64,000 bases of DNA from Thermoanaerobaculia bacterium (GTDB lineage: Bacteria > Acidobacteriota > Thermoanaerobaculia > Multivoradales > Multivoraceae). A model generated the notes under the pieces. That model was not told the DNA's origin. It saw nothing but the letters and a program-made list of their open reading frames with translations, and did not search any database. Positions within the stretch are counted from its first letter, which is position 1, and each line of letters opens with the position of its first letter. The position numbers were made by a program, and so were the translations under genes. The stretch spans positions 2,432,001 to 2,496,000 of the forward strand of contig OY762911.1 of the NCBI GenBank assembly GCA_963666565.1, read 5' to 3'. Below, one piece after another: positions 1 through 64,000 of this stretch.

Positions 1-149
1 AGCCGCGACAGAGTTCCGCGTTCGCAGCCGAGGCGCGCCGCCGTCTCGGTCACGCTCCATCCGACGTCGTCCACGTTCTCGCGGACGAGTTCGCCCAGAT
101 GCGGTGGATCCAACATCGTGCCGACGCGGTCGCTCTCGCGATTGCTCAT
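1..149 (-). CDS. higA: HigA-family HTH antitoxin (5' part; runs off window start)
   Basis: Manual translation MSNRESDRVGTMLDPPHLGELVRENVDDVGWSVTETAARLGCERGTLSR; PPHxGE plus HTH pattern of HigA; strong RBS GGAGGAGG. Confidence 0.85.
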   Translation of the reverse strand, partial: MSNRESDRVGTMLDPPHLGELVRENVDDVGWSVTETAARLGCERGTLSR

Positions 150-168
150 GGTCCTCCTCCTGCTCTAG

Positions 169-2032
169 ACTCCTTGAACAAGGGGCGTCTTAACAGTTGA
201 GTCAAGTTTGGTTCGGGGTGTCCGTGTCGATTCGGCGTGACGGAGGTCGGCCTCAGGCTGCGAGTCGCTGTCCTCGCCAGGCTCGTTGGACGTCGCGGTC
301 GTAGTTGGCGACGGTTCTTCGTAGCCGGGCGTTGGCTTCCGGGTCGAGGGTGGCGGACATGACGGGGCCGAGCACTCGGGCGTGGGTCCGGTGGTAGGCG
401 AACGCTACGCGCAGTCCCCAGTCGGTGATCCGGTAGCGGTGGGTGCGGGGGATCCGCTCGATGATTCCCCGCAGTCGCAGCCGGCGCAGGTCGTAGGTCA
501 TGCGGGAAGGGCCGTAGCGTTCCGGCGGGAGTCCGCACAAAGCGGCGACCGCGGGCCGCAGATCGCGGTTGCGGAAGCCGTTGGGCAGGAGGCTGAAGCG
601 CAGCAGGGCGGCGAAGAGACTCTGCACCCTGCGGTCTCCGAAGCGAAGCGCCGAAGCGCGCTGACCCGAGATGCACCGCGGACGGTGCAGATCGTCGAGC
701 GTTTCGGCTCCGAGCAGACAGTCGTGGCTGAGAGTTTGGACGCCGAGCAGGCGTCGGTTGGCGGCGAAGCCGACCTTCTTGAGGTCATCGAGGTTTCTCA
801 GCAAACGACCGACATCGAAGTCGTAGGTGTCGTTGATCACCGTCTCGGTGCGCAGGGCGCGCCCTTCCTTGTGGTACTGCTTGATGCGCGAGTGCTTGTA
901 GTCGACGTGCAGCGACGGGGAGACCCCGTCGGTAATGACGCGGGTGCGATACCGCGAGGGGGTGCGTCGCGTGACGCGGCGCTTGAAGATCAACTGCACG
1001 TGCTCGGGCCGTCCCATGTCGAGGTGCTCGCGCAGCACCTCCTCGAAGAAGACCCGACCCTGCACCGGGCGGTCGAAGACCTGGGTCAGGGCGAATTCGG
1101 CCTGGAGGATCGAGACGGCGTAGCGGATGCCCCGCCGCCGGTCGCCGGCGGAGAACGGATGCGGCAGGCGAGCCAGCCACTTGCGCAGCAGCGCGTCGAT
1201 CTTGTCCGCGCCGAACCCGTCGGCGAGCCGCTGCATCGCCTCCGGGTCCGAGCAGCGCAGGATGCCGTTGTCCAGCGACTCGTACTCGATCCCCCGCTTG
1301 CTCAACTGGCGCTTGAGGTACTCGTGTCCGTTGATGCACAGCTTGGCGTTGTAGGGGAAGTACGAGCAGAACTTCAGGAAGAACGGACCGAAGTCGTCGT
1401 CGAACACGTAGAAGTAGTACTGGTTGACCATCGCCGTCGAGTGCACCAGCCACGGATAGCCCGCGTCGGTCGCCGAGTCGTAACGACGCTCGGTACGCAG
1501 CACCCGAGCCTTCTCCTGCGCCTTGCCGACGTACAGCACCCCCTCGCCTCCATGCCACCGGCGAAGGTACTCGCGGGTGCGGTCGTCCTTGCGCTCGCCG
1601 CGCCGAAACGGGACGATGTCGGTCCGATGCTGCCGCGCGTAGCCCTTGATCGCGGCCACGAACCGCCTCGTCATCGGCGCCATCAGCACCGACGACGGCA
1701 CCTGCGCGCCCCGCACCTCCCGGAAGAACCAGGCCGCGCCCGCGCCACGCTGAAGCACCGGTACGTAGACGTTGAGGTACATCCGATCGACGCACTCCAG
1801 CGTCAACGACACATGCTCCTCAAGAACCTCGGCTGCCGTGCGTGCTACCTTCATCAGCGGACTCCGGTCGATGGGCTTCTCACCGGCCAGCTTAAGGCCA
1901 CCTTCGCCGCAGAGCGACAATACGGCGGATTCACTCCGCAGCTGAAGCAGCGACCGGAGTCCGATCGACGCCAAGGCCGACGCCGACCACCGCCGCGAAC
2001 ATGCTCGTCGGTCTGAGGCGAAGCCTCGTTAG
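169..2032 (-). mobile_element. Unclassified IS-like element (1864 bp) with CTA at both junctions and no terminal inverted repeats
   Basis: Removing 169-2032 restores GAC TAC CAC TAG AGCAGGAGGAGGACC ATG, i.e. the higB stop followed by the higA RBS and start. Confidence 0.8.
253..1854 (-). CDS. Putative transposase of an uncharacterised family (Rep_trans-like Y..K/LRxE motif, C-terminal winged helix)
   Basis: 533 aa from MKVART; motifs DRMYLNVYVP, YYFY, NGHE, IKQYHKEGRALRTETVIN, C-terminal YDLRRLRLRGIIERIPRTHRY; only credible ORF inside the element. Confidence 0.65.
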   Translation of the reverse strand: MKVARTAAEVLEEHVSLTLECVDRMYLNVYVPVLQRGAGAAWFFREVRGAQVPSSVLMAPMTRRFVAAIKGYARQHRTDIVPFRRGERKDDRTREYLRRWHGGEGVLYVGKAQEKARVLRTERRYDSATDAGYPWLVHSTAMVNQYYFYVFDDDFGPFFLKFCSYFPYNAKLCINGHEYLKRQLSKRGIEYESLDNGILRCSDPEAMQRLADGFGADKIDALLRKWLARLPHPFSAGDRRRGIRYAVSILQAEFALTQVFDRPVQGRVFFEEVLREHLDMGRPEHVQLIFKRRVTRRTPSRYRTRVITDGVSPSLHVDYKHSRIKQYHKEGRALRTETVINDTYDFDVGRLLRNLDDLKKVGFAANRRLLGVQTLSHDCLLGAETLDDLHRPRCISGQRASALRFGDRRVQSLFAALLRFSLLPNGFRNRDLRPAVAALCGLPPERYGPSRMTYDLRRLRLRGIIERIPRTHRYRITDWGLRVAFAYHRTHARVLGPVMSATLDPEANARLRRTVANYDRDVQRAWRGQRLAA

Positions 2033-2076
2033 TGGTAGTCGATCAGGTCCACGTCCACGGCATCCTCGAATCGGAA
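2029..2076 (-). pseudogene. higB: C-terminal remnant of HigB (plasmid maintenance killer) toxin
   Basis: Reads FRFEDAVDVDLIDYH*, the typical HigB-1 C-terminus; sequence further upstream does not look like HigB. Confidence 0.75.
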
Positions 2077-2100
2077 CGCGTGCCGAGCAGGTGTCCGGAG

Positions 2101-2289
2101 TCAGCGGAGGAACGAGAGAACCAAGCCCAGGCCGCCCCAGATGAAGTACCCGGCGATCAGGACGACGGCGGCGCCGAAGGCGATGTCGGGGAAGCTGGTC
2201 ACGAAGGAGTGCAGCGCGTACAGGACCGCGCCCAGAGCGACGGCGAGCGCCGCGATGGTCGCAACGACGATGTAGGTCGCCTGCCTCAT
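2101..2289 (-). CDS. Small membrane protein with two TM helices
   Basis: 62 aa, two hydrophobic segments, host-like codon usage. Confidence 0.55.
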   Translation of the reverse strand: MRQATYIVVATIAALAVALGAVLYALHSFVTSFPDIAFGAAVVLIAGYFIWGGLGLVLSFLR

Positions 2290-2415
2290 GAGGGGACCCT
2301 AGCAGGGCCACCGGTGCGCTGGACCGCACCAATGTGGATGCTGCGGGACGGGGCCGAGGTTCGCTCACTTTCTGAGCGACGTTTGGTTCAGTTTCTGAGC
2401 GATGCCAGCACCGGG

Positions 2416-5005
2416 GGTCTATCCCCGCGGGTGCGGGGGAACCCGCCCGATGGACACCGGCAAGCTGGCGGAGTCGGGTCTATCCCCGCGGGTGCGGGGG
2501 AACCAGGCCGGCCAGCCGATCGGCCACGTTCGCCGGGGGTCTATCCCCGCGGGTGCGGGGGAACCGAGTTCTTCCGGCGCGTGCTGGACGAGGGACTGGG
2601 TCTATCCCCGCGGGTGCGGGGGAACCGTGTACGCGCCGATCACGGGCTCGGAGCCGTCGGGTCTATCCCCGCGGGTGCGGGGGAACCAACCCCGGCGGCG
2701 CCGTCGCCGACGGCAAGGAGGGTCTATCCCCGCGGGTGCGGGGGAACCCCCGCGGCCGTCAGCGCCGTGCCGACCCGCTTGGGTCTATCCCCGCGGGTGC
2801 GGGGGAACCGGCCCGGCCGACGGCCTCTGGTGGGCCGACGTGGGTCTATCCCCGCGGGTGCGGGGGAACCGCAGGATGCGATCAACGCCTGCCGCAAGGC
2901 GGAGGTCTATCCCCGCGGGTGCGGGGGAACCGGCGATCGTTCTGTGCGCCGGAGATCGTCAGCAGGTCTATCCCCGCGGGTGCGGGGGAACCCGCGGATG
3001 GGACGGGCGGTCCGATGCCGTGCTGGGTCTATCCCCGCGGGTGCGGGGGAACCGGACGCCCCGATCGACTACGTCCGGGAGGATCGGGTCTATCCCCGCG
3101 GGTGCGGGGGAACCCTCCCGCAAGTTCCAGAAGGCAGGGGTACGGGGGGTCTATCCCCGCGGGTGCGGGGGAACCGAGGAGCGGCCCGACCTCCCGCGAC
3201 AGCCACTCGGTCTATCCCCGCGGGTGCGGGGGAACCACCGTCGACCTCGAGGGCATCCTGACCATCGAGGGTCTATCCCCGCGGGTGCGGGGGAACCGAG
3301 CGCCCTCACTTCCTCGCCTCCACGGCGTGAGGTCTATCCCCGCGGGTGCGGGGGAACCTACGAGCAGGAGCATGAGAACCGCACGATCGAGGGTCTATCC
3401 CCGCGGGTGCGGGGGAACCGTGGCCTTGGCCAGGTCGCGGGCGAGGTCGTGGGGTCTATCCCCGCGGGTGCGGGGGAACCGCCCCCCTGGCGGAGCCTCA
3501 GGCCCCAGATCAGGGTCTATCCCCGCGGGTGCGGGGGAACCGCCCCGGAACCGATCGGCCGCGTCCTCGCCCTGGGTCTATCCCCGCGGGTGCGGGGGAA
3601 CCGTCTACCAGGGCGCGAACGACGTGACGGACGAGGGTCTATCCCCGCGGGTGCGGGGGAACCCAGGTCGGCGAGGCCATCGACACGGGCGAACGGGGTC
3701 TATCCCCGCGGGTGCGGGGGAACCTGGCGACGACCGACTCCAGCGCGAACATCCCGAGGTCTATCCCCGCGGGTGCGGGGGAACCGAGCGCGCCCAGGGC
3801 GACGCGCCGACGGTCACGGGTCTATCCCCGCGGGTGCGGGGGAACCCTCCTCGCCCCGGAACACGCCGCCGGAGAAGGCGGTCTATCCCCGCGGGTGCGG
3901 GGGAACCACCTTGCACCGGCAGCCCCAGCCGTTCGGAGGGGGTCTATCCCCGCGGGTGCGGGGGAACCTCGCCGGCCTTGATGGCGGCGGCAAGCGCCTT
4001 GGGTCTATCCCCGCGGGTGCGGGGGAACCACGCGGCACCGATGAAGCGAGGAGGAACGATGAGGTCTATCCCCGCGGGTGCGGGGGAACCCGCCGGGCCG
4101 CCATCCTCCGCGACGTACTCGAGGGTCTATCCCCGCGGGTGCGGGGGAACCGGCAGCGACTGGGCGGCGACGGACCGGCTGTTGGGTCTATCCCCGCGGG
4201 TGCGGGGGAACCCGCCTGTTCCTCCACCTCCACGTCGTAGGTCGAGGTCTATCCCCGCGGGTGCGGGGGAACCCAGTCCGTCTGGCCGGCCTGATCCGGC
4301 GGCAGGGGTCTATCCCCGCGGGTGCGGGGGAACCACCAGGGAGCTCGCGTAGCTGGAGAACAGATCGGGTCTATCCCCGCGGGTGCGGGGGAACCCTCGG
4401 CGGGAGCGGCCGGCGTCTCGGACATGGCGGTCTATCCCCGCGGGTGCGGGGGAACCGTGACCTGCCGTTTCCGGCGTCGCAGGGCAACGGGTCTATCCCC
4501 GCGGGTGCGGGGGAACCTAGGCGGGACATACATACATACAACCGCACGGCGGTCTATCCCCGCGGGTGCGGGGGAACCCATCAAAAGGTAAGAGTCAAAG
4601 GATCCAGCAAGGGTCTATCCCCGCGGGTGCGGGGGAACCTGGAGCGATCAGCACGTCGCGTGGTTGCTCGGGGGTCTATCCCCGCGGGTGCGGGGGAACC
4701 GGTGTCGCATGTGGGTCTGGACATCGATCGCGGGGTCTATCCCCGCGGGTGCGGGGGAACCCTGAACGACGCGACTCGCGCGCCGGAGGAGCGGGGTCTA
4801 TCCCCGCGGGTGCGGGGGAACCATGTTCCGGCAGGGAGAGGATCAGGCGCGGAACGGTCTATCCCCGCGGGTGCGGGGGAACCAGCCGCGCCGATTGGTG
4901 GATCGAGCAGGAAGAGGGTCTATCCCCGCGGGTGCGGGGGAACCCTGGTCTTGATCGTCGCAGCGTCGCAAGCGTTGGGTCTATCCCCGCGGGTGCGGGG
5001 GAACC
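2416..5005 (-). CRISPR. Type I-E CRISPR array, 43 repeats and 42 spacers, 61-bp period
   Basis: Repeat GGTTCCCCCGCACCCGCGGGGATAGACC on the minus strand with a CCCCGC/GCGGGG stem; first copy at 2416, last at 4978; leader lies between the array and cas2. Confidence 0.99.
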
Positions 5006-5121
5006 TCTGGCCATTTTGGCCGATTCGCCGCGAAGAGTCGAGGCTCTGGCCAGTGCATGGAAGACGAAACCGTAGTTCCGTGTCTCGCTTCAGTTGTCAA
5101 AGAGCGGGAACTCCGGCGCGA
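5006..5121 (-). promoter_or_regulatory. CRISPR leader with boxA-like antitermination motif GCTCTTTGACAA (5094-5105)
   Basis: Between the cas2 stop and the first repeat; resembles boxA consensus GYTCTTTAANA. Confidence 0.65.
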
Positions 5122-5415
5122 TCACGACTTCTTGACGAGCAGGACGCCGTCGGCGTCCCAGATGTCCTTCGGGGGGTCGCCAAGGTGGCGAAGCGCCAGA
5201 CCTCCGGCGGCCGTGCCGTCGCGCCAGATCATGGCGATGGCACCGTTGCCGAGAGTGGTGAACCAGTCCTCGACCACTGTCCAGATCCGCTCCCGTACGC
5301 CGGCCGAGAGATCGGGGGACACGTACACGCCTGGCGCCACTTCGAGCATCGCGGACGCGAGAAAGCCCCGATACCTGGCTTCGACGTCCCGCGTCACGAT
5401 CACCGTCATGGGCAC
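5122..5415 (-). CDS. cas2: Type I-E Cas2
   Basis: RYRGFL..MLEVAPGVYV..RERIW pattern; position after cas1. Confidence 0.95.
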   Translation of the reverse strand: MPMTVIVTRDVEARYRGFLASAMLEVAPGVYVSPDLSAGVRERIWTVVEDWFTTLGNGAIAMIWRDGTAAGGLALRHLGDPPKDIWDADGVLLVKKS

Positions 5416-5418
5416 GGT

Positions 5419-6321
5419 CTACGAACTCCGTAGCGGGGGACTCTCCGCGTCGTCAAAGAGCGCCTTGATGCGGTCGATCATCTTCGGGATGGTCCGTTCT
5501 CGTTGGAGGGTTCGCCCGCACTCCCGGCGGGTAACCCGTTCGATGTTCTGACGGCCCCCGCTCTCCGAGACCTTTCGGGCTGAGCGGAACGCCACCGGTA
5601 TCGTGACCGAGTCGCGGAACAGATCGGCGATGTCGAGCACGAAGGACTGTCCGGAATCTTCGTGGATGAAGCCGAGTTGCGGGAGCGTTGCCGTCGCGGA
5701 CACGGCGATAGCGGCTGCCGCTTCCACGGCGCTCACGGCATGGTTCAGAGCCTGATTGGGGAGGTCGGCGGCGCCCGGTCGCGCCCTGTCGTAGCGGCGC
5801 CCTCGCCAGTCGATTCCGGCCTGGATGGCTGCCAGGCGATAGCTTTCCTTCATCCGGGCGCCCTCCATGCCGCGAAGGACGGCGATCTTCTCGTTGGGCA
5901 GGACTTCCCCCAACCGCCATGCGTACATGCGACGAGCGAGGTGAAGACGGATGCTCGGGTCTGCCCACGCTCGAGCCTGCCGTCGGGCAAGGCCCGAACG
6001 GTTGGCGATGAGTGGCGGCGCCGTGTAGCACCGCACGCCGTCTTCGCCGACCGCCGCCAGCGCCGTACCGTGCCTCGCCAACAGTCGCAGCGCATCGTGA
6101 CTCACGGTGGAGCCGGGACCGAGCAGGATCATCGACACACCCTGAAGCGGTATGCCGTAGCGGCCAGGGTCGAGCGGGTCGTTCTCCCTCGTTTTCGGCC
6201 CGCGCTCGAAGGACAGCGTGCCGTCGCGAGCTGTCAACGCGCCCCGGGAGAGCCATAGGAGGCCCGCACGGTCGGCATGAGGAATCCGGGCCGTTTCGAG
6301 GCCGAGGCGACCCTTGAACAT
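5419..6321 (-). CDS. cas1: Type I-E Cas1
   Basis: LLGPGSTVSH, LRGMEGARM, NQALN, LGFIH...FVLDIADL motifs. Confidence 0.97.
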   Translation of the reverse strand: MFKGRLGLETARIPHADRAGLLWLSRGALTARDGTLSFERGPKTRENDPLDPGRYGIPLQGVSMILLGPGSTVSHDALRLLARHGTALAAVGEDGVRCYTAPPLIANRSGLARRQARAWADPSIRLHLARRMYAWRLGEVLPNEKIAVLRGMEGARMKESYRLAAIQAGIDWRGRRYDRARPGAADLPNQALNHAVSAVEAAAAIAVSATATLPQLGFIHEDSGQSFVLDIADLFRDSVTIPVAFRSARKVSESGGRQNIERVTRRECGRTLQRERTIPKMIDRIKALFDDAESPPLRSS

Positions 6322-7107
6322 CTAGCGTTCCGGCGCAGGTTGGCCCGGCGGTCGAAGCAGCAGCATGCCGTAGCCGTAGGCGCGATGGCGCCCGACGCCC
6401 TTGCGGAGCATGTGGGCGAACCTGTCCGCGTCGTTGACCGTCATGGTGCCGTGGAGGATCGCATCGGGTCCCTCGGGGCCCCCGTTCTCGCCGCGGACTA
6501 TCCGGGTTCGTTGGAACCCGGCCAACTTGCACTGATCCACCGCAACCACATCGTCGAATCGTTCGGCAAGCCAATCCCGGTAGACGGATTCGCGCGTGAT
6601 GCTGGCTCGTTCGGTCGAAGCGTCCCGCCCGCGCGGCGTCCCAGGGCAAGTTCGGAGCAACGCCAATCGGTACGCATCCACTTCGCTGCCCTTGGACAGC
6701 GAGGAGCCGAGTTGCGGGTCGGGCAAGTCGTTCCTCAGACGACGAACGGGCCGGAGTCGAAGGTCGAAACCGAGACGCTCGCCCTGCTCGAAGGCTGAAG
6801 GCATCGGTTTCGACCTCAGCCGTTGGGGCGCGATGACCTCTTCGCAGTCGGGCGGAGCGACGCCGGCCGCCCTCAGCCGCAAGCTGGCTTCATCTCCGTC
6901 GGAGTAGCCATAGAGTGCCGCGCTGCGCCGGCGTTCCGAGGCGAACAAACGAAAGGGCTGGAGTGCCCCCTTGCCGAACATGGCGGACAGGAGAACGTGA
7001 AGGGCGTAGCCCGCATCGAAGGCGCCGCGCCGAATCAGACCGCGGCGGCCTGCCCACCGGTTGAACCTCCTCATGTCGAGAGGAGCATGTACGAGGTGCA
7101 GCTTCAT
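6322..7107 (-). CDS. cas6: Cas6e (CasE) crRNA endonuclease
   Basis: Starts MKLHL; C-terminal Gly-rich loop GVGRHRAYGYGML. Confidence 0.95.
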   Translation of the reverse strand: MKLHLVHAPLDMRRFNRWAGRRGLIRRGAFDAGYALHVLLSAMFGKGALQPFRLFASERRRSAALYGYSDGDEASLRLRAAGVAPPDCEEVIAPQRLRSKPMPSAFEQGERLGFDLRLRPVRRLRNDLPDPQLGSSLSKGSEVDAYRLALLRTCPGTPRGRDASTERASITRESVYRDWLAERFDDVVAVDQCKLAGFQRTRIVRGENGGPEGPDAILHGTMTVNDADRFAHMLRKGVGRHRAYGYGMLLLRPPGQPAPER

Positions 7108-7817
7108 TCCGCGCTCCGTGAGGACGCGATGTAGCCCGTGCAGACCTGCCTTGCTCCGCCGTGAAGTCCGCTGACCCAGTTTCGCTCGTCGGTCACGCTC
7201 GCAACACGGTCGGCGCCAGCCGTCCCTTCCGCCGCCGGCCAAGTCGCAAGCAGGCCGTTCGAGTTCGGGAGCGCGACTGCTTCCAACGCCTCTCGTGCCG
7301 CGGGCGCGTCCACCCACCCCTCGAAGATAGGCGACGAAGGCAGACAGCTCTTGCGCCCTATGAACAACGGCCGTGCCGGCTGCTCAAGGGCAGCCTGCAG
7401 CGCATCAAGCGTGGGATGAGCCTCTGCGGGTTCCAGCTTCAGCACAACGCTCATTCGCAAGTCGGCGTGATACTCGCGCCAACGTTGGTGTCTGCCCTCG
7501 TAGGTCTTCGCCCCGCCGTGTCTGCCTGCGGGGGTGCCGCGAGTGGTCCACGCACGGTCGTTCTTGCCCAGTTGCGCTGTCTGGTAGTCCGTCATGCGAT
7601 TCAAGCCGATGTCCCTCTCCCATACGGCACCGAAGACGACTCGCTCCTGCAGCGCCTGGTGCTCGGCCCGCATCGACCGCGACCATCCCAGAGCGTTCGC
7701 GAGCAGGCCGGTCAACATGGACTGGGCCGGGACATCTCGAATCACGCCATGCGCGTCGACGGTCTCCCCGCCGAACGCGCCTATGGGGGCACGAAGACGC
7801 AGGTGCATCCAGCGCAT
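7104..7817 (-). CDS. cas5: Cas5e (CasD)
   Basis: LRLRAPIGAFG, GLLANALG, REYHAD, PLFIGRKSC motifs. Confidence 0.95.
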   Translation of the reverse strand: MRWMHLRLRAPIGAFGGETVDAHGVIRDVPAQSMLTGLLANALGWSRSMRAEHQALQERVVFGAVWERDIGLNRMTDYQTAQLGKNDRAWTTRGTPAGRHGGAKTYEGRHQRWREYHADLRMSVVLKLEPAEAHPTLDALQAALEQPARPLFIGRKSCLPSSPIFEGWVDAPAAREALEAVALPNSNGLLATWPAAEGTAGADRVASVTDERNWVSGLHGGARQVCTGYIASSRSAE

Positions 7818-8947
7818 CAGGCCCTGCCGTCCCTCACGACGGTGCTGGCCCACGAAGCGAGCTCCCGCAACGTCGACGACCGCTCCGCTCCCGGTACTTG
7901 GGTCTCTTCGAGACCGATGAACCGGCGTTCTTCGCCGGTCTCGTAAAGGGCGTCGACGTTGTTCAGGAACTGGGCAGCCTTCTCTTGGGCGACCAGCCTG
8001 TTGGGTCTGCAGGGCTCCCGGTACGCCTCGGCGAGGCTCCGCGGCTGCCGGTCGCCAGCCTCTACCAGCATCCAGCTCGCGTAGCCGTAGGGTGCTGTCG
8101 GTCCCAACTTGGCGCCGGGCGTCACCGTGGCGATGAGATGAATCAGCCTGCGCGCCACCTCGCCGGCCATCTCGGCGTCACCGCCCAGGTTGCGGACAAG
8201 ACCGTTTCGATCCAGGACCACGTAGCCGTAGAACAGCCCCGAAGTCAGCTCGGTCTCTCCGATGTGATCGGCGCCTGAGTCGTCCTCCGCTCCTCGGAGA
8301 TCGTCGACGACGGTGAAGTAGTCACTCTCGCTTTCTTCCCGGTGAACGGTGAAGGCGTGTGCGACATGGACAGCGGCGTCGATGTTCGCCTCCACGTCCG
8401 ATGTGACCATGCGTCCGAACAGGGCGGCGGCGATGCCGCCGGGGAGGGAGCAATTCTCTCGGAGCGCCTTCATGTTGGCCTTTGAGTTCTTCTGCCAGCT
8501 TTCCGCCGCCTCTGCCGCTGCCTTGACGTCGGTTCCGTGTTCCTGCGCGATCTTGAGTGCTTCGGCTGCCAGGTACTCGATCTCGGGTTCGCCGAGCAAC
8601 AGGGGCTGGCGACTCTCGTCGCCTTTTTCGCCGTACACGGCCTTCTGGAATGCGGTCGAGATGGCCTTGACGACCTCTGCGTCATGGTCGGCATCGCGGA
8701 GGGGTTGAATCACTTGGCGGCTCACCGTCTCGCGGGACCGAACGCTCGCAGCAGCGCCGTCGATCCGTTGGAGCGCGTGTGGACTCTCGGTCACCCGCCA
8801 ATGGCGCTTGAGGCACTGAGACGAAACGCGCGTGCGCATGGCGTCGCCATAGAGAATCCTCTTGGCAAGGCCGGAGTCGTCGCGGTTCAACAGCACGGCC
8901 GAGTAGCCGTGCAGGCTGTGAATCTGGAGAAAGCGGGCGTCAGGCAT
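7817..8947 (-). CDS. cas7: Cas7 (CasC) Cascade backbone
   Basis: LNRDDSG.AK, RVSSQCLKR, ALFGRM, VAHAFTVH, DYFTVVDDL motifs. Confidence 0.97.
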   Translation of the reverse strand: MPDARFLQIHSLHGYSAVLLNRDDSGLAKRILYGDAMRTRVSSQCLKRHWRVTESPHALQRIDGAAASVRSRETVSRQVIQPLRDADHDAEVVKAISTAFQKAVYGEKGDESRQPLLLGEPEIEYLAAEALKIAQEHGTDVKAAAEAAESWQKNSKANMKALRENCSLPGGIAAALFGRMVTSDVEANIDAAVHVAHAFTVHREESESDYFTVVDDLRGAEDDSGADHIGETELTSGLFYGYVVLDRNGLVRNLGGDAEMAGEVARRLIHLIATVTPGAKLGPTAPYGYASWMLVEAGDRQPRSLAEAYREPCRPNRLVAQEKAAQFLNNVDALYETGEERRFIGLEETQVPGAERSSTLRELASWASTVVRDGRA

Positions 8948-9515
8948 CGGTATGCGTCTCCTTGGCTCCTGGGTTTAGCGTGGCTTCAAGATCGGCGCGG
9001 TAGTACTCGCGGGCGATCCGTCGACATGCCCGCCGGGCTGCGGGGGTGTTGTCGCCGGCCAGCACGAACTGGCCTAGCCCGAGCAGATTGAAGCGCTTGA
9101 AGTCGGTGCGAGCCAGTCGCCGGCAAATGCGGACCACGAGGTCGGACCGCTGGTCCGACGGTGCTGCGAGTAGCCGCGCAAGGCGTAGTTCCGACACGCC
9201 GGCCTGGAAGAGGGCCTTGCCCATGGACAACTCCTGTTGGTGCGCGGAGGCATTGTCCTTTCTCCGCCCCTTCGGTGTCAGGATCGCGACGGCCTGAATC
9301 ATCGCCGCCCATCTCTGTTCGTCGCCATCGGCACTGTAGCGGGTCAGTAGCCTCCAGAAGGCCGCCGCGCCGGCACCGCTCAGGGGGTCGTGGCGAAGAG
9401 CGGCGGCCGACCCCGGGTCGAGACGCGCGATCTCCGCCGCCAAACTCGGGATCACGTTCCCGAGATTCCCCGAACCTTGCGCCGTCCTCGCTGTTTCGGT
9501 GTCGCTACTCGACAT
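8940..9515 (-). CDS. cse2: Cas11/Cse2 (CasB) small subunit
   Basis: Helical ~190-aa ORF between cas8e and cas7; SELRLARLL and IAREYY motifs. Confidence 0.85.
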   Translation of the reverse strand: MSSSDTETARTAQGSGNLGNVIPSLAAEIARLDPGSAAALRHDPLSGAGAAAFWRLLTRYSADGDEQRWAAMIQAVAILTPKGRRKDNASAHQQELSMGKALFQAGVSELRLARLLAAPSDQRSDLVVRICRRLARTDFKRFNLLGLGQFVLAGDNTPAARRACRRIAREYYRADLEATLNPGAKETHTDA

Positions 9516-11088
9516 TGGCAGGCTCCCGTGCGGTGAAGATCTCCGGCTGATCGGCGAACACGCTCCTGTTGCCGCGGAGACTTCCATAGAAGGCGCTAAA
9601 GGCACGCGCTCGCGCCCGGTGTCGCCGGATCGCTGGGCAGGGCACAGATTCGACAGCGTCTACGAGGAGCGCGTCCGCGGCGGCCACCATGCCCCGGGCG
9701 AAGTTCGCGCGCTCCCCGTGGGTGCCGGCTTGCCGGCTGGCGGCGAACCGCTTCTCGACCGCATCGAAGAACCGCGAGTCGACCCACGCGTCCAGCCGGC
9801 GGGCGTACGGCCTGGCGAACGTTCGGTCGTTCTTGCTCAGGTCGCCCAGCATCTTGCCGCCACTTGCGGCGACAGCTACTCCGAGCCGCAATGCGCGCGA
9901 GACCTCTGCGATCTCCTCAAGAAGATCGCCGCTAATGGCCGCCAGTTCGTCGCGTTCTTCTTTCCGGCCGAAGGCTGCGGCGACTCCCGGGGCGAAGACG
10001 ATGTCCTTCCGCTCGTGGTAGCCATCGGTCTTGCCTTGGCCGCCTGCCATGCCTCGGGCCACTACTCGCCACCGTTCCTTGCTAGCTGCGGAGACGATCA
10101 TCGCTGGCGGAAGATCGTAGGCGGCCTTATCGAAGAGGAGCCTGTTCAGGCGGTCGTACCGGAATCCGGCGCTAGACAGCGACAGCGCTTTGGCATCGCC
10201 CGTGCTGACGGGCGTCCAGAAGTCGCCGACGTTGCCGCGGGCGGCCTTGGCGGCGACCCGGCTCGTCTTTGACCCAGCCGTCTTCGCCACGATTCGCCGA
10301 TTCTCGACACGCAGGCGCACGCGCCGACAGATCTCGATGAAGTAGGGGTCCAGGTCGCCCAGGTCGAGCGACGTTTCGCCGTCCCACGGGACGGTCCAGA
10401 GAAGAGCCGTTCCGTTCTCCGGGCGGTAGTAGTCCGGGAGGCGGTTCAGTAGTTGCGGGCGATCCTCCAGCATCTGCTGGATGTCGTGAAGGAGGTGTGC
10501 GCCGAAACCACCGCCAGCAGGCGCGAGCCCAAGGCAGGGTCGAGCCGAGAACCCGCCGTTCATGCGGGCGATCCCGTAGTTGCCGGCGCCGAGAAATCCA
10601 GCCATCGTCTGCAGGTCGATCAAGGCAAACACCCAGTCGTCCGGTGCATTCGCCCGGGCGACGTCCTGCTTGACGTCGTGGTTCTTGGACGTCACGAGGA
10701 GATCGAGGTCATCGGGCGTGGCAACTCGCCGGCGATACTGGCTGAGCGTGTCGCCCGCCGGGCACTGCATGAAGGCTGGCTTTGCAGGGTCGTTGACGAC
10801 CAACTGCCACGGTTCGTCGCCGTCGAACTCCGGCGTCAGCCTGCGTATTACCGAGCGCCACTCGGCTGCGGCGCTGGGAAGAGCCGTCGCCTCAGCCCGT
10901 TGGACGGCGAGTGTGCCGAGCTGGGCGACAAAGGCGTGCCAGGCGTGTCTTTGGTGGGGCCGCAAGGCCGGGAACGCGGCGACTGTATCGGCCGATGCCT
11001 TCTCGAAGACGTCCGGCAGCGACATCGCCTCGGAGTGGTCGTGGGCGAGACGAACTCGAATTAGTGGATCAGTGAGGAGGTTGTACAT
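9505..11088 (-). CDS. cas8e: Cas8e/Cse1 (CasA) large subunit
   Basis: MYNLLTDPLIRV N-terminus, GFLGAGNYG, YFIEICRRVRL; first gene of the Cascade operon. Confidence 0.93.
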   Translation of the reverse strand: MYNLLTDPLIRVRLAHDHSEAMSLPDVFEKASADTVAAFPALRPHQRHAWHAFVAQLGTLAVQRAEATALPSAAAEWRSVIRRLTPEFDGDEPWQLVVNDPAKPAFMQCPAGDTLSQYRRRVATPDDLDLLVTSKNHDVKQDVARANAPDDWVFALIDLQTMAGFLGAGNYGIARMNGGFSARPCLGLAPAGGGFGAHLLHDIQQMLEDRPQLLNRLPDYYRPENGTALLWTVPWDGETSLDLGDLDPYFIEICRRVRLRVENRRIVAKTAGSKTSRVAAKAARGNVGDFWTPVSTGDAKALSLSSAGFRYDRLNRLLFDKAAYDLPPAMIVSAASKERWRVVARGMAGGQGKTDGYHERKDIVFAPGVAAAFGRKEERDELAAISGDLLEEIAEVSRALRLGVAVAASGGKMLGDLSKNDRTFARPYARRLDAWVDSRFFDAVEKRFAASRQAGTHGERANFARGMVAAADALLVDAVESVPCPAIRRHRARARAFSAFYGSLRGNRSVFADQPEIFTAREPANVE

Positions 11089-11100
11089 GGTTGTGGCCTC

Positions 11101-11190
11101 GCGCTCTCCCCGCTATGGCGGGGTCGCGATTTCATCAAGCGCTTCCGTTGCTCCGCGTACGGGTCAATCTCCGATGAGGTCGGAGGGGTT
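11101..11190 (-). ncRNA. CRISPR mini-array / crRNA-like regulatory RNA (degenerate repeat, 33-nt spacer, degenerate repeat)
   Basis: Two repeat-like hairpins starting exactly 61 bp apart (11101 and 11162); spacer 11129-11161 matches 11537-11559. Confidence 0.85.
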
Positions 11191-11248
11191 GGCGCGATTC
11201 TTGGCTGCTACGATTCGGAGCATCGTCGATGAGCAACCAAGTCGGTGA

Positions 11249-11336
11249 TGGTCGTAGCGGTCCCGGCCGGAGTCGAAACCGGCATCTCGCCTTTGTTCTT
11301 CGGCGCGTCTTGACCTTAGACGACAGGACCGCTACG
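11249..11336 (-). ncRNA. tRNA-like cloverleaf RNA with non-canonical anticodon arm, extended acceptor stem and 3' ACCA
   Basis: Acceptor GGTCCTG/CGGGACC; D arm GTCT-AAGGTCA-AGAC; arm CGCC-GAAGAACAAA-GGCG; T arm GCCGG-TTTCGACT-CCGGC; extra pairing CGTAGC/GCTACG then ACCA. Confidence 0.7.
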
Positions 11337-11513
11337 GGTTGGCCCGCCGGGGTGTCTCCCCGGCGGGCGCTGTTGTTCAGGGGACGACGCGCGAAGACCA
11401 ACGGGTCGGTACTTCGGCAGCGAGGGCTCGGTGTAGCGAGTGGCAGTTCAAGGGGATTCCGCATGTCGTCCTTCCTCAGAGCGGTCATTGCGCCCGGTCA
11501 GGGCGCGTCGCCA

Positions 11514-11561
11514 ACCATAGCACAAGACAGACTGTCGCGCCTCCGTTGCTCCTCGTACGCT
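11514..11561 (-). promoter_or_regulatory. Putative extended -10 promoter of the Cascade operon (TG-C-TATGGT, 11522-11514) with crRNA-like target and PAM over the -35 region
   Basis: Extended -10 motif, protospacer match at 11537-11558, PAM AGC at 11559-11561. Confidence 0.65.
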
Positions 11562-11615
11562 ACAGATGAGGACTCGATGCAGCGTTCAGCCGTCGGCGGC
11601 AAGTTGACGACTGCC

Positions 11616-11642
11616 CGGGCGAGCTTACGGCTCGCCCGTTTT
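11616..11642. terminator. GC-rich hairpin downstream of cas3 (T tract on the + strand)
   Basis: CGGGCGAGC-TTACG-GCTCGCCCG-TTTT. Confidence 0.55.
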
Positions 11643-11690
11643 GAGCGAGCGGTACTCCGCCACGCCCTCGCCCCACCGCGTCGGTCTGTC

Positions 11691-14306
11691 TCACCAAGCA
11701 GTGACTGAAGAAGCCGAGGATTCCTCAGGTCGGACTCCGGTCCGATCGTAGGTCAGTCGAGCGTCGCCGACCGTCAGAACGAGGGTGCTGGCCGCGGTAG
11801 GTTCGGCTCGTGCGGCCTCGATGTCCTCCTTCCTGGGCAGGCCGCGCCGGAACATGTGAGCCGGGAGGTTGAAGGTACGGACCTCACTGCCGAACGGTCC
11901 GGCTAGCGGGGACGGGAGTTCGATTCGCGGGCCGTCTTCGCCCAGTCGGGTTCGGACTTTGGAGTCCAGGTCCGCGAAGACGAGGTCCCCGTCGAAGGGC
12001 TCTTCCCGCGTCAGCGCGTGGTTCCTCGCCGCGACGGCCTCGGCGGAGTTTCTTCCGACCACCTTGCTCAGGTGAGAGAGCCAGTCTTCGCCGAGCGTCT
12101 CAGCCGACTCGCGCAGCACCTGTGGGTGAGTCCCGCGCTCGACCAGCGTCCTGTTCATCTCCGGGACGGTCCAGGCCGGGTGGTCCTCGATGAGCCTCCG
12201 CGTTGCCTCGATTCCGACGAGGTTCGTGTAGATCCCGCCGCGGTCCGAAACGCCGAGCCCGTGTTGCAGGAGCGAGCCGTCGAGCCCTGCCGCCAGCCCC
12301 GAATCCGGCACGAGAACGAGGCAGCGGGCATCCTTGAACGCTGCCGGGCGTTCGTTCGGTGCGTGGCGATGCAGTCGCCCGAGCCGCTGCAGCAGGACGT
12401 CTACGGGGCAGATGTCCGTGATCAGGTAGTCGGCGTCGATGTCGAGCGACTGCTCCAGCGTCTGCGTGCCGATGACGATTGTGCCGCCCGGTGGACGACT
12501 CTCCTTCCCCAATTCCCGTTCGACGGCGGCGTCCAGCAGTCTTCGGTCCTCGGCGGCGAACCGGCTGTGGTGTAGCGCCGGTCCGCCTGCGACCGCAAGC
12601 GCCAGATCGCTGCCGCCCTGGTCCACCAGCGCGGCGAAGACGGCCCGTGCGCTGTCCACGGTGTTGCGAACGACGAGCACCTTGGCATCGTTCTGCGCCG
12701 CACGGAGCGCTTTGCGGGCGATTGCTCCTGGTTCGCCCAGGAACGCCGCCGTGGACATTGCGACCGGCTTGGACGTGCCCGTCGTCCGGATAGGGGTCAC
12801 CCGGAACTCGCCGCGGCCGTCCGCGAGCGTCATGGCGGGGTAGGGGACGGCCTCGGCATCGCTTGGCGATGGCGTGGCGTAGCGGTTGGTCTTCGAGACG
12901 AACTTGGAACTCGCCGCCGAACCCAGGGTGGCCGACATGAGCAGGGCGTGGCCTCCCAGCGTGAGGTGTCCCCGCAGGACGCCGCGCAGTACCTGCGTCA
13001 TGTAGCCGTCGCTGGCGTGGACTTCGTCCACAACGAGCAGGCTGCCGGCAAGGCCAGCCGCCCGGAAGTGCGCCCACTTCACTTGCAGACCTGCGAGGAG
13101 CGCCTGGTCGACCGTCCCGACCGCCGCTGGGGCCGTCAAGTACTTGCGGGCACTCTCGGCCGACCAACGGGCAAGCCGCTTCGCTTCGTCGGGCTCGTCC
13201 TCCCAGTAGACCTCGAACTTCTCTGCTCGGCGTCCTTCGGAATCTCCGGCCCGGAGGTAGCCCGGCACCGCCAAAACCGTCTCTGCGTTGGCAGTCGACG
13301 GGAAGAGCCGGTCCAGCGCCCGATGGACGCGCGCGTGCAGTTGTTTCGCTGCGGACCGAGTCGGAACGGCGAAGTAGAGACCGTCTACGACTCCTGCGCG
13401 CCACAGGGACGCGAATCGCAAGATGGCCGCTTCCGTCTTGCCGGACCCGGTCTCGCTCTCCAGAATCAGGAGAGGGCTGTCGAGCGGCGCCGAAGCCACG
13501 GCGGTCTGCAGAGGCCGCGGCTCGGCGTAGTTGAACAACCTCCTCACATCGGCGACCGGTGCGCCCTTCGGCCAAGCAGACCGGGCGAACCCCTTGCTCG
13601 CGACTGTCCCTGCGGCGATGCGGCGAGCGCGCTCGATGTAGGACGGGTCCGGGTCCGGCTCGTGCTTGAAGGCATCTTCGTCCGAGCCCAATTGATCGGC
13701 AATGGCGACGACGCCGGCGAAGAGGTGGGCCAACGCCGGCACGTCGGGGACCGGAGGTCCAGACTTGAAGGAGTCGGGGAACCACGCCCGTCCCCGCTCG
13801 TAGAGCAGCTTCGCGGTGGCTCGTGGTTCGTAGCCTCCGAAGGGCTGCCACAGCTCGGCCGGGCCTCTTCCCGTGCGCGATGGCCGCCGAGCCGGTCGGC
13901 CGTGATGGGCGAGCGCCGCGTAGAGAAGAGGCTCGACGCCGCCGCCCCACTCGTCGGCGATGCGATGGAGTCCCAGGAGTTCGCAGAGTCCGGGCTGCGC
14001 GAAGCTCAGCAGCGCCTCTCCGATGTGTCCGGCTGGCCGCGGGCCTCGCCGAACCGCTCCGCCGGATCGCGGCACCTTGAACTGAAAGCCGGCGTTGAGC
14101 TTGCCGAAATCGTGCAGGTAGGCGAGGTACGTCAGTCGGGCGGCGAGCGTGTCGTCGAGAACCGGCGCGCCCGCGGCTCGGGCGAAGCGGGCGCGTAGCA
14201 CGGGTTCGCCGATCAGTGCTTCAAAGCAGGCCGCTACGTCGGCACAGTGATGCTCCAGCCGATGGAAGCGTCCCGTTGCTTCGTCGAACTTCCCCCATGC
14301 GTCCAC
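11691..14306 (-). CDS. cas3: Cas3 HD nuclease-helicase
   Basis: HH..DVA and LHDFGK HD domain; ETGSGKT, DEVH, SAT, QRLGRLHRH helicase motifs. Confidence 0.98.
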   Translation of the reverse strand: MDAWGKFDEATGRFHRLEHHCADVAACFEALIGEPVLRARFARAAGAPVLDDTLAARLTYLAYLHDFGKLNAGFQFKVPRSGGAVRRGPRPAGHIGEALLSFAQPGLCELLGLHRIADEWGGGVEPLLYAALAHHGRPARRPSRTGRGPAELWQPFGGYEPRATAKLLYERGRAWFPDSFKSGPPVPDVPALAHLFAGVVAIADQLGSDEDAFKHEPDPDPSYIERARRIAAGTVASKGFARSAWPKGAPVADVRRLFNYAEPRPLQTAVASAPLDSPLLILESETGSGKTEAAILRFASLWRAGVVDGLYFAVPTRSAAKQLHARVHRALDRLFPSTANAETVLAVPGYLRAGDSEGRRAEKFEVYWEDEPDEAKRLARWSAESARKYLTAPAAVGTVDQALLAGLQVKWAHFRAAGLAGSLLVVDEVHASDGYMTQVLRGVLRGHLTLGGHALLMSATLGSAASSKFVSKTNRYATPSPSDAEAVPYPAMTLADGRGEFRVTPIRTTGTSKPVAMSTAAFLGEPGAIARKALRAAQNDAKVLVVRNTVDSARAVFAALVDQGGSDLALAVAGGPALHHSRFAAEDRRLLDAAVERELGKESRPPGGTIVIGTQTLEQSLDIDADYLITDICPVDVLLQRLGRLHRHAPNERPAAFKDARCLVLVPDSGLAAGLDGSLLQHGLGVSDRGGIYTNLVGIEATRRLIEDHPAWTVPEMNRTLVERGTHPQVLRESAETLGEDWLSHLSKVVGRNSAEAVAARNHALTREEPFDGDLVFADLDSKVRTRLGEDGPRIELPSPLAGPFGSEVRTFNLPAHMFRRGLPRKEDIEAARAEPTAASTLVLTVGDARLTYDRTGVRPEESSASSVTAW

Positions 14307-14383
14307 GCCAAGGTCCTCGCTTCCACGCTGGAGCGCACCCGTCGCGCGCCACTAGCATCGGCCCTGGCATGGTACGCGACCCG

Positions 14384-14887
14384 ATGGACCCCTTCGTGGC
14401 GATCGACTTCGAGATAGCCAACGCACGCCACGACAGCGCCTGCGCGGTCGGGCTTGCCGCTTGCAGCGGCGGCCACGTGGTGCAGTCGCGCAGCTATCTC
14501 ATCCGGCCTCCCGGCAGGCGGTTCACTTTCACTGGAGTCCACGGCCTGAGTTGGGACGATGTGCGCGAGGCGCCGACGTTCGCCGACCTCTGGCCGACGC
14601 TGCGGGAGTGGCTCGCTCCGGCGCGGTTCGTTGCCGCTCACAACGCGAAGTTCGACCGCAGGGTGCTGCAGGCCGGCTGCGCTCGCAACGGTTTGCGGGC
14701 GCCACGGAAGCGCTTCGTCTGCACCGTGGAACTGGCCTGGGCCCAATGGGATGTCTCGTCGGCCAGATTGCCCGACGTCTGCCGTCGACTGGACATCCCT
14801 CTCCGGCACCACGACGCGGGCTCGGACGCTCTGGCTTGCGCTCGGATTGTCCTTGCCGCGCAGGCGGCTGGCTGGAGGCTCCGGTAG
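14384..14887 (+). CDS. DEDDh 3'-5' exonuclease (DnaQ-like), divergent from cas3
   Basis: IDFE, AHNAKFD, HHDAGSDA motifs; start may instead be 14369. Confidence 0.88.
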   Translation: MDPFVAIDFEIANARHDSACAVGLAACSGGHVVQSRSYLIRPPGRRFTFTGVHGLSWDDVREAPTFADLWPTLREWLAPARFVAAHNAKFDRRVLQAGCARNGLRAPRKRFVCTVELAWAQWDVSSARLPDVCRRLDIPLRHHDAGSDALACARIVLAAQAAGWRLR

Positions 14888-14925
14888 ACCGAGGAGGCGA
14901 TCGATCATGGTACCGTTGTACGGCC

Positions 14926-15132
14926 ATGACTCAAGTGACCCTCTCGCCCAAGTACCAGGTCGTCATCCCGCTCGAGATCCGCACCGCTCTGCGACTCGAG
15001 CCAGGCCAGAAGATCCAGGCGATTCGCGTCGGCCGCTGCATCGAACTGGTCCCGGTCAAGCCGATGAGGGAGTACCGGGGATTCGCGAAGGGCATCGACA
15101 CCGCGGTCGCTCGCGAAGCCGATCGACTGTGA
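14926..15132 (+). CDS. vapB: AbrB/MazE-type antitoxin (VapB)
   Basis: LSPKYQVVIPLEIRTAL AbrB fold; overlaps the start of the PIN gene. Confidence 0.88.
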   Translation: MTQVTLSPKYQVVIPLEIRTALRLEPGQKIQAIRVGRCIELVPVKPMREYRGFAKGIDTAVAREADRL

Positions 15133-15500
15133 ACGTCGTCGACTCGTCGGCGTGGATCGAGTACTTCGCCGATTCCGAGCGCGCGGATCTGTACGAGGCG
15201 CCCATCCTGGACACGGGGGAGCTTCTCGTGCCGGCGATCTGCCTCTACGAGGTGTTCAGGGTCATGTCCAGGCAGCGCTCCGAAGTCGAAGCCCTCGAGG
15301 CCGTTGCGGCCATGCGGCAAGGCAGGGTCGTCGAGTTCACGGCCGATCTGGCGGTTCTCGCCGCAAGGCTCTCCCTCGAGCACTCGCTGCCGATGGCCGA
15401 CGCCTCGATCCTCGCAACCGCCTACTCCGAGGAGGCGGAGCTGTGGACCCAGGACGCGGACTTCGAGGGGCTGCCGGGCGTACGCTACTTCCCCAGGTAG
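15129..15500 (+). CDS. vapC: PIN-domain toxin VapC
   Basis: VVDSSAWIEY, LYEV, LPMADASI, LWTQDADF motifs. Confidence 0.92.
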   Translation: MNVVDSSAWIEYFADSERADLYEAPILDTGELLVPAICLYEVFRVMSRQRSEVEALEAVAAMRQGRVVEFTADLAVLAARLSLEHSLPMADASILATAYSEEAELWTQDADFEGLPGVRYFPR

Positions 15501-15541
15501 GCGCCGGTGGTACTGTCCGCCGCCACGGAGGAGTCCCGCGT

Positions 15542-16444
15542 ATGCGATTCAGCTACTGGCCCGCCCCCACGATGCCCTGGCCCGACCTTCTGGAGATGTC
15601 GCGGCACGTCGAGGGCACCGGCTGGGACGGCATCTGGTACGCCGATCACTTCATGCCGAACGCCGAGGACACCTCGGCGCCGTGGGCCGAGTGCTGGACG
15701 ACGATCGCGGCCCTCGCGGCGGCGGTTCCGCGCGTTCGCCTGGGTCCGCTCGTCACCGGCAACACGTACCGGCACCCGGCGGTGCTGGCGAAGATCGCGG
15801 CGACGATCGACCACATCTCCGGCGGCCGGGTCGTGCTGGGGCTGGGCGCCGGCTGGCAGGAGAACGAGCACCTCGCCTACGGCATTCCGTTCTACACGAC
15901 GGGCGAGCGGCTCCGCCGGCTGGACGAGGCGTGCCGCGTGATCAAGGCCCTCTACGGCCAGCGGAGCGCGAACTTCAAGGGCGACGCCTACGAGCTGATC
16001 GGGGCGCCGCTCGAGCCGAAGCCGGTCCAGGAACCGCTGCCGCTGATGATCGGTGGCGGCGGCGAGAAGGTGACGCTGCGCATCGCCGCCCAGCACGCCG
16101 ACGAGTGGAACGTCTGGGGCACCGTGGACATCCTGAAGCACAAGATGTCCGTGCTCGACGCCCACTGCGGGAACGTGGGGCGCGACCCGGCGGAGATCGA
16201 GCGGTCGGCGGTGGCGCTCCTGTTCCTGAGCGACGACGAGGCGTTCCTGGCCAAGGTGCGGGCGCGCGGCACGGGAATGCCGTCGAACATCGGCGGCGTC
16301 TCCGAAATCGCCGACGCGGTCGGCGCCTACCGCGACGCCGGAGTGCATGAGTTCATCGTGCCGGCGTTCAACCTGGGCGGCAAGGATCGCCAGAAGGACG
16401 TGCTCGACCGGTTCATCGAGGAGGTCGCGCCCGCGGTTCGGTAA
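15542..16444 (+). CDS. LLM-class (likely F420-dependent) oxidoreductase
   Basis: WYADHF, YRHPAVLAK, SGGRVVLGLGAGW, IGGGGEK motifs. Confidence 0.9.
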   Translation: MRFSYWPAPTMPWPDLLEMSRHVEGTGWDGIWYADHFMPNAEDTSAPWAECWTTIAALAAAVPRVRLGPLVTGNTYRHPAVLAKIAATIDHISGGRVVLGLGAGWQENEHLAYGIPFYTTGERLRRLDEACRVIKALYGQRSANFKGDAYELIGAPLEPKPVQEPLPLMIGGGGEKVTLRIAAQHADEWNVWGTVDILKHKMSVLDAHCGNVGRDPAEIERSAVALLFLSDDEAFLAKVRARGTGMPSNIGGVSEIADAVGAYRDAGVHEFIVPAFNLGGKDRQKDVLDRFIEEVAPAVR

Positions 16445-16484
16445 TGCAGAGGAATCGTGTCGTTTGGGGACAAGGTCCATAACC

Positions 16485-17972
16485 ATGGTGCAATCCGAAG
16501 AATCGGGGAAGGGCGGAGAAGATCTGCCGGCTGTCCAGGAGGGCGCGCGCCCCGGCCACTCCGACCTCGGGATGTCGCACGAAGACATGTTGGCCTTGGC
16601 CGGGAAGGCCGCGGAGCTCGCGGTGGCGCGAATCGAGAATCTGCCCCGCGAGAACGCCTGGGACGGAGAGTTCAAGGAGGGTCTCGAGCGAATGCTGCTT
16701 GAGGATCCGCCGGAGGACGGCCGCCCCGCCGAGGAGGTTCTGCGGCGGGCCGTAGGGGACATCCTGCCGATGACGACCCGGCTGGACCACCCCCGTTGCT
16801 TCGGGTTCGTTCCGTCGGAACCGACGTGGCCCGGCGTCGTCGCCGACTTCCTGGCCTCCGCATGGAACGTGAACGCCTGCACCTGGCTGGTCGCCAGCGG
16901 TCCGAGCCAGGTCGAACTCGTCGTCCTGGACTGGTTTCGCCGCTGGATCGGCTATCCGGACGGCGCCGGCGGGTTGCTGACGAGCGGCGGTTCCGCCGCC
17001 AGCGTCGATGCATTCGTGGCGGCCAGGGAGGCGGCCGGCAATCCCGAGCGCCCGACGGTGTACATGAGCGACCAGAGCCACAGCGCGCAGGCGCGAGCCG
17101 CGCTGATCGTCGGCGTCGGGCGGGACGCCGTGCGCGAGGTCCCGACGGACGGCGCCTTCCGCCTGGACATGGAGGCTCTCGCGCACGCCGTCGCGGAGGA
17201 CCGCGCCAGGGGTCTCAGGCCCATGGCGGTCTGCGCCAACGCCGGGGCGTCGAGCACGGGGGCGATCGATCCGCTCCGGGCGATGGCGGACTTCTGCCGG
17301 GAGGAGGACATCTGGTTCCACGTGGACGCCGCCTACGGCGGCTTCGCGGCGATCACGGAGAAGGGCCGCGAGCTCCTCGGCGGAGTCGAGCGAGCCGACT
17401 CGGTCGGGCTGGACCCGCACAAGTGGCTGTTTCAGCCGTACGACGTGGGCTGCCTGCTGGTGAAGGACGCTCGCACGCTCGAGAGCGCCTTCTCCATGCG
17501 CGCGCCGGTGCTCCAGGACACGGTTTGGGGAGCGAACCATCCGAACCTCGACGACCGCGGCCTTCAACTGAGCCGGTCGTTCCGCGCCCTGAAGATCTGG
17601 ATGTCGATTCAGACCTTCGGCATGTCCGCGTTCCGGCGGGCCGTCTCGAAGGGGATGGAACTCGCGAAGCGGGCCGAGGAGTACGTTCGCGAGAGCCGGA
17701 CCCTGGAACTGACGGCGGCGGCGTCGCTCGGCATCGTCTGCATGAGGGTCAACCCCGAAGGCGCCGGTCCGGACGACGGCAGGCTGGACGACGCCAATCG
17801 GGAGGTTCTCGCCCGCCTGTTCTGGGAGGACCGCGCGTTCGTTTCCTCGACCTCGCTCCATGGGGTCTTCTCGCTGCGGCTCTGCATTATCAACCACTCG
17901 ACTAGCTGGGACGACGTCCGGGAGACCCTGGAGGCGATGGAGCGGTTCGGCGCCGAGGCGCTCGCCGGCTGA
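16485..17972 (+). CDS. Group II PLP-dependent amino-acid decarboxylase
   Basis: HVDAAYGG, DPHKWL PLP lysine, SRSFRALK; start may instead be 16572. Confidence 0.9.
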   Translation: MVQSEESGKGGEDLPAVQEGARPGHSDLGMSHEDMLALAGKAAELAVARIENLPRENAWDGEFKEGLERMLLEDPPEDGRPAEEVLRRAVGDILPMTTRLDHPRCFGFVPSEPTWPGVVADFLASAWNVNACTWLVASGPSQVELVVLDWFRRWIGYPDGAGGLLTSGGSAASVDAFVAAREAAGNPERPTVYMSDQSHSAQARAALIVGVGRDAVREVPTDGAFRLDMEALAHAVAEDRARGLRPMAVCANAGASSTGAIDPLRAMADFCREEDIWFHVDAAYGGFAAITEKGRELLGGVERADSVGLDPHKWLFQPYDVGCLLVKDARTLESAFSMRAPVLQDTVWGANHPNLDDRGLQLSRSFRALKIWMSIQTFGMSAFRRAVSKGMELAKRAEEYVRESRTLELTAAASLGIVCMRVNPEGAGPDDGRLDDANREVLARLFWEDRAFVSSTSLHGVFSLRLCIINHSTSWDDVRETLEAMERFGAEALAG

Positions 17973-17982
17973 CGGCCCCGGC

Positions 17983-20523
17983 TTACGGGTAGTACCCCGA
18001 CATCGTCCGCACCTCGGCGTCGCGGGCGTCGACTTCCACCCGCACCACCCGGAACTCGCTCTCGGGCTTGCCGCTGGTCGACTGGTAGGTCAGCAGGTAG
18101 CGGTTCCGCAGTTCCCGTTCGATCAGGGCGTAGATCGAGTCGAGTTCGCCGACCGTGTCGATGAAGAAGGCCTGGCCGCCCGTCTCCTCCGCGATGCGCT
18201 CGAGCACGCGCCGCGTGGTCCTGTCCGCGGCGGCCTGCCGGAGGCCGATGGCGTAGATCGTCACGCCCGAACGCTGCGCGTTCTCCAGCGCGCTCTCGAA
18301 GGTGAACGAGCTGTTCTCGTCCTTGCCGTCGGACAGGAGGAGCAGGGCCTTCTGGCCGCTGATGCCGTCGAAGTAGCTGAGCGCGTAGACGAGGCTGTCG
18401 TAGAGCGACGTCGTGCCGGTCGCGCGGAGGCTCGAGAGCGCCCGCGCGAGCTGGCCCCGGTCCTTGGTGAACCGGCTCTCGACCTCGACGCGGTTGGCGA
18501 AGGAGAGAACGGCCATTCGGTCCCTGGGCTGGAGCGTGTCGTCCACGAAGCGCTGGGCCGCGGCCCGGACCTGGCCGATCGAGTCCTGCATGGAAGCCGA
18601 GGTGTCGATCAGGAGGCCGGCGTGGAAGGGCGTGTCGTCGACCCACTCGAAGCGGCGCACCGCCTGGGGAACGCCGTCCTCGGTCACCGCGAAGCGGTCC
18701 TGCTCCAGCCCGGGGACCGGCCGCCCGCGCGCGTCGACGACGCTGGCGAAGAGCTCGACGTACTGCACCTCGATCCGCTCGATCGGGTTCGGGCTGTTGA
18801 TGAAGACGACGTCCTCCGTGCTGCTGCCGTCGGCGAGGAAGGCGGCGGCGCGCAGGTAGGTCAGGTCCGGGCCGTCGAGCACGACCGGCTGCACCCAGGG
18901 CGGCTGGTAGAGCGTCGCGATCCGTTCCTCGCCGAGGAACAGTTCGAGGCGCTCGATCTCCTCGCCGTCCGGCGCCGCGATCTCGACGACCGCCCGCGCG
19001 CTCTGCAGGTACTGCTCGCCGGACCGCGGTTCGATGAACCGGGCGCGGAAGCGCTGGCCGCCGCGGTTGACCGACATCTCGTCCGAGGCGACGACCTTGC
19101 CGTCCTTGATGCCCTCCACGCGGATCCGGTGCTCGGTCGGGTGCGAACCCAGGTTCAGCTCCACGCCGAACGGCGGCCGGCGCTTGCGCAGGATCTCGCG
19201 GCCGTCGAGGGAGAAGGCGACGGCGTCGAAGTCGCCGATCGCGTGGGTGGAGAAGCGGACCATGCCGACCCGCAGGCGCTCGTCCCGCGGCGGCACCAGG
19301 CGCAGCAGCCGTTCGCCGCGGGCCGCCGCCCGGTTGGCCTCGGCCAGCGCGGGGAAGGTCTCCAGGATGGTCTTCCGCAGCGATTGCGCCTCCTCGAGGT
19401 TCGGCACGTCGAGCGTCTCGCTGGCGACCGCGAACTGCTGGCCGAAGACGTCCTCGATCTTGAGCCGGATCTGGACCTCGCCGGGCCGCAGGTAGCGGGT
19501 GAAGACGAGCGGGACGGCGTTCTCCGGGTTGCCGCTCGCGGGCAGCTCGAAGCGGTAGCGGAAGGTCTCGAACAGGCGGTCGCCGCGGATGACCTCGCCG
19601 ATCATCTGGAAGCTGTGGTACTCGCGTTCCTGGAAGGTCCGGCGGCCCGCGCCCGGCCCGGGCACCATGACCAGCCCGTGCGTGACGGTGCGCATCTGGT
19701 TGCGGCCGGGGAAGTCCCACTGGAGGTCCACGTCGAAGCGGGGCGCGCCCTCCGGGACGTCGGTGTTGAAGGCGGCGAAGGTCGCGAGCCATTCGGCGGG
19801 CGGCTCGGGCGGAGCGGACACCGTCTCGATGACGCCGCTGCCGGCGAGTTCCCGCTGGATCGCCTGGGCGGCCCATCCGAACCACTCGTCGGCGCAGAGC
19901 ACGGCGATGTTCGTGGTGGGCAGGCCGCGGCGCGAGATCGGACGGCGGACGGCGCTCTCGTGCCAGAACGCGTAAGGCTTGCCGCGGACCGTGGCCAGGA
20001 AGATGACGACGAAGTGGCGCGGCGTGCGGTCGCTGCCGCCGTAGAACCAGATCTCCAGTTCGCTCGTCCGCGACAGGCAGTAGGCGGCGGTCCGTCCGTC
20101 CGGGAGGACGAAGCGGCCCGGCGGGCCGTTCAGCAGGTAGAACAGGGCGCGCGCGTCGTCGAGCGTGCCCCACTGGGTGAGTGCCGCGTCGACTCGATCC
20201 TCCCACAGGACCTGGAGTTCGTTGAGCGGCGTCCTGGGATCGGGGTCGCGGGCCTTCCAGAAGGCCTGGATGAAGGCGTCGCGGCGGTAGTCCTCGGGCA
20301 GGTTGACGAAGAACTCGCGCTCCTCGTCGCTGATCAGCGGGCCGACCCGTTCCAGCCAGCGGACGAAGCGGGCGTCCAGGGGCCGCGGCGGCGCGGCTTC
20401 GCCCGCGGCCGCCGGCCGGCCCTGCTCGTCGGGCCGCTTCTCTTCGGCATCCGAAGGCCCGCCGGCTGCAGACAGCAGCAGGGGCGCGGCAAGCGCGGCG
20501 GCGATCCTGAGACGAGGGCGCAT
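17983..20523 (-). CDS. Secreted GWxTD-domain / Ig-like / VWA protein
   Basis: Signal peptide, FWKARDPDP..NE and YLLNGPP (GWxTD-like), DTSASM MIDAS motif, LSDG.D, ETGG. Confidence 0.85.
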   Translation of the reverse strand: MRPRLRIAAALAAPLLLSAAGGPSDAEEKRPDEQGRPAAAGEAAPPRPLDARFVRWLERVGPLISDEEREFFVNLPEDYRRDAFIQAFWKARDPDPRTPLNELQVLWEDRVDAALTQWGTLDDARALFYLLNGPPGRFVLPDGRTAAYCLSRTSELEIWFYGGSDRTPRHFVVIFLATVRGKPYAFWHESAVRRPISRRGLPTTNIAVLCADEWFGWAAQAIQRELAGSGVIETVSAPPEPPAEWLATFAAFNTDVPEGAPRFDVDLQWDFPGRNQMRTVTHGLVMVPGPGAGRRTFQEREYHSFQMIGEVIRGDRLFETFRYRFELPASGNPENAVPLVFTRYLRPGEVQIRLKIEDVFGQQFAVASETLDVPNLEEAQSLRKTILETFPALAEANRAAARGERLLRLVPPRDERLRVGMVRFSTHAIGDFDAVAFSLDGREILRKRRPPFGVELNLGSHPTEHRIRVEGIKDGKVVASDEMSVNRGGQRFRARFIEPRSGEQYLQSARAVVEIAAPDGEEIERLELFLGEERIATLYQPPWVQPVVLDGPDLTYLRAAAFLADGSSTEDVVFINSPNPIERIEVQYVELFASVVDARGRPVPGLEQDRFAVTEDGVPQAVRRFEWVDDTPFHAGLLIDTSASMQDSIGQVRAAAQRFVDDTLQPRDRMAVLSFANRVEVESRFTKDRGQLARALSSLRATGTTSLYDSLVYALSYFDGISGQKALLLLSDGKDENSSFTFESALENAQRSGVTIYAIGLRQAAADRTTRRVLERIAEETGGQAFFIDTVGELDSIYALIERELRNRYLLTYQSTSGKPESEFRVVRVEVDARDAEVRTMSGYYP

Positions 20524-20567
20524 CGGCGGTTCGTCTCCGATTCTGCACCGAATCGGCGCCGAACGCC

Positions 20568-20768
20568 GGGTGCGCGGGTCTGCCGACCCGCATGGGTGCG
20601 CGGGTCTTCCGACCCGCATGGGTGCGCGGGTCTTCCGACCCGCATGGGTGCGCGGGTCTTCCGACCCGCTGCCGCCGCAGGCGGCCAGGTATTCGCGCCG
20701 CGAAGCGGCTCCGCCGGGCGACCTCCAGCGCGGTTTCGCCGGAAGCGGGTCAGAAGACCCGCGCACCC
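20568..20768. repeat. REP cluster: four tandem GGGTGCGCGGGTCTTCCGACCCGC copies (26-bp period) plus one inverted copy
   Basis: Palindrome GCGGGTC-TTCC-GACCCGC; about 17-18 copies across 20-57 kb. Confidence 0.9.
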
Positions 20769-20781
20769 AGGTCGGCGACGT

Positions 20782-21525
20782 CTAGTGCCCCGAACCTCCC
20801 CGCTTGCGCGCCTGTCGCGCGAGGGAAACCAGCGCCATCAGCCCGAGGACTCCCGCCACGAGGCCGAGATCCTGCGTCAGCCACGCTCTCGGGCCCAGTC
20901 CGCCGACGACGACCTGGTCGACCATCCGCAGGAACAGAAACGTCGAGGCGATGAGCAGCGGCGAGTTGTACTCCCGGAGAAAGACGGTCCGCCAACTGAA
21001 GCTGGTCTCCGGCGGCGCCCACGGGCCGGGCCGGGGCCAGAACGCCGGCGTCCGCTCCGCCCAGCGGCGATGGACGGCGCCGAAGCGCTCGCCGAGGAAC
21101 CGCTCCTCCGCCGCGATCACCCGCCGATAGAGCAGCCAATAGACGAGCGCCGCCGCCGGCACGAACCACCAGGACTTCAGCGCGAGCGCGAAGCCCATCA
21201 GCACGAAGAGGTTGCCGAGATAGACCGGGTGCCGGCAGAGCGAGTACATGCCGGTGACGTTCAGGCGGCTGGCGCTCGGCGCCCTGCGGCTCCGGGTGGA
21301 AGCGCCAGGAGGCGCCGAGCCCAGCGCCGCCCACCGCACCGCGAGTCCGAGCAGGGACACGGCGAGGCATAGCGCGAGCCAGCCGAGTCCCGGGTCCGCC
21401 GCCGGCGCCGCCGACCGGCGCTCGAGCACCGCCAGCGCCGCGGCGGGCAGCAGGAACACGACGAACAGGCTGCGGTGCCGGAAGAGGAAGAGGCCCTGGT
21501 CGGCGAGCCGCCGGCTGTCGTTCAT
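20782..21525 (-). CDS. ICMT/PEMT-family membrane methyltransferase (LmtA-like)
   Basis: QGLFLFRHRS, LNVTGMYSLCRHPVYLGN, EERFL motifs. Confidence 0.8.
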   Translation of the reverse strand: MNDSRRLADQGLFLFRHRSLFVVFLLPAAALAVLERRSAAPAADPGLGWLALCLAVSLLGLAVRWAALGSAPPGASTRSRRAPSASRLNVTGMYSLCRHPVYLGNLFVLMGFALALKSWWFVPAAALVYWLLYRRVIAAEERFLGERFGAVHRRWAERTPAFWPRPGPWAPPETSFSWRTVFLREYNSPLLIASTFLFLRMVDQVVVGGLGPRAWLTQDLGLVAGVLGLMALVSLARQARKRGGSGH

Positions 21526-23336
21526 CGCTCGGTCCTGGAGGAGGCGGCGACGCGGGCGGCCGCTTCCGGAGTCGTCAGCAGGACGTGCCCCTGCTCGGGA
21601 TCGCGGTCGCGCGCGACCTCGACCAGGTCGAGCGGAGGCGAAAGACGCTCCAGGTTGTCCCGTTCGATGAGAAGCCAGACGGGCCGGTCCGCGCGGGCGG
21701 CGAATCGCCGCAGGGCCTTCTCGTCGCCCTGGTCGTGCTCCTGCGTGCCGCCGTGAAGGTCCACCGCGAACCGGCGGGTGTAGAAGAGGAAGGCCGCGTC
21801 GGGAACGGGATAGATCGCGTACGGCTCGCCGGGCTCGGCCCACCGCACCAGGTCGCTTGAGAGGGCGCGGGCCGACTTGAAGGCGTCGCCCAGCGGCAGC
21901 AGGCGCACGGCGGTCGCCGACATGGTGAGTCCGAGGCCGGTCGCCAGGCTGGCGACCAGCAGGTCGGGCCGCCGCCGGGCAGCCAGGTACAGGCCGATCA
22001 GGCCCGCGGCGAGGGGGATGGCGGCGACGGCCTGCAGCGAGGCGACGGCGCCTTCCGGCAGCGAACCGGCGGGAAGGTCCCGCGCCGCGACCGGCGCCGC
22101 GGCGACGATGGCGCCGAAGAGAAGCGGCACGGCGGCGGCCGAGACGAGGAACGCGGCCCGGTAGCGCGGCCACCCGTCGCGGATCGCCAGAACGCCGCGG
22201 GCCGTCAGCATCGCGAGCGGCGCGGCGAGCGCCAGCAGGTACACGGTCCGCTTGCCGCCGGACACGCTGAAGAAGACGAAGGTGCTGGCGATCCAGATCA
22301 GCAGGAAGCGGACCGCCCGCGCCTCTCGGCTCGCCGGCTCGCTGCGCGAACTTCGCCAGGCGGCGTAGACGGCGACCGGGGCGAGCAGGGTCCAGGGCGC
22401 GAAGGTGCCGGGCAGCGTCCGGAAGTAGTAGTGCCAGGGCCGGGGGTGGTACGTCGCCTCGGCGTAGCGCGACACGGTCTGGTCGAGGATCAGCGCGTCG
22501 AAGTAGGACCAGCCGGCGAGCCAGACCGCCGGTCCGAACCACGCCAGGACGATCGCCGTCCAGACCAGCAGGCCCCGCCCCAGCCGGAGGTCGGCGACGC
22601 CGGCCCGGTCCCGCTCGAACGCCAGGTACGCGACGACCGCGAGCAGCGGCACGATCAGCCCGACCGGCCCCTTCGCCAGGGTGGCCAGGCCCAGGCAGGC
22701 GAAGAGCGCGAGATTCCCGAGGTTGCCGGCGTTGCCGCCAGGCGCCCCGGCCGGGCCCGGGTCGTCCGCGGCCCAGCGCCGCCCCCAGGCCCAGAACAGG
22801 ATGGCGAGCAACTCCAGGAACGTCAGGGTCATGTCGATCTGGCCCACTCGCCCGTTCCACATGACCAGGGCCGAGGTCAGGAAGACCGGCGCCGCCAGCC
22901 GGGCGGTCCTCCGGTCGAACAGCCGGCCGGCGAGCGCGAACACGACGAGCACCGAGCCGAGGCCCGCGAGGAACGACGGCAGCCGGGCGGCCACCTCGTC
23001 GACGCCGCCGCGCAGGGTGCCGAACAGGGCGATGTTCCAGAAGTGGAGCGGCGGCTTGTGGTCGTACCGTTCGCCGTTCAGGCGCGGCACCAGGAAGTGC
23101 TCGATCGCCCGCGGCTCGAGCAGCATCTCCCGCGCGACCTCGGCGTAGCGCGGTTCGTCCGGGTTCCAGAGGTCGCGGCTGCCGATGCCGGGCAGCAGCA
23201 CGGCCGTGGCTGCAACGGCGAGGACGAGGCAGGGAAGCAGGCGACCTCGCACGGGCGCATCCTGCCACAGGGAATCGGCGCCGGCCGCGGGCGGCGGCGC
23301 GGGCGGCGATAGGGTAGCGGCTTCCCGTTCATGCAT
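21522..23336 (-). CDS. ArnT/PMT-family (GT83-like) membrane glycosyltransferase
   Basis: PDEPRYAEVAREM, KPPL, ARLPS, LAKGP, HPRPWHYY motifs. Confidence 0.9.
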   Translation of the reverse strand: MHEREAATLSPPAPPPAAGADSLWQDAPVRGRLLPCLVLAVAATAVLLPGIGSRDLWNPDEPRYAEVAREMLLEPRAIEHFLVPRLNGERYDHKPPLHFWNIALFGTLRGGVDEVAARLPSFLAGLGSVLVVFALAGRLFDRRTARLAAPVFLTSALVMWNGRVGQIDMTLTFLELLAILFWAWGRRWAADDPGPAGAPGGNAGNLGNLALFACLGLATLAKGPVGLIVPLLAVVAYLAFERDRAGVADLRLGRGLLVWTAIVLAWFGPAVWLAGWSYFDALILDQTVSRYAEATYHPRPWHYYFRTLPGTFAPWTLLAPVAVYAAWRSSRSEPASREARAVRFLLIWIASTFVFFSVSGGKRTVYLLALAAPLAMLTARGVLAIRDGWPRYRAAFLVSAAAVPLLFGAIVAAAPVAARDLPAGSLPEGAVASLQAVAAIPLAAGLIGLYLAARRRPDLLVASLATGLGLTMSATAVRLLPLGDAFKSARALSSDLVRWAEPGEPYAIYPVPDAAFLFYTRRFAVDLHGGTQEHDQGDEKALRRFAARADRPVWLLIERDNLERLSPPLDLVEVARDRDPEQGHVLLTTPEAAARVAASSRTER

Positions 23337-23359
23337 CGCCGAGGCGAGGAGGGGGAGGC

Positions 23360-23430
23360 TGCCGGCCGGAAGGCCGGCGCACCGGCAAGGAGAGTGGATG
23401 CCGGCCCACGGGCCGGCGCACCGGCAAGGA
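23360..23430. repeat. Second REP-like family (GCCGGCC-N4-GGCCGGCGCACC), two tandem copies
   Basis: Identical 20-mer at 23372 and 23411; related copies near 26313, 54948 and 58675. Confidence 0.65.
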
Positions 23431-23445
23431 AAGGGGATTCGAGCG

Positions 23446-24534
23446 ATGGGCCAGCTACCGAAGTCCGTGACGATCACGGACGACACGATGAGGGAGGGTC
23501 TTCAGATCGAGAGCGCGGACATCCCGGTCGAGGACAAGCTGCGGCTGCTCGACGCCCTGGGCGAGACCGGCGCCAGGGTGATCTCGATCGGCTCCTACGC
23601 CCACCCCAAGTGGACGCCGCAGATGGCCTGCATCGACGAGATCGCCGAGCGCTTCGTGCCGAAGCCGGGCGTGCGTTACACCGCCGCGATCTTCAACAAG
23701 ATCGGTTTCGACCGCGCCGACCGCTGGTACCCGAAGCTCGACGTCCGGCAGCGCAGGTTCGGCACCCACGTCGAGCTCTGCGACACCTTCGCCCGCCGCA
23801 ACTACAACGCGACCCAGGCGCAGCAGATCGAGCGCATCCCGGGGGTGATCGAACAGGCCCGCGCCCGCGGGGCCGAGACGGGCGCGGTGGCGATCGGCAA
23901 TCCGTTCGGGTCGAACTTCGAGGGGGCGTTCACGCTCGAGCAGCGGATGGACCTGCTGGCGCTGATGATCGACCGCTGGCATGAGGCCGGCTTCCGGGTC
24001 ACCCGCTGCGCGATCGTCGAGGCGATGGGCTGGAACATGCCGCACACCGTGCGCGAGACGCTCCTCGCCATCCGCGAGCGCTGGCCCGAGATCGTGGACT
24101 TCCACTGCCACCTGCACAACACCCGCGGGGCGGCCATGGTCAGCTACTACGAGGCGCTCAAGCTCGGCGTGCGCGAGTTCGACACGTCCATCGGCGGCAT
24201 GGGGGGTTGCCCGTACTGCGGCAACGGCCGCGCCGCGGGTCACGTGCCGACGGAGGACTTCGTCGACTTCTGCCACGAACTGGGGATCGAGACCGGCTAC
24301 AAGCTCGACAAGCTGATCGAGGCGGCGCACATCGCGGAGGAAGTCGTCGGCCATCCGCTCTGGGGCCACGTCTCCAAGGCCGGGCCGCGGCCGCGGGGCG
24401 ACGGCGAGCTCTACCCGCCCCGGATGCCGTTCGTCGAGACGCTCGACGAGGCTTCCCACTTCCGCAACGGACCTCCGGTCTACGACGGCCAGCGGTCGCC
24501 CTGGCGGTCCGACGCGGCGCTCTACCAGGCATGA
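23446..24534 (+). CDS. HMG-CoA lyase-like DRE-TIM enzyme
   Basis: DDTMREGLQ, HLHNTRG, GGMGGCPY motifs. Confidence 0.88.
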   Translation: MGQLPKSVTITDDTMREGLQIESADIPVEDKLRLLDALGETGARVISIGSYAHPKWTPQMACIDEIAERFVPKPGVRYTAAIFNKIGFDRADRWYPKLDVRQRRFGTHVELCDTFARRNYNATQAQQIERIPGVIEQARARGAETGAVAIGNPFGSNFEGAFTLEQRMDLLALMIDRWHEAGFRVTRCAIVEAMGWNMPHTVRETLLAIRERWPEIVDFHCHLHNTRGAAMVSYYEALKLGVREFDTSIGGMGGCPYCGNGRAAGHVPTEDFVDFCHELGIETGYKLDKLIEAAHIAEEVVGHPLWGHVSKAGPRPRGDGELYPPRMPFVETLDEASHFRNGPPVYDGQRSPWRSDAALYQA

Positions 24535-26306
24535 CGGCCGCGGCGAAGAGTCCGGGCACGGGCGTCCGCTACGAGCCGGACGGCCGGCCGCCGGCGCTGC
24601 TTGCCGCCACGATGGGCCTGCAGTACGCGACCCTGTGCGTCGCCGGCATCGTGCTGACGCCCGCGATCATCGTCCGCGCCGCCGGCGGCAGCGACGAGTA
24701 CCTCGCCTGGGCCGTGTTCGCGGCCATCTTCGTGAGCGGGATCACCACCATCCTGCAGGCGGTTCGGCTGTGGCGGATCGGCGCCGGCTTCATCCTGCTG
24801 ATGGGCACTTCCGGGGCGTTCATCGCCGTCAGCATCGCCGCCCTCAGCCAGGGCGGCCCCATGCTGCTGGCGAAGCTCGTCATCGTCTCGTCGCTCTTCC
24901 AGTTCCTGCTCTCGACGCGGCTGCTGCTGCTGCGGAGGCTGTTCACGACGACCGTCACCGGCACGGTCATCATGCTGATCTCGGTCACCGTGATGCCGAT
25001 CGTCTTCGATCAACTGACCCAGGTTCCCGAGAACGCGCCCGGCGTCGCGGGTCCGATCACGTTCGTCGTGGCCATCGCGGTCATGGCCGGCTTCGGCCTT
25101 CGGGCCAGGGGGATCGGGCGCCTGTGGGCGCCGGTCGCGGGCGTCGTGGCCGGTTCGATCGTCGCCGCGTTCTTCGGGCTCTACGACTTCGAGCAGGTGG
25201 CCGCGGCCGCCTGGCTCGGCGCTCCCGCCGGCGGTTGGCCGGGCTTCGACCTGACCTTCGGTCCGGCCTTCTGGGCGCTGCTGCCGGGCTTCGTCATCGT
25301 GACCCTGATCGGCGCGGTCGAGACGATCGGCGACGCCGTCGGCATCCAGCGCGTCTCCTGGCGCGCGCCGCGGGCGCCCGACTACCGGGCGGTGCAGGGC
25401 GCCGTCGCCGCCGACGGACTCGGCAACCTGCTCTCGGGCATCGCCGGCACCGTGCCGAACACGACGTACTCGAGCAGCATCTCCGTCACCGAACTCACGG
25501 GCGTGGCCTCGCGCCGGGTCGGGGTGTGGATCGGGATCATCTTCATCGGCCTGGCCTTCCTGCCCAAGGCCCTCGCCCTGATCCTGGCGATTCCCGGCCC
25601 GGTCGCCGGCGCCTACCTTCTGGTGCTGATCGCCATCCTGTTCGTGCTCGGCGCCCGCATCGCCGGCCACGGCGGGATCGACTACCGGAAGGCGCTCGTG
25701 ATCGGCGTCTCCTTCTGGATCGGCGTGGGCTTCGAGAACGACCTGATCTTCAGCGACCGGATGGGCGATTGGGCGGCCTCCGTCCTTGGCAACGGAATGA
25801 CCGCGGGCGGCCTGACCGCGATCGTGCTGACCGCGTTCCTCGAATCGACCGGGGCGCGCCGCCGCCGGCTGCAAGTCGAGGTCAGCGCGGCATCGGCCGC
25901 CCGGATCGGCGGGTTCCTGCGGAGTCTGGCCGAGAAGGCGCGCTGGGCGCCCGAGGCCTGCGACCGGATCTGGTCGGCGGGCGAGGAGGCGGTGCTCAGC
26001 CTGGTCGGCCTGGACGAGGAGGAGGGCGGCAGGAAGCGCGGCCTGCTGGTGACCGCGAGGGTCGATCGCCAGACGGCGGAACTCGAGTTCGTCGCGGCGC
26101 CGGGCGGGCGCAACATCGAGGACCGGCTGGTCGTCATGGCGCCCGACGCTCCCGGCCCGGTCGAGCACGAGCTGTCGCTGCGGCTGCTGCGGCACGTGTC
26201 GAGTTCGGTGCAGCACCAGCAGTACCACGACACGGACGTGCTCACGGTCACCGTCAACAGCGACGGCCAGGAATCGGCCGGTCACGTGGACTCGGCGGGA
26301 ATCTGA
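24531..26306 (+). CDS. NCS2 xanthine/uracil permease fused to a C-terminal degenerate RsbW-like HATPase domain
   Basis: Multi-TM NCS2 motifs (ETIGD, DGLGN, PNTTYS); soluble tail EEAVLSL...LSLRLLRHVSSSVQHQQY. Confidence 0.8.
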   Translation: MTAAAKSPGTGVRYEPDGRPPALLAATMGLQYATLCVAGIVLTPAIIVRAAGGSDEYLAWAVFAAIFVSGITTILQAVRLWRIGAGFILLMGTSGAFIAVSIAALSQGGPMLLAKLVIVSSLFQFLLSTRLLLLRRLFTTTVTGTVIMLISVTVMPIVFDQLTQVPENAPGVAGPITFVVAIAVMAGFGLRARGIGRLWAPVAGVVAGSIVAAFFGLYDFEQVAAAAWLGAPAGGWPGFDLTFGPAFWALLPGFVIVTLIGAVETIGDAVGIQRVSWRAPRAPDYRAVQGAVAADGLGNLLSGIAGTVPNTTYSSSISVTELTGVASRRVGVWIGIIFIGLAFLPKALALILAIPGPVAGAYLLVLIAILFVLGARIAGHGGIDYRKALVIGVSFWIGVGFENDLIFSDRMGDWAASVLGNGMTAGGLTAIVLTAFLESTGARRRRLQVEVSAASAARIGGFLRSLAEKARWAPEACDRIWSAGEEAVLSLVGLDEEEGGRKRGLLVTARVDRQTAELEFVAAPGGRNIEDRLVVMAPDAPGPVEHELSLRLLRHVSSSVQHQQYHDTDVLTVTVNSDGQESAGHVDSAGI

Positions 26307-26432
26307 GCGCCGGATGCCGGCGGGGCGCCGGCGCACCCGGTTTCCGCCGCGCCGGTTGCCTCGCTCGCTCTTCCTGTAGGATCCGCTCCCGATGCCGTTC
26401 CTCCCTGAACGACCTGCGAGTGCCGACCGCGC

Positions 26433-27110
26433 GTGAGCGAGAGTCCCCACCTGACCTTCGTGGAGGAGATTCTCCTTCTCCTCCTGGACGACGAGACCGG
26501 CACGATGAAGCGGGTCGCGCCGAACGTGATGGAGTTGCTGGTCGCCGGCGCGGTCCTGATGGACCTCGCGTTGCGCGGACGGCTGGACTGCGATCTCCAG
26601 CGCCTCGTGGTCGTCGATTCGACGCCGGTGGGCGAGGAGATACTGGACGGACCGCTGGCGGAGATCGTGGAGGCCGGCGACGAAGCCGACGCGCGCACCT
26701 GGGTGGTGCGGCTCTCGGCCCGCAGCAAGGAACTCCAGGAAGCCGCCCTGGCGCGGTTGGTCGAACGCGGGATTCTCCGGGTCCAGGACCGGAGCTTCCT
26801 CTGGGTGTTCGGCAGCCGCCGCTACCCCGCGGTCTCCGACCGGGAGGAACGCGAGGTCAAGCTGCGGATCCTCGACGTGCTGCTGAGCGACCGGATTCCG
26901 GCGCCCAGGGACGTGGCGCTGATCTGCCTGGCCGACGCGTCGAACGCCTTCCAGGTCATCCTGAGCGCCCAGGAGCTGCGGCACGCCGCGGCCCGGATCG
27001 AGCTGGTGCGCGGCTTCGACCTGATCGGCCAGGCGATGGGCCGGGCGATCCAGAAATCCGTTCAGGACATTGCCGCCGCGACCGCGACGGCCCATCATCC
27101 GTTCTACTGA
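26433..27110 (+). CDS. GPP34 (Golgi phosphoprotein 3-like) family protein
   Basis: EEILLLLLDDETG, AGAVLMDLALRGR, LVERGIL, RRYP motifs. Confidence 0.85.
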   Translation: MSESPHLTFVEEILLLLLDDETGTMKRVAPNVMELLVAGAVLMDLALRGRLDCDLQRLVVVDSTPVGEEILDGPLAEIVEAGDEADARTWVVRLSARSKELQEAALARLVERGILRVQDRSFLWVFGSRRYPAVSDREEREVKLRILDVLLSDRIPAPRDVALICLADASNAFQVILSAQELRHAAARIELVRGFDLIGQAMGRAIQKSVQDIAAATATAHHPFY

Positions 27111-27138
27111 GTCCAACCGGACGCGAAGAGGTGTATAC

Positions 27139-27510
27139 GTGATCGAGAGCATCAAGATCGGCAAGTCGACGATCGAGGGCGAGACGGTTGGCGGCGTGAC
27201 CGTCTGGGTGCCGGAGGGGCGGGTCGACGCCTCGAGCGCGCCCGACCTGGAGAAGGCGATGATGGACGAGATCGCGGAAGGCAGCGAGGCCGTCGTCCTC
27301 GACCTGGGCCTCACCCGCTACATGAGCAGCGCCGGGTTGCGCGTCGTGCTGGTCGTGGCGCGCGAACTCCAGGCGCGCGAGGGGCGGTTCGCCGTTTGCA
27401 GCCTGAACGACGAGGTGAAGGAGCTGTTCGAGGTCTCGGGCTTCAGCCTGATCGTGGGCATCGAGCCGGACCGGGACGCCGCGGTGGCGGCGGTGCGGCG
27501 CTCGGACTGA
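27139..27510 (+). CDS. STAS anti-anti-sigma factor
   Basis: GRVDAS, LDL..RYMSSAGLR, ELFEVSG motifs. Confidence 0.9.
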   Translation: MIESIKIGKSTIEGETVGGVTVWVPEGRVDASSAPDLEKAMMDEIAEGSEAVVLDLGLTRYMSSAGLRVVLVVARELQAREGRFAVCSLNDEVKELFEVSGFSLIVGIEPDRDAAVAAVRRSD

Positions 27511-27513
27511 GCG

Positions 27514-28848
27514 CTACAGCGTCCAGCCGTCCCGGTAGGTCGGCTGGATGTACTCCTTCGGCACCTCGACGCCGTTCGTCACCTTCAGCTTCTTCGGGTT
27601 CCAGACGATCTCCTGCTGGGTGCGGACCGCCAGGTTGCCGAGCAGCGCCGTCTCGGTCATCGGACCGGCGTGGTCGGCGAAGTTCGAGCCGTCGGGGTTC
27701 GTCGTGCCCGCCTTGATCGCGTCGAGCCACTGCTTGTAGTGGCCCTCGGTGCGCTCGTAGACCTGGGGCAGCGGGTTCTTCGCGATCTTCTCGTGCAGCT
27801 TCGACGGGTAGATCGTCGGCCTGCCGGAGTAGATGTCGGCGACGATCGCGCCCTTCGTGCCGACGAAGAGCTGGCCGCTGTTGCGCGGCGGCCACTTGCC
27901 TTCCCACACCTTGGGCATGGCCGGCGTCAGGTTGCCGTCGCGCCAGACGACCGTCATCTTCGGCCGGGTGCCGCGCGCCGGATACTCGAAGGTGATCCGC
28001 GTGGCCGCCGGGGCCGACTCCCTGAACAGCGGCGTCGATTCGGCGTACACGGACGACGGATCCCGCAGGTCGAAGATCCAGAACGCCGCGTCCATCGCGT
28101 GGCAGGCGATGTCGCCGATGGCGCCGGTCCCGAAGTCCCACCAGCCGCGCCAGGCGAACGGGTGGTAGTAGTCGGGGTGGTAGGGCCGCTCCGGCGCGGG
28201 GCCGAGCCAGAGGTCCCACTTGACGTGGTCCGGCACCTCGTGGACTTCCTCGGGCCGCTCGATCGCCTGGGGCCAGATCGGCCGGTTGGTCCAGTACTCG
28301 ATCCGGTTGACCTCGCCGATGACGCCGCCCTCGATCCACTCGCGGATCAGGCGGGCGCCTTCGGCGGCGTGGCCCTGGTTGCCCATCTGGGTCGCCGTCC
28401 CGGCCTTGCGGGCGGCCTTGCCGATCATCCGCGCCTCCCAGATCGTGCGCGTCAGCGGCTTCTGGGTGAAGACGTGGAGGCCGCGTTCGAGCGCCGCCGC
28501 GGTGATCACGGCGTGGGTGTGGTCGGCAGTCGAGACGAGGACCGCGTCCAGGTCGTCGTGGGCGTCCAGCAGTTCGCGGTAGTCGTGGTAGCGCTTCGCG
28601 TCCGGGTGGGCGGCGACGGTCTGCTCGGCGCGCTGCCAGTCGATGTCGCAGAGCGCCACGATGTTCTCGCTGGCGACGCCCTCGACGTCGCTGCGGCCCT
28701 TGCCGCCGGCGCCGATGGCCGCGATGTTCAGCTTGTCGCTGGGCGCTTCCTCGCCGCGACCGAGGACGTGGCGGGGAACGATCATCAGGCCGGCGCCGGC
28801 CGCTGCGGCGCCGAGCACGCTGCGGCGGCTCAGGTCTTGTTCGGGCAT
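27514..28848 (-). CDS. Tat-exported Gfo/Idh/MocA oxidoreductase
   Basis: SRRSVL Tat motif, GAGGKG, TADHTH, QKPLT, GDIACH. Confidence 0.92.
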   Translation of the reverse strand: MPEQDLSRRSVLGAAAAGAGLMIVPRHVLGRGEEAPSDKLNIAAIGAGGKGRSDVEGVASENIVALCDIDWQRAEQTVAAHPDAKRYHDYRELLDAHDDLDAVLVSTADHTHAVITAAALERGLHVFTQKPLTRTIWEARMIGKAARKAGTATQMGNQGHAAEGARLIREWIEGGVIGEVNRIEYWTNRPIWPQAIERPEEVHEVPDHVKWDLWLGPAPERPYHPDYYHPFAWRGWWDFGTGAIGDIACHAMDAAFWIFDLRDPSSVYAESTPLFRESAPAATRITFEYPARGTRPKMTVVWRDGNLTPAMPKVWEGKWPPRNSGQLFVGTKGAIVADIYSGRPTIYPSKLHEKIAKNPLPQVYERTEGHYKQWLDAIKAGTTNPDGSNFADHAGPMTETALLGNLAVRTQQEIVWNPKKLKVTNGVEVPKEYIQPTYRDGWTL

Positions 28849-28915
28849 TGGGGAAGTGCCTTTCTTCGTCGAGGTCGGTGTGCGGTAGGTTAGCGCACTC
28901 GGAGGAACACGGAGG

Positions 28916-31117
28916 ATGTCGAGAACCGCCAGCAGTCTGCCGGGTCCGCGCCGTCTGCCGGGTGCGCGGGTCTTCCGACCCGCCCTGGGTGCGCGGGTCT
29001 TCCGACCCGCTGCCGCCGAAGGCGGCCATGGAACGCGCCGGCCGCTGGGTGCGCGGGTCTTCCGACCCGCTGCCGCCGAAGGCGGCCATCGAACGTGCCG
29101 GCCGGAGGCCGGCTCCGCTCTCCTCCCCGGCGCCTCCGCCGTGCTGGCCGTACTCTTCGGTCTAGCCGCAGCCGCCGCCGTGGCCGAAACCGGCGAGCAG
29201 GGCCGCTCCGCCCACGGCGAGTGGCGGCACCACGGCGGCGACCACGCCTCCAGCCGATACTCGCCGCTCGCCCAGATCGACGGTTCGAACTTCGGCCGGC
29301 TCGAAATCGCCTGGCGCTGGCGCACGGCGGATCACGACGTGCCGCTGGACGTGCTGCCCGGCTACGACACCGGCTTCTACCGCTCCGTGCCGCTGATGAT
29401 CGGCGGCCGCCTGTTCGCGCCGACCAGCCTGGGCCAGGTCGCCCTGCTCGAGCCGGCGACCGGCGAGCAGAAATGGGTCTACAACCCGAAGACCTGGGAA
29501 CGCGGCGGCACCACGATGCGGCCGGTCGGCGCTCGCGGCATCGAGTACTGGTCGGACGGCGAGAAGGAGCGCCTGTTCGTCGCCACGATCGGCCGCCAGC
29601 TCGTCTCCATCGACGCCGCCACCGGCTTGGCCGACCGAGCCTTCGGCGAGGACGGCACGGTGGACCTGGCCCGGGATCTCGGCCCCGGCGACTACGCGAT
29701 TCGCCACATCACCCACGGAGCGCCGCCGATCGTCGTCGGCACGAGCGTGATCGTCGGCTCGAAGATCTTCGACTACTCGATCCGGAGCGACGCGCCGCCC
29801 GGCCACGTCCGCGCCTACGACGTCCACACGGGCGAGTTCAAGTGGCGCTTCAACACGATCCCGCGCGACGACGAGTACGGGGTCGAGACCTGGGAGAACG
29901 AGTCCTGGCGCACGGCCGGCAACGCGAACGTGTGGACGTCGATGAGCGCGGACCACGAACTGGGCTACGTCTACCTGCCGACCAGCACGCCCTCGAACGA
30001 CTACTACGGCGCCGACCGGCCCGGCGACAACCTGTTCGCCGAGAGCCTCGTCTGCGTCGACGCGGAGACGGGCGAGCGCGTCTGGCACTTCCAGACCGTC
30101 CGCCACGGCATCTGGGACTACGACATCGCCTCGGCCCCGAACCTGCTCGACATCGTCGTCGACGGCAAGCTGGTCAAGGCGGTCGCCCAGGTCTCGAAGA
30201 CCGGTTTCACCTACGTCTTCGACCGGGCCACCGGCGAGCCGGTGTGGCCGATCGAGGACCGGCCGGTGAACCACGAATCGACCGTGCCGGGCGAGAAGCT
30301 GGCGGAGACACAGCCGTTTCCGACGAAGCCGCCGGCGTTCGAGAAGCAGGGAGTCAGCGAGGACGACCTGATCGACTGGACGCCGGAACTGCGGGAGGAG
30401 GCGCTCGAGATCGCCGGGAAGCTGATCCTGGCGCCGATGTTCCCGCCCCTGATCGTCCAGGGCGAAGGGGGCAAGGAGGGCGTCGTGGTCGTGCCCGGCG
30501 CGGCCGGCGGTGCGAACCACCCCGGAGCCTCCGTGGACCCGGCGACCGGCGTGCTCTTCGTCGAGTCGCAGAACCGGCCGGTCGGCATGTCCCTGATCGA
30601 GCCGGACGCGGCCCGCCGGCCGGACTGGCGCTACGTGATCGACTACGTCGACACCGGGGGCCCTCGCGGCCTGCCGCTGTTCAAGCCGCCGTACCGGACG
30701 ATCACCGCGATCGACCTGAACCGCGGCGAGCACCTCTGGCGGATCCCGGTCGGCCCCGGCCCCAGGGACCACCCGGCGATCGCGCATCTGAACCTCGGCG
30801 ACATGGGCACCCGCTACATCGGCATGCCGGCCGACGGCGGCCTGCTCGTCACCCGCACGCTCCTGATCGGCTTCCTGGCCCTGCCCGACGAGGAGAACCC
30901 CCGCACCAGCCGCGGCGGCCTCCTGCGCGCCTACGACAAGGCGACCGGCGAGGTGCTTGCGGAACTCGAGACCGACGTCTGGCTCCACGGCCCGCCGATG
31001 ACCTACATGCACGAAGGCCGACAGTACATCGTCATCGCCGGCGGCGGCGCCCGCAACCGCCGGATACCGGACGAGTTGATCGCCTTCGCCCTACCGGATT
31101 CCGAGATGGGAGGATAG
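28916..31117 (+). CDS. PQQ-dependent glucose/quinate-type dehydrogenase with REP-derived N-terminal insert
   Basis: RYSPLAQI, WHFQTVRHGIWDYD, PMTY..GRQY motifs; RBS GGAGGA before 28916. Confidence 0.88.
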   Translation: MSRTASSLPGPRRLPGARVFRPALGARVFRPAAAEGGHGTRRPLGARVFRPAAAEGGHRTCRPEAGSALLPGASAVLAVLFGLAAAAAVAETGEQGRSAHGEWRHHGGDHASSRYSPLAQIDGSNFGRLEIAWRWRTADHDVPLDVLPGYDTGFYRSVPLMIGGRLFAPTSLGQVALLEPATGEQKWVYNPKTWERGGTTMRPVGARGIEYWSDGEKERLFVATIGRQLVSIDAATGLADRAFGEDGTVDLARDLGPGDYAIRHITHGAPPIVVGTSVIVGSKIFDYSIRSDAPPGHVRAYDVHTGEFKWRFNTIPRDDEYGVETWENESWRTAGNANVWTSMSADHELGYVYLPTSTPSNDYYGADRPGDNLFAESLVCVDAETGERVWHFQTVRHGIWDYDIASAPNLLDIVVDGKLVKAVAQVSKTGFTYVFDRATGEPVWPIEDRPVNHESTVPGEKLAETQPFPTKPPAFEKQGVSEDDLIDWTPELREEALEIAGKLILAPMFPPLIVQGEGGKEGVVVVPGAAGGANHPGASVDPATGVLFVESQNRPVGMSLIEPDAARRPDWRYVIDYVDTGGPRGLPLFKPPYRTITAIDLNRGEHLWRIPVGPGPRDHPAIAHLNLGDMGTRYIGMPADGGLLVTRTLLIGFLALPDEENPRTSRGGLLRAYDKATGEVLAELETDVWLHGPPMTYMHEGRQYIVIAGGGARNRRIPDELIAFALPDSEMGG
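28960..29104. repeat. Three REP copies, including a 60-bp tandem duplication
   Basis: Copies at 28960, 28987 and 29047. Confidence 0.85.
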
Positions 31118-31121
31118 GACC

Positions 31122-31991
31122 ATGCTTCGACGATTCTGGGATCACTGGGTGCGCGGGTCTTCTGACCCGCATCTGTCGGTGTGCGGGTCTGTCATGCGGA
31201 CGCCCGCTGACGGGCATCCGCATGGTTCGCGGCTGGCGCTCGGAGCGCGCCAGCCGGGTGCCGACCCGCACCCGGCGCAAAGCGCCGGCCTCCGGACACT
31301 GTTCGCAGTCGCCGCGCTCACGCTGCTCGCCGCTCCGCCCGCATCCGCCGCCGACTGCACCCCCCTCGAGTCCGAAGGCGGCGTCACCGTCGAGTCCTGC
31401 CCCGTCGACAACGCCGACTACCCGACCGTGCGCGCCCGAACCGTCGTCAGGGGCGCAATGCCCGCCGTGATCGCGCTGCTCGACGACGCCGGCGCCTGTC
31501 CCGAGTGGCAAGCCATGTGCGAAGAAGAGACGGCGACGCCGCTGGACGCCCCGTTCCGGACTCTCCGGCAGCGCGTGTCGGGCAAGGGCATCAGCCGCCG
31601 CATCTCGATGAACACCTCGGCCTGGTGGCGGACCGCCGACGGCCGGGTCATCGGCGACATGGCCGGCACCGACGACCGGACGCCGGCCTTCAAGGGCAAG
31701 CGGGTCCTCTGCATGCACGCCCGCTGGTTCCTCTCTCCGGGCGAGCAGGAAGGCACGGTCGAGGTCGTCCAGGAGAGCGTCAGCGACCCGCAGCCGCCGT
31801 TCGGCATGGGGCAGAGGGTAGTGACGCCGCGCACCGCGAAGACGATGCTGGAGACCTTCACGAACCTCGGCGCCCGGATCGCCGGCGGCCGGCACGGCGC
31901 CGGCCCCGCCGTCGAGTCGCTGCCGCCGCTGGAAGGCGACCTCCCCGGCATCGGCGAAGAGTTCGCTCGCTGCCAGGCCGCCCGCAAGTAA
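31122..31991 (+). CDS. Secreted START/SRPBCC-like lipid-binding protein
   Basis: Signal-like segment, ACPEWQAMC, DPQPP; RBS GGAGG before 31122. Confidence 0.6.
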   Translation: MLRRFWDHWVRGSSDPHLSVCGSVMRTPADGHPHGSRLALGARQPGADPHPAQSAGLRTLFAVAALTLLAAPPASAADCTPLESEGGVTVESCPVDNADYPTVRARTVVRGAMPAVIALLDDAGACPEWQAMCEEETATPLDAPFRTLRQRVSGKGISRRISMNTSAWWRTADGRVIGDMAGTDDRTPAFKGKRVLCMHARWFLSPGEQEGTVEVVQESVSDPQPPFGMGQRVVTPRTAKTMLETFTNLGARIAGGRHGAGPAVESLPPLEGDLPGIGEEFARCQAARK

Positions 31992-32086
31992 CGCCCCCTG
32001 GGTAATGGGATGGTCCGCCCCGCCCTCTACGGCCTCTTGTAGGGCCAGAATGGGTTTTTCCCAACCAACAAGGGAGGAGACGGACC

Positions 32087-33145
32087 ATGAAGAAGGTTAC
32101 TCGAGTCGGTATCGATCTGGGCAAGCGCCTGTTCCAGGTGTGCGCGATGGACTCGTCGGGCGCGGTGGTGTTTCAGCGTCAGGTGAAGGCGTCGGGGCTG
32201 ATGGAGTTGATGGTGCAGCTCGAGCCGTGCCTGGTGGGCATGGAGGCGAGCTGCGGCGCGCACTACTGGGTGGAGAAGCTGAGCGCTCTGGGTCACGACG
32301 CGCGGATGATGAGTCCTCAGTTCGTGCGGCCTTACGTGAAGTCGAACAAGAGCGACTACCACGACGCGGAGGCGATCTGCGAGGCGGTGTCCCGTCCGAC
32401 GATGCGTTTCGTGCCGTACAAGACGAAGGAGCAGCGTGCTCTTCAGCAGGTTCATCGGAGCCGGGAGGCGGCGCTTCGCCGTCGCACGCAGTTGGTGAAC
32501 CAGTTGCGGGGATTCCTGGGCGAGTACGGGATCGTGCTGCGTCAGGGCCGGGCGGTGGTCATGCGGGCGGTGCCCGACATCGCGAGCGACGCGGAGCGCG
32601 AGCTGCCGGGTCAGTTTCGCGCGCTGCTGTGGATGCAGTACGAGGCTCTGATGCAGGTCCACAAGGAGGTCGAGGACCTGACCGCGATGCTGGTGCGGGA
32701 GTCGAAGGAGAACCCTCACTGCCAGCGTCTGATGTCGATTCCGGGCATCGGTCCGATCGTGGCGACGGCGATCGTGGCGGCGGTGGGCAACGGCTGGGCT
32801 TTCAGCAGCGGTCGTCAGATGTCGGCCTGGATGGGCTTGGTGCCGCGTCAGGACTCGACCGGGGGTCGCACGGTGCTGCGCGGGATCAGCAAGCGCGGCG
32901 ACCGTTACCTGCGCTCGCTCCTGATCCACGGTGCGCGGGCGGTCCTGCGCACGGCGGCGAAGGGCGAGCGAACGCGGCTGAAGGGCTGGGCGCTCGACGT
33001 CAAGCGGCGCCGGGGGCCGAACGTCGCCACGGTGGCACTGGCCAACAAGCTGGGCCGCATCGCCTGGGCGGTGCTTCGCCGCGGCGAGCTGTACCGCGAC
33101 GACCGCCTCGCCGGGTCTCGGCAGAAGGTCTCTCGGGCCGCGTAG
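32087..33145 (+). CDS. IS110/IS1111 recombinase
   Basis: GIDLGK, MEASC, KSDYHDAEAI (DEDD), IPGIG, GLVP.QDSTGG, ISKRG motifs. Confidence 0.97.
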   Translation: MKKVTRVGIDLGKRLFQVCAMDSSGAVVFQRQVKASGLMELMVQLEPCLVGMEASCGAHYWVEKLSALGHDARMMSPQFVRPYVKSNKSDYHDAEAICEAVSRPTMRFVPYKTKEQRALQQVHRSREAALRRRTQLVNQLRGFLGEYGIVLRQGRAVVMRAVPDIASDAERELPGQFRALLWMQYEALMQVHKEVEDLTAMLVRESKENPHCQRLMSIPGIGPIVATAIVAAVGNGWAFSSGRQMSAWMGLVPRQDSTGGRTVLRGISKRGDRYLRSLLIHGARAVLRTAAKGERTRLKGWALDVKRRRGPNVATVALANKLGRIAWAVLRRGELYRDDRLAGSRQKVSRAA

Positions 33146-33425
33146 CAGGCGGCTCGATCCACATCGAATCAACCAAGGAGGATTGCCCCACCAAGTCGTT
33201 GCGAGGACACAACGGAGCGATGGCGAAACAGGTCGGACCGGCGCGTCGAGAGCCTGAACCCGCGCAGGGCCATTCAACAGGCCGTCTGGGTGTACAGAAG
33301 AGACGACGCGCGCGTATTCCATCGGGGCCAGGGAGCTCGAAACCACGAGACGCCCAACAACAGGCCGAATACATGCAAGCAACGACACCTCTCTCGCCGG
33401 AACTCCGGAAAGTGCCCTTGCACAA
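33146..33425 (+). ncRNA. Putative bridge/seek RNA region of the IS1111 element
   Basis: Target guides ACCCGCGCA (33258-33266) and CTGGGTG (33286-33292) around a GGCC hairpin; donor-like ATTCCATC...AATACATG; exact RNA ends unknown. Confidence 0.75.
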
Positions 33426-33443
33426 GCGGGGCGGACCATACAT

Positions 33444-33577
33444 GCGCGGGTCTTCTGACCCGCATTCCGCCGAAAGCGGCCGACAGCATCGTCGCCGGCC
33501 TGCGGCCGGCGGCCCTGTTGTCCGGGCTCGCCGCTTCGCGGCGTCGCCCGCGAGCGGGTCGGAAGACCCGCGCACCC
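33444..33577. repeat. REPIN-like inverted REP pair
   Basis: Forward REP (split by the IS) and inverted copy at 33554-33577. Confidence 0.75.
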
Positions 33578-33591
33578 AGCGGAGGAGAGGT

Positions 33592-34932
33592 TCAGGGGCC
33601 GGGTTTCGCCGAGCCGCCGAACACGCCGTCGAGAACCGCCCGCACCCGCGGCAGCATCGGATACGTGTCCGGGTCGGACTCCGCCGCCGCGTAGCCGACC
33701 CACACGGCCACCACGTCCCGGACCGGGTTGACCAGCAGCCCCTGGCCGGCCCATCCGCCCTTGTACACGTCGTCGTTCGTGAAGACCAGGTCCCACTGGT
33801 AGACGTTGTGCCGGACGCCGGGCGGCCTGCCGCCGAAGCGGGCGTTCTCCAGCAGTTCCGGCCTGCCGCCGTGGAGGAGCAGGTCCACGTGCTCCTCGGG
33901 CACGATCCGCTCCGCCGACACCTTGCCGTAGCTCGGTGTGAACAGGAGACCGAACCGCGCCATGTCCCGCGGCCGCGCCAGCAGGCCGCCGGAGGTCAGC
34001 GGGATGCCGTAGCGGTTGGCGTAGATCGAGGCGTCCGCCTCGGCGCCGATGCGGGTCCACACATCACGGCTCAGCGCGTCCTGGAACGGCATGCCCGCGA
34101 CCTCCTCGACCAGCCAGCCGATCACGAAGGTGTTCGTGCCCGAGTAGTCGAAGCTCCGGCCCTGTTCGGCCCAGCGGCCGACGTCCAGGTTGGCGAGCAT
34201 CGTGTACGGATCGTCCGGCGTCTTCTCGCTGCGCACGCCGTCGCCGAGCGAGGCCTCGAACTGGTAGTAGCAGGTGCTCCGGTCGCTGTAGTCGCCGTCC
34301 GGGCAGTCGACGCCGGACGCCATGTCGAGCACGTTGCGAACGGTGACGCCCTTGAAGTCGGAGCCGGCGAGCGCGGGAACGTAGCGTTCCACCGGCTGGC
34401 TCGTGTCGACCAGCCCGCGCTGCTCGAGGATCGCCACCAGGGTCGCCGGGAGCACCTTGGTCACCGACCACCAGATCGGCTTCTCGTGCGGCTGCATCCG
34501 CGGATAGCGCTCGAACACGACGTCGCCCCGGTGGAGTACGACGATGCCCATCGTGGTCGAGTGTTCTCCGTGCAGCCAGGCGTCGAAGGTCGTCTCGCCG
34601 GCCGGCGTCTGCACCGGGAAGTCGGCGATGGCGGCCAGCGGGCGCGCCGCCAGCTCGCTGACCGGCCCGTCGCGGTAGACGTTGACGGTCGGCACGATCT
34701 GGTGGAGGTTGCGGTTGCGCCAGGCCATCGCCTCGCCGGTCTCGGTCCACCAGACCTCCTCGGCGGGGTCGGGCAGGGCGCGGTGCTGGCGCAGGTTCTC
34801 CGCGACGGTCGATGCCGGCTCGAAGACGTCCGTCGGCGGGCTGGCCACCTGGCCCTCCGTCGTCGAAGCGGTTTCATGCGTGCAGGCGGCGGCTACGGCG
34901 AGCGCGAGCGGCACGAAGAGCGCAGGCTTCAT
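33592..34932 (-). CDS. Serine hydrolase lipoprotein (class C beta-lactamase / NylB-like)
   Basis: Lipobox-like AAAC, SVTK, FDYSG, DMARFG motifs. Confidence 0.88.
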   Translation of the reverse strand: MKPALFVPLALAVAAACTHETASTTEGQVASPPTDVFEPASTVAENLRQHRALPDPAEEVWWTETGEAMAWRNRNLHQIVPTVNVYRDGPVSELAARPLAAIADFPVQTPAGETTFDAWLHGEHSTTMGIVVLHRGDVVFERYPRMQPHEKPIWWSVTKVLPATLVAILEQRGLVDTSQPVERYVPALAGSDFKGVTVRNVLDMASGVDCPDGDYSDRSTCYYQFEASLGDGVRSEKTPDDPYTMLANLDVGRWAEQGRSFDYSGTNTFVIGWLVEEVAGMPFQDALSRDVWTRIGAEADASIYANRYGIPLTSGGLLARPRDMARFGLLFTPSYGKVSAERIVPEEHVDLLLHGGRPELLENARFGGRPPGVRHNVYQWDLVFTNDDVYKGGWAGQGLLVNPVRDVVAVWVGYAAAESDPDTYPMLPRVRAVLDGVFGGSAKPGP

Positions 34933-35056
34933 GACGGCAGTCTTGCATGGAACCTGCCGCCAAAGCGTTGCCGGCCTGACGGCCGGCGCGTTGCCTGGCC
35001 GCCTTCGGCGGCAGCGGGTCGGAAGACCCGCGCACCCGGCTCTTCGTGACGGACCC

Positions 35057-35983
35057 TCAGAAGTCGTAGCGCAGACCGGCGGAGAGCGCCATGAAGCCGG
35101 TGTCGTCGGTGCCGGTTCGGTACTCGACGGGCTCGCTGCCGTCGGCGCGCAGGTTGGAGACGTGGCTGCGCAGGCGAACGTAGCCGTCGCCGTCTTCGAG
35201 CCGGGAGAAACGGACGAAGCGCGCCGAGACGTCGAGGGTCAGGCGGTCGCTCAGCCCGATCCCCACGCCGGCCAGGATCTGGTAGCCGGAGAGCCGGTCG
35301 CGCAGGGTCGCCTGGGCGAGCGTTACCGTGCCGGCCAGGTTGCGGCGGACTTCCTCTTCGTTGGGCAGGCCGGCCGCGGTCGCGATCGTCGCCGGGTCGA
35401 TCGCCCGCGCCCAGTACGAGGTGTAGTCCAGGCGCATCCAAGCGACGCCGGCGCCGGCGCCGACATACGGTGTCGCGCGGCTCTCGTTGGGGAAGTCGAC
35501 CAGGAGGTTGAGGAAGCCGTGGTGGGCTGCGGCGGTCCCGACCCGTTCCTCGGCGCGCGGAATCTCCGGGCCGAAGATGTCGACGTAGGCCGTGCCGTTG
35601 GGCGCGACGATGTTCGATCGCTCGTCGTAGGCCGCCTGCCTGTGGGCGTACTCGAGTTCGAGCCGCAGCCGCGGCGAGAAGCGGTAGCCCACCGCAGCGC
35701 CCGCGAAGAGGCCCGAGGCGCTGCCGAAGTCGCTGGTCCACCGGTCGACCGCGTCGATGCTCCGGTTCGGATCGGTGCAGCCGGGGAGCAGCGCGTACTG
35801 CGGGTTGACGAAGCCGTCGCAGCGGCTGGGGCGGTCGTTGTCGGCGGTCGCGAGTTGCAGGCCCGGCGCCGCGTTCACTCCCAGGTCGGTCCGGACGTAG
35901 AAGCCAGTCTCGGCGACGGCGGGGGCGGCGGCCGGGGCGGCCGCCAGGACGAGAACGACGGTCGCGGTGCGCTGGATGCTCAT
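35057..35983 (-). CDS. Outer-membrane beta-barrel protein (opacity/porin-like)
   Basis: Signal peptide, LRLELEY, TPYVGAGAG, C-terminal GLRYDF. Confidence 0.8.
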   Translation of the reverse strand: MSIQRTATVVLVLAAAPAAAPAVAETGFYVRTDLGVNAAPGLQLATADNDRPSRCDGFVNPQYALLPGCTDPNRSIDAVDRWTSDFGSASGLFAGAAVGYRFSPRLRLELEYAHRQAAYDERSNIVAPNGTAYVDIFGPEIPRAEERVGTAAAHHGFLNLLVDFPNESRATPYVGAGAGVAWMRLDYTSYWARAIDPATIATAAGLPNEEEVRRNLAGTVTLAQATLRDRLSGYQILAGVGIGLSDRLTLDVSARFVRFSRLEDGDGYVRLRSHVSNLRADGSEPVEYRTGTDDTGFMALSAGLRYDF

Positions 35984-36084
35984 GGGCCGCATTCTGCCTT
36001 GCCGCGCTCGGATCGGTCCAGCGGGATCCGAGCCTTGCGGCGCCCCGGCTTTCGCGGTCCAGGGCGTTGTCCGCGCGCGCCGCG

Positions 36085-37359
36085 TCAGTCGAGGGTGCCC
36101 AGGTAGTGCCAGATCGCCTCGAACTGGCGGGCGGCCTCGCCGTCGAAGACGTCGTAGAGCGCCGTGTAGCCGTCCTCGTCGACGAACTGGGGCATCTTCG
36201 TTCCCGGCAGGATGCGCTGCGGGTCGAGCAGGAAGCGGTCGAAGAACGGGCGGCGCAGGCGGCGGCGCACGAGCGCGAAGTCGATGGCCTCCTCCGAGCC
36301 TTCGCCGCCCAGTGCCGGCTCGTCGCCGAGGGCGTGGCAGGAGTGGCAGCCCAGGCGGTCGCCGCTCACCAGGTCGCGGCCGATGGCGGCGAGATCCTCG
36401 TCGACCGGCTCGACGGTCGCGGGCGACGCCGGCAGGCCGTGCTGATGGTGCAGGCCCGCGGCGAGCGCGTCGGCGCGGGCAGCGGCGGTCTGCGCGCCGG
36501 CACGGGCGTCGCCGTCGGGCGTCCGCGCGGACAGGTGCGGCCGCGTCCGATCGCCGGCGTGGCCGGCGAGGAAGTCGGCGAGCCAGTCGCTGCGCAGCTT
36601 CTCGCCGGCCCACGTCAGGTCGGGCGCCGGCAGGCCGGGGCCGGCCTCGTCCGCCTGGCCGGCCGCCGCCGGCAGGGACGCGGCCTCGCCGTCGCGGGCA
36701 TGGCAGGCGAGGCAGCCGCCGTCGCGGATCGCGCGCTCCGCGAACTCGGCCGGCACGAGCCGGCCCGGCGAGGCGGCGCCGACGGCGGCATCGCGTGCCT
36801 CGCGGCGGGCCGCGCCGCGGTCGAACCCGGCCGACGCCGCCCGCCGGAGCGACTCGGGCGGCAGCGGTTCCTCCGGCAGGTAGTCGTTGCTCCAGGTCAG
36901 GCGCAGGGAAGCGTCGCCGCTTGCCGGGCTGCGGTAGACGAGTTCGATGGGGTTGAGGCCCTTGTGCAGCCGCACCTCGCCGTCGGTCGACGCGGGAGCG
37001 CCGCCGGGGGGCAAACTCTCCCGGTCGAGGACAACCTCGCCGCCGACGCTCAGCCGGACCGCGCCCGAGCCGCGCACCGTGAAGCGGTACCGGTCGTTCA
37101 GCTCCAGCTCGACGGCGCCGCGGAAGGTCGCCTCGAACGGCCCGGGGTCCAGGAAGAGGCTGGGGGGTTGGCCGTCCGGGACGTACAGCGCGGCCAGCCT
37201 CGCGGCGCGCACGTCCTCTTCGCCGGTCGCGGCCGAACGGAAGACGAGTTCCAGGCCGGGCTGGTCGAAGCGGCCGGCACGATCGTCGGCCACCTGCCGG
37301 TTGGCGGCGCTGGAGGCGGAGGCCGCCAGCAGCAGGAGCGCCGCCACGGATTTGCGCAA
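36085..37359 (-). CDS. PA14-like domain plus di-haem c-type cytochrome
   Basis: CLACH and CHSCH haem motifs, PGTKMP; start uncertain. Confidence 0.75.
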   Translation of the reverse strand: MRKSVAALLLLAASASSAANRQVADDRAGRFDQPGLELVFRSAATGEEDVRAARLAALYVPDGQPPSLFLDPGPFEATFRGAVELELNDRYRFTVRGSGAVRLSVGGEVVLDRESLPPGGAPASTDGEVRLHKGLNPIELVYRSPASGDASLRLTWSNDYLPEEPLPPESLRRAASAGFDRGAARREARDAAVGAASPGRLVPAEFAERAIRDGGCLACHARDGEAASLPAAAGQADEAGPGLPAPDLTWAGEKLRSDWLADFLAGHAGDRTRPHLSARTPDGDARAGAQTAAARADALAAGLHHQHGLPASPATVEPVDEDLAAIGRDLVSGDRLGCHSCHALGDEPALGGEGSEEAIDFALVRRRLRRPFFDRFLLDPQRILPGTKMPQFVDEDGYTALYDVFDGEAARQFEAIWHYLGTLD

Positions 37360-37376
37360 CTGCTTCGCCCGCGGCT

Positions 37377-39758
37377 TCAGCGGACGCCCGCCAGGATCTC
37401 GCCGCCGGCGCGGGCGCCGAGTTCGTGAATCGTGCCGTGGACGAACTCGCGGATCCGGGCGCCGTCCGCGCTCCGCAGGTTCATCTCCAGGTGGTACTGC
37501 TGCACCGGGAGGATTTCCGGGATCTCGACGAACACCGAGCGCCCGTCGGCCGAGAGGGTCGCGGAGGGGATCGCCAGGACGTCCTCGCCAACGCCGTCGC
37601 CGAGCACCCGGTAGTCCTCGGAGCCGTAGCTGGCCTGCCGCAGGTACTGCCAGATCCGCATCGAGTAGTTGCCCGGGTCGGCGGCGGCGTCCGGGTCGAG
37701 CGCGGCGCTGAAGCGCACGACGATGCCGTTCCGCGCGGTCTCGTAGCCGATCGGGATGCGCAGCGGCGCCGCGGTCCGCCGCACGCGGTAGAAGCCGCCG
37801 GCCTGGGTCCGGTCGCCGGCCCAGGCGAACAGGCCGCAGACGTAGAGATGGTCGTCGGCGGGGTTGAACCGGCCCCGGATCAGGCCGGTCGGCGCGGCCG
37901 CGACGGGCAGTTCCGTCACCGCCGCCTGACGGGGCGGGCCGCCGTCGCGGGGGAACGCTTCGTCCAGCAGCACCGAGAACATCTTGCCGTTGCCGTAGGA
38001 CAGGTAGATCAGCGAGCCGTCGACTTCGCCCCAGCGCTCGCTCCGCACCCGTACCGGCGCCGAGGGCGAGCGGTCCACGTCGTGGTGGATCCAGGTCGCG
38101 GGCCGGACGAAGTCGTCGGGATCGCGATCGGGCTCGCGCCAGGCCCGCATGTAGCCGTGGAAGGCGCCGGGCTCGACCCAGTCGATCCGGTTCTCCGGGA
38201 TCCAGTGCCCTTCCTGGTCGGTGACGACGACGCTGCCGTCGGGATTGACCGCCAGCCCGTTCGGGGCCCGGAAGCCCCCCGCGACGATCTCGGTGCTGGC
38301 GCCGTCCGCGGACACCTTGAGGATCGTGCCGTGCTGCGGCACGCGGGCGTCGAAGTCGTGCCCCGCGCCCTTGGCGTAGTAGAAGTTCCCGTCGGCGTCC
38401 GTCTCCAGGCCGACCGCGAACTCGTGGAAGTGGGCCGAAGCCTGGGCGTCGTGGTTGAACGCCTCGTAGCGATCGGCCTCGCCGTCGCCGTTCAGGTCGT
38501 GCAGCCGGGTGATCTGGTCGCGCGACGTGACGAAGATCTCGCCGCCCCGCGTGTTCACGCCGAGCGGTTCGTAGAGCCCGGTGGCGAAGCGCCTCCAGGT
38601 CGCCGCGCCGATCTCCTCGCCGCCCAGTCCGTCGACGATCCAGACGTCGCCCATCCATGTGGCGACCACGGCTCTCCGGCCGCCGTCGAGAAAGTCGAAG
38701 CCGCCGAGGCGCATCCAGGCGCGGTAGGGGTTGTCGAGCGGCGTCGTGATCGCTTCGAGGGCGAACGGACCGCCGCGGCGGCCCAGGACGCGGCTCTCTG
38801 TCGTCAGGGCCTCGGTCCAGCGCGCGGGGCCGCCGCGGGTCAACGGTTCGAGGTCGACCGCCGGCTCGACCCCGGCCGCCCTGGCCAGGAAGCCCGCGTT
38901 CGACCGGCCGCGCCGCCCGATCGCGATCTTGAAGCGGACCGGTTCGTCGCCGGCCGGGACGAGGAGGCGGAGATGGTCGCCGCCGCCGTTGTCGTCGCTG
39001 CCGACCCACCGGACGCCGTCCGGCGCGCCGATCAGCGCCGCGGCGGTGGGACCGCTTCGCTCGCCGCGGTCCCTGGCGGCCGCGCGGGGCGAGCGGAAGC
39101 CGGCGGCCTCGCTGTCCGTCCAGGCGCGGCCTCCCTCCTGGTGGGCCACCTGGATCAGCAGGTCGGCGTCGCGGGGCCCGACGTTCAGCGTGCGGCTGAA
39201 CAGCCCGCCGCCCTCCGAGGCGCCGAGCTCCAGCACCTCCGCGTCGCCGACGCGGTAGTGCAGCACCACCCGGGAACCGTGCAGGTAGTGGCCGAGCCAG
39301 CGGGCGACGGCGCGGTCCTGCGGTCCGAATCGCCGGCCCCCGCGCCCGACGATGCGCGTGTCCCGGAACCCGTCGCCCGCCCGCGACCAGCCCGGCGCGT
39401 CCGGGTTCGTGAACGCGAGATCGCCCACGATCGCCGGCTCCACCTCGTGCCGGCCGTTGTAGTTGATCGAGTTCCAGTCCATGAAGCCGGGTCCGGTCCA
39501 GCCCGCGGCCCAGCGCAGCGTGTCCGTGTCGAAGAGCAGGAACTCGGTCCCCTTCGCGACCCCGCCGGGGCCGTCGTCGACGCGGATGGCGATGCCCTTG
39601 TTCGCGTTGTTGCCCGGCTCGACGATGTACGAGTGGACCTTGAACGGCCCGTAGTCCATGTCGGACCAGCGGTAGCCCGTCAGCTCCTGGCCGGCGGCTG
39701 CGCCGGCGAGCAGGGTAGCGGCTGCGACCGTCAGGCCGGCGGCGGGCGAGTGTCGCAT
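37377..39758 (-). CDS. Secreted DUF6797-like / beta-propeller dehydrogenase-like protein
   Basis: MDYGPF, FDTDTLR, GFRAPNG, TDQEGHW motifs. Confidence 0.7.
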   Translation of the reverse strand: MRHSPAAGLTVAAATLLAGAAAGQELTGYRWSDMDYGPFKVHSYIVEPGNNANKGIAIRVDDGPGGVAKGTEFLLFDTDTLRWAAGWTGPGFMDWNSINYNGRHEVEPAIVGDLAFTNPDAPGWSRAGDGFRDTRIVGRGGRRFGPQDRAVARWLGHYLHGSRVVLHYRVGDAEVLELGASEGGGLFSRTLNVGPRDADLLIQVAHQEGGRAWTDSEAAGFRSPRAAARDRGERSGPTAAALIGAPDGVRWVGSDDNGGGDHLRLLVPAGDEPVRFKIAIGRRGRSNAGFLARAAGVEPAVDLEPLTRGGPARWTEALTTESRVLGRRGGPFALEAITTPLDNPYRAWMRLGGFDFLDGGRRAVVATWMGDVWIVDGLGGEEIGAATWRRFATGLYEPLGVNTRGGEIFVTSRDQITRLHDLNGDGEADRYEAFNHDAQASAHFHEFAVGLETDADGNFYYAKGAGHDFDARVPQHGTILKVSADGASTEIVAGGFRAPNGLAVNPDGSVVVTDQEGHWIPENRIDWVEPGAFHGYMRAWREPDRDPDDFVRPATWIHHDVDRSPSAPVRVRSERWGEVDGSLIYLSYGNGKMFSVLLDEAFPRDGGPPRQAAVTELPVAAAPTGLIRGRFNPADDHLYVCGLFAWAGDRTQAGGFYRVRRTAAPLRIPIGYETARNGIVVRFSAALDPDAAADPGNYSMRIWQYLRQASYGSEDYRVLGDGVGEDVLAIPSATLSADGRSVFVEIPEILPVQQYHLEMNLRSADGARIREFVHGTIHELGARAGGEILAGVR

Positions 39759-39814
39759 GTGAGCGGAGGATTCTAGCCGTGCGGTTTTTCGTGAAGGGAA
39801 CGTCGGACACGCGC

Positions 39815-40207
39815 TCAGGGTGGAGAACAGGCGGGCAGGAGCGTCAACCCGCCGTGCGTCGCGAAATGACGGAAGTCCCGATCGCGCGTGACGAGGGGCA
39901 GGTCATGGTCCAGGCAGGATTGACAGATCAACGTGTCCGCCAAGTTGGCGCGCAGTCCCTTCGCCAGAATGGCGGCTCGAAGAGTTGCAGCCCGCTCCCA
40001 GTAGCCGGGTGTCACCTGCAGCACGGGAAGCTGACGGATGAGCGCCTTGGTGTCTTCGTCCGCCCTGGGGCTGCTGAGGAGTTCTGTCAGGACCGGCGGA
40101 GGCAGGACTCCGATACAGAGGATCAACGCCTCCTGGACGGCACTGACGTCAGCCCCTTCGCCTCCTTCCAGGTAGGCGATGAGCGAGCTCGTGTCGAGCG
40201 CGATCAA
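39815..40207 (-). CDS. vapC: PIN-domain toxin VapC
   Basis: LDTSSLI, VLTELL, ADTLI, LVTRDRDF motifs. Confidence 0.9.
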   Translation of the reverse strand: MIALDTSSLIAYLEGGEGADVSAVQEALILCIGVLPPPVLTELLSSPRADEDTKALIRQLPVLQVTPGYWERAATLRAAILAKGLRANLADTLICQSCLDHDLPLVTRDRDFRHFATHGGLTLLPACSPP

Positions 40208-40222
40208 GGCACTGCCGTGGCG

Positions 40223-40444
40223 CTAGTCTTCCCGGAGCCGCTTCAGGTCGAGATCGAACCGGACCTTTCCGCGCAGAGCACGGAGTTTGCCGTAGGCTTC
40301 GCGCGCGGCAACGAGGTGCAAGCCTTGGCGGACCGTCTCCGTGATCCCGGAGCCGCTCGCCCGACGGGCGCGCTGGAGAAGCGCGTTCGGCACGTGAACC
40401 GTGATCTTCTGGAGTGCTTCGCTCCGGTCTGCCGGTCCGTTCAT
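40223..40444 (-). CDS. VapB-like RHH antitoxin
   Basis: KITVHVP..LL.RA...TETVRQGL; directly upstream of vapC. Confidence 0.8.
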   Translation of the reverse strand: MNGPADRSEALQKITVHVPNALLQRARRASGSGITETVRQGLHLVAAREAYGKLRALRGKVRFDLDLKRLRED

Positions 40445-40554
40445 GGGTGCACCGTACCATAGTCGATGCCATGTGGCGTTACGGCATGCGACTCGTTGCA
40501 AGAGAGTTCGCGGCGTGTCATAACCTCCGCCCTCGGAGCAACAGGGAGTTCGCG

Positions 40555-41091
40555 ATGAAGAAGACGGTTCTTTGGCTTGCCGGGGCGGTTGCCGTCCTGA
40601 TCCTCTTCAGCCTCGGCTACGGTGTCGGCTGGTTCGTCCACGCCGCCGGCGTCGGCCGCACGGTGCCGGTCGAGGAACTCTCGGAGCGCGAGCGGGCGTT
40701 CGTCGAGCGGATGCGGAACGTCGACCTGGTCGGCCACTTCACGATCGAGGGGATCGAAGGGCTCGAGGACGTCGAAGGCGTGCAGCGCGACCGGAACCCG
40801 GAGCGCTACGAGATCGCCAGCGTCGCGAAGATCGACGGCCCGGGCGACCGCTGGCGGTTCGACGTGCGGGTCGTCTACATGACGGTGGACGTGACCCTGC
40901 CGGTCGTCGTGCCGATCGTCTGGGCGGGCGACACGCCGATGGTCAGCATCACGGACTTCGAGATCCCGGGCCTGGGCGAGCAGTTCGGCGCGCGGGTGCT
41001 GTTCTACGACGAGCGCTACGCCGGGACGTGGGACCACGGGCCGTACGGCGGGATGATGTACGGCACGATCGAGCCGGCCGCGTCCGAGTAG
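40555..41091 (+). CDS. Hypothetical exported protein
   Basis: N-terminal TM segment, RBS, host-like codon usage. Confidence 0.75.
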   Translation: MKKTVLWLAGAVAVLILFSLGYGVGWFVHAAGVGRTVPVEELSERERAFVERMRNVDLVGHFTIEGIEGLEDVEGVQRDRNPERYEIASVAKIDGPGDRWRFDVRVVYMTVDVTLPVVVPIVWAGDTPMVSITDFEIPGLGEQFGARVLFYDERYAGTWDHGPYGGMMYGTIEPAASE

Positions 41092-41096
41092 AGACC

Positions 41097-41261
41097 GGGT
41101 GCGCGGGTCTTCCGACCCGCTCTCCGGGCGAAGCCGCGAAGCGGCGCAGCCCGGACAACGAGGTCGCCGGCCAAAGGCCGGCGACGATGCTGGCGGCCGC
41201 CTGCGGCGGCAAGCGGGTCGGAAGACCCGCGCACCCAGTGGGTCAGAAGACCCGCGCACCC
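41097..41261. repeat. REPIN-like element (one forward and two inverted REPs) between convergent genes
   Basis: Copies at 41097, 41213 and 41238. Confidence 0.8.
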
Positions 41262-41269
41262 GGCGACGC

Positions 41270-44200
41270 CTACCAGGTGTCGATGTTCCTCCGCTTCTTG
41301 CCGTCGCGAACCGGGGGCGGCGGCACGGAGTCGAGGGTGCGGGCGATCCAGCGCCGGGAGTCGGCGGGGTCGATCACGTCGTCGACGGCGAACGACGCTC
41401 CCGCGGTCAGGGCGCTGCCGCGTTCGTAGGCCGCCGCGACGAGTTCCTCGTAGCGGGCGCGGCGTTCCTCGGGGTCGTCGATGGCCGCCAGCTCGTTGCG
41501 GAAGCCGAGCTTGACCTGGCCTTCCAGCCCCATGCCGCCGAACTCCGCCGTCGGCCAGGCGACGGTGAAGAACGGCTCCTTCAGGTCGCCGCCGGCCATG
41601 GCCTGGGCGCCGAGACCGTAGGCCTTGCGCAGCACGATCGTCAGCGACGGCACCGTGATGTTGGCGCCGACGACGAACAGCCGGCAGCAGTGCCGCACCA
41701 GGGCGGTGCGCTCGATCTCGGGGCCGACCATCATGCCCGGCGTGTCGCAGAGCACGAGCACGGGAATGTCGAAGGCGTCGCAGAGCTGGAGGAAGCGGGC
41801 GCCCTTGTCCGAGCCGTCGCTGTCGATGGCGCCGGACAGGAACTCCGGGTTGTTGGCCAGGATCCCCACCGGCCGCCCCTCGATCCGGACCAGGGCGGTC
41901 ACCATGCCGAGGCCGAACGCGGGCCGCAGTTCCAGCACGCTGCCGGTGTCGGCCAGGGTGTGGATCACCTCGCGGATGTCGTACACGCGCAGGCGGTTCT
42001 CGGGAACGACCCGGCGCAGCAGGCGCTGATCGGGCGCTTCCCAGTCCTCGGTCCGTCCCTGGAAGTAGGACAGGTACTGCCTGGCGACGGCCACCGCCTC
42101 CTCTTCGTCCTGGACCGCGACGTCGACGACGCCGTTCGGCACCTGGACGTCCATCGGGCCGACTTCCTCCGGCCGGAACACGCCCAGGCCGCCGCCCTCG
42201 ATCAGCGCCGGGCCGCCCATGCCGATGCTCGAGTCGGCGGTGGCGACGATCACGTCGCAGCAGCCGAGCAGCGCCGCGTTGCCGGCGAAGCAGAAGCGCG
42301 AGATGATGCCGACGATCGGCACCAGGCCGGAGAGCCGCGCGAAGGACGTGAAGGTCGGCGTGTCGAGCGGCCGGTAGGTCTCGTCGCTCCGGCCCTGGCC
42401 GGCCTTCGTCGTCGAGGCGCCGCCCTTGCGCTTGCCGCCGGTGCCGGCGCGGCCGCCGCCGCCCTCGGCGAACAGGACGACGGGCCGCTTCCAGCGATGG
42501 GCCAGCTCGACCATCCGGTCGGTCTTCGGATGGTTGAGAGCGCCCTGGGTGCCGGCGAGGACGGTGTAGTCGTAGGCCATGACGACGCAGCGCGAGCGGT
42601 CGTCGGGGAAGAGGTCGCCGTTGATCGAGCCGACGCCGGTGACCATGCCGTCGGTCGGGAACTTGCGGATGATCTCCTGCTTGGGGAGGCCCGTGCCGGG
42701 CGTGAGCACGAGTTGACCGTGCTCGACGAAGCTGCCCTCGTCGCAGAGGTCGTCGATGTTCTCGCGGGCGGTTCGCTGGTTCGTGGTGCGGCGCTTCCGG
42801 ACCGCGTCGGGCCGGGCGTCGTCCAGGGTCACCGCGTGGCGCTCGAGCACCTCGGCGAGATCGGGCCGGACGGCGTCGAGGTCGATCTCGCCCTCTTCGT
42901 CGCCGGTTGCGGCCGCCACGTCCCCTTCCTCGATCAGGGCCAGGACGTGGCCTTCCCAGACCGCGTCGCCGGCGGCCGCGCGCAGGTCGCGCAGCACGCC
43001 GCCGACTTCGGAGCGGATCTCGTGCTCCATCTTCATCGCTTCCATGATGAAGAGGATCCGGCCGGGAGCGATCTGCTCGCCCGGTTCCCCCTCGACGCTC
43101 AGCACGGTGCCCTGCATGGGCGCGCGCAGCGCGGTGAGCCCCTCGGGAACGGGAGTCGAATCGACGGGCGGCGGCTCGGCGGTGCGCACGCCGGCCGAGG
43201 GCGCGCCGGACTTGCCGTGGTCGAGCACCGCCAACGGGTCGACGGCGTCGACCTTGACGCCGGCGAGTCCGCGGCCCCCGTCCGCGAGGCCAGGGTCCCC
43301 TCCCGCGAGGCCACCGTTCCCGCTCGCGAGTCCGCAGCCCCCGTTTTCGGCGTCCCCGGCGCTCTCGCCGGCCCGGCGGGGACGTTCCTCGAGCGCGGCC
43401 GCGGCTTCGACCAGTTCGGGCAGCCGCTCGTCGACGAAGCGCGTGTGGACGTTCCATGCCCGGACCTCGGCGTGGCCCAGCAGCGCCCGCAGGAAGGAGG
43501 CGTTCGTGTCGATGCCGTCCGTCCGGAAGTCGCCGAGCGCGCGGGAGGTCCGCGCCAGCGCGGCGCCGACGTCGGCCGCCGGCGTGCGCCCCACGACCTT
43601 CGCGAGCAGGGAGTCGAAGCGGGGATTCGTCCGGTAGCCGGCGTAGCCGAACGTGTCCGTCCGCACGCCCGGCCCGGAGGGCGGCTCGAAGGCCGCCAGC
43701 ACGCCGCCGCCCGGCACCACGCGGCCGTCCGCGGCCATCGTTTCCATGTTGACCCGGGCCTGGACCGCGCAGCCGCGAGGCGTTGGCCGCTCGCCCGCCG
43801 ACCGCGCGCCGGGACCGGTTTGCGCGCGCCCGGCGCCGCGGTCCGCGGGATCCGGCGCGTCCTCCCGGCCGAAGCCCAGGTCGGCGAGCAGGCGTCCGCG
43901 GGCGAGTTCGAGCTGGAGGTGGACGAGGTCCACTCCGAAGACCTCCTCCGTCACCGTGTGCTCGACCTGGAGCCGGGCGTTCGCCTCGATGAAGAAGAAC
44001 CGCGGCTCGGCGCCCGCTCCCTCCCCGGTCTCGACCAGGAACTCGACCGTGCCCAGGTTGCGGTAGCCGACCGCCGCCGCGAGGGTGAGCGCCGCCTCCC
44101 GCATCGCCGCGCGCAGGCCGTCCGGCAACGCGGGCGCGGGCGCGATCTCGATCAGCTTCTGGTGGCGGCGCTGCAGGCTGCAGTCGCGGTCGCCGAAGTG

Positions 44201-44860
44201 GGTGACCGCGCCGCTGTCGTCGGCCGCGATCTGGACCTCGACGTGGCGAACGGCCGAGAGGAGTTGCTCGACGAATACGCCGTCGTTGCCGAAGGCCGCG
44301 CCGGCCTCGGACGTGGCGCGCCGGTAGGCGTCCTCGATCTCGTCGGCCGTTCGGACGATCCTCATCCCGCGGCCGCCGCCGCCCCCGACCGCCTTGATCA
44401 GCATCGAGGCGCCGTCCGGCAGTCCGTCGAAGAACGCACGGGCCCGTTCCAGCGACACCGCCCCGGAGATCCCGGGCACGACGGGCACGCCGTGTTCTTC
44501 GGCGAGAGCGCGCGCCCGCGCCTTGTCGCCGAACAGCTCCAGCGCTTCCGGCGGCGGTCCGACGAACGTGAGGCCGGCCTCGACGCAGGAGCGGGCGAAG
44601 CCGGCGTTCTCGCTCAGGAAGCCGTAGCCGGGGTGGACCGCGTCGCACCCGTGTTCCGTGGCGGCGCGGATCGACTGCTCGCCGTCGAGATACGCGGCCG
44701 GGCCGGCGCCGCGAAGCGCCGCCGCCTCGTCCGCCCTCGACGCGTGAAGCGATTCGGCGTCGTCCTCGGAGAACGCGGCGACCGCCGGCACGCCGAGTTC
44801 CGCCGCGGCGCGGGCGATGCGGACCGCGATCTCGCCGCGGTTGGCGATCAGGAGCTTCAT
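41270..44860 (-). CDS. Single-chain biotin-dependent acyl-CoA carboxylase (BC-BCCP-CT)
   Basis: ANRGEIA, HPGYGFLSE, GGGGRGM, EAMKM biotin site, carboxyltransferase motifs. Confidence 0.93.
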   Translation of the reverse strand: MKLLIANRGEIAVRIARAAAELGVPAVAAFSEDDAESLHASRADEAAALRGAGPAAYLDGEQSIRAATEHGCDAVHPGYGFLSENAGFARSCVEAGLTFVGPPPEALELFGDKARARALAEEHGVPVVPGISGAVSLERARAFFDGLPDGASMLIKAVGGGGGRGMRIVRTADEIEDAYRRATSEAGAAFGNDGVFVEQLLSAVRHVEVQIAADDSGAVTHFGDRDCSLQRRHQKLIEIAPAPALPDGLRAAMREAALTLAAAVGYRNLGTVEFLVETGEGAGAEPRFFFIEANARLQVEHTVTEEVFGVDLVHLQLELARGRLLADLGFGREDAPDPADRGAGRAQTGPGARSAGERPTPRGCAVQARVNMETMAADGRVVPGGGVLAAFEPPSGPGVRTDTFGYAGYRTNPRFDSLLAKVVGRTPAADVGAALARTSRALGDFRTDGIDTNASFLRALLGHAEVRAWNVHTRFVDERLPELVEAAAALEERPRRAGESAGDAENGGCGLASGNGGLAGGDPGLADGGRGLAGVKVDAVDPLAVLDHGKSGAPSAGVRTAEPPPVDSTPVPEGLTALRAPMQGTVLSVEGEPGEQIAPGRILFIMEAMKMEHEIRSEVGGVLRDLRAAAGDAVWEGHVLALIEEGDVAAATGDEEGEIDLDAVRPDLAEVLERHAVTLDDARPDAVRKRRTTNQRTARENIDDLCDEGSFVEHGQLVLTPGTGLPKQEIIRKFPTDGMVTGVGSINGDLFPDDRSRCVVMAYDYTVLAGTQGALNHPKTDRMVELAHRWKRPVVLFAEGGGGRAGTGGKRKGGASTTKAGQGRSDETYRPLDTPTFTSFARLSGLVPIVGIISRFCFAGNAALLGCCDVIVATADSSIGMGGPALIEGGGLGVFRPEEVGPMDVQVPNGVVDVAVQDEEEAVAVARQYLSYFQGRTEDWEAPDQRLLRRVVPENRLRVYDIREVIHTLADTGSVLELRPAFGLGMVTALVRIEGRPVGILANNPEFLSGAIDSDGSDKGARFLQLCDAFDIPVLVLCDTPGMMVGPEIERTALVRHCCRLFVVGANITVPSLTIVLRKAYGLGAQAMAGGDLKEPFFTVAWPTAEFGGMGLEGQVKLGFRNELAAIDDPEERRARYEELVAAAYERGSALTAGASFAVDDVIDPADSRRWIARTLDSVPPPPVRDGKKRRNIDTW

Positions 44861-44923
44861 CGGAACCACACGAACCTTGCCGATCCGGAAGGGCGGCTCG
44901 GAAGGGCGCTATCCTACGCCCCC

Positions 44924-45949
44924 ATGAGAGTCCTTCGTACCCCCGACGAGCGCTTCGCCAACCTGCCCGACTTCGACTACGAGCCGCGCTACACCCTCGT
45001 CCCCAGGGGCGACGGCGAGGGCGAGGGCCTCCGGATTCACCACGTGGAGGCGGGCCCGGCGGACGGTCCGCCGGTCCTGCTGATGCACGGCCAGCCGACC
45101 TGGAGCTTCCTCTACCGCCGGATGATCCCGGTGCTGGCGGAGCGGGGGATGCGCGTCATGGCGCCCGACCTCGTCGGCTACGGCCGGTCCGACAAGCCGA
45201 CCGAGCGGGACGACTACACCTACCAGCGTCAGGTCGACTGGCTGAGCGCCTGGCTGCGGAGCAACGGCGTGATGCGCGCGACCCTGGTCGGCCAGGACTG
45301 GGGCGGCCTGGTCGGGCTGCGGATGGCGGCCCTCGACCCGGCCCGCTTCGACCGCATCGTCGCCGCGAACACCGCCCTGCCGCTGCCGATGGACGTGCCG
45401 GACGAGACGGTGGAGAAGATCGCGAAGTTCCGGGCCGAGGCGCCGACGCCGACCGTCGTGGAGATGCAGCGGCAGATCTCGCAGATGGGAACCGAGCCGG
45501 CCGAGAAGTTCGCGTACTGGCAGAAATGGACCTGGGAGACCGAGGACATTCCGGTCGGGGCTTTGCTCGGCGGCATGGCCGACGGGGTGACGCTCACGCC
45601 CGAAGAGGTCGCGGCCTACGACGCGCCCTTCCCCGACCCGTCGTACAAGGCGGGGATCCGGGCCATGCCGAGCCGGGTGCCGATGCTGCCGAACGACCCC
45701 TCCGTGCCGGCCCAGATGGAGGCCTGGAAGACGTTCTCGGAGTGGACGAAGCCGTTCCTCTGCGCCTTCTCGGACAACGACCCGGTGACGGCGGCGGCGC
45801 GGCGGCCGTTCGAGGAGCGCATTCCGGGGGCCAAGGGGCAGCCCCACCGGACGATCGAGGGCGGCGGGCACTTCCTCCAGGAGGGCCGGGGCGTGGAACT
45901 GGCCACGATCGTCGCCGACTTCATCGAACGGACGCCGGCGGGCGGGTAG
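44924..45949 (+). CDS. Haloalkane dehalogenase
   Basis: LRTPDERF, HGQPTWS, QDWGG nucleophile, AYDAPFP, GHFLQE. Confidence 0.9.
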   Translation: MRVLRTPDERFANLPDFDYEPRYTLVPRGDGEGEGLRIHHVEAGPADGPPVLLMHGQPTWSFLYRRMIPVLAERGMRVMAPDLVGYGRSDKPTERDDYTYQRQVDWLSAWLRSNGVMRATLVGQDWGGLVGLRMAALDPARFDRIVAANTALPLPMDVPDETVEKIAKFRAEAPTPTVVEMQRQISQMGTEPAEKFAYWQKWTWETEDIPVGALLGGMADGVTLTPEEVAAYDAPFPDPSYKAGIRAMPSRVPMLPNDPSVPAQMEAWKTFSEWTKPFLCAFSDNDPVTAAARRPFEERIPGAKGQPHRTIEGGGHFLQEGRGVELATIVADFIERTPAGG

Positions 45950-46171
45950 CTCGGTCGTGGCGTCCGGCAGGGAGCGTGCCGCGGCGGCGGACCGTGTCGC
46001 CTCGCGGCCCGGCGCGGGGGACGAGAGGTAACGGCGTTCGGCCGGCAGCCACCGGATGGAACGCATCTGCCGCGTGCCGCCGGACCGCGTGACGCGCGAG
46101 CCGTACTGAACCGGGCGCCGGATCGCGCCAACGCGCTCGGCGGCGAGTTCCCCCGCAAGGCAGCCAGGCGC

Positions 46172-46678
46172 TCAGGCCACGACGACGCGATAGAGCAGAA
46201 AGATCAGGGAGACGGTCGTGCCCGTGTAGACGGTCGCGCCGGTCCCCATGATCCACAGCATGAGCTTCATCCGGCTCTCCATGCCGTCGAATCTGGCCTC
46301 CATGCCTTCGAATCTCGCGTCCATCCGGTCTTCCAGACCCTTGAACCTGGCGTTCATCTCGTCTCTCAGCCCGTCGATCCTGGCGTCCAGCCTTGCGAAC
46401 TCGCCCCGCGTCTCGGTGCGGAAGTTGGCGAAGCCGTGCTTCAGTTCGGTCACGTCGGTCTTGAGTACCGCGACGTCGGTCTTGAGCGTGGTCACGTCGG
46501 CCTTGAGCGTGGTCACGTCGGCCTTGAGCGTGGTCACGTCGGCCTTGAGTTCGCGTCGTTCGGCGGCGGTGCCGCTGAGGTCGACCAGCGCCTGCGCCTG
46601 ATTGTCGTCGAAGCCGACGTTCCTGAGGGCTTTCCTCGTCATCGTCGCGTCCGACTCTACTACTGCCGCTCTTTGCAT
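46172..46678 (-). CDS. DUF1640/CCDC90-like coiled-coil protein with C-terminal TM anchor
   Basis: GFDDNQAQAL, KADVTTL heptads encoded by 21-bp tandem repeats, C-terminal TM. Confidence 0.75.
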   Translation of the reverse strand: MQRAAVVESDATMTRKALRNVGFDDNQAQALVDLSGTAAERRELKADVTTLKADVTTLKADVTTLKTDVAVLKTDVTELKHGFANFRTETRGEFARLDARIDGLRDEMNARFKGLEDRMDARFEGMEARFDGMESRMKLMLWIMGTGATVYTGTTVSLIFLLYRVVVA

Positions 46679-46834
46679 GGCTCGTACTCCCGTTGCGTGG
46701 TCCTTCGTCGCCCGGACGGTTTCCGGGGCTCTACAGAACCAGGACGGATTTCGGCCCCGAGAACCCTGTGTCGACGCCGCGAGCGGCCAGGATGCGGGGC
46801 GACGGGGCTTCGTGGGCCGGGGTACGATGCCGCC

Positions 46835-47440
46835 ATGCTCGGCACGACGCTGGACGCCTCGGCGTACCTGGACCGGCTGCGTGCCGAACTCTCGAAGATC
46901 GACACGGCGGCGGTGGAGCGCTGGGCGGATTTCGTCTTCGACGCGTGGACCCGGGGCGGCACGCTCTACCTCGCCGGCAACGGCGGTTCCGCCGCGGCCG
47001 CAAGCCACCTGAGCGTCGACCTGGGCAAGGGCACGGTCGCGGCGGACGCGCTGCGCGACGAGTCGCACCGCCGGCTGCGGGTGGTCAGCCTGACCGACAA
47101 CGTGCCCTGGGTCACGGCGGTCGCGAACGACCTGGACTACGAGCAGGTCTTCGTTCAGCAGTTGATGAGCGCCGCCGTGTCGGGCGACGCGCTGATCGCC
47201 TTCAGCGGTTCGGGCGACAGCCCGAACGTGCTGGCCGCGGTCGACTGGGCGAACCGCCACGGGCTCCGCACCTTCGGCGTGACGGGGTTCGACGGCGGCC
47301 GGCTGAAGGAGATTCAGCAGGACGGCATGCACGTCGACCTGGACGACATGGCGATGGTCGAGAGCCTGCACGTGAGCCTCTTCCACTGGGTCGTGGACGA
47401 CGTCCACGCCCGCACCCAGGGCATCGGGCGCTACGCCTGA
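46835..47440 (+). CDS. SIS-domain phosphoheptose isomerase-like protein (GmhA family)
   Basis: GNGGSAAAASH, ANDLDYEQVF, SGSGDSPNV motifs. Confidence 0.85.
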   Translation: MLGTTLDASAYLDRLRAELSKIDTAAVERWADFVFDAWTRGGTLYLAGNGGSAAAASHLSVDLGKGTVAADALRDESHRRLRVVSLTDNVPWVTAVANDLDYEQVFVQQLMSAAVSGDALIAFSGSGDSPNVLAAVDWANRHGLRTFGVTGFDGGRLKEIQQDGMHVDLDDMAMVESLHVSLFHWVVDDVHARTQGIGRYA

Positions 47441-47450
47441 GGACGTCGCC

Positions 47451-48302
47451 GTGGACTCCTCGCCGACGGGCCGCCGCGTCGACCTGCTGGGCCGGGGCGC
47501 GACCTGGGCCTACGACATCGCCGGGCCGCCCGGCGCGCCCACGCTGCTGCTCCTGCATGGCCTGGCGGCTACCGCGCTCCTGAACTGGTCGACGAGCTTC
47601 GCGGCGCTGGCGCGCGGCTTCCGGGTCGTCGCGCTCGATCACCGGGGCCACGGCCGGGGGATTCGGCGGATCGGCGCCTTCAAGCTGGAAGACTGCGCCG
47701 ACGACGTGGCGGCGCTCGCCGACCGGCTGGGCGTGGACCGGGTCATCCCGGTCGGCTACTCGATGGGCGGCGCCGTGGCCCAGTCGTTCTGGCGCCGCCA
47801 CCCGGACCGAACCGCCGGCCTCGTCCTCTGCGCGACGGGCTCCCGCTTTGGCGGTCCGCGGGCCAAGCGCGCCGCCTCGACGCTCGGACCGCTGCTGTCG
47901 CTCGCGGCGCGGGCGGCGCCCCGGTCGGTATGGGACAGCATGGGCGAGCGGATGCTCGAGAACGTCCAGGATCCCGGCCGGCGTCAGGCACTGAAGGAGG
48001 AACTCGGACCGACGGAGCCGGCCTCGGTGATCGAGGCGGCCGCCGCGCTGGCGCGTTTCGATTCCGGCCCTTGGCTGGGCGACATCGACGTCCCCGCCGC
48101 GGTCGTGCTCACGCTGCGGGACGAGCACATCCCGGCCCGGTACCAACAGGCGATGGCGGACGCCATCCCGGGCGCGGAGGTCCACCGGGTCGACGCGGAC
48201 CACTACGCCTGCGTCGCCAGGCCGCACCTGTTCGTGCCGGCCCTCTTCAGCGCCTGCCGTTCCGTCGCCTTGCGCGGCGCGTCCGTGCGCGCCGTGTCCT
48301 GA
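47451..48302 (+). CDS. Alpha/beta hydrolase
   Basis: LLHG, DHRGHG, GYSMGG motifs. Confidence 0.88.
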   Translation: MDSSPTGRRVDLLGRGATWAYDIAGPPGAPTLLLLHGLAATALLNWSTSFAALARGFRVVALDHRGHGRGIRRIGAFKLEDCADDVAALADRLGVDRVIPVGYSMGGAVAQSFWRRHPDRTAGLVLCATGSRFGGPRAKRAASTLGPLLSLAARAAPRSVWDSMGERMLENVQDPGRRQALKEELGPTEPASVIEAAAALARFDSGPWLGDIDVPAAVVLTLRDEHIPARYQQAMADAIPGAEVHRVDADHYACVARPHLFVPALFSACRSVALRGASVRAVS

Positions 48303-48319
48303 GTCCGCTCCGGCGCTGT

Positions 48320-51300
48320 TCAGAGGCGCCGCGAACGACGCTTGCGTTTTCGCCGCTGGCGCTGACGCCGCCGTGGCCGGGTGGCGCGGGCCGGCTGCGC
48401 GGCGGGCTGCCGGCTGAGGTTCACCATCCACTCCCACGCGACCCGGCTCCACGCGCTCGCCTTCTCGACGCTACGGTCGACCAGGTCGTAGACGACCGGC
48501 ACGACGAGCAGGGTGAGCAGCGTCGAAGTGGCCATGCCGCCCATCGTCAGCACCGCGATGGCGGCCCGGGCCTCGGAACCCGAAGCGGTCGAGAAGGCGA
48601 CCGGCAGCAGGCCGCAGATCAGCGAGAAGGCCGTCATCAGGACCGGACGCAGGCGCGCCGGCCCGGCTTCGAGAATGGCCTCGCGGCGCGAACGCCCGTC
48701 CTGGCGGAGCCGGTTGATGTAGTCGATCAGCAGGATCCCGTTCTTCATGACCAGCCCCATCAGCACGAGGAGGCCGATGCCAGTCATCATGTCGAGCGGC
48801 TTGCCCGCGAGCTTGAGGGCCAGGAACGCGCCGATGAAGGAGAGCGGCGCCGACATCATGATCGTGATCGGGTGGACCAGGGAGTTGAAGAGCGACGCCA
48901 GGACCATGTAGATCGCCGCGATCGCCAGCACGAAGGCGAAGAGCAGCGAGAGGCCCGTCTCCCGCATGACGACCGTCATGCCGCTGGGGACGAGCTGGTT
49001 CGGGGGCGCGAGGCCGATCCGCCGGCCGTACTCCTCGACCCGGGCGGCCAGTTCGGACTGCGCGACGCCCTCGGCGGCGTTGGCGGCGATCGTGATCTCG
49101 CGGGCGCGGTTCCGGCGGCCGATCTGGACCGCGCCCTCGCCGAGGCGGATGTCGGCGACGTTGGTGATCGGCGTCAGTTGGCCCGAGGCGGCGCGGATCC
49201 GGATCAAGTCCAGCTTGGCCGGCGTGTCGCGGTACTCGGGCAGCACCTGGACGCGGACGTCGTAGCGTTCGCCGCCTTCCTCGAAGGCGCCCAGTTCCTC
49301 CCCGGCGAGCAGGGTGCGGATCGTGCGGCCGATGACCGTGGCCGGCACTCCCAGGTCGGCCGCCCGGTCGCGGTCGACGTCGATCTCGATTTCGGGCTTG
49401 CCGGTCTCCCAGCTCGTGCCGACGTCGACGAACGCCGGGTCGGACCTCATCAGGCCGACCAGCCGCTCCGAATGGAACTCGAGGTCCTCCATCCGCGGCC
49501 CCCGCAGGCTGTAGGTCACGGCCCGCGCTCCCAACTGGTCGTCGCTCCCCGCGATCCAGGCGATCGGCGACACGGCGATCTCCTCGGCTTCCGGGACCCG
49601 CGCCAGCAACCGCTCGCGGACCCGGTCCATGATCGCGAGCTGCCCGAGGTCGCGCTCCCGCTTGTTCGTCAACTGGACGTAGATCGAGGCGCGGTGGGGC
49701 GCCTGCCGGCTGCCGCCGCCGATCGTCGCGAAGCGGTTGCGGACCTCCGGGTCGGCCGCGAGCACCTCTTCGGCGCGCCGCGCCGCCTCCGCGGTGACGG
49801 CGAGCGGCGTGCCGATCGGCATCTTGAGATCCACGTTGAACTCGCTCCGGTCCTCCGTCACGAACAGGTCGAACGGGAGGGTGCGGGCAACCAGGAAGCC
49901 GCCCGCCATGGCCGTCGCGGCGACGGCGAGCGTGACCGCGCGGTGGCCGAGGGCGCGGCGCAGAACCGCCTGGTAGAAGCGGTCCAGGCCGTCGAGGACG
50001 CGGCCCAGGAATCGGCTGACCGGGTCCTTTCCCTGGCGGGCCGTCAGCACGCGGCTGCCGAGCATGGGCGTGAAGGTCAGGGCGAAGACGCTCGAGACGC
50101 AGACGGCGATCGCCATCACCATGCCGAACTCGTAGAACCACTGGCCGACGGTGCCCGTCAGGAACGCGATCGGCACGAAGACGGCGCACAGGGCGAGGGT
50201 GGTGGAGATGACCGCCAGCGTCACCTGGCCGGCGCCTTCCTCCGCCGCTTCTCGGCGCCCCATGCCCTGCTCGATCCGCCGGTAGATCACCTCCAGCACG
50301 ACGATCGCGTCGTCGATGACGACGCCGATCGCCAGCGACAGCGCCATCAGGGTCATCACGTTCAGCGTGAAGCCGGCCAGATAGAAGAACGTGAACGACG
50401 CGATGACGGACGACGGGATCGCGAGCGCCGAGATCAGGGTCGACCTCGGGTTGCGAAGGAACAGGAGGACGACGGCGACCACCAGCAGGCCGCCCCAGAG
50501 CATGTTCGAGAACACGGAGTAGATGGAGTCCTCGATGAACACCGCCATGTCGCGGGTGATCAGGATCTCCATGCCGGGGGGCAGGTTGGGCCGCAGCGCC
50601 TCGACTTCCGTCCGAACGGCTTCGGCGACGGCGACCGTGTTCGTCCCGCTTCGCCGGCGCACTTCCAGCGAGACTCCCCGCTGCCCGTTGAAGCGGGCCA
50701 GCGAGCGCTCCTCGGCCAGGCCGTCCTCGATCTTCGCGACGTCCCGGAGGTAGACCAGGCGGCCGCCGCGCTCGGCGGCGATCAGGGCGCCGAAGTCCTC
50801 GACCCGCTTGACCCGGCCCGAGGTGGTCACGGTCCACTCGCGCTCGCGGCCCTCGACGCGGCCGCCGGCCGTCTCGGCGTTCTCGAGCAGCAGGGTGGAG
50901 CGGACGTCGTCGATCGACAGGCCGTAGCCGGCGAGACGGACGGGATCGAGCCAGATCCGGACCTCGCGCCGGCGCGAACCGATGATCTCGATGCTGCCCA
51001 CGCCGGGCAGGCGCTCGAGCCGGTCCTTGACCATGTTCTCCGCGATCTCCGACAGCTCGCGGACGGAGAGCGGGCCGCCCAGCATGACGGAGAGGATCGG
51101 CGTCGCGTCGGGATCGAGCTGGACGACCACCGGATCCTCGGCGTCGAGCGGCAGCTCGGCCCGCGCGGGAGCGACCTTCTCGCGTACCTGCTGCGCCTTG
51201 ACGTCCACGTCGTAGTTCGTCTCGAACTCGACGAAGACCTGGGAGACCCCTTCCGAGGAAACCGAGCTCAGGTCGCGGATGCCCTCGATCATGTTGATCT

Positions 51301-51511
51301 GCTCCTCGAGGATGTCCGTGACCTCGGTTTCGACCGTCTCCGGCGACGCTCCTTCCAGGACCGTGGTCACCGTGACGAAGGGCACCTCGACGTCCGGGTT
51401 CAGGTCGACGTTGAGCCGGTTCAGCGACACGAGGCCCAGAACGACCAGGGCCACGTTCAGCATGAGGGCGAAGACGGGCCGGCGGATCGAGAGGAGGGGC
51501 AGGTTCAGCAT
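48320..51511 (-). CDS. RND efflux permease (AcrB family)
   Basis: IRRPV, DDAIVVLE, KNGILL, RLRPVLMT motifs. Confidence 0.96.
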   Translation of the reverse strand: MLNLPLLSIRRPVFALMLNVALVVLGLVSLNRLNVDLNPDVEVPFVTVTTVLEGASPETVETEVTDILEEQINMIEGIRDLSSVSSEGVSQVFVEFETNYDVDVKAQQVREKVAPARAELPLDAEDPVVVQLDPDATPILSVMLGGPLSVRELSEIAENMVKDRLERLPGVGSIEIIGSRRREVRIWLDPVRLAGYGLSIDDVRSTLLLENAETAGGRVEGREREWTVTTSGRVKRVEDFGALIAAERGGRLVYLRDVAKIEDGLAEERSLARFNGQRGVSLEVRRRSGTNTVAVAEAVRTEVEALRPNLPPGMEILITRDMAVFIEDSIYSVFSNMLWGGLLVVAVVLLFLRNPRSTLISALAIPSSVIASFTFFYLAGFTLNVMTLMALSLAIGVVIDDAIVVLEVIYRRIEQGMGRREAAEEGAGQVTLAVISTTLALCAVFVPIAFLTGTVGQWFYEFGMVMAIAVCVSSVFALTFTPMLGSRVLTARQGKDPVSRFLGRVLDGLDRFYQAVLRRALGHRAVTLAVAATAMAGGFLVARTLPFDLFVTEDRSEFNVDLKMPIGTPLAVTAEAARRAEEVLAADPEVRNRFATIGGGSRQAPHRASIYVQLTNKRERDLGQLAIMDRVRERLLARVPEAEEIAVSPIAWIAGSDDQLGARAVTYSLRGPRMEDLEFHSERLVGLMRSDPAFVDVGTSWETGKPEIEIDVDRDRAADLGVPATVIGRTIRTLLAGEELGAFEEGGERYDVRVQVLPEYRDTPAKLDLIRIRAASGQLTPITNVADIRLGEGAVQIGRRNRAREITIAANAAEGVAQSELAARVEEYGRRIGLAPPNQLVPSGMTVVMRETGLSLLFAFVLAIAAIYMVLASLFNSLVHPITIMMSAPLSFIGAFLALKLAGKPLDMMTGIGLLVLMGLVMKNGILLIDYINRLRQDGRSRREAILEAGPARLRPVLMTAFSLICGLLPVAFSTASGSEARAAIAVLTMGGMATSTLLTLLVVPVVYDLVDRSVEKASAWSRVAWEWMVNLSRQPAAQPARATRPRRRQRQRRKRKRRSRRL

Positions 51512-51527
51512 CGTCGTCGTCCGACCC

Positions 51528-52718
51528 TCAGGGCGCGTTCGGGAGCTGGGCCAGGGGCGAGTTCCCGGCGTCGCCCGCGGGCGGCGATTCGGCGGCGTAG
51601 ATCGGCGCGCCGTCGGCCAGGCGTTCGATCAGGGGCCCGGTGACGACCGCGTCGCCCGGTTCGGCGCCGCTCCGGATCTCGACCCAGCGGGGGCCCGCGG
51701 CGCCGGTCGTCACCTCGATCCGGCGCGCCCGTCCGTCTTCGGCGCCGAACACGTAGGCGCGGCCGTCGCGGTTCAGGACCGCGGCGCGTTCGACGATGAC
51801 GGCGCCGCCGGGGGTCCGCGGCCTGATCTCGGCGCGGACGAAGGCGCCCGCCTTCGCCCCGGGCATGTCGCCGGGAACCGGCGCCCGCACCCGGTAGGTG
51901 CGGCTCTCCGGGTCGATCCTCGCGTTCACCGAGGCGATCCGCGACTCGAAGGGCGCGGCCGCGCCCTCGACGATCAGCAGGGCCGGGTCGCCGACCCGGA
52001 CCGGCGCCGCCGCCGCGGCGGGCACGTCGAGCTCGGCGGCGAAGCCGGTGTGCTCCTGAATCGTGAGGACGACCGAGCCCGGCCCGACGATGGCGCCCTC
52101 GTGAAGCTGCCGTTCGACCACGTGGGCGTCGTACGGACTCGTCACCGCCGTGCGGGTCAGGTCCTGCTCGGCGCTCTCGACCGTCGCGAGTTCCTGCTCG
52201 ACGCGGGCCCTGGCCACCGCGAGGTGGGTCAGTTGCCGGTCGAGGTGCTGGGTCGGGGCGACCTCCTGTTCGGCCAGCCGCCGGACCCGCTCCAGCTCCT
52301 GCCGGGCCTGCGCGGCCTCGGCCTGGGCCAGGGCAAGGCCGGCGCGCGCCCGCTTCAGGTCGGTCTCGAACGGTCCCGGATCGAGCTGGAGCACGACGTC
52401 GCCCGCCGCCACACGGTCGCCGACGTCGAAGTGGACGGCGGCGATGCGCCCGGCGACTTCCGGTCCGAGTTCGGTCAGGCGGGGAGCGACGACGGAGCCG
52501 GAAGCCGTGACGAGGGCGTCGACCTGGCCGCGGCGCACGCGAGTCGTCGGGGCGGATTCGCCGCGAAAACCCGGGGCTGCGCCGGCCGTCTCGGTTCCGC
52601 CGCCGGCGCCGCCGGCGCCGGCGTCCCGGCAGCCGGCGCTCGCGAGGCTCAGAACGAGCATCGCGCAGATCGCGGGCGACGCGCTTCGCGCCTCGTAGTC
52701 CGGCCTGGTGCCTTTCAT
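51528..52718 (-). CDS. RND membrane-fusion (periplasmic adaptor) lipoprotein
   Basis: Lipobox-like SAGC, lipoyl-like halves, coiled hairpin. Confidence 0.9.
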   Translation of the reverse strand: MKGTRPDYEARSASPAICAMLVLSLASAGCRDAGAGGAGGGTETAGAAPGFRGESAPTTRVRRGQVDALVTASGSVVAPRLTELGPEVAGRIAAVHFDVGDRVAAGDVVLQLDPGPFETDLKRARAGLALAQAEAAQARQELERVRRLAEQEVAPTQHLDRQLTHLAVARARVEQELATVESAEQDLTRTAVTSPYDAHVVERQLHEGAIVGPGSVVLTIQEHTGFAAELDVPAAAAAPVRVGDPALLIVEGAAAPFESRIASVNARIDPESRTYRVRAPVPGDMPGAKAGAFVRAEIRPRTPGGAVIVERAAVLNRDGRAYVFGAEDGRARRIEVTTGAAGPRWVEIRSGAEPGDAVVTGPLIERLADGAPIYAAESPPAGDAGNSPLAQLPNAP

Positions 52719-52936
52719 TGACCGACTCCTGCTGGAAGTCGCGGAGTCGGGCCGGGACGGCCTGCATCGGACGGGTCCGGCGCCCCGGCCCTCCTCGTCG
52801 TCGCGCGGTTCGCGGCCGTGCCCGGTCGGGCTGGTACGCTGCCGCTATCCGCGTCCGAGATCATACAGCCGGCGGCGGATTTCCGCGGAACCGTCGCGCT
52901 CCGGCCTTCCCGCCCTGCCTGGAGGTTCGATCGAAC

Positions 52937-53776
52937 ATGCGTCCCGATTCCCGAAGAGTCTCCGTTCCCGGCGTCGCCGTTTCGCTGGCGGTCCTGGGCC
53001 TCGCCCCCGGCGCCGCGTCGCCGGCGCTCGCCGAGGAGTTCGACCACGTTCACCTGATCGCGCCCGAGACGCTGGCGGCGGCGAAGTGGTACCAGGAGCT
53101 CTTCGGCGGCGAACTCGGCAAGAGCGGTCCCTTCGATGCCGTCTACTACGGCAACGACATCCTGAAGGTCCGGGAAGGCGAACCGACGAGCGGCAGCGGC
53201 GGCACGTCCCTCGACCACATCAGCTTCTCCGTGACGGACGTGGAGGCGAGCCTGGAGGAGTGCGAAGCCGCGGGCGGCAAGGCGGTCGGCGCGGCTCGGC
53301 ACGTGGAGGCGGCCGGATTCACATTCGGTTTCTGCGAAGACCCCTGGGGCACGCGGATCGAGGTGATCGACGACATGGACCACGGCGGCGCGCCGGGACT
53401 GCACCACGTTCACGTGTTCACAAGCGACGCGGCCGCCACGGTGGCCTGGTACGCCGAGCAGTTCGGCGGTGAAGTCGTCGCGTTCAAGGGGCTTGCGCCG
53501 CTGCAGTCGATCCTCTACGACAACGGCGGCGACGAGACATGGCTGATCGTCACCCAGGCGCCGGGCGAACGGACCGGCACCGACGGCACGGCGGTCGATC
53601 ACATCGGTTGGCACACCACGGAGTACGATTCCTGGCTCGAACGGTTGCGCGCCAACGGCGTGAAATTCGTCGAAGAGCCGCGGGTGCTGGACGCCGGACA
53701 CCGGATCGCCTTCGTCGAGGGACCCGAGGGTACGAAGATCGAGCTGGTGGAGCTGCTGGAGGGAGGATCTCCTTGA
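52937..53776 (+). CDS. Secreted two-domain VOC/glyoxalase protein
   Basis: FDHVHL, DHISF, LHHVH, DPWGTRIE; signal peptide; RBS GGAGG. Confidence 0.85.
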   Translation: MRPDSRRVSVPGVAVSLAVLGLAPGAASPALAEEFDHVHLIAPETLAAAKWYQELFGGELGKSGPFDAVYYGNDILKVREGEPTSGSGGTSLDHISFSVTDVEASLEECEAAGGKAVGAARHVEAAGFTFGFCEDPWGTRIEVIDDMDHGGAPGLHHVHVFTSDAAATVAWYAEQFGGEVVAFKGLAPLQSILYDNGGDETWLIVTQAPGERTGTDGTAVDHIGWHTTEYDSWLERLRANGVKFVEEPRVLDAGHRIAFVEGPEGTKIELVELLEGGSP

Positions 53777-54843
53777 CGCGCACGGAACTGGTGGCCCACT
53801 GGGTACGCGGGTCTTCTGACCCGCTGCCGCCGCAGGCGGCCAGAAATGCGCGCCGGCCGCGAGGCCGGCTCTGCTTTGGCCGCCGGTTCCGTGCGAGCCG
53901 GCGCCTGAACGCGAGGCGGCGGCTCGTCTGCGCGGCCGCGGCGCTGGCGGCGGCCGGACCGCTCGCGGCGCAGGAGGTGGGCTCGCCCGTCGAACCGGCC
54001 AGGTTCCACCACATCCACCTGAACGTCACCGACGTCGAGCGTTCCATCGACTTCTACCGCGCCACCTTCGGCGCCTTGCCCATCGAGTTCCGGGGCGTCT
54101 CGGACGCCCTGTTCACCGAGCGGTCCTTCATCCTCCTCAACGAGGTGGACGAGCCGCCGGACGGCGGCCAGCGGAGCGGCATCTGGCACTTCGGCTGGGG
54201 CGGCGTCGACCTGCCGAGCCAGTACCGCTGGCTGGTGTCCCGCGGCGTCGACATCCACACGCCGATCTACCGCCTGGGCCGGGGGCACGTGATCTACGTC
54301 AACGGCCCCGACCGCGAGATGATCGAGGTGAACACGATGGGCCACCACCGGTTCGCTCACCTCCATCTGTTCGCGGCCGACGTCAACGAGACGGCGGCCT
54401 GGTACGAACGCCACTTCGGACTGCCCGCGCGGCGCAGCGCCGAGGGCAACCCGCGTCCGGTCGGCGAGGGCGCGAAGTTCGCCACCTGGGAGGAGTTCCA
54501 CCGGGAACACCGGGCCTGGGCCAACTCGTTTCGCGCCGACAACGTGAACTTCATCGTCTACAACCTGCCGGACTACGAGCCGGTGGCGCCGTGGTGGCCC
54601 GAGGACGCGGCGCCGCTGCTGGAGACCCAGCCGCAACGGGGCCGCGCGATCGACCATTTCGCCTTCTCCTACCGCGACATCGAGCCGGTGTTCGAACGGC
54701 TGAAGGCCGCCGGAATCGAGATCGTCGAGCCGATCGCCTACCGGCCGGAGCTCGACATGAGGAGCTTCTTCGTCATGGGCCCGGACAAGGTGGCGGTGGA
54801 GGTCGTCGAGGCGAAACCGATCCCCGAAGGCGTCTGGGACTGA
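53773..54843 (+). CDS. Secreted VOC/glyoxalase protein with REP-derived N-terminus
   Basis: FHHIHLN, FAHLHL, DHFAF; TTG start overlaps the upstream stop; RBS GGAGG. Confidence 0.8.
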   Translation: MTRTELVAHWVRGSSDPLPPQAARNARRPRGRLCFGRRFRASRRLNARRRLVCAAAALAAAGPLAAQEVGSPVEPARFHHIHLNVTDVERSIDFYRATFGALPIEFRGVSDALFTERSFILLNEVDEPPDGGQRSGIWHFGWGGVDLPSQYRWLVSRGVDIHTPIYRLGRGHVIYVNGPDREMIEVNTMGHHRFAHLHLFAADVNETAAWYERHFGLPARRSAEGNPRPVGEGAKFATWEEFHREHRAWANSFRADNVNFIVYNLPDYEPVAPWWPEDAAPLLETQPQRGRAIDHFAFSYRDIEPVFERLKAAGIEIVEPIAYRPELDMRSFFVMGPDKVAVEVVEAKPIPEGVWD

Positions 54844-55066
54844 CCGCACCGGGTGCGCGGGTCTGACATCCGACCGCCCGCCGACGGGCGCTCGGACTGT
54901 GACGCGGCTGGCGCGGGGACACGCCAGCCGGGTTCCGACCCGCACCGGGTGCGCCGGCGTCCCCGCCGGCATCCGGCGCGAAGCGCCAGCCTTCGGAAGC
55001 AGGCCGCACCGGCCTGCTAGAGTCCGCCTGCCACTCGGACAAACCGGCTCGAAACTGGAGGCGCGC

Positions 55067-56386
55067 ATGAACCGCTCGATCGCTGCACTTCTCGTCCTCG
55101 GCACGCTCGGACTCGCGTCCGCGGCGGCCGCCGCCGACACCGGCGACGCCGTCACCTTCCACGAGGACGTCCTGGCCATCTTCCAGGAGAACTGCCAGAC
55201 CTGCCACCGCCCGGGCGGCGACAACGTGGCCGGCATGGTGGCGCCGATGTCCCTGATGACCTACGACGAGGTGCGGCCGTGGGCGCGCTCCATTGCCCGC
55301 CTCGTGCAGAGCCGCGAGATGCCCCCCTGGGACGCGACGGACCACACCGCCGGCGTCTTCCTCAACGAGCGGACCCTCACCCGGGAAGAGATCGACACGG
55401 TCGTGGCCTGGGCGAAGCGCGGCGCCCCCAAGGGCGATCCGTCGAAGGGTCCGGCGCCCCGCGAGTGGGAGGACACCGGCGGCTTCCTCATCGGCAAGCC
55501 CGATCTGCTCGTGTACATGGAGGAGCCCTACCACGTGGGCGACGACGTGGAGGACGAACAGCCGAACTTCTTCATCACGCTGACGGAGGAGATGCTCCCC
55601 GAGCCGCGCTGGATCCAGGCGATCGAGTACCAGCCGGACGCCGAGTTCGTCCATCACATCACCGGCCGGGCGTTGATCCCGAACGAGGACGGCGAGGTCG
55701 ACGTGCTGAGCGAGAACACCTTCTCGCTCGGTTCGATCGCGGCCGGCGAGGACCCGACGATCTACCCGCCGGGCTTCGGCAACCTGCTGCGGGCGGGCAT
55801 GGTCGTCCGCCTGAACGTCCACTACCACAAGGAGCCCGGTCCGGGCTCCGGCGGCTACGACCGGTCGGCGGTCGCCTTCCGCTTCCACCCGGTCGGCGCC
55901 GAGGTCAAGCACAAGGTGACCTGGAACACGATCGGCGCCGGCGCCTTCGAGATCCCGCCGGGCCACGGCAACTGGCGCGTCGGCTCGTCCCGGATCTTCG
56001 AGAAGGACACCGTGCTGCTGTCTCTCCATCCGCACATGCACTTCCGCGGCCAGAGCATGAAGTACACGGCCCACTACCCGGACGGCGGCGCCGAGGTGCT
56101 GCTCGACGTGCCCGAGTACGACTACAGTTGGCAGACGAACTACATCTACCGCGAGCCGAAGGTGCTGCCGGCGGGCACCCGCGTCGAGATCGAGGCCGTC
56201 TACGACAACTCGGAGACCAAGCTCGATGAGTACCCCTTCCTGAACATCGGCCGGGCGGTCGACTGGGGCGCCCAGAGCACGGACGAGATGATGGCGCCGT
56301 TCCTGGCCTGGACCTACGTCGAGCCCGAAGACGCGGCGGCCATCCGCGCAACCGGCGCCGCCGGATCCACCGGCGGCGGCGAGTAG
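55067..56386 (+). CDS. Cytochrome c plus copper type II monooxygenase-like protein
   Basis: CQTCH, VHH, HYH, HPHMHFRG, DEMM motifs. Confidence 0.8.
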   Translation: MNRSIAALLVLGTLGLASAAAAADTGDAVTFHEDVLAIFQENCQTCHRPGGDNVAGMVAPMSLMTYDEVRPWARSIARLVQSREMPPWDATDHTAGVFLNERTLTREEIDTVVAWAKRGAPKGDPSKGPAPREWEDTGGFLIGKPDLLVYMEEPYHVGDDVEDEQPNFFITLTEEMLPEPRWIQAIEYQPDAEFVHHITGRALIPNEDGEVDVLSENTFSLGSIAAGEDPTIYPPGFGNLLRAGMVVRLNVHYHKEPGPGSGGYDRSAVAFRFHPVGAEVKHKVTWNTIGAGAFEIPPGHGNWRVGSSRIFEKDTVLLSLHPHMHFRGQSMKYTAHYPDGGAEVLLDVPEYDYSWQTNYIYREPKVLPAGTRVEIEAVYDNSETKLDEYPFLNIGRAVDWGAQSTDEMMAPFLAWTYVEPEDAAAIRATGAAGSTGGGE

Positions 56387-56415
56387 CAGGCTGGGTGCGC
56401 GGGTCTTCCGACCCG

Positions 56416-57792
56416 CTACCGCGGAGAGAGCACTCCCAGTGGCGGCGAGCCGTCCAGGCTCTCGAAGTCGACGTCGAGCAGCATCGCGATGAGGTCGGCG
56501 ATGTCCGTCAGGCCCATGCGGTGCACGGTGCGGCCGGCTTCGAAGCCGGCGCCCCAGCCGACGAAGCCGGTGAGGATCTCGGGGAAGTCGGTGGGGAAGT
56601 GGCCGTGGGCGCCGCCGTCGGTGGGCCTGATCGCGTCGCCGGAGGCGTCGGCGCCGAAGCTGACGCCGAGCGCACCGGCGAGGGCGAAGGGGACGCCCGG
56701 GCTGGCGCCGATCTCGTCGAGTTCGTCGCGTTCGACGATCCGGAACAGCCGGCCGATGGGTTGGGGCAGGTCGGCGAGGATGGCGCGGACTGCCTTCAGC
56801 GCCTCTTCGTCGCCCGCGTCCCGCAGGTGAAGGAAGGTGGCGCCGCCGCTGGGGTGGAACGTGGCGCGCCACTCGCCGCGGTCGGGTGCCGTGCCGTGGA
56901 GACCGGCTTCGGCGAGCCAGACGTTGGGCATCACCTGGGTGTGGAGGTCGACGAAGCCGTGGTCGCCGGTGATCACGAAGGCCGTGCGGTCCAGGATGCC
57001 GGCGCGGGCCGCGGCGTCGCGGACCGCGCCGACCGCACGGTCGGCGGCGCCGACGGCGCGCCGGATGCGATCCGATTCCCGGCCGTGCGCGTGCTGGGCG
57101 GAGTCGGTCGTGATCAGGTGCAGCGCCAGCAGGGCCGGCTTGTGGGTCTCCAGGACGTAGGCGGCCATGGCGCCCGTCGTGTCGTCACGGGTGATGTAGG
57201 CGGCGCCGTAGTTGCGCAGGTTGAGCCGGCCGGTGGCCTCGCGCTCGAGTTCCTGCCACAGGCCTGGAGTCGTGCCCTCGCGCATCGGGGCAAGGCGGTC
57301 GCTGTTCGGGTCGAGGGAGTAGGTCTCGGGCACGAAGCGGTCGATCGGAGCACCGACGGTGACCGGCCACGAGATCGCGGCGGTCTGCTTGCCGGCAGCG
57401 CGCACCGCGTCCCAGAGCGTGTCGACCTGAATCGAGGACTCGAACCAGTACCACTCGCCGGTCTGTCCCTCCGGTTCGAAGGGCCGGTTGTAGTAGATCC
57501 CGTGCCGGGCGGGCAACGCGCCGGTGACGATCGTCGTGTGCGACGGGTAGGTGACGGTCGGAAACACCCCGCGCACGCCCTCGGCTTGGGCGCCGTCGCG
57601 TGCCATCTGCTGGATGTTCGGCGCCGGCCAGGAGGAGCCGGGGAGGTAGAAATCCGGCCGGAAGCCGTCCACCGAGACGAGCACGACGTGATCCGCGCGC
57701 TGCTCCGCCTGTGCCGCCAGCGGACCGGTAGCCAGCAGGAGACAACAGATGACAGGCCCGACTCTCCTGGCGATGGACGGTCCGGTTGCCAT
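56416..57792 (-). CDS. Nucleotide pyrophosphatase/phosphodiesterase (alkaline phosphatase superfamily)
   Basis: SVDGFRPD, FPTVTYPSH, TGDHG, GAHG motifs. Confidence 0.9.
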   Translation of the reverse strand: MATGPSIARRVGPVICCLLLATGPLAAQAEQRADHVVLVSVDGFRPDFYLPGSSWPAPNIQQMARDGAQAEGVRGVFPTVTYPSHTTIVTGALPARHGIYYNRPFEPEGQTGEWYWFESSIQVDTLWDAVRAAGKQTAAISWPVTVGAPIDRFVPETYSLDPNSDRLAPMREGTTPGLWQELEREATGRLNLRNYGAAYITRDDTTGAMAAYVLETHKPALLALHLITTDSAQHAHGRESDRIRRAVGAADRAVGAVRDAAARAGILDRTAFVITGDHGFVDLHTQVMPNVWLAEAGLHGTAPDRGEWRATFHPSGGATFLHLRDAGDEEALKAVRAILADLPQPIGRLFRIVERDELDEIGASPGVPFALAGALGVSFGADASGDAIRPTDGGAHGHFPTDFPEILTGFVGWGAGFEAGRTVHRMGLTDIADLIAMLLDVDFESLDGSPPLGVLSPR

Positions 57793-57801
57793 CGTGCTCC
57801 C

Positions 57802-58629
57802 CTACACCGCCGCGGCGAGCCGGCCGGCGTAGATGCTCTGCCGCATCTCTTCCAGCTTGTCGAGGTAGAGCTGCCTGTACTCGTCGTAGTCGAGGTCGAA
57901 CGGCGCCCGGCCGCGCTCGAAGCCGGCGAAGGTCTGGTTCGGGCCGTCTTCCGCGAACGGCCGCATCGCCTCGACCTGCTCCTCGAACAGGTCGACCAGG
58001 TGCGGATGCTCGGCGAGCAGGCGCTGCAGGACGTACACGCCGAAGCCGATGTGGCGGGCCTCGTCGCGCTGGATCAGGCGAATCCCGCGGTTGAGCGCGG
58101 GCAGCTTGCCCGTGCGCTCGAAGATCTTGTAGTAGATCGGGTAGCTGGCTTCCGCGCCCACGCCCTCGACGTAGAAGTGGTACAGCATGATGGCGCGCAG
58201 CAGCGCCTCCGGGCTGTCGTCGTCGAACAGCGCGCGCATCGTCGCGGGCAGCCGCGTCGAGAACATGTCGCCGTGCAGGTTGGGGTAGGGGATGTCGACC
58301 CCGAACCGGCCCGGCAGCGCCTCGATCAGCCAGGTCTCGAAGAACTGGATGTGGCGGGCCTCCTCGTACATCTGCGCGGTGACGTACATCTCGTCTTCCA
58401 GCCGACCGTCCTGGCGGAAGCGGAACTGGAGCGGCGCGAGTTCGTGGGTCACGCCGCGCTCGCCGACCCGGAAACCGGAGACCAGGCGGATCAGCAGGTT
58501 CCGTTCGTCGTCGGTGAACGACAGCCAGTCGGAGCGCTCCCGGGAGAAGTCGATGTCGGCGGGGTTCCACGAACGCTCGTGGGAAGCGGTGAAGAGTCGG
58601 ATCGGGAGCGACGAGTTGTCGAACGGCAT
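57802..58629 (-). CDS. R2-like ligand-binding oxidase (R2lox)
   Basis: WNPADIDFS, GE..VT.ELAP, EEARH, DEARH; no R1 subunit nearby. Confidence 0.85.
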   Translation of the reverse strand: MPFDNSSLPIRLFTASHERSWNPADIDFSRERSDWLSFTDDERNLLIRLVSGFRVGERGVTHELAPLQFRFRQDGRLEDEMYVTAQMYEEARHIQFFETWLIEALPGRFGVDIPYPNLHGDMFSTRLPATMRALFDDDSPEALLRAIMLYHFYVEGVGAEASYPIYYKIFERTGKLPALNRGIRLIQRDEARHIGFGVYVLQRLLAEHPHLVDLFEEQVEAMRPFAEDGPNQTFAGFERGRAPFDLDYDEYRQLYLDKLEEMRQSIYAGRLAAAV

Positions 58630-58868
58630 CGTGGACCTCCTTGAGGGGATTCTAGCGCGGCAGAAGGTCCGGAAGCCGGCGCTTGGCGCCGGCGCACCCG
58701 GTTTCTGCCGCGAAGGCGCCTGGTGGCGGCGGAAGGCCCGGACCGGCAGCAGCATGGCCACGGCCATGAGCAGGGAACCGGTCAGGAGCGGCGCGCCGGG
58801 CCTGGATGCCGCCGAGGCGGTGAAGCGCCGCGAGAGCAGTAGGGCTGGCAGGCGCTAGAGTTGACGCC

Positions 58869-59387
58869 ATGATCCACTTGGTCGAAGCGTCCCGGTCGAG
58901 TCGGCCCGTGCCGGCTCCTCGCGGCGGCAACTGGCATTGCGGGGGCGCCTTGGTGGCTGTGACTGTAACGCTGGCCGGAACGCTCGCGGCCTGCGGACCG
59001 TCGGAAACCCCGGCGCCCGCGGCGCCAGAGCCGGACGTGGAGACGCTGCGCGCGTCCTTCATCGCGCAGATCGAATCGATCGACCTCGTGGCGAATCTCG
59101 AAGCCGACGGCGACGACATTCGCTTCGTTCGCCCCGACGGCTCGGGCGAGGACGTCCAGTGGCGCGTGCGGATCGACTCGCTCGAAGTCCAGGCCGGGTC
59201 AGGCGAGGGGGCGCAGGCGCTCGGCCACGTACTGTCGGCCTGGAGTGCCGACGGCCGGCCGATCACGGTCTGGGAGGGATCCACCGGACCGCAGACGGAC
59301 ATGCCGCTGTGGGTTCTGGACGCGGGTCTGGCGACCGACTGCTGGGCGCTGTGGGACGACGCAGCGAAGGCGTGGAGCTGGACGTGA
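58869..59387 (+). CDS. Hypothetical lipoprotein
   Basis: LAAC lipobox; start uncertain. Confidence 0.6.
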   Translation: MIHLVEASRSSRPVPAPRGGNWHCGGALVAVTVTLAGTLAACGPSETPAPAAPEPDVETLRASFIAQIESIDLVANLEADGDDIRFVRPDGSGEDVQWRVRIDSLEVQAGSGEGAQALGHVLSAWSADGRPITVWEGSTGPQTDMPLWVLDAGLATDCWALWDDAAKAWSWT

Positions 59388-59470
59388 CGCGGACCGTCGC
59401 GCATCGGCGGCTATGATCGAAGGACGCTGGTTGGATTCCTGGTTTCACCCGCTCTTGGGAGGGTAGTCGG

Positions 59471-60547
59471 ATGAGGAAGAACGAACGGTCGAGTGCCGCG
59501 GCGACGACAGGCGCCGTGGTCCTGTTGCTCGGACTCGCCGCCGGCGCGGTTTCGGCGGCCAACAACAACGCCAACGACGCGGACTGGACGATTCCCCGCA
59601 CCGCCTACGGCCATCCCGACCTCCAGGGCGTGTGGGAGAACAACAACGGCACGCCGCTGCAGCGGCCCGCCGCCTGGGCGGGCAAGGAGCGCCTGACGGA
59701 CGAGGAGTTCCAGGAGCTGATGGCCGCGGTCGCCGAGGCGACGGACCCCGGCGCGGACGCCCTGTTCGGCGACCAGCTCGTCCTCGCGGCGATCGAGCGG
59801 ACGAAGGCGACGTCCTACGACCCGACGACCGGCAACTACAACCAGTTCTGGATCGCGGACCGCTACTTCACGAAGCGCACGTCCCTCGTCGTCGATCCCC
59901 CCGACGGCCTCATCCCGCCGTTCACGGAAGACGCCAAGGAACGCCTCTGCAAGCGGGTGAAGCACCTGATGGAGCATCCGGCCGATTCCTGGCTCGACCG
60001 GCCGATCGCCGAGCGCTGCATCAGCTACGGCGCCCCCTTCATCTTCCCGGGCTACAACGGCTATCACCAGTTCTTCCAGAGCCCGGACCACGTCGTCATT
60101 CACCAGGAGATGATCCACGACGCACGGGTCATCCGGTTGGACGACGAGTCCGCGCTCGACGACGACGTCCGGCTGTGGAACGGCGACTCCCGCGGCCACT
60201 GGGACGGCGACACCCTGGTCGTCGAGACGACGAACTACTCGAAGAAGAACGACTTCATGGGCTCCTCGGAGCAGCTTGCGATCACTGAGCGGTTCACCCT
60301 GACGGACCCGGAGACCCTGGAATGGGAGGTCACGGTGCACGACCCGGGGACGTGGACGAAGCCCTGGACGGCCTCGATTCCCCTCAAGCGCACGGAGGAC
60401 GCCATCTACGAGTACGCCTGTCACGAGGGCAACTACGGCATGGAGGGCATGCTCGCCGGCGCCCGCGCCCAGGAAGCGGCGAACAAGCCGAAGCAGATCG
60501 ACCCGGGCGCGGCCTTCCGCTACCCGGGTCTGATCTGCGACTTCTGA
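59471..60547 (+). CDS. Secreted hypothetical protein of a family common in Acidobacteria
   Basis: PRT.YGHPDLQGVW, GDSRGHWDGDTLVVET, YEYACHEGN motifs. Confidence 0.8.
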   Translation: MRKNERSSAAATTGAVVLLLGLAAGAVSAANNNANDADWTIPRTAYGHPDLQGVWENNNGTPLQRPAAWAGKERLTDEEFQELMAAVAEATDPGADALFGDQLVLAAIERTKATSYDPTTGNYNQFWIADRYFTKRTSLVVDPPDGLIPPFTEDAKERLCKRVKHLMEHPADSWLDRPIAERCISYGAPFIFPGYNGYHQFFQSPDHVVIHQEMIHDARVIRLDDESALDDDVRLWNGDSRGHWDGDTLVVETTNYSKKNDFMGSSEQLAITERFTLTDPETLEWEVTVHDPGTWTKPWTASIPLKRTEDAIYEYACHEGNYGMEGMLAGARAQEAANKPKQIDPGAAFRYPGLICDF

Positions 60548-60588
60548 GCGGAGGGGCGCCGCTCTCTTCGGTCGGGTGATGGACCCGG

Positions 60589-60960
60589 CTACACGCACAT
60601 GATCTGGCTCATGCCGAGGAGTTGGTTGCCGTAGGTCTTGAGCCTCGGCTGCTTTGTGCCTTCGCCCAGGACGATGTAGACGATGCCGCTGAGCAGAAGC
60701 GTGGTGCAGCCCAGCTTCGACCAGCGGCCCCCTTCCGCGCTCTCCAGGTCGATCGTCCGGAGACCGTCGAGCTCGGGGCGAGGCAGGCTCGTTGCCTGCT
60801 TCGCGGGATCCCCGTAGAGCGCCGCATCCGCGTGGGGGGCCGCATCCGCGTACGGGGCCGCATCCGCGCGGAGCGCGGCGCCCGCGTCGGGCGCGGCGGC
60901 CAGGGGAGCGCCGGCGGTCGTGAGGAGGAGGGCCAGTGCGATGGCTGTGAGGTTCTTCAT
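60589..60960 (-). CDS. Peptide precursor 1: Sec signal, repetitive pro-region, double-glycine motif, two-Cys core
   Basis: RBS AAAGGAG; LRTIDLESAEGG then RWSKLGC...MCV. Confidence 0.75.
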   Translation of the reverse strand: MKNLTAIALALLLTTAGAPLAAAPDAGAALRADAAPYADAAPHADAALYGDPAKQATSLPRPELDGLRTIDLESAEGGRWSKLGCTTLLLSGIVYIVLGEGTKQPRLKTYGNQLLGMSQIMCV

Positions 60961-61156
60961 GGTCGATGGCTCCTTTGCCTGTGGATGGTTGAGAAGAGGC
61001 TCTTGCCCCTCCTGTAGACAAAGACGCGATCCGGCGGCGAAACACGGTTTCGCCGCCCGGTGTTCGCCGTTCTCGCGGCGCTCGAACAGGAAGGGCCGGC
61101 CGTTCGACCGGGCCGGCGGGTAGACGAACCGCCGTGCGACCGTTCGTCTTCGCGCG

Positions 61157-61849
61157 TCAGCCGCTCAGCATCGTCTCGCGCCGTTCGGCGCGGGCGAAGG
61201 TGAGCGCGACGATGGCGGCGATGGCCAACGCGATGCCGATGCGGTTCTGGAGGCCCATGGCGAGCAGTTGCTCCGCGTCGGCGCCTTCTACCGCCAGAGG
61301 ATTCCAGAGCGGTGAGACCCGTAGCTGTGATGCTCCCGAGGCGGTGATCCAACCGTTCAGAGCCAGGATCCCGCCGGCGGCCAGGGCACCGGTTGCCTGG
61401 CTACGGAACAGAGTGGACATTCCCATTGACGCGGCCAGGTAGAAGATGACGCCTTGAAAGGCGCCGTAGAGAGTCTGGACGACAGGGAACGGCGTGAAGA
61501 AGGCGAAGGTCAGGATCGCCATCAGGCCGAGGGCCAGAAGCAGCATCAAGCAAGCGGCGGCCAGCTTCCCGATCCAGACGCGACGCGTTCCGCCCGGCAC
61601 TGTGTAGGCGACTTCGAGGGTACGTTCATCGAGTTCCCCTGCGACGATGCGGCCGCCCAGAAACACCCCGAGGACCGCGACCGGCAGTCCGATCAGGATG
61701 TTCTGGGCGGCCGCGGGCTCGAAGCTCGGGCGGCCGCCGGCGATCAGGAGGCCGGCCTGCGCCAGGAGCCAAAGTGCCGGCGACAGGGGCAGCAGCCACC
61801 AGCGGCGACCGGCGAGCAGCACGGCGGGTAGGTGGACCGGCGCGATCAA
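61157..61849 (-). CDS. ABC-2-type permease (paralogue 1)
   Basis: GELDERTLE..YTVP..VWIGKL motif; about 6 TM segments. Confidence 0.8.
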   Translation of the reverse strand: MIAPVHLPAVLLAGRRWWLLPLSPALWLLAQAGLLIAGGRPSFEPAAAQNILIGLPVAVLGVFLGGRIVAGELDERTLEVAYTVPGGTRRVWIGKLAAACLMLLLALGLMAILTFAFFTPFPVVQTLYGAFQGVIFYLAASMGMSTLFRSQATGALAAGGILALNGWITASGASQLRVSPLWNPLAVEGADAEQLLAMGLQNRIGIALAIAAIVALTFARAERRETMLSG

Positions 61850-61889
61850 CCTACGGGCTCGCCGTGTTTGTCGCGGATCGTCGTCACCA

Positions 61890-62183
61890 CTAGACGCACT
61901 TCAGATGCTGAAGAACACGGCCGCCGACCTGTAGAACCCGGTTTGCGGAAAGCCAGCCGGCTACGAAGAGGATGCCGCCAGCGATCCGAAGGCCGGCGGT
62001 GCAGGCGTCGTGCCGGAACGCGGCGCCGACGACGTCGGCCAGGTCGGCCTCGGCAAGCTGCCGAACTCCCGGGTCGTGAACGACGGGTGCCCCGTCGAGT
62101 GCGGCCGGGTTCGGCGGTTCGGCGACGGCGGCGCCGGCCAGCAGCAGAATGGCGGAAAGTGCGATGGATGCGAACTTCGTCAT
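61890..62183 (-). CDS. Peptide precursor 2: Sec signal, pro-region, double-glycine-type motif, two-Cys core
   Basis: RBS AAAGGA; VRQLAEADLADVVGA then AFRHDAC...KCV. Confidence 0.75.
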   Translation of the reverse strand: MTKFASIALSAILLLAGAAVAEPPNPAALDGAPVVHDPGVRQLAEADLADVVGAAFRHDACTAGLRIAGGILFVAGWLSANRVLQVGGRVLQHLKCV

Positions 62184-62354
62184 GATGTTGATTCCTTTCT
62201 TTGGAAACGGGTTGTTCGAATGGCGGAGCGGCGTCTTCCGGCCCGGCGCGAGCACAGGGCCCGGCGCCGGGAACGGCTGCAGCTTCCGCTATGGACTAAG
62301 ACGCGATCCGGACGAAAAAGTCGGCGAACTCGTTTCCGGGGCGAAGTGACCGGC

Positions 62355-63047
62355 TCAGCCGCTCAGCATCTTCTCGCGCCGTTCGGCGCGGGCGAAAGTG
62401 AGCGCGACGATGGCGGCTATCGCGAGGGCGATGCCGATCCGGTTCTGTACGGCGAGCGCGAGTAGGCGTTCCGGGTCGATGTCCTCGATCGCCAGCGGGT
62501 TCCAGAAGGGCGAGACGCGCACGGGCTGGGTCCCCAGGCCGGTGATCAGGCCGTTGAAGCCGAGGACGGCCACGCTCGCGAGGGCGCCGGCCACTTCGCT
62601 GCGGAACAGCGTGGCGAACCCCATCGCGGCGGCGAGGTAGAAGGCGATGCCCTGAACGGCGCCGTAGAGGCTCTGGAGCACGGGGAAGGGAGTGAAGAAG
62701 GCGTAGGTGACCGCCGCCATGACGGCCACGCTGGCGCCCAGCAGCAGCCCGGCCGCGGCGAGTTTGCCGAGCCAGACGCGGTGGGCGCCGCCCGGCACCG
62801 TGTAGGCGATCTCCAGGCTGCGCTGGTCGAGTTCGCCGACGATCGTCCGGCCGCCGAGGAAGATGGCGAGCACCGCGACCGGCACGCCGATCAGCGTGTC
62901 CTGGGCCGCCGCGGGTTCGGCGGTTTCGCGGGCGCCGATCAGCAGCAGCAGTGCCTGCAGGCCGAGCCAGAGGAGCGGCAGCAGCGGCAGCAGCCAGAAC
63001 CGCCTGCCGGCCAGCAGCACGAGGGAGAGGCGAAGCACGGCCGTCAT
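62355..63047 (-). CDS. ABC-2-type permease (paralogue 2)
   Basis: Near-colinear with 61157-61849; both end RAERRE.MLSG. Confidence 0.85.
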   Translation of the reverse strand: MTAVLRLSLVLLAGRRFWLLPLLPLLWLGLQALLLLIGARETAEPAAAQDTLIGVPVAVLAIFLGGRTIVGELDQRSLEIAYTVPGGAHRVWLGKLAAAGLLLGASVAVMAAVTYAFFTPFPVLQSLYGAVQGIAFYLAAAMGFATLFRSEVAGALASVAVLGFNGLITGLGTQPVRVSPFWNPLAIEDIDPERLLALAVQNRIGIALAIAAIVALTFARAERREKMLSG

Positions 63048-64000
63048 GCCGGCGCCTCCCCGCGCGCGGCACGGGCGAGCCAGAGATAGCCGTCCTCGAG
63101 CGTCGGTTCGACCGGTTCGGCGGCGTCGTTCGGTGGCCCTGAAGCGAGCACGCGCAAGCGGTTGCCTGCGGCTTCCGGCCGGCTGTCGGCCAGGACGGCG
63201 CCGGGCGGCAGGTCGGGTTGCTCCTCGCCCTCGGTCCGCCACGACCAGACTCGCCCGTCGGCCTCGCGCGACAGGGCGTCGGGCACGCCGTCGAACACCA
63301 GGCGGCCGCTGCTCAGCACGAGGACGCGCTCGCACGCCACCGCCACGTCTTCGACCACGTGGGTCGAGAACAGGACGATCCGGTCCTTGGCGAGCCGCGA
63401 CAGGAGGTTGCGGAAGCGCACCCGTTCGCGCGGGTCGAGGCCGACGGTCGGTTCGTCGACGACGATGATCGGCGGCAACCGGAGCAGCGTCCGCGCCACC
63501 GCGACGCGCTGGCGCATGCCGCCGGAGTAGCCGCCGATCGGTTCGCCGGCCCGCTCGGCGAGGCCGACCTCGGCCAGCAGGGACTCGATCCGCTCTTCCC
63601 GTACCTCCGGCTCTATCTGGTAGAGGGCGGCGTAGTACTCCAGGTACTGGCGGGCGGTCAGGCGGGCCGGCAGGCCGGCGTCCTGGGGCAGGTAGCCGAC
63701 CCAGCGCGCGAGATACTTGCGGATGCCGAGCAGCGGCACCCCTCCGATCGTGATCCGGCCGCGCGTCGAATCGAGGATCCCGGTCAACTGGCGGAGCAGG
63801 GTCGTCTTGCCGGCGCCGTTCGGCCCCAGCACGCCGACCATGCCGCGCTCCACGTCGAAGCTGACCGCCGCCAGCGCCCGCACCGTGTCGATGGGCAGGT
63901 CGAGGCCGAAGATCCGCGTCGCGGCGCCACGCCAGAAGACGAGCAGCGGGTTCCGGGAGCGACGGCGGTCCCGAGACGGGCTCTCCCGCCGCGCCGTCTC
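63044..64000 (-). CDS. ABC ATPase domain (frame open to window end; 5' part missing)
   Basis: GPNGAGKTT, YSGGMRQR, VVDEPT, STH motifs. Confidence 0.9.
   Translation of the reverse strand, partial: ETARRESPSRDRRRSRNPLLVFWRGAATRIFGLDLPIDTVRALAAVSFDVERGMVGVLGPNGAGKTTLLRQLTGILDSTRGRITIGGVPLLGIRKYLARWVGYLPQDAGLPARLTARQYLEYYAALYQIEPEVREERIESLLAEVGLAERAGEPIGGYSGGMRQRVAVARTLLRLPPIIVVDEPTVGLDPRERVRFRNLLSRLAKDRIVLFSTHVVEDVAVACERVLVLSSGRLVFDGVPDALSREADGRVWSWRTEGEEQPDLPPGAVLADSRPEAAGNRLRVLASGPPNDAAEPVEPTLEDGYLWLARAARGEAPA

What the first reader, a model, noticed from the sequence alone, without database searches (positions are those of the whole stretch)
11101..11561. Hidden CRISPR mini-array that would guide Cascade to its own operon promoter
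Seen: two degenerate repeats start exactly one array period (61 bp) apart. The one at 11162 has a stem with compensatory changes (CTCCGA/TCGGAG) and minus-strand handle ATTGACC versus ATAGACC. The one at 11101 keeps CCCCGC-N4-GCGGGG and ends 12 bp before the cas8e ATG. The spacer (minus strand, C-GTACGCGGAGCAACGGAAGCGC...) matches 11558-11537 at 20 of 22 positions, mismatched only at 6 and 18, and stops matching after 22. The PAM is 5'-AGC; its C agrees with the C bias of the main array. The target covers the -35 region of a predicted TG-C-TATGGT promoter. Established: every sixth base is flipped out in Cascade R-loops, and partial matches allow binding without Cas3 cleavage (CreA/CreR-type RNAs). 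Inference: autorepression of the Cascade operon and of RNAs in its leader.
Basis: partly seen in the sequence, partly recalled or inferred. Interest (0 to 1): 0.9.

Follow-up and report, generated by a model that had tools for sequence, protein, structure and literature searches.

The report
Mini-CRISPR that represses its own Cascade
Just upstream of the first Cascade gene of a type I-E CRISPR system lies a two-repeat, degenerate mini-CRISPR whose spacer matches a site at the operon's own promoter region, a known kind of self-regulating guide RNA (CreR) that is here strongly supported by co-evolution of spacer and target in related genomes.

Summary
The window holds a type I-E locus on the minus strand, and its cas3-cas8e spacer region contains psiR1 (11190-11161), a 32-nt psi-spacer (11160-11129) and psiR2 (11128-11100). 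The first 22 nt of the spacer match 11558-11537 at 20 of 22, with mismatches at positions 6 and 18, next to AGC.

With positions 6/12/18 masked, this is the only other perfect site in the 4.79-Mb genome.

In the genus, 9 of 10 genomes with cas8e carry such a mini-array plus target. Spacer and target co-vary, and 19 of 24 mismatches fall at positions 6/12/18.

Among 81 loci of this Cas8e clade, spread over several phyla, 32 have the module. Only the 6/12/18 phase gives matches: 24 loci, against 0-1 for the other phases.

This is a CreR-type regulatory mini-CRISPR, a kind described in 2023, so it is a new member of a known kind. The promoter, the RNA processing and the repression itself remain untested, because no RNA data are held.

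One unexpected extra: a conserved tRNA-derived cloverleaf sits between target and mini-array. tRNA-like genes recur at the same place in two phyla.

The parts
11161..11190 (-). psiR1: degenerate repeat. A 6-bp stem (CTCCGA/TCGGAG) with a 5-nt loop is followed directly by the 8-nt 5'-handle ATTGACCC.
   Evidence: (the hairpin is predicted in the MFE fold). In one search a hairpin ends exactly at the handle in 31 of 32 loci; the exception is L053.
11129..11160 (-). psi-spacer, 32 nt. Its first 22 nt pair with the target except at positions 6 and 18.
11100..11128 (-). psiR2: degenerate repeat with the canonical stem CCCCGC-N4-GCGGGG. It would be the 3' hairpin of the guide. Its 3' base lies about 19 nt before the cas8e ATG, just upstream of a GAGG ribosome-binding site.
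11537..11558 (-). Target (protospacer strand, which is the sense strand of cas8e): 20 of 22 identical to the psi-spacer.
   Evidence: the only such site in the genome.
11559..11561 (-). PAM-side flank, 5'-AGC.
   Evidence: In relatives the flank is AAT, AAC, AGT, AAG, AAA or ATT; A at -3 in 32 of 32 loci.
11514..11522 (-). Candidate extended -10 (TGC-TATGGT), 17 nt downstream of the matched 22-mer. Untested.
   Evidence: A TATGGTTGG block is shared with G062, and TAGGAT sits at the same spacing in G033. Not reported by the consensus scan.
11559..11588 (-). Eroded counterpart (TGAACG ... TGTAGC) of the TTGAC-N16/17-nnTAGT promoter that directly precedes the target in 5 genus relatives (G013, G036, G004, G009, G010).
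   Evidence: Alignment and flanks. That this is a remnant is inference.
11256..11332 (-). tRNA-derived cloverleaf between target and mini-array: acceptor, D and T arms, a 10-nt 'anticodon' loop and an 8-nt T loop.
   Evidence: 95.7% of cells paired, 4 pairs with changes on both sides. It is not called by ARAGORN, and the best Rfam match is 13 bits.
11342..11368 (-). 11-bp G+C hairpin directly upstream of the cloverleaf, kept in relatives through paired changes.
   Evidence: found as a hairpin; CCGGGG/CCCCGG, CCGAGG/CCTCGG and CCGAGC/GCTCGG in relatives.
9505..11088 (-). [quoted passage not shown]
   Evidence: PF09481.
11691..14306 (-). cas3, upstream and on the same strand.
   Evidence: Cas3 HD, helicase and C-terminal domains.
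2416..5005 (-). Main CRISPR array: 43 repeats and 42 spacers of 32+1 nt. It is the source of the crRNAs that would compete with the psi-guide.

Best explanation
The element is a CreR-type regulatory mini-CRISPR embedded in the 5' leader of cas8e.

Proposed mechanism:
1. The leader is transcribed on the minus strand from the region around 11507-11565.
2. Cas6e binds the psiR1 and psiR2 hairpins and cuts at their 3' bases. This releases a 61-nt crRNA-like RNA made of the handle AUUGACCC, the 32-nt psi-spacer and the psiR2 hairpin.
3. The cut at psiR2 also leaves the cas8e message with a leader of about 19 nt that carries its ribosome-binding site.
4. Cascade loaded with this RNA recognises the AGC-flanked site 11558-11537, 398 bp upstream. 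It pairs positions 1-5, 7-17 and 19-22; positions 6, 12 and 18 are not read.
5. Pairing stops at 22 of 32, so the R-loop cannot reach full length and lock. Cas3 is not licensed, and the bound complex simply occludes the promoter of the Cascade operon.

The result is negative feedback. More free Cascade gives less transcription. Titration of Cascade by array crRNAs, or its inhibition, relieves repression.

Shown here: the anatomy, the uniqueness of the target, the co-evolution of spacer and target, the 6-nt phase of tolerated mismatches, and the conserved A at -3.

Inferred: transcription start, Cas6e processing, binding without cleavage, and repression.
For: Anatomy and match.

Uniqueness: 0 of 5000 shuffles reached the score, and it is the only genome-wide site when positions 6/12/18 are masked.

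Genus (42 genomes searched, 10 with cas8e):
- 8 have a same-strand mini-array whose best unmasked hit in the upstream 700 nt is a same-strand site, at 15-18 of 20.
- G015 has a divergent mini-array with a 16 of 20 target between a TTGACT-N17-TACGGT promoter and the cas8e ribosome-binding site.
- G027 has none.
- Spacers differ between lineages (they start GTACG.., GTGTG.., GTTCG.. or GTATG..) and the targets differ in the same way.
- 19 of 24 mismatches lie at positions 6/12/18. That is 19 of 24 flipped-position cells mismatched, against 5 of 136 paired-position cells.

Wider clade (81 loci, plus the window):
- 32 loci have a handle, a psiR2 hairpin and a target scoring at least 14 of 17.
- Phase control: masking 6/12/18 gives 24 loci at 14 of 15 or better. 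The other five phases give 0, 0, 1, 0 and 1, and a decoy motif gives 0.
- Flanks in 31 distinct pairs: AAT 12, AAC 9, AGT 5, AAG 2, AAA 2, AGC 1.
- A hairpin ends exactly at the handle in 31 of 32 loci, although stem sequences differ.
- In most loci a TTGAC-type -35 and a -10 lie directly before the flank, and the flank is often the 3' end of the -10 hexamer.

Precedent:
- CreR of a Salmonella I-E locus repressed PcasA about 8.6-fold with E. coli Cascade, and the effect was lost on seed mutation.
- Mini-arrays were reported in about 19% of bacterial I-E loci, with targets at the cas8 promoter.
- R-loop locking needs a wild-type-sized R-loop (abstract and a section heading).

All cas genes, cas6e included, are intact.
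Against: - No expression or processing data: no RNA run is listed for this stretch.
- AGC occurs only in the window among the 31 distinct pairs. Its permissiveness for this Cas8e is unknown, and an independent PAM could not be derived from protospacers.
- The strong promoter that precedes the target in relatives is eroded in the window, and the simple sigma-70 scan finds nothing in 11000-11800. Which promoter is repressed here is therefore open.
- psiR1 departs from the canonical stem at 2 of 6 pairs and has a 5-nt loop, so Cas6e cleavage there is assumed.
- The window's spacer/target pair is identical to that of G033, so the co-variation evidence comes from other genomes.
- The kin are related, and the module may have spread by transfer, so the counts overstate independence.
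Confidence: 0.8

Rival explanations
1. A CreTA-like safeguard rather than, or as well as, plain autoregulation. The main thing held down by the psi-guide would be the tRNA-derived RNA transcribed first from the repressed promoter. If Cascade is lost or inhibited, this RNA would be made and slow the cell, either as a toxin or as an alarm.
For: - The order target, then cloverleaf, then mini-array, then cas8e is kept in 7 genus genomes and in 4 further Acidobacteriota loci, where ARAGORN calls a 71-nt tRNA-Ala(UGC/AGC).
- Three Chloroflexota loci have an 84-nt tRNA-Leu-shaped gene, read as tRNA-Pro, that starts 3-20 nt after the target.
- The structure is kept by paired changes.
- CreTA modules put an RNA toxin under a CreA-repressed promoter inside cas loci (abstracts; passages).
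- Toxin-antitoxin genes are reported as enriched between mini-arrays and cas genes.
Against: - There is no evidence of toxicity.
- The window's copy has a 10-nt 'anticodon' loop and an 8-nt T loop, so it cannot decode.
- Known CreT toxins are small mRNA-like RNAs that sequester tRNAs, not tRNA mimics (title and abstract).
- A tRNA shape is equally well explained as an RNase P/Z processing or stabilising module for the leader.
Confidence: 0.15
2. An inert relic: a decayed end of an old array or a stray repeat pair, with a chance or historical self-match and no present function.
For: Both pseudo-repeats are degenerate. Stand-alone repeats are common in cas loci. The window's upstream promoter looks eroded.
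Against: - Spacer and target co-vary across lineages.
- Seed positions stay paired while positions 6/12/18 drift.
- The handle, both hairpins and the A at -3 are conserved across phyla.
- The target is unique in the genome.
Confidence: 0.03
3. Two copies of a protein operator: the 22-bp direct repeat would be bound by a transcription factor, and the repeat-like flanks would be coincidental.
For: Direct repeats in a regulatory region are a common operator layout. No RNA data are available.
Against: - One copy always sits exactly between an 8-nt crRNA handle and a Cas6e-type hairpin, at 20, 26 or 32 nt.
- Tolerated mismatches follow a strict 6-nt phase counted from the handle. A protein operator would not show this.
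- The other copy always carries an A-rich flank on the handle-proximal side.
Confidence: 0.02

Closest known systems
CreR (Cas-regulating RNA) of the Salmonella enterica type I-E locus (Liu et al. 2023, bioRxiv 10.1101/2023.03.10.532045; abstract, section 8 and passages read)
   Same: - A degenerate mini-CRISPR in the cas locus.
- psiR1 keeps the 8-nt handle and psiR2 keeps the 3' hairpin.
- The psi-spacer is partly complementary to a PAM-flanked site upstream of casA/cas8e.
- Cascade is predicted to repress its own operon.
   Different: - The match here is 20 of 22 with gaps at positions 6 and 18, against 15 consecutive nt there.
- The flank is AGC (AAY or AGT in relatives) instead of AAG.
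- The host is an uncultured Acidobacteriota lineage.
- The mini-array lies in the cas8e leader on the same strand, ending about 12 nt before the ATG.
- A tRNA-derived cloverleaf lies between target and guide.
- Nothing has been tested experimentally here.
Regulatory mini-arrays / cr-like RNAs between cas3 and cas8 of I-E and I-F1 loci (Shmakov et al. 2023, bioRxiv 10.1101/2023.03.03.530964; passages read)
   Same: - Located in a long cas3-cas8 intergenic region.
- The target is at the cas8 promoter, with a PAM and a seed next to the better-conserved repeat.
- Mismatches at sixth positions are noted there too.
   Different: - In the E. coli-type example the mini-array is said to be transcribed opposite to cas3. 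Here, and in 22 of 31 distinct pairs of this clade, it is co-directional with cas3 and cas8e.
- Whether their tables list this clade could not be checked, because supplements are closed.
CreTA of Haloarcula hispanica type I-B and its analogues (search listing and abstracts; passages)
   Same: A crRNA-like RNA from degenerate repeats guides Cascade to a partial match at a promoter inside the cas locus. The same guide can repress both a cargo RNA and cas8.
   Different: CreT is a small mRNA-like toxin that sequesters a rare tRNA. Here no such mini-ORF is conserved (indels that are not multiples of 3), and the only conserved cargo is a tRNA-shaped RNA of unknown effect.
Phage Cracr RNAs (bioRxiv 10.1101/2024.10.29.618823; passages read)
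   Same: The same psiR-psiS-psiR design and the same target logic. Psi-spacers shorter than 32 nt occur there as well (24 nt).
   Different: Those are carried by phages or plasmids in order to shut down host cas operons. The element here is chromosomal and sits inside the locus it targets.

Membership tests
CreR / regulatory mini-CRISPR of type I systems | Two degenerate repeat-like units flank one spacer-like unit at array spacing; the upstream unit keeps the 5' handle and the downstream unit keeps the hairpin. | tested here: met
   The period is 61 nt, the handle matches ATAGACCC at 7 of 8, and the psiR2 stem is identical to the array repeat.
CreR / regulatory mini-CRISPR of type I systems | Lies inside the cas locus in an intergenic region next to effector genes. 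| tested here: met
   It lies between cas3 and cas8e, 12 nt before cas8e.
CreR / regulatory mini-CRISPR of type I systems | The psi-spacer matches, only partly and from the seed end, a site with a PAM near the cas promoter. | tested here: met
   (20 of 22, seed intact, unique in the genome). A at -3 in 32 of 32 loci. That AGC is a working PAM is inferred.
CreR / regulatory mini-CRISPR of type I systems | The target overlaps a functional promoter of the effector operon. | tested here: inconclusive
   One search found no consensus promoter. There is a candidate TGC-TATGGT 17 nt downstream of the match. In relatives the target abuts a TTGAC-N16/17-nnTAGT promoter. No transcription-start data exist.
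CreR / regulatory mini-CRISPR of type I systems | Cas6-dependent maturation into a crRNA-like RNA and Cascade-dependent repression. | not testable with these tools
   No RNA runs are held. The indirect support is the 6-nt phase of tolerated mismatches.
CreR as opposed to CreA (no coupled toxin) | No toxin gene under the repressed promoter. | tested here: inconclusive
   A conserved tRNA-derived RNA lies under the promoter. Its effect is unknown, and no conserved small ORF is present.
Canonical CRISPR array | Identical repeats next to a leader, with spacers from foreign DNA. | tested here: not met
   There are only two units, both degenerate, and the spacer matches the host's own locus.
tRNA (for the cloverleaf at 11256-11332) | A 7-nt anticodon loop, a 7-nt T loop, and detection by tRNA finders or Rfam above threshold. 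| tested here: not met
   ARAGORN finds none in the window. Rfam's best match is tRNA-Sec at 13.1 bits against a gathering score of 47. The loops are 10 and 8 nt. Homologous copies in 4 other Acidobacteriota loci are called tRNA-Ala.

The most novel reading that the evidence does not exclude
The Cascade-repressed promoter may control more than the cas operon: it may control a tRNA-derived RNA as its first product.

The same layout (promoter with the psi-guide target at or next to it, then a tRNA-like gene, then cas8e) has arisen with two different parental tRNAs:
- In Acidobacteriota it is a 71-nt body with U73, whose best match in a sequence search was tRNA-Cys in the T-arm region. It is read as Ala(UGC/AGC), and in this genus it has decayed to a non-decoding cloverleaf.
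- In Chloroflexota it is an 84-nt tRNA-Leu-shaped body with A73, read as Pro(AGG/UGG).

If these RNAs are toxic or act as signals when de-repressed, for instance as mis-decoding or machinery-sequestering tRNA mimics, the module would be a new type of CRISPR-guarding toxin-antitoxin pair: a tRNA-mimic counterpart of CreT that fires when Cascade is lost or blocked by anti-CRISPRs.

A milder version is that the tRNA shape recruits RNase P/Z to cut the leader, a natural analogue of engineered tRNA-guide-RNA arrays.
Probability: 0.2. Interest if true: 0.85.

Novelty: new member of a known kind. Interest (0 to 1): 0.5.

Why it matters
It shows that crRNA-guided self-repression of Cascade, so far tested in Salmonella / E. 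coli I-E, haloarchaeal I-B, Pseudomonas I-F1 and Moraxella V-A (per the passages read), also operates in uncultured Acidobacteriota. It is also shared by a Cas8e clade that spans Gemmatimonadota, Latescibacterota, Spirochaetia, Gammaproteobacteria and Chloroflexota MAGs.

The natural variation gives evolutionary read-outs of Cascade's rules without any experiment:
- Pairing is required everywhere except at every sixth position.
- A is required at -3.
- Psi-spacers come in lengths of about 32, 26 and 20 nt, i.e. whole Cas7 steps.
- The flank is often built into the -10 hexamer.

For annotation, such elements explain long cas3-cas8e gaps and should not be called ORFs. The tRNA-like cargo, if functional, would open a new question about what CRISPR systems hold hostage.

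Tried and rejected
- RNA evidence: the look-up of sequencing runs listed 4 holders from one study and no RNA holder. I did not lay reads, so there is nothing on expression either way.
- Independent PAM from protospacers: the whole array against the phage collection gave only weak 33-47-nt hits (best E 5e-3, to Burkholderia phages). The 42 spacers against the own genome gave only 16-26-nt partial matches. The PAM therefore rests on the self-targets and on the array's 29th-base bias.
- Known RNA families: Rfam found nothing at E <= 1 in 11000-11800. On 96 nt the only hit was tRNA-Sec at 13 bits, E 2.5. ARAGORN found nothing in the window stretch.
- Coding readings: the ORFs 11135-11488 (-) and 11229-11708 (+) have no Pfam family. 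The alignment of relatives shows indels that are not multiples of three and a frame change in G033. I rejected them as genes.
- A 7-bp complementarity between the leader (around 11227-11244) and the psi-spacer (inverted repeat I3) does not co-vary in G033 (read). I dropped it as chance.
- A second genomic site with 2 mismatches (genome 3005182, flank CGA) is within chance expectation for a 12-base seed. I dropped it.
- The Fisher test (79 of 93 against 35 of 465) is circular, because the scan masked positions 6/12/18. I rely instead on the unmasked genus search and on the phase control.
- From the 35 loci scoring at least 14 of 17, I dropped L087, L090 and L104 (no psiR2 hairpin, non-A flank) before counting.
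- My handle pattern missed L081 and L095 (handle GTAGACC), which do have the module by alignment. So 32 of 81 is a lower bound.
- Supplements of the two 2023 preprints were closed. They may already list loci of this clade.
Full report
**Setting.**
- The window has 70% G+C and lies in a single-contig genome of 4.79 Mb.
- Records that carry the closest Cas8e relatives are titled as MAGs of Thermoanaerobaculia / 'Candidatus Multivorans', phylum Acidobacteriota.
- On the minus strand lie, in order (Pfam): cas3 (14306-11691), a 602-nt gap, cas8e (11088-9505), cse2, cas7, cas5, cas6e and cas1.
- Then comes an array of 43 identical repeats at an exact 61-nt period (5005-2416).
- Read in the direction of transcription, the repeat is GGTTC-CCCCGC-ACCC-GCGGGG-ATAGACC plus a 29th base. 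That base is C in 32, T in 6 and G in 5 of the 43 repeats.

- Read on the minus strand, the last 102 nt before the cas8e ATG run as follows:
  - a hairpin, CTCCGA-CCTCA-TCGGAG;
  - the handle ATTGACCC;
  - a 32-nt spacer;
  - CGCGA-CCCCGC-CATA-GCGGGG-AGAGCGCG;
  - 11 nt that carry a GAGG ribosome-binding site;
  - the ATG.
- The two pseudo-repeats start 61 nt apart (11161 and 11100).
- psiR1 keeps 7 of 8 handle bases and 4 of 6 stem pairs; the other two pairs are changed on both sides. psiR2 keeps the canonical stem.
- An RNA fold of 11200-11086 predicts both hairpins (z = -2.3).
- The repeat finder independently reports the direct repeat 11139-11161 / 11537-11559. In spacer numbering this is 20 of 22 with mismatches at 6 and 18, followed by 2 of 10 matches for positions 23-32. 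The flank is AGC.

**More than chance.**
- No shuffle of the first 20 spacer bases, out of 5000, reached 18 of 20 anywhere in the 700 nt upstream on either strand.
- With positions 6, 12 and 18 masked, the 22-mer has exactly one other perfect site in the whole genome, and it is this one. It is also the only site with the seed plus an A[AGT][CT] flank.
- CCCCGC-N4-GCGGGG occurs 46 times in the genome: 43 in the array, psiR2 and two others.
- A perfect hairpin followed directly by a handle-like heptamer occurs at 27 places outside the array on both strands. One of these at array spacing from one of those three stems is not expected by chance.

**Relatives in the genus.**
- Of 42 genomes of the genus held, 10 encode a Cas8e homologue.
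- In 8 of them (the window's genome included) a same-strand mini-array ends 60-74 nt before cas8e. In each, the best unmasked 20-nt hit in the upstream 700 nt is a same-strand site 241-517 nt before the ATG, at 15-18 of 20. Shuffles reaching the observed score numbered 0, 0, 3, 0, 0, 1, 12 and 90 of 5000.
- G015 (Cas8e 40% identical) has a divergent mini-array. Its spacer matches, at 16 of 20, a site between a TTGACT-N17-TACGGT promoter and the cas8e ribosome-binding site.
- G027 has only about 27 nt between cas3 and cas8e and no module.
- The spacers differ between lineages, and each target has changed in step with its own spacer: GTACGCGGAGCAAC.. with GTACGAGGAGCAAC.., and GTGTGCGGCGC.. with GTGTG[C/A]GG[C/T]GC... 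The pairs starting GTTCG.. and GTATG.. behave likewise.
- Of the 24 mismatches in these eight pairs, 19 lie at positions 6, 12 or 18. So 19 of 24 flipped-position cells are mismatched, about what unrelated sequence would give, against 5 of 136 paired-position cells.
- That every sixth spacer base is not paired in Cascade R-loops is established structural knowledge. I recall it for I-E; it is stated for I-F1 in the passages.

**The wider clade.**
- An alignment of the ten Cas8e proteins retrieved 80 loci from public genomes. Eight are from the same genus. The rest are Vicinamibacterales and other Acidobacteriota, Gemmatimonadota, Latescibacterota, Spirochaetia, Gammaproteobacteria, Rhodothermales, Chloroflexota and others.
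- I anchored a scan on handle-like heptamers in the 1.5 kb before cas8e. Of 81 loci, 74 have such a heptamer and 35 reach at least 14 of 17 paired positions. I dropped three (L087, L090, L104) for lack of a psiR2 hairpin and of an A-type flank, which leaves 32 loci, 24 of them outside the genus.
- The psiR2 stem begins 36-38 nt after the handle in 18 pairs, 24-26 nt in 10 and 31-32 nt in 2. These offsets correspond to psi-spacers of about 32, 20 and 26 nt, i.e. steps of six.
- The flanks are AAT 12, AAC 9, AGT 5, AAG 2, AAA 2 and AGC 1, so A stands at -3 in every case.
- The mini-array is co-directional with cas8e in 22 pairs and divergent in 9 (mostly Chloroflexota). In all 31 pairs the protospacer strand is the cas8e sense strand.
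- Because that scan masked positions 6/12/18, its mismatch tally is circular. The clean test is the phase control:

| Masked positions (mod 6) | Loci at 14 of 15 or better |
|---|---|
| 0 (positions 6, 12, 18) | 24 (8 of them perfect) |
| 1 | 0 |
| 2 | 0 |
| 3 | 1 |
| 4 | 0 |
| 5 | 1 |
| handle pattern read backwards, any phase | 0 |

- A hairpin ends exactly at the handle in 31 of 32 loci, though the stems differ in sequence.

**Where the target sits.**
- In most loci a TTGAC-type -35 and a -10 lie directly before the flank. Often the flank is the end of the -10 hexamer, for example TTGACA-N18-TATAAT in L092, TTGACG-N17-TACAAT in L069 and TTGACA-N17-CATAGT in G004 and G009. There the bound complex would cover the -10 and the start site.
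- In the window the corresponding bases read TGAACG-N18-TGTAGC. This lacks the key A and T of the -10, so that promoter looks eroded (inference).
TATGGTTGG is shared with G062, and TAGGAT stands at the same 17-nt distance in G033.
- The consensus scan reports no promoter in 11000-11800.
- So the target is at a promoter region, but which start is used in this genome is open.

**Mechanism.**
- I commit to the CreR mechanism given under Best explanation.
- Binding without cleavage follows from two points. The match ends at 22 of 32, and locking of I-E R-loops needs a wild-type-sized R-loop (abstract and section heading).
- Shortened crRNAs assemble Cascades with fewer Cas7 subunits (abstract). 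This fits the 26- and 20-nt psi-spacers of relatives.
- One consequence of the in-leader layout is that each operon transcript yields one guide, and cutting at psiR2 trims the cas8e message to a short leader (inference).

**Comparison with what is known.**
- Liu et al. define CreR and show that a Salmonella I-E CreR represses PcasA about 8.6-fold through E. coli Cascade, with loss of the effect on seed mutation and relief by extra crRNAs.
- Shmakov et al. report mini-arrays in about 19% of bacterial I-E loci, long cas3-cas8 gaps, targets at the cas8 promoter, and mismatches at sixth positions.
- The kind is therefore known. The window adds a member from a new lineage, with a co-directional, in-leader layout and an AGC flank.

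**An unexpected neighbour.**
- Between target and mini-array lie an 11-bp G+C hairpin (11368-11342) and a 77-nt cloverleaf (11332-11256).
- Across 11 loci the cloverleaf has 95.7% of cells paired and 4 pairs changed on both sides. Its covariation score was reached by 0 of 500 shuffles, and the slid controls pair at 31-52%.
- The window's copy has a 10-nt 'anticodon' loop and an 8-nt T loop. It is not called a tRNA.
- Homologous copies in four other Acidobacteriota loci are called tRNA-Ala(UGC/AGC), with C3:G70 and U73.
- Three Chloroflexota loci carry, 3-20 nt after their target, a nearly identical 84-nt gene with a tRNA-Leu-like body and A73, read as tRNA-Pro. That this body resembles tRNA-Leu is my recollection of E. 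coli tRNA-Leu, not a tool result.
- The term 'tRNA-like' occurs in none of the CreTA or CreR papers listed. 'tRNA' occurs 0 times in the Cracr preprint and once in Shmakov et al.. I did not search further.
- Whether this RNA is a processing module or a Cascade-guarded cargo is unknown.

**Verdict.**
The element is a new member of a known kind, of moderate interest.
- The tRNA-like cargo is the part most worth following up.

Noticed in passing
window 11256-11332 (-); homologues in L026-L030, L063, L035, L036, L038 and L039; a separate type in L079:1264-1347, L081:1243-1326 and L095:1144-1227: A tRNA-derived cloverleaf lies between the psi-guide target and cas8e. It is degenerate in this genus. 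In four other Acidobacteriota loci it is called tRNA-Ala(UGC/AGC). In three Chloroflexota loci an 84-nt tRNA-Leu-shaped gene, read as tRNA-Pro, sits right after the target.
   Followed up: partly
window 11342-11368: An 11-bp G+C hairpin directly upstream of the cloverleaf is kept in relatives through paired changes. On the minus strand it has no U-tract; on the plus strand it looks like a terminator.
   Followed up: partly
L018 / L063 (G036) 1201-1284: The first 28 nt of the cloverleaf (acceptor 5' strand plus D arm) stand in three tandem copies in this relative.
   Followed up: no
32 loci: Psi-spacer lengths cluster at about 32, 26 and 20 nt (18, 2 and 10 pairs), i.e. whole 6-nt Cas7 steps.

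At positions 6/12/18 the targets are A/T in 74 of 93 cells, while the spacers are G/C in 61 of 93. These positions mismatch in 79 of 93 cells, slightly more than random expectation.
   Followed up: partly
outside the window, about 240-262 nt before its first base (G000:C1 near 2431740-2431762, minus strand): A solitary repeat of a second I-E repeat type (stem CCCCGC-ACAC-GCGGGG, handle ATGAACCG) lies 2.65 kb beyond the distal end of the array. The same repeat type forms arrays in G004 and G062.
   Followed up: no
window 20568-20669 and 28985-29104: Tandem copies of a shared 24-26-nt hairpin-forming unit (GGGTGCGCGGGTCTTCCGACCCGC..) occur at two places, like a small REP-type repeat.
   Followed up: no
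window 3420-3452 (spacer) against genome position 3455427: One array spacer matches a distant chromosomal site at 24 of 26 from its first base. It may be chance or a gene shared with a mobile element.
   Followed up: no
L026-L105: Cas8e proteins 44-68% identical to this one, many with the same mini-array design, occur in MAGs of at least eight phyla. This suggests horizontal spread of the whole regulated module.
   Followed up: no

Follow-up and report, generated by a model that had tools for sequence, protein, structure and literature searches.

ISPpu10, an insertion sequence of Pseudomonas putida, belongs to the IS1111 group and targets REPs. Durrant et al. listed it as one of six elements of the IS110 family for which bridge RNAs were predicted, and target and donor loops were predicted there for both ISPpu10 and ISPa11 (PMC11208160), while the ISPpu10 minicircle is described as forming a strong hybrid promoter (PMC12288879). 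ISPa11 of Pseudomonas aeruginosa inserts in REP, and its seekRNA of 96 nt, with a long form of 172 nt, co-purifies with the transposase (PMC11187229, PMC13604230). As described in PMC11187229, the seekRNA of IS1111 members lies 3' of tnp, and the match to the top strand is located 5' of the match to the bottom strand; ISEc11 and ISXne4 are presented in the same source as close relatives which differ in guide segments and target, a natural re-direction. IS621 of E. coli, from the IS110 group, has a two-loop RNA with two guides in each loop, a REP target and a promoter that is restored on circularisation (PMC11208160, PMC11208158).

The window analysed here is a stretch of 64,000 nucleotides from Thermoanaerobaculia bacterium (GCA_963666565.1, contig OY762911.1), and it contains an IS1111-group element of 1440 bp at positions 32003-33442 or, equally, 32004-33443, one T being ambiguous. 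An element had been placed at 31998-33463 in the initial annotation; it is indeed there, but that span takes in both halves of the target as well as the REP hairpin, and the proper limits are 32003/4 and 33442/3. The anatomy of the element and of its ends is as follows.

32003-33442, forward strand: IS1111-group insertion sequence, 1440 bp, present in five identical genomic copies
32003-32009, forward strand: left terminal extension TAATGGG, 7 bp, outside the inverted repeat
32010-32023, forward strand: left subterminal inverted repeat ATGGTCCGCCCCGC
32072-32079, forward strand: Shine-Dalgarno-like GGGAGGAG, separated from the ATG by 7 nt
32087-33145, forward strand: transposase gene, 352 aa, with D10, E53, D90 and D93 and GLVP-RQDS-TG at 250-259
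33177-33195, forward strand: segment GGAGGATTGCCCCACCAAG shortly 3' of the stop codon, invariant at 17 of 19 positions among nine related sequences
33427-33440, forward strand: right subterminal inverted repeat GCGGGGCGGACCAT
33441-33443, forward strand: right extension ACA(T); CAT and the left-end AAT give the -10 box CATAAT

The earlier assignment to IS1111 is upheld by the ends, the layout and the protein. The inverted repeats of 14 bp and the extensions of 7 bp on the left and 3(+1) bp on the right fit the IS1111 pattern of 7-17 bp repeats with short extensions, typically 7 bp on the left, and the non-coding part is distributed as in that group, with 298 bp downstream of tnp vs 84 bp upstream. 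The protein carries the DEDD_Tnp_IS110 and Transposase_20 pair (PF01548 at residues 7-147, E 4e-20; PF02371 at residues 212-290, E 8e-24) and matches the NCBIfam model NF033542, 'IS110 family RNA-guided transposase', with 341 bits at a cut-off of 140. Among nine aligned transposases D10, E53, D90 and D93 are invariant, and the GLVP...S-T-G motif is invariant or conserved; the GL-P----S(t)G pattern reads G250 L251 V252 P253 RQDS T258 G259, where T258 is aligned to the Ser of the ESG in ISCro4.

The target specificity of the element can be read from its flanks, which had been claimed to rebuild the REP (CTGGG-T and T-GCGCGGGTC).

31998-32003, forward strand: left REP-target half CTGGGT, its last T common to the right end of the element
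33444-33463, forward strand: right REP-target half GCGCGGGTC and REP hairpin GCGGGTC-TTCT-GACCCGC

On the right, T is at 33443, GCGCGGGTC at 33444-52 and the hairpin at 33446-63. Excising the 1440 bp in silico restores CTGGGTGCGCGGGTC, which contains the 14-mer CTGGGTGCGCGGGT, so the flanks do rebuild the REP. This 14-mer occurs 526 times unoccupied in the genome, some of these in tandem arrays, vs about 0.31 occurrences expected from base composition, and seven times within the window, in line with the many free targets that had been noted there. The repeats are of the REP/REPIN type: the unit is short and palindromic, its copies number in the hundreds (350 genomic copies of the commoner hairpin variants), and the genome has a RAYT (Y1 transposase) gene, seen as one PF01797 match of 36.3 bits, above the cut-off, at genome 749427-749648. 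The only Rfam match, to Pseudomon-groES at 33408-33510 (27.4 bits, the gathering score being 50), coincides with the REP hairpins and was set aside as chance or REP structure.

The five genomic copies are 100% identical over 1440 bp, and the depth of the IS unitig, about 4.4 times that of its flanks in two runs, fits a multi-copy element, depth not being copy number. All five are inserted between (C/A)TGGGT and GCGCGGGTC; from availability alone, however, copies would fairly often land in GCGCGGGTC REPs (525 of the 761 CTGGGTGCG sites). They share one site and one orientation, and without the element their flanks give back the free REP letter for letter; the insertion is thus oriented, sequence-specific and without target duplication. 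Related elements contribute 44 distinct complete sites, and all 44 read (C/A)TGGGT before and GCGC... after the insertion point, with CTGGGT as the left half at 43 sites and ATGGGT at one. Copies at unrelated sites, one of the outcomes that had been named as refuting the initial claim, were thus not seen. A reader of these flanks could propose that the transposase protein itself recognises REP, by hairpin shape or by sequence, and that REP-like words in the element are incidental. The full REP hairpin on the right of four of the five copies agrees with that proposal, and REP targeting by IS110/IS1111 elements was reportedly described by Tobes and Pareja in 2006, long before guide RNAs were known. 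The fifth copy, at genome 347394, has the 15-mer with no hairpin downstream, which argues against the proposal; therefore, a linear 14-15-mer appears to be sufficient as a target.

The 3' non-coding end holds ACCCGCGCA and CTGGGTG on either side of a GGCC hairpin, as had been noticed, and all three are read directly (33258-66, 33286-92 and 33267-83).

33241-33311, forward strand: target-binding stem-loop, basal stem GCGCGUCG (33241-48) with CGACGCGC (33304-11), enclosing an internal loop
33258-33266, forward strand: right-target guide ACCCGCGCA, complementary to top strand T+GCGCGGGT
33267-33283, forward strand: central hairpin GGGCC-AUUCAACA-GGCC between the target guides, arms 33267-71 and 33280-83
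33286-33292, forward strand: left-target guide CUGGGUG, identical to top strand CTGGGT+G and able to pair with the bottom strand

The segments at 33258-66 and 33286-92 have the properties of seekRNA/bridge-RNA guides. In the proposed mechanism, ACCCGCGCA would pair with top strand T+GCGCGGGT and CUGGGUG with bottom strand CTGGGT+G, and together they would specify 14 bp, CTGGGT and GCGCGGGT with the insertion point between them, at the foot of the host REP hairpin. Single short matches are common by chance, which favours incidental words: in 20000 dinucleotide shuffles of the non-coding region, a junction-spanning sense 7-mer appeared in 1448 and a junction-spanning antisense 9-mer in 628, and the left-target guide by itself is weak evidence. 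Both appeared in 49 of the 20000 shuffles, but only eight had them in the order seen here and within 60 nt; this constrained version is the one relied on, the unconstrained test giving 83 of 5000. The internal words could also be a captured REP fragment, a functionless relic of an old insertion or recombination, as 526 perfect 14-mers, partly arranged in tandem, saturate the genome and pieces could be picked up from them. A captured fragment should be contiguous and in one orientation, whereas here a conserved hairpin splits the halves, which lie in opposite orientations and each end at the insertion point. The layout is moreover kept in relatives with non-REP targets, and the segment changes in step with the host REP variant, as set out below, which makes a relic extremely improbable.

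Guide-target covariation was followed at the 44 distinct complete sites within the genus. Guide ACCCGCGCA is found with flank TGCGCGGGT, and pairing is perfect at 18 of 18 sites. With GCGCCG(A/G)C as the right flank, guide GUCGGCGCA takes the place of ACCCGCGCA, and all 21 of its sites pair fully, seven with TGCGCCGAC and 14 with TGCGCCGGC (one G.U pair). Three substitutions separate the two guides, and every one of them compensates a change in the target; elsewhere the non-coding regions of these lineages are about 85% identical. Guide GCCCGCGCA has one mismatch at two of its four sites, and guide GCCGCCGCA one mismatch at its single site. Only the right-target guide varies in this retargeting series. 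In the host of guide GUCGGCGCA, GCGCCGRC-type REPs make up 99 of the first 100 matches listed and GCGCGGGT none of the matches listed; a U in the guide pairs with A or G of the two REP variants of that host. As a tentative further reading, the guide appears to track the dominant REP variant of its host, the U accepting both variants of one host.

The comparison was extended to eight IS1111 elements with 39-50% amino acid identity which, with the window element, make a set of nine (L089, an Aeromonas plasmid copy, was dropped, its right end not being found; L048, L049 and L054 gave right ends only, and L051 is cut by a contig end). The left extension recurs as YAATGGN in the eight distant relatives (TGATGGA in L046). 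Their flanks are unrelated and non-REP, yet an antisense match of at least 8 nt to the element's own right flank is found at the same RNA position in eight of the nine elements, vs 0 of 72 non-cognate pairs. The match in L088 has one internal mismatch, and its longest exact stretch is 5 nt. The order of the segments is common to all nine elements; L046, however, gave no convincing left-target guide, and its two junction bases differ (T left, C right). The three compensatory changes and the complementarity to own, non-REP flanks speak against recognition by the protein alone, as do the deletion and reprogramming experiments published for ISEc11 (PMC11187229), and we regard that alternative as very unlikely. 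The initial claim that the guides specify the REP target is supported by the covariation within the genus and by the cognate vs non-cognate comparison in the eight distant relatives.

A second loop, parallel to the first, follows in the same non-coding region, where AUUCCAUCG and AUACAUG(C) would match the left and right ends of the element.

33316-33324, forward strand: candidate right-donor guide AUUCCAUCG, probably in this register, pairing with left end TAATGGGAT
33325-33366, forward strand: donor-loop central hairpin GGGCC ... GGCC with an inner stem-loop
33369-33376, forward strand: left-donor guide AUACAUGC, equal to right end ATACAT followed by GC, the two flank bases next to it

Pairing of AUUCCAUCG with TAATGGGAT comprises six Watson-Crick pairs, two G.U pairs and one mismatch, and AUUCCAU(C) is found at the right-donor position in six of the nine elements; with two occurrences of ATGG in the left end, the register of this guide is ambiguous. 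The left-donor segment varies with the element's own end sequence across the nine elements, as in a donor loop, and it matches the own right end completely, in the sense orientation, in 9/9, vs 9/72 non-cognate pairs, eight of which share the same end. Within the genus the ends are invariant and give no covariation for the donor guides. The right-end match extends into the flank, with the first base (G) in all nine elements, the second in six and the third in two; all four guide segments end on the target dinucleotide (UG, or CA/CG as complement), and the left end reads YA. We tentatively suggest, while considering it rather doubtful, that the donor loop of the IS1111 group may be adapted to the right junction of the integrated element and not to the circle. 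If so, one RNA would read the substrate of excision as well as the product of insertion, with a handshake-like device on the bottom-strand guide, and this could explain the need of ISEc11 for target-derived flanks in circle formation.

The within-genus RNA alignment contains 39 pairs with no compensatory changes; these sequences are too similar for a test of structure, and the distant set was therefore used, in which the consensus structure of nine sequences has 21 pairs, 14 of them with compensatory changes. Folding z-scores are modest (-2.0 and -2.5 for the two modules, -1.7 for the pair, -1.5 for the whole non-coding region), and in the predicted fold of the free RNA the target guides partly pair with each other. 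No Rfam family was matched by the RNA of the element.

Joining the ends places CAT (33441-43) before AAT (32004-06) and gives TTGCAC, 17 nt and CATAAT.

33418-33423, forward strand: TTGCAC, -35 half of the putative promoter formed by the joined ends

The junction promoter that had been proposed is real as sequence, and its -10 box is conserved in the family, but the -35 half agrees with TTGACA at three of six positions, giving 8/12 to consensus overall, and the promoter would fail the criteria of our own scan. The box YAYAAT spans the junction in eight of the nine elements, and TTG lies 16-18 nt upstream in eight of nine; one relative, L006, has TCGCAC at the -35 position. The promoter scan detected no sigma-70-like site in 31900-33600, which leaves room for non-canonical promoters and read-through from the upstream gene. 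Contigs of four runs showed neither a circle junction nor an empty-site joint at the locus, and are uninformative because contigs drop rare forms. One contig joint from 33463 to 31998, with 10 letters between, was considered as a circle and rejected, being the flank of another genomic copy.

By analogy with published work on relatives, the RNA is probably made and bound, circles probably form and the chemistry is probably shared. A DEDD/Ser-type recombinase would be guided by a seekRNA/bridge RNA from the 298-bp region downstream of its gene; the element would excise as a circle, the joined ends would create the promoter that drives the transposase, and the RNA by read-through and processing, and the circle would integrate at a free REP without target duplication.

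Is the element still capable of this? On the one hand, only five copies are present vs 526 free targets, and the linear element has no internal promoter-like site, as expected of a guide-RNA IS1111 member that is now inert here and survives as fossil copies. On the other hand, the copies are identical, the reading frame, ends and guides are intact, and a related lineage occupies at least 21 distinct sites within one genome; low copy number is also expected if the promoter exists only in the circle. Inert copies are thus unlikely, and the element is, with high confidence, an intact and recently active IS110-family insertion sequence, of the IS1111 group, that is RNA-guided by its 3' region.

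The element is a clean natural example of a known RNA-guided insertion system, described in 2024, and reveals no new principle; the literature up to 2024 already covers RNA-guided targeting, the choice of REPs as targets, promoters formed at the junction and natural re-direction. To our knowledge, which here means the cited literature without a dedicated search, the IS1111/IS110 family has not been described in Acidobacteriota. The value of the locus lies in a fully readable natural case from that phylum, and in a retargeting series of four guide variants and 44 insertion sites in related genomes. The series pinpoints guide positions that matter, and at one position G.U pairs are tolerated. 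Rules for guide design could draw on it as a natural data set, and it could also exemplify an IS that follows the REP/REPIN variants of its hosts.

Compared with the described systems, the element shares with IS621 the DEDD plus Ser recombinase, the two internal loops and the REP target; the sequence match to PDB 8wt6, listed under IS621, covers the C-terminal domain only (E 2e-9). In contrast, the RNA of IS621 lies 5' of the gene, its guide order is reversed, its sTIR is 2-3 bp and its donor and target have a CT core, whereas in the window element one T is common to the donor and target junctions. ISPpu10 is comparable by description, its loops having been predicted from element boundaries as they were here. 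ISPa11, likened by description as well, also has a fixed insertion point in the host REP, subterminal inverted repeats, a 3' non-coding guide region and the top-strand match first, although it comes from another phylum than the Acidobacteriota (class Thermoanaerobaculia) of the window element and has another REP and target. The series of ACCCGCGCA, GUCGGCGCA, GCCCGCGCA and GCCGCCGCA with their flanks is the same phenomenon as ISEc11/ISXne4, with the difference that here retargeting stays within a single genus and moves from one variant of a REP family to another.

Direct reading of positions 31800-33700 delimits a 1440-bp block, with the left boundary reading ...CTGGGT/AATGGGATGGTCC... and the right boundary ...GGACCATACAT/GCGCGGGTCTTCTGACCCGC; one T can be assigned to either side, which gives the IS1111-group element as 32003-33442 or 32004-33443. 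Its non-coding DNA comprises 84 bp 5' of the transposase gene and 298 bp 3' of it.

Features of the element and its predicted target guides
32010-32023: subterminal inverted repeat (sTIR), 14 bp, ATGGTCCGCCCCGC, with its complement at 33427-33440 (direct reading)
Outside the sTIRs: left extension of 7 bp, TAATGGG, and right extension ACA(T) (direct reading)
32087-33145: transposase ORF, 352 aa, the only long ORF of the element
33258-33266: right-target guide, ACCCGCGCA, the reverse complement of T plus GCGCGGGT
Separating the two target guides: hairpin GGGCC-AUUCAACA-GGCC
33286-33292: left-target guide, CTGGGTG, that is, CTGGGT plus G

The transposase matches DEDD_Tnp_IS110 (E 4e-20) and Transposase_20 (E 8e-24) in Pfam, and scores 341 bits (cut-off 140) against NCBIfam NF033542, 'IS110 family RNA-guided transposase'. 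Among solved structures, the ISCro4 recombinase (E 1.3e-9) and that of IS621 (E 2e-9) are nearest in sequence, in the C-terminal domain only. D10, E53, D90 and D93 do not vary when the protein is aligned to eight relatives, and G250-L-V-P253 ... T258-G259 stands where the Ser-Gly nucleophile motif sits. Adjoining the transposase stop codon, GGAGGATTGCCCCACCAAG (33177-33195) keeps 17 of 19 positions in nine related sequences and pairs with the right inverted repeat in the whole-region fold.

A host REP repeat had been proposed as the insertion target, and the copies in the element's own genome (a single 4.79-Mb contig, 70% G+C) bear this out: all five, 100% identical over 1440 bp, share site and orientation, with CTGGGT/GCGCGGGTC in four and ATGGGT/GCGCGGGTC in one. 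The REP hairpin GCGGGTC-TTCT-GACCCGC lies to the right of four copies; because the fifth (genome position 347394) has only GCGCGGGTC to its right, followed by unrelated sequence without the REP hairpin, a linear 14-15-mer seems sufficient for insertion. Across the genome the unoccupied 14-mer CTGGGTGCGCGGGT has 526 copies (7 in the window), where base composition predicts about 0.31. Considering that GCGCGGGTC REPs dominate the genome (525 of 761 CTGGGTGCG sites, vs 45 GCGCCGGCG), the five local insertions alone cannot separate guided from unguided choice. In the assembled contigs of four runs the element forms a separate unitig that ends exactly in REP halves (31998-33472), and one run, from a different study, carries a variant element (20 substitutions, one deletion) that occupies the same target; neither a circle junction nor an empty allele was found in these contigs, which are not expected to show either. 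Among sequencing runs on record as RNA, none contains the stretch.

Short tandem REP arrays are located at 20568-20660, 28960-29060 and 41097-41250 of the window, the first with four GGGTGCGCGGGTC starts 26 bp apart (20568-20646). The mechanical ORF 28916-31117 has three REPs in its 5' part, which read as LGARVFRPAAAEGGH repeats in translation; this gene probably has its true start further downstream. A single Y1-transposase (PF01797) match in the genome exceeds the Pfam cut-off (36.3 bits, G000:C1:749427-749648, 304-aa open frame). This locus, L094, is a RAYT candidate for these REPs, and three IS copies out of the five (724.5, 740.4 and 803.5 kb) lie at most about 55 kb away. An Rfam Pseudomon-groES match on the REP hairpins right of the element (33408-33510) was rejected; it is sub-threshold (27.4 bits, gathering score 50) and probably reflects REP-like stem-loops in the Rfam model, not homology.

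Short G+C-rich matches are common in shuffled sequences, and an unconstrained test, which asked for matches of 7 nt or more in sense and 9 nt or more in antisense orientation, succeeded in 83 of 5000 shuffles, which is only mildly significant. When both matches had to span the insertion point, 49 of 20000 shuffles succeeded, and when the observed order and a spacing below 60 nt were added, 8 of 20000. Independent evidence comes from a scan of species-representative genomes, which yielded related elements in MAGs that carry the label Thermoanaerobaculia or Candidatus Multivorans; protein identity is 76-82%, and DNA identity about 81-85% over the alignment, which spans the full length in most cases. 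In a search of the family's genomes, the non-coding region was present in 14 of the 41 other genomes from this genus, and it was found in none of the 15 searched from twelve further genera. After removal of duplicates, 44 distinct complete insertion sites were compared. The left guide is CUGGGUG at all 44 and the left flank CTGGGT at 43, and the right guide and right flank vary together.

Right guides and right flanks at the 44 sites
ACCCGCGCA: flank TGCGCGGGT at 18 of 18 sites
GUCGGCGCA: flank TGCGCCGAC at 7 sites and TGCGCCGGC at 14, with guide U opposite A or G
GCCCGCGCA: flank ...GGGC at 1 site, ...GGGT at 1 (G.T pair) and ...GGAC at 2 (one mismatch)
GCCGCCGCA: flank TGCGCCGGC at 1 site, one mismatch

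Three substitutions separate guides ACCCGCGCA and GUCGGCGCA, each compensating a target difference, and the non-coding regions around them average 88% identity. REPs in the host of the GUCGGCGCA lineage are of the GCGCCGRC type; the first 100 matches listed comprise 61 GGC, 38 GAC and 1 GAT, with no GCGCGGGT among them, and the 14:7 split of insertions is roughly as availability predicts. One of the two ...GGAC cases has an extra A after guide GCCCGCGCA, and alongside the single GCCGCCGCA site, the decayed relative L063, whose right end is lost, has GCCGGCGCA, a perfect match. Together with the shuffles, this covariation supports the claim of the initial annotation that the guide segments specify the REP target. 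Decayed copies in related genomes (L052/L076, L063, L067, L044, L047, L050 and L053) show truncated transposase genes or, in L063, a right end that breaks off within the inverted repeat; in some, the left guide has drifted to CTGGCCG or CTGGATG.

A second module, AUUCCAUCG-GGGCC-(33 nt)-GGCC-GA-AUACAUGC, follows 3' of the first, ACCCGCGCA-GGGCC-(8 nt)-GGCC-GU-CUGGGUG, and parallels it. Its AUACAU equals the element's last six bases, and against the first nine, TAATGGGAT, AUUCCAUCG can form six Watson-Crick and two G.U pairs, leaving one mismatch. Because the element ends are invariant within the genus, distant relatives were needed to test these donor segments. Eight records, all below 60% identity, were taken from the best 30 matches of a protein search of plasmids, picked for host diversity and copy number before their non-coding regions were looked at; L089 was left out, its right end not being found, and a Bdellovibrionales MAG copy (L046, 39% identity) was added, giving nine elements including the present one. 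The sTIRs begin ATGG(A/T)C in all nine, with the left extension YAATGGN in eight and TGATGGA in L046. The right extensions vary (ACAT, ACAC, GTAT, ATAC, GCAT, GTAC), and 'AT + right extension + G' recurs at the same relative place of the non-coding region in 9/9; the full 6-nt match appears in 9 of 72 non-cognate pairings, 8 of them between elements with the same end. It is also visible by eye in three right-end-only fragments (L048, L049, L054). Antisense matches to the element's own right flank reach at least 8 nt in eight of nine (mean 8.1) vs never more than 7 nt in the 72 non-cognate pairings (mean 4.9), and sense matches to the left flank average 6.3 vs 4.7. The order of the four segments is identical throughout. 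For the nine sequences RNAalifold gives a consensus of 21 pairs, of which 14 show compensatory changes; in the first loop the pairs cover the basal stem and the central hairpin, in the second the closing stem and the central hairpin. Both modules reappear when the present RNA is folded by itself, though the z-scores are modest (-2.0, -2.5).

All four segments end on the target dinucleotide, which is UG where the segment is sense and CA or CG where it is antisense. The element's left end reads TA, and because T alone is common to the donor and target junctions (32003-32004 vs 33443-33444), the crossover must, judging from these sequences, lie directly after that T, or a mismatch must be tolerated. 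Across L046 and the plasmid loci L086-L093 the left end begins YA and donor and target share one base only; in L046 even the junction base differs, T on the left vs C on the right. The right-end segment also matches the flank past G in six of nine elements, which, the nine being partly related, is suggestive only.

The junction promoter that the initial annotation derived from the joined ends is present as stated: TTGCAC (33418-33423), 17 nt and CAT/AAT, matching consensus at 3/6 positions of the -35 box and 5/6 of the -10 box. No sigma-70-like site inside the linear element passes the scanner. The construction is conserved: YAYAAT spans the junction in 8/9 elements (TATAAT 2, CATAAT 4, TACAAT 2; CACGAT in L046), and TTG stands 16-18 nt upstream of the -10 box in 8/9. 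A host gene in the same orientation (31122-31991) has its stop codon 12 bp before this copy of the element (transposase start 32087), and read-through from that gene could therefore express transposase and RNA without a circle.

The initial observation is correct, and reading the non-coding region as a predicted REP-target guide is supported by independent comparative evidence. The underlying biology of RNA-guided IS1111 elements is already established, and what this case chiefly offers is a series of natural retargeting events between REP variants. In Siddiquee et al. (PMC11187229), the top-strand match comes first in all IS1111 members tested, as in the present element, and the published Pjunc of ISEc11, with junction promoters also described for the family, is matched by the promoter found here from sequence alone. 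The dinucleotide that ends the four segments resembles the 'core' of bridge RNAs, and the layout of the two loops is that predicted by Durrant et al. (PMC11208160) for IS1111 members including ISPpu10 and ISPa11.
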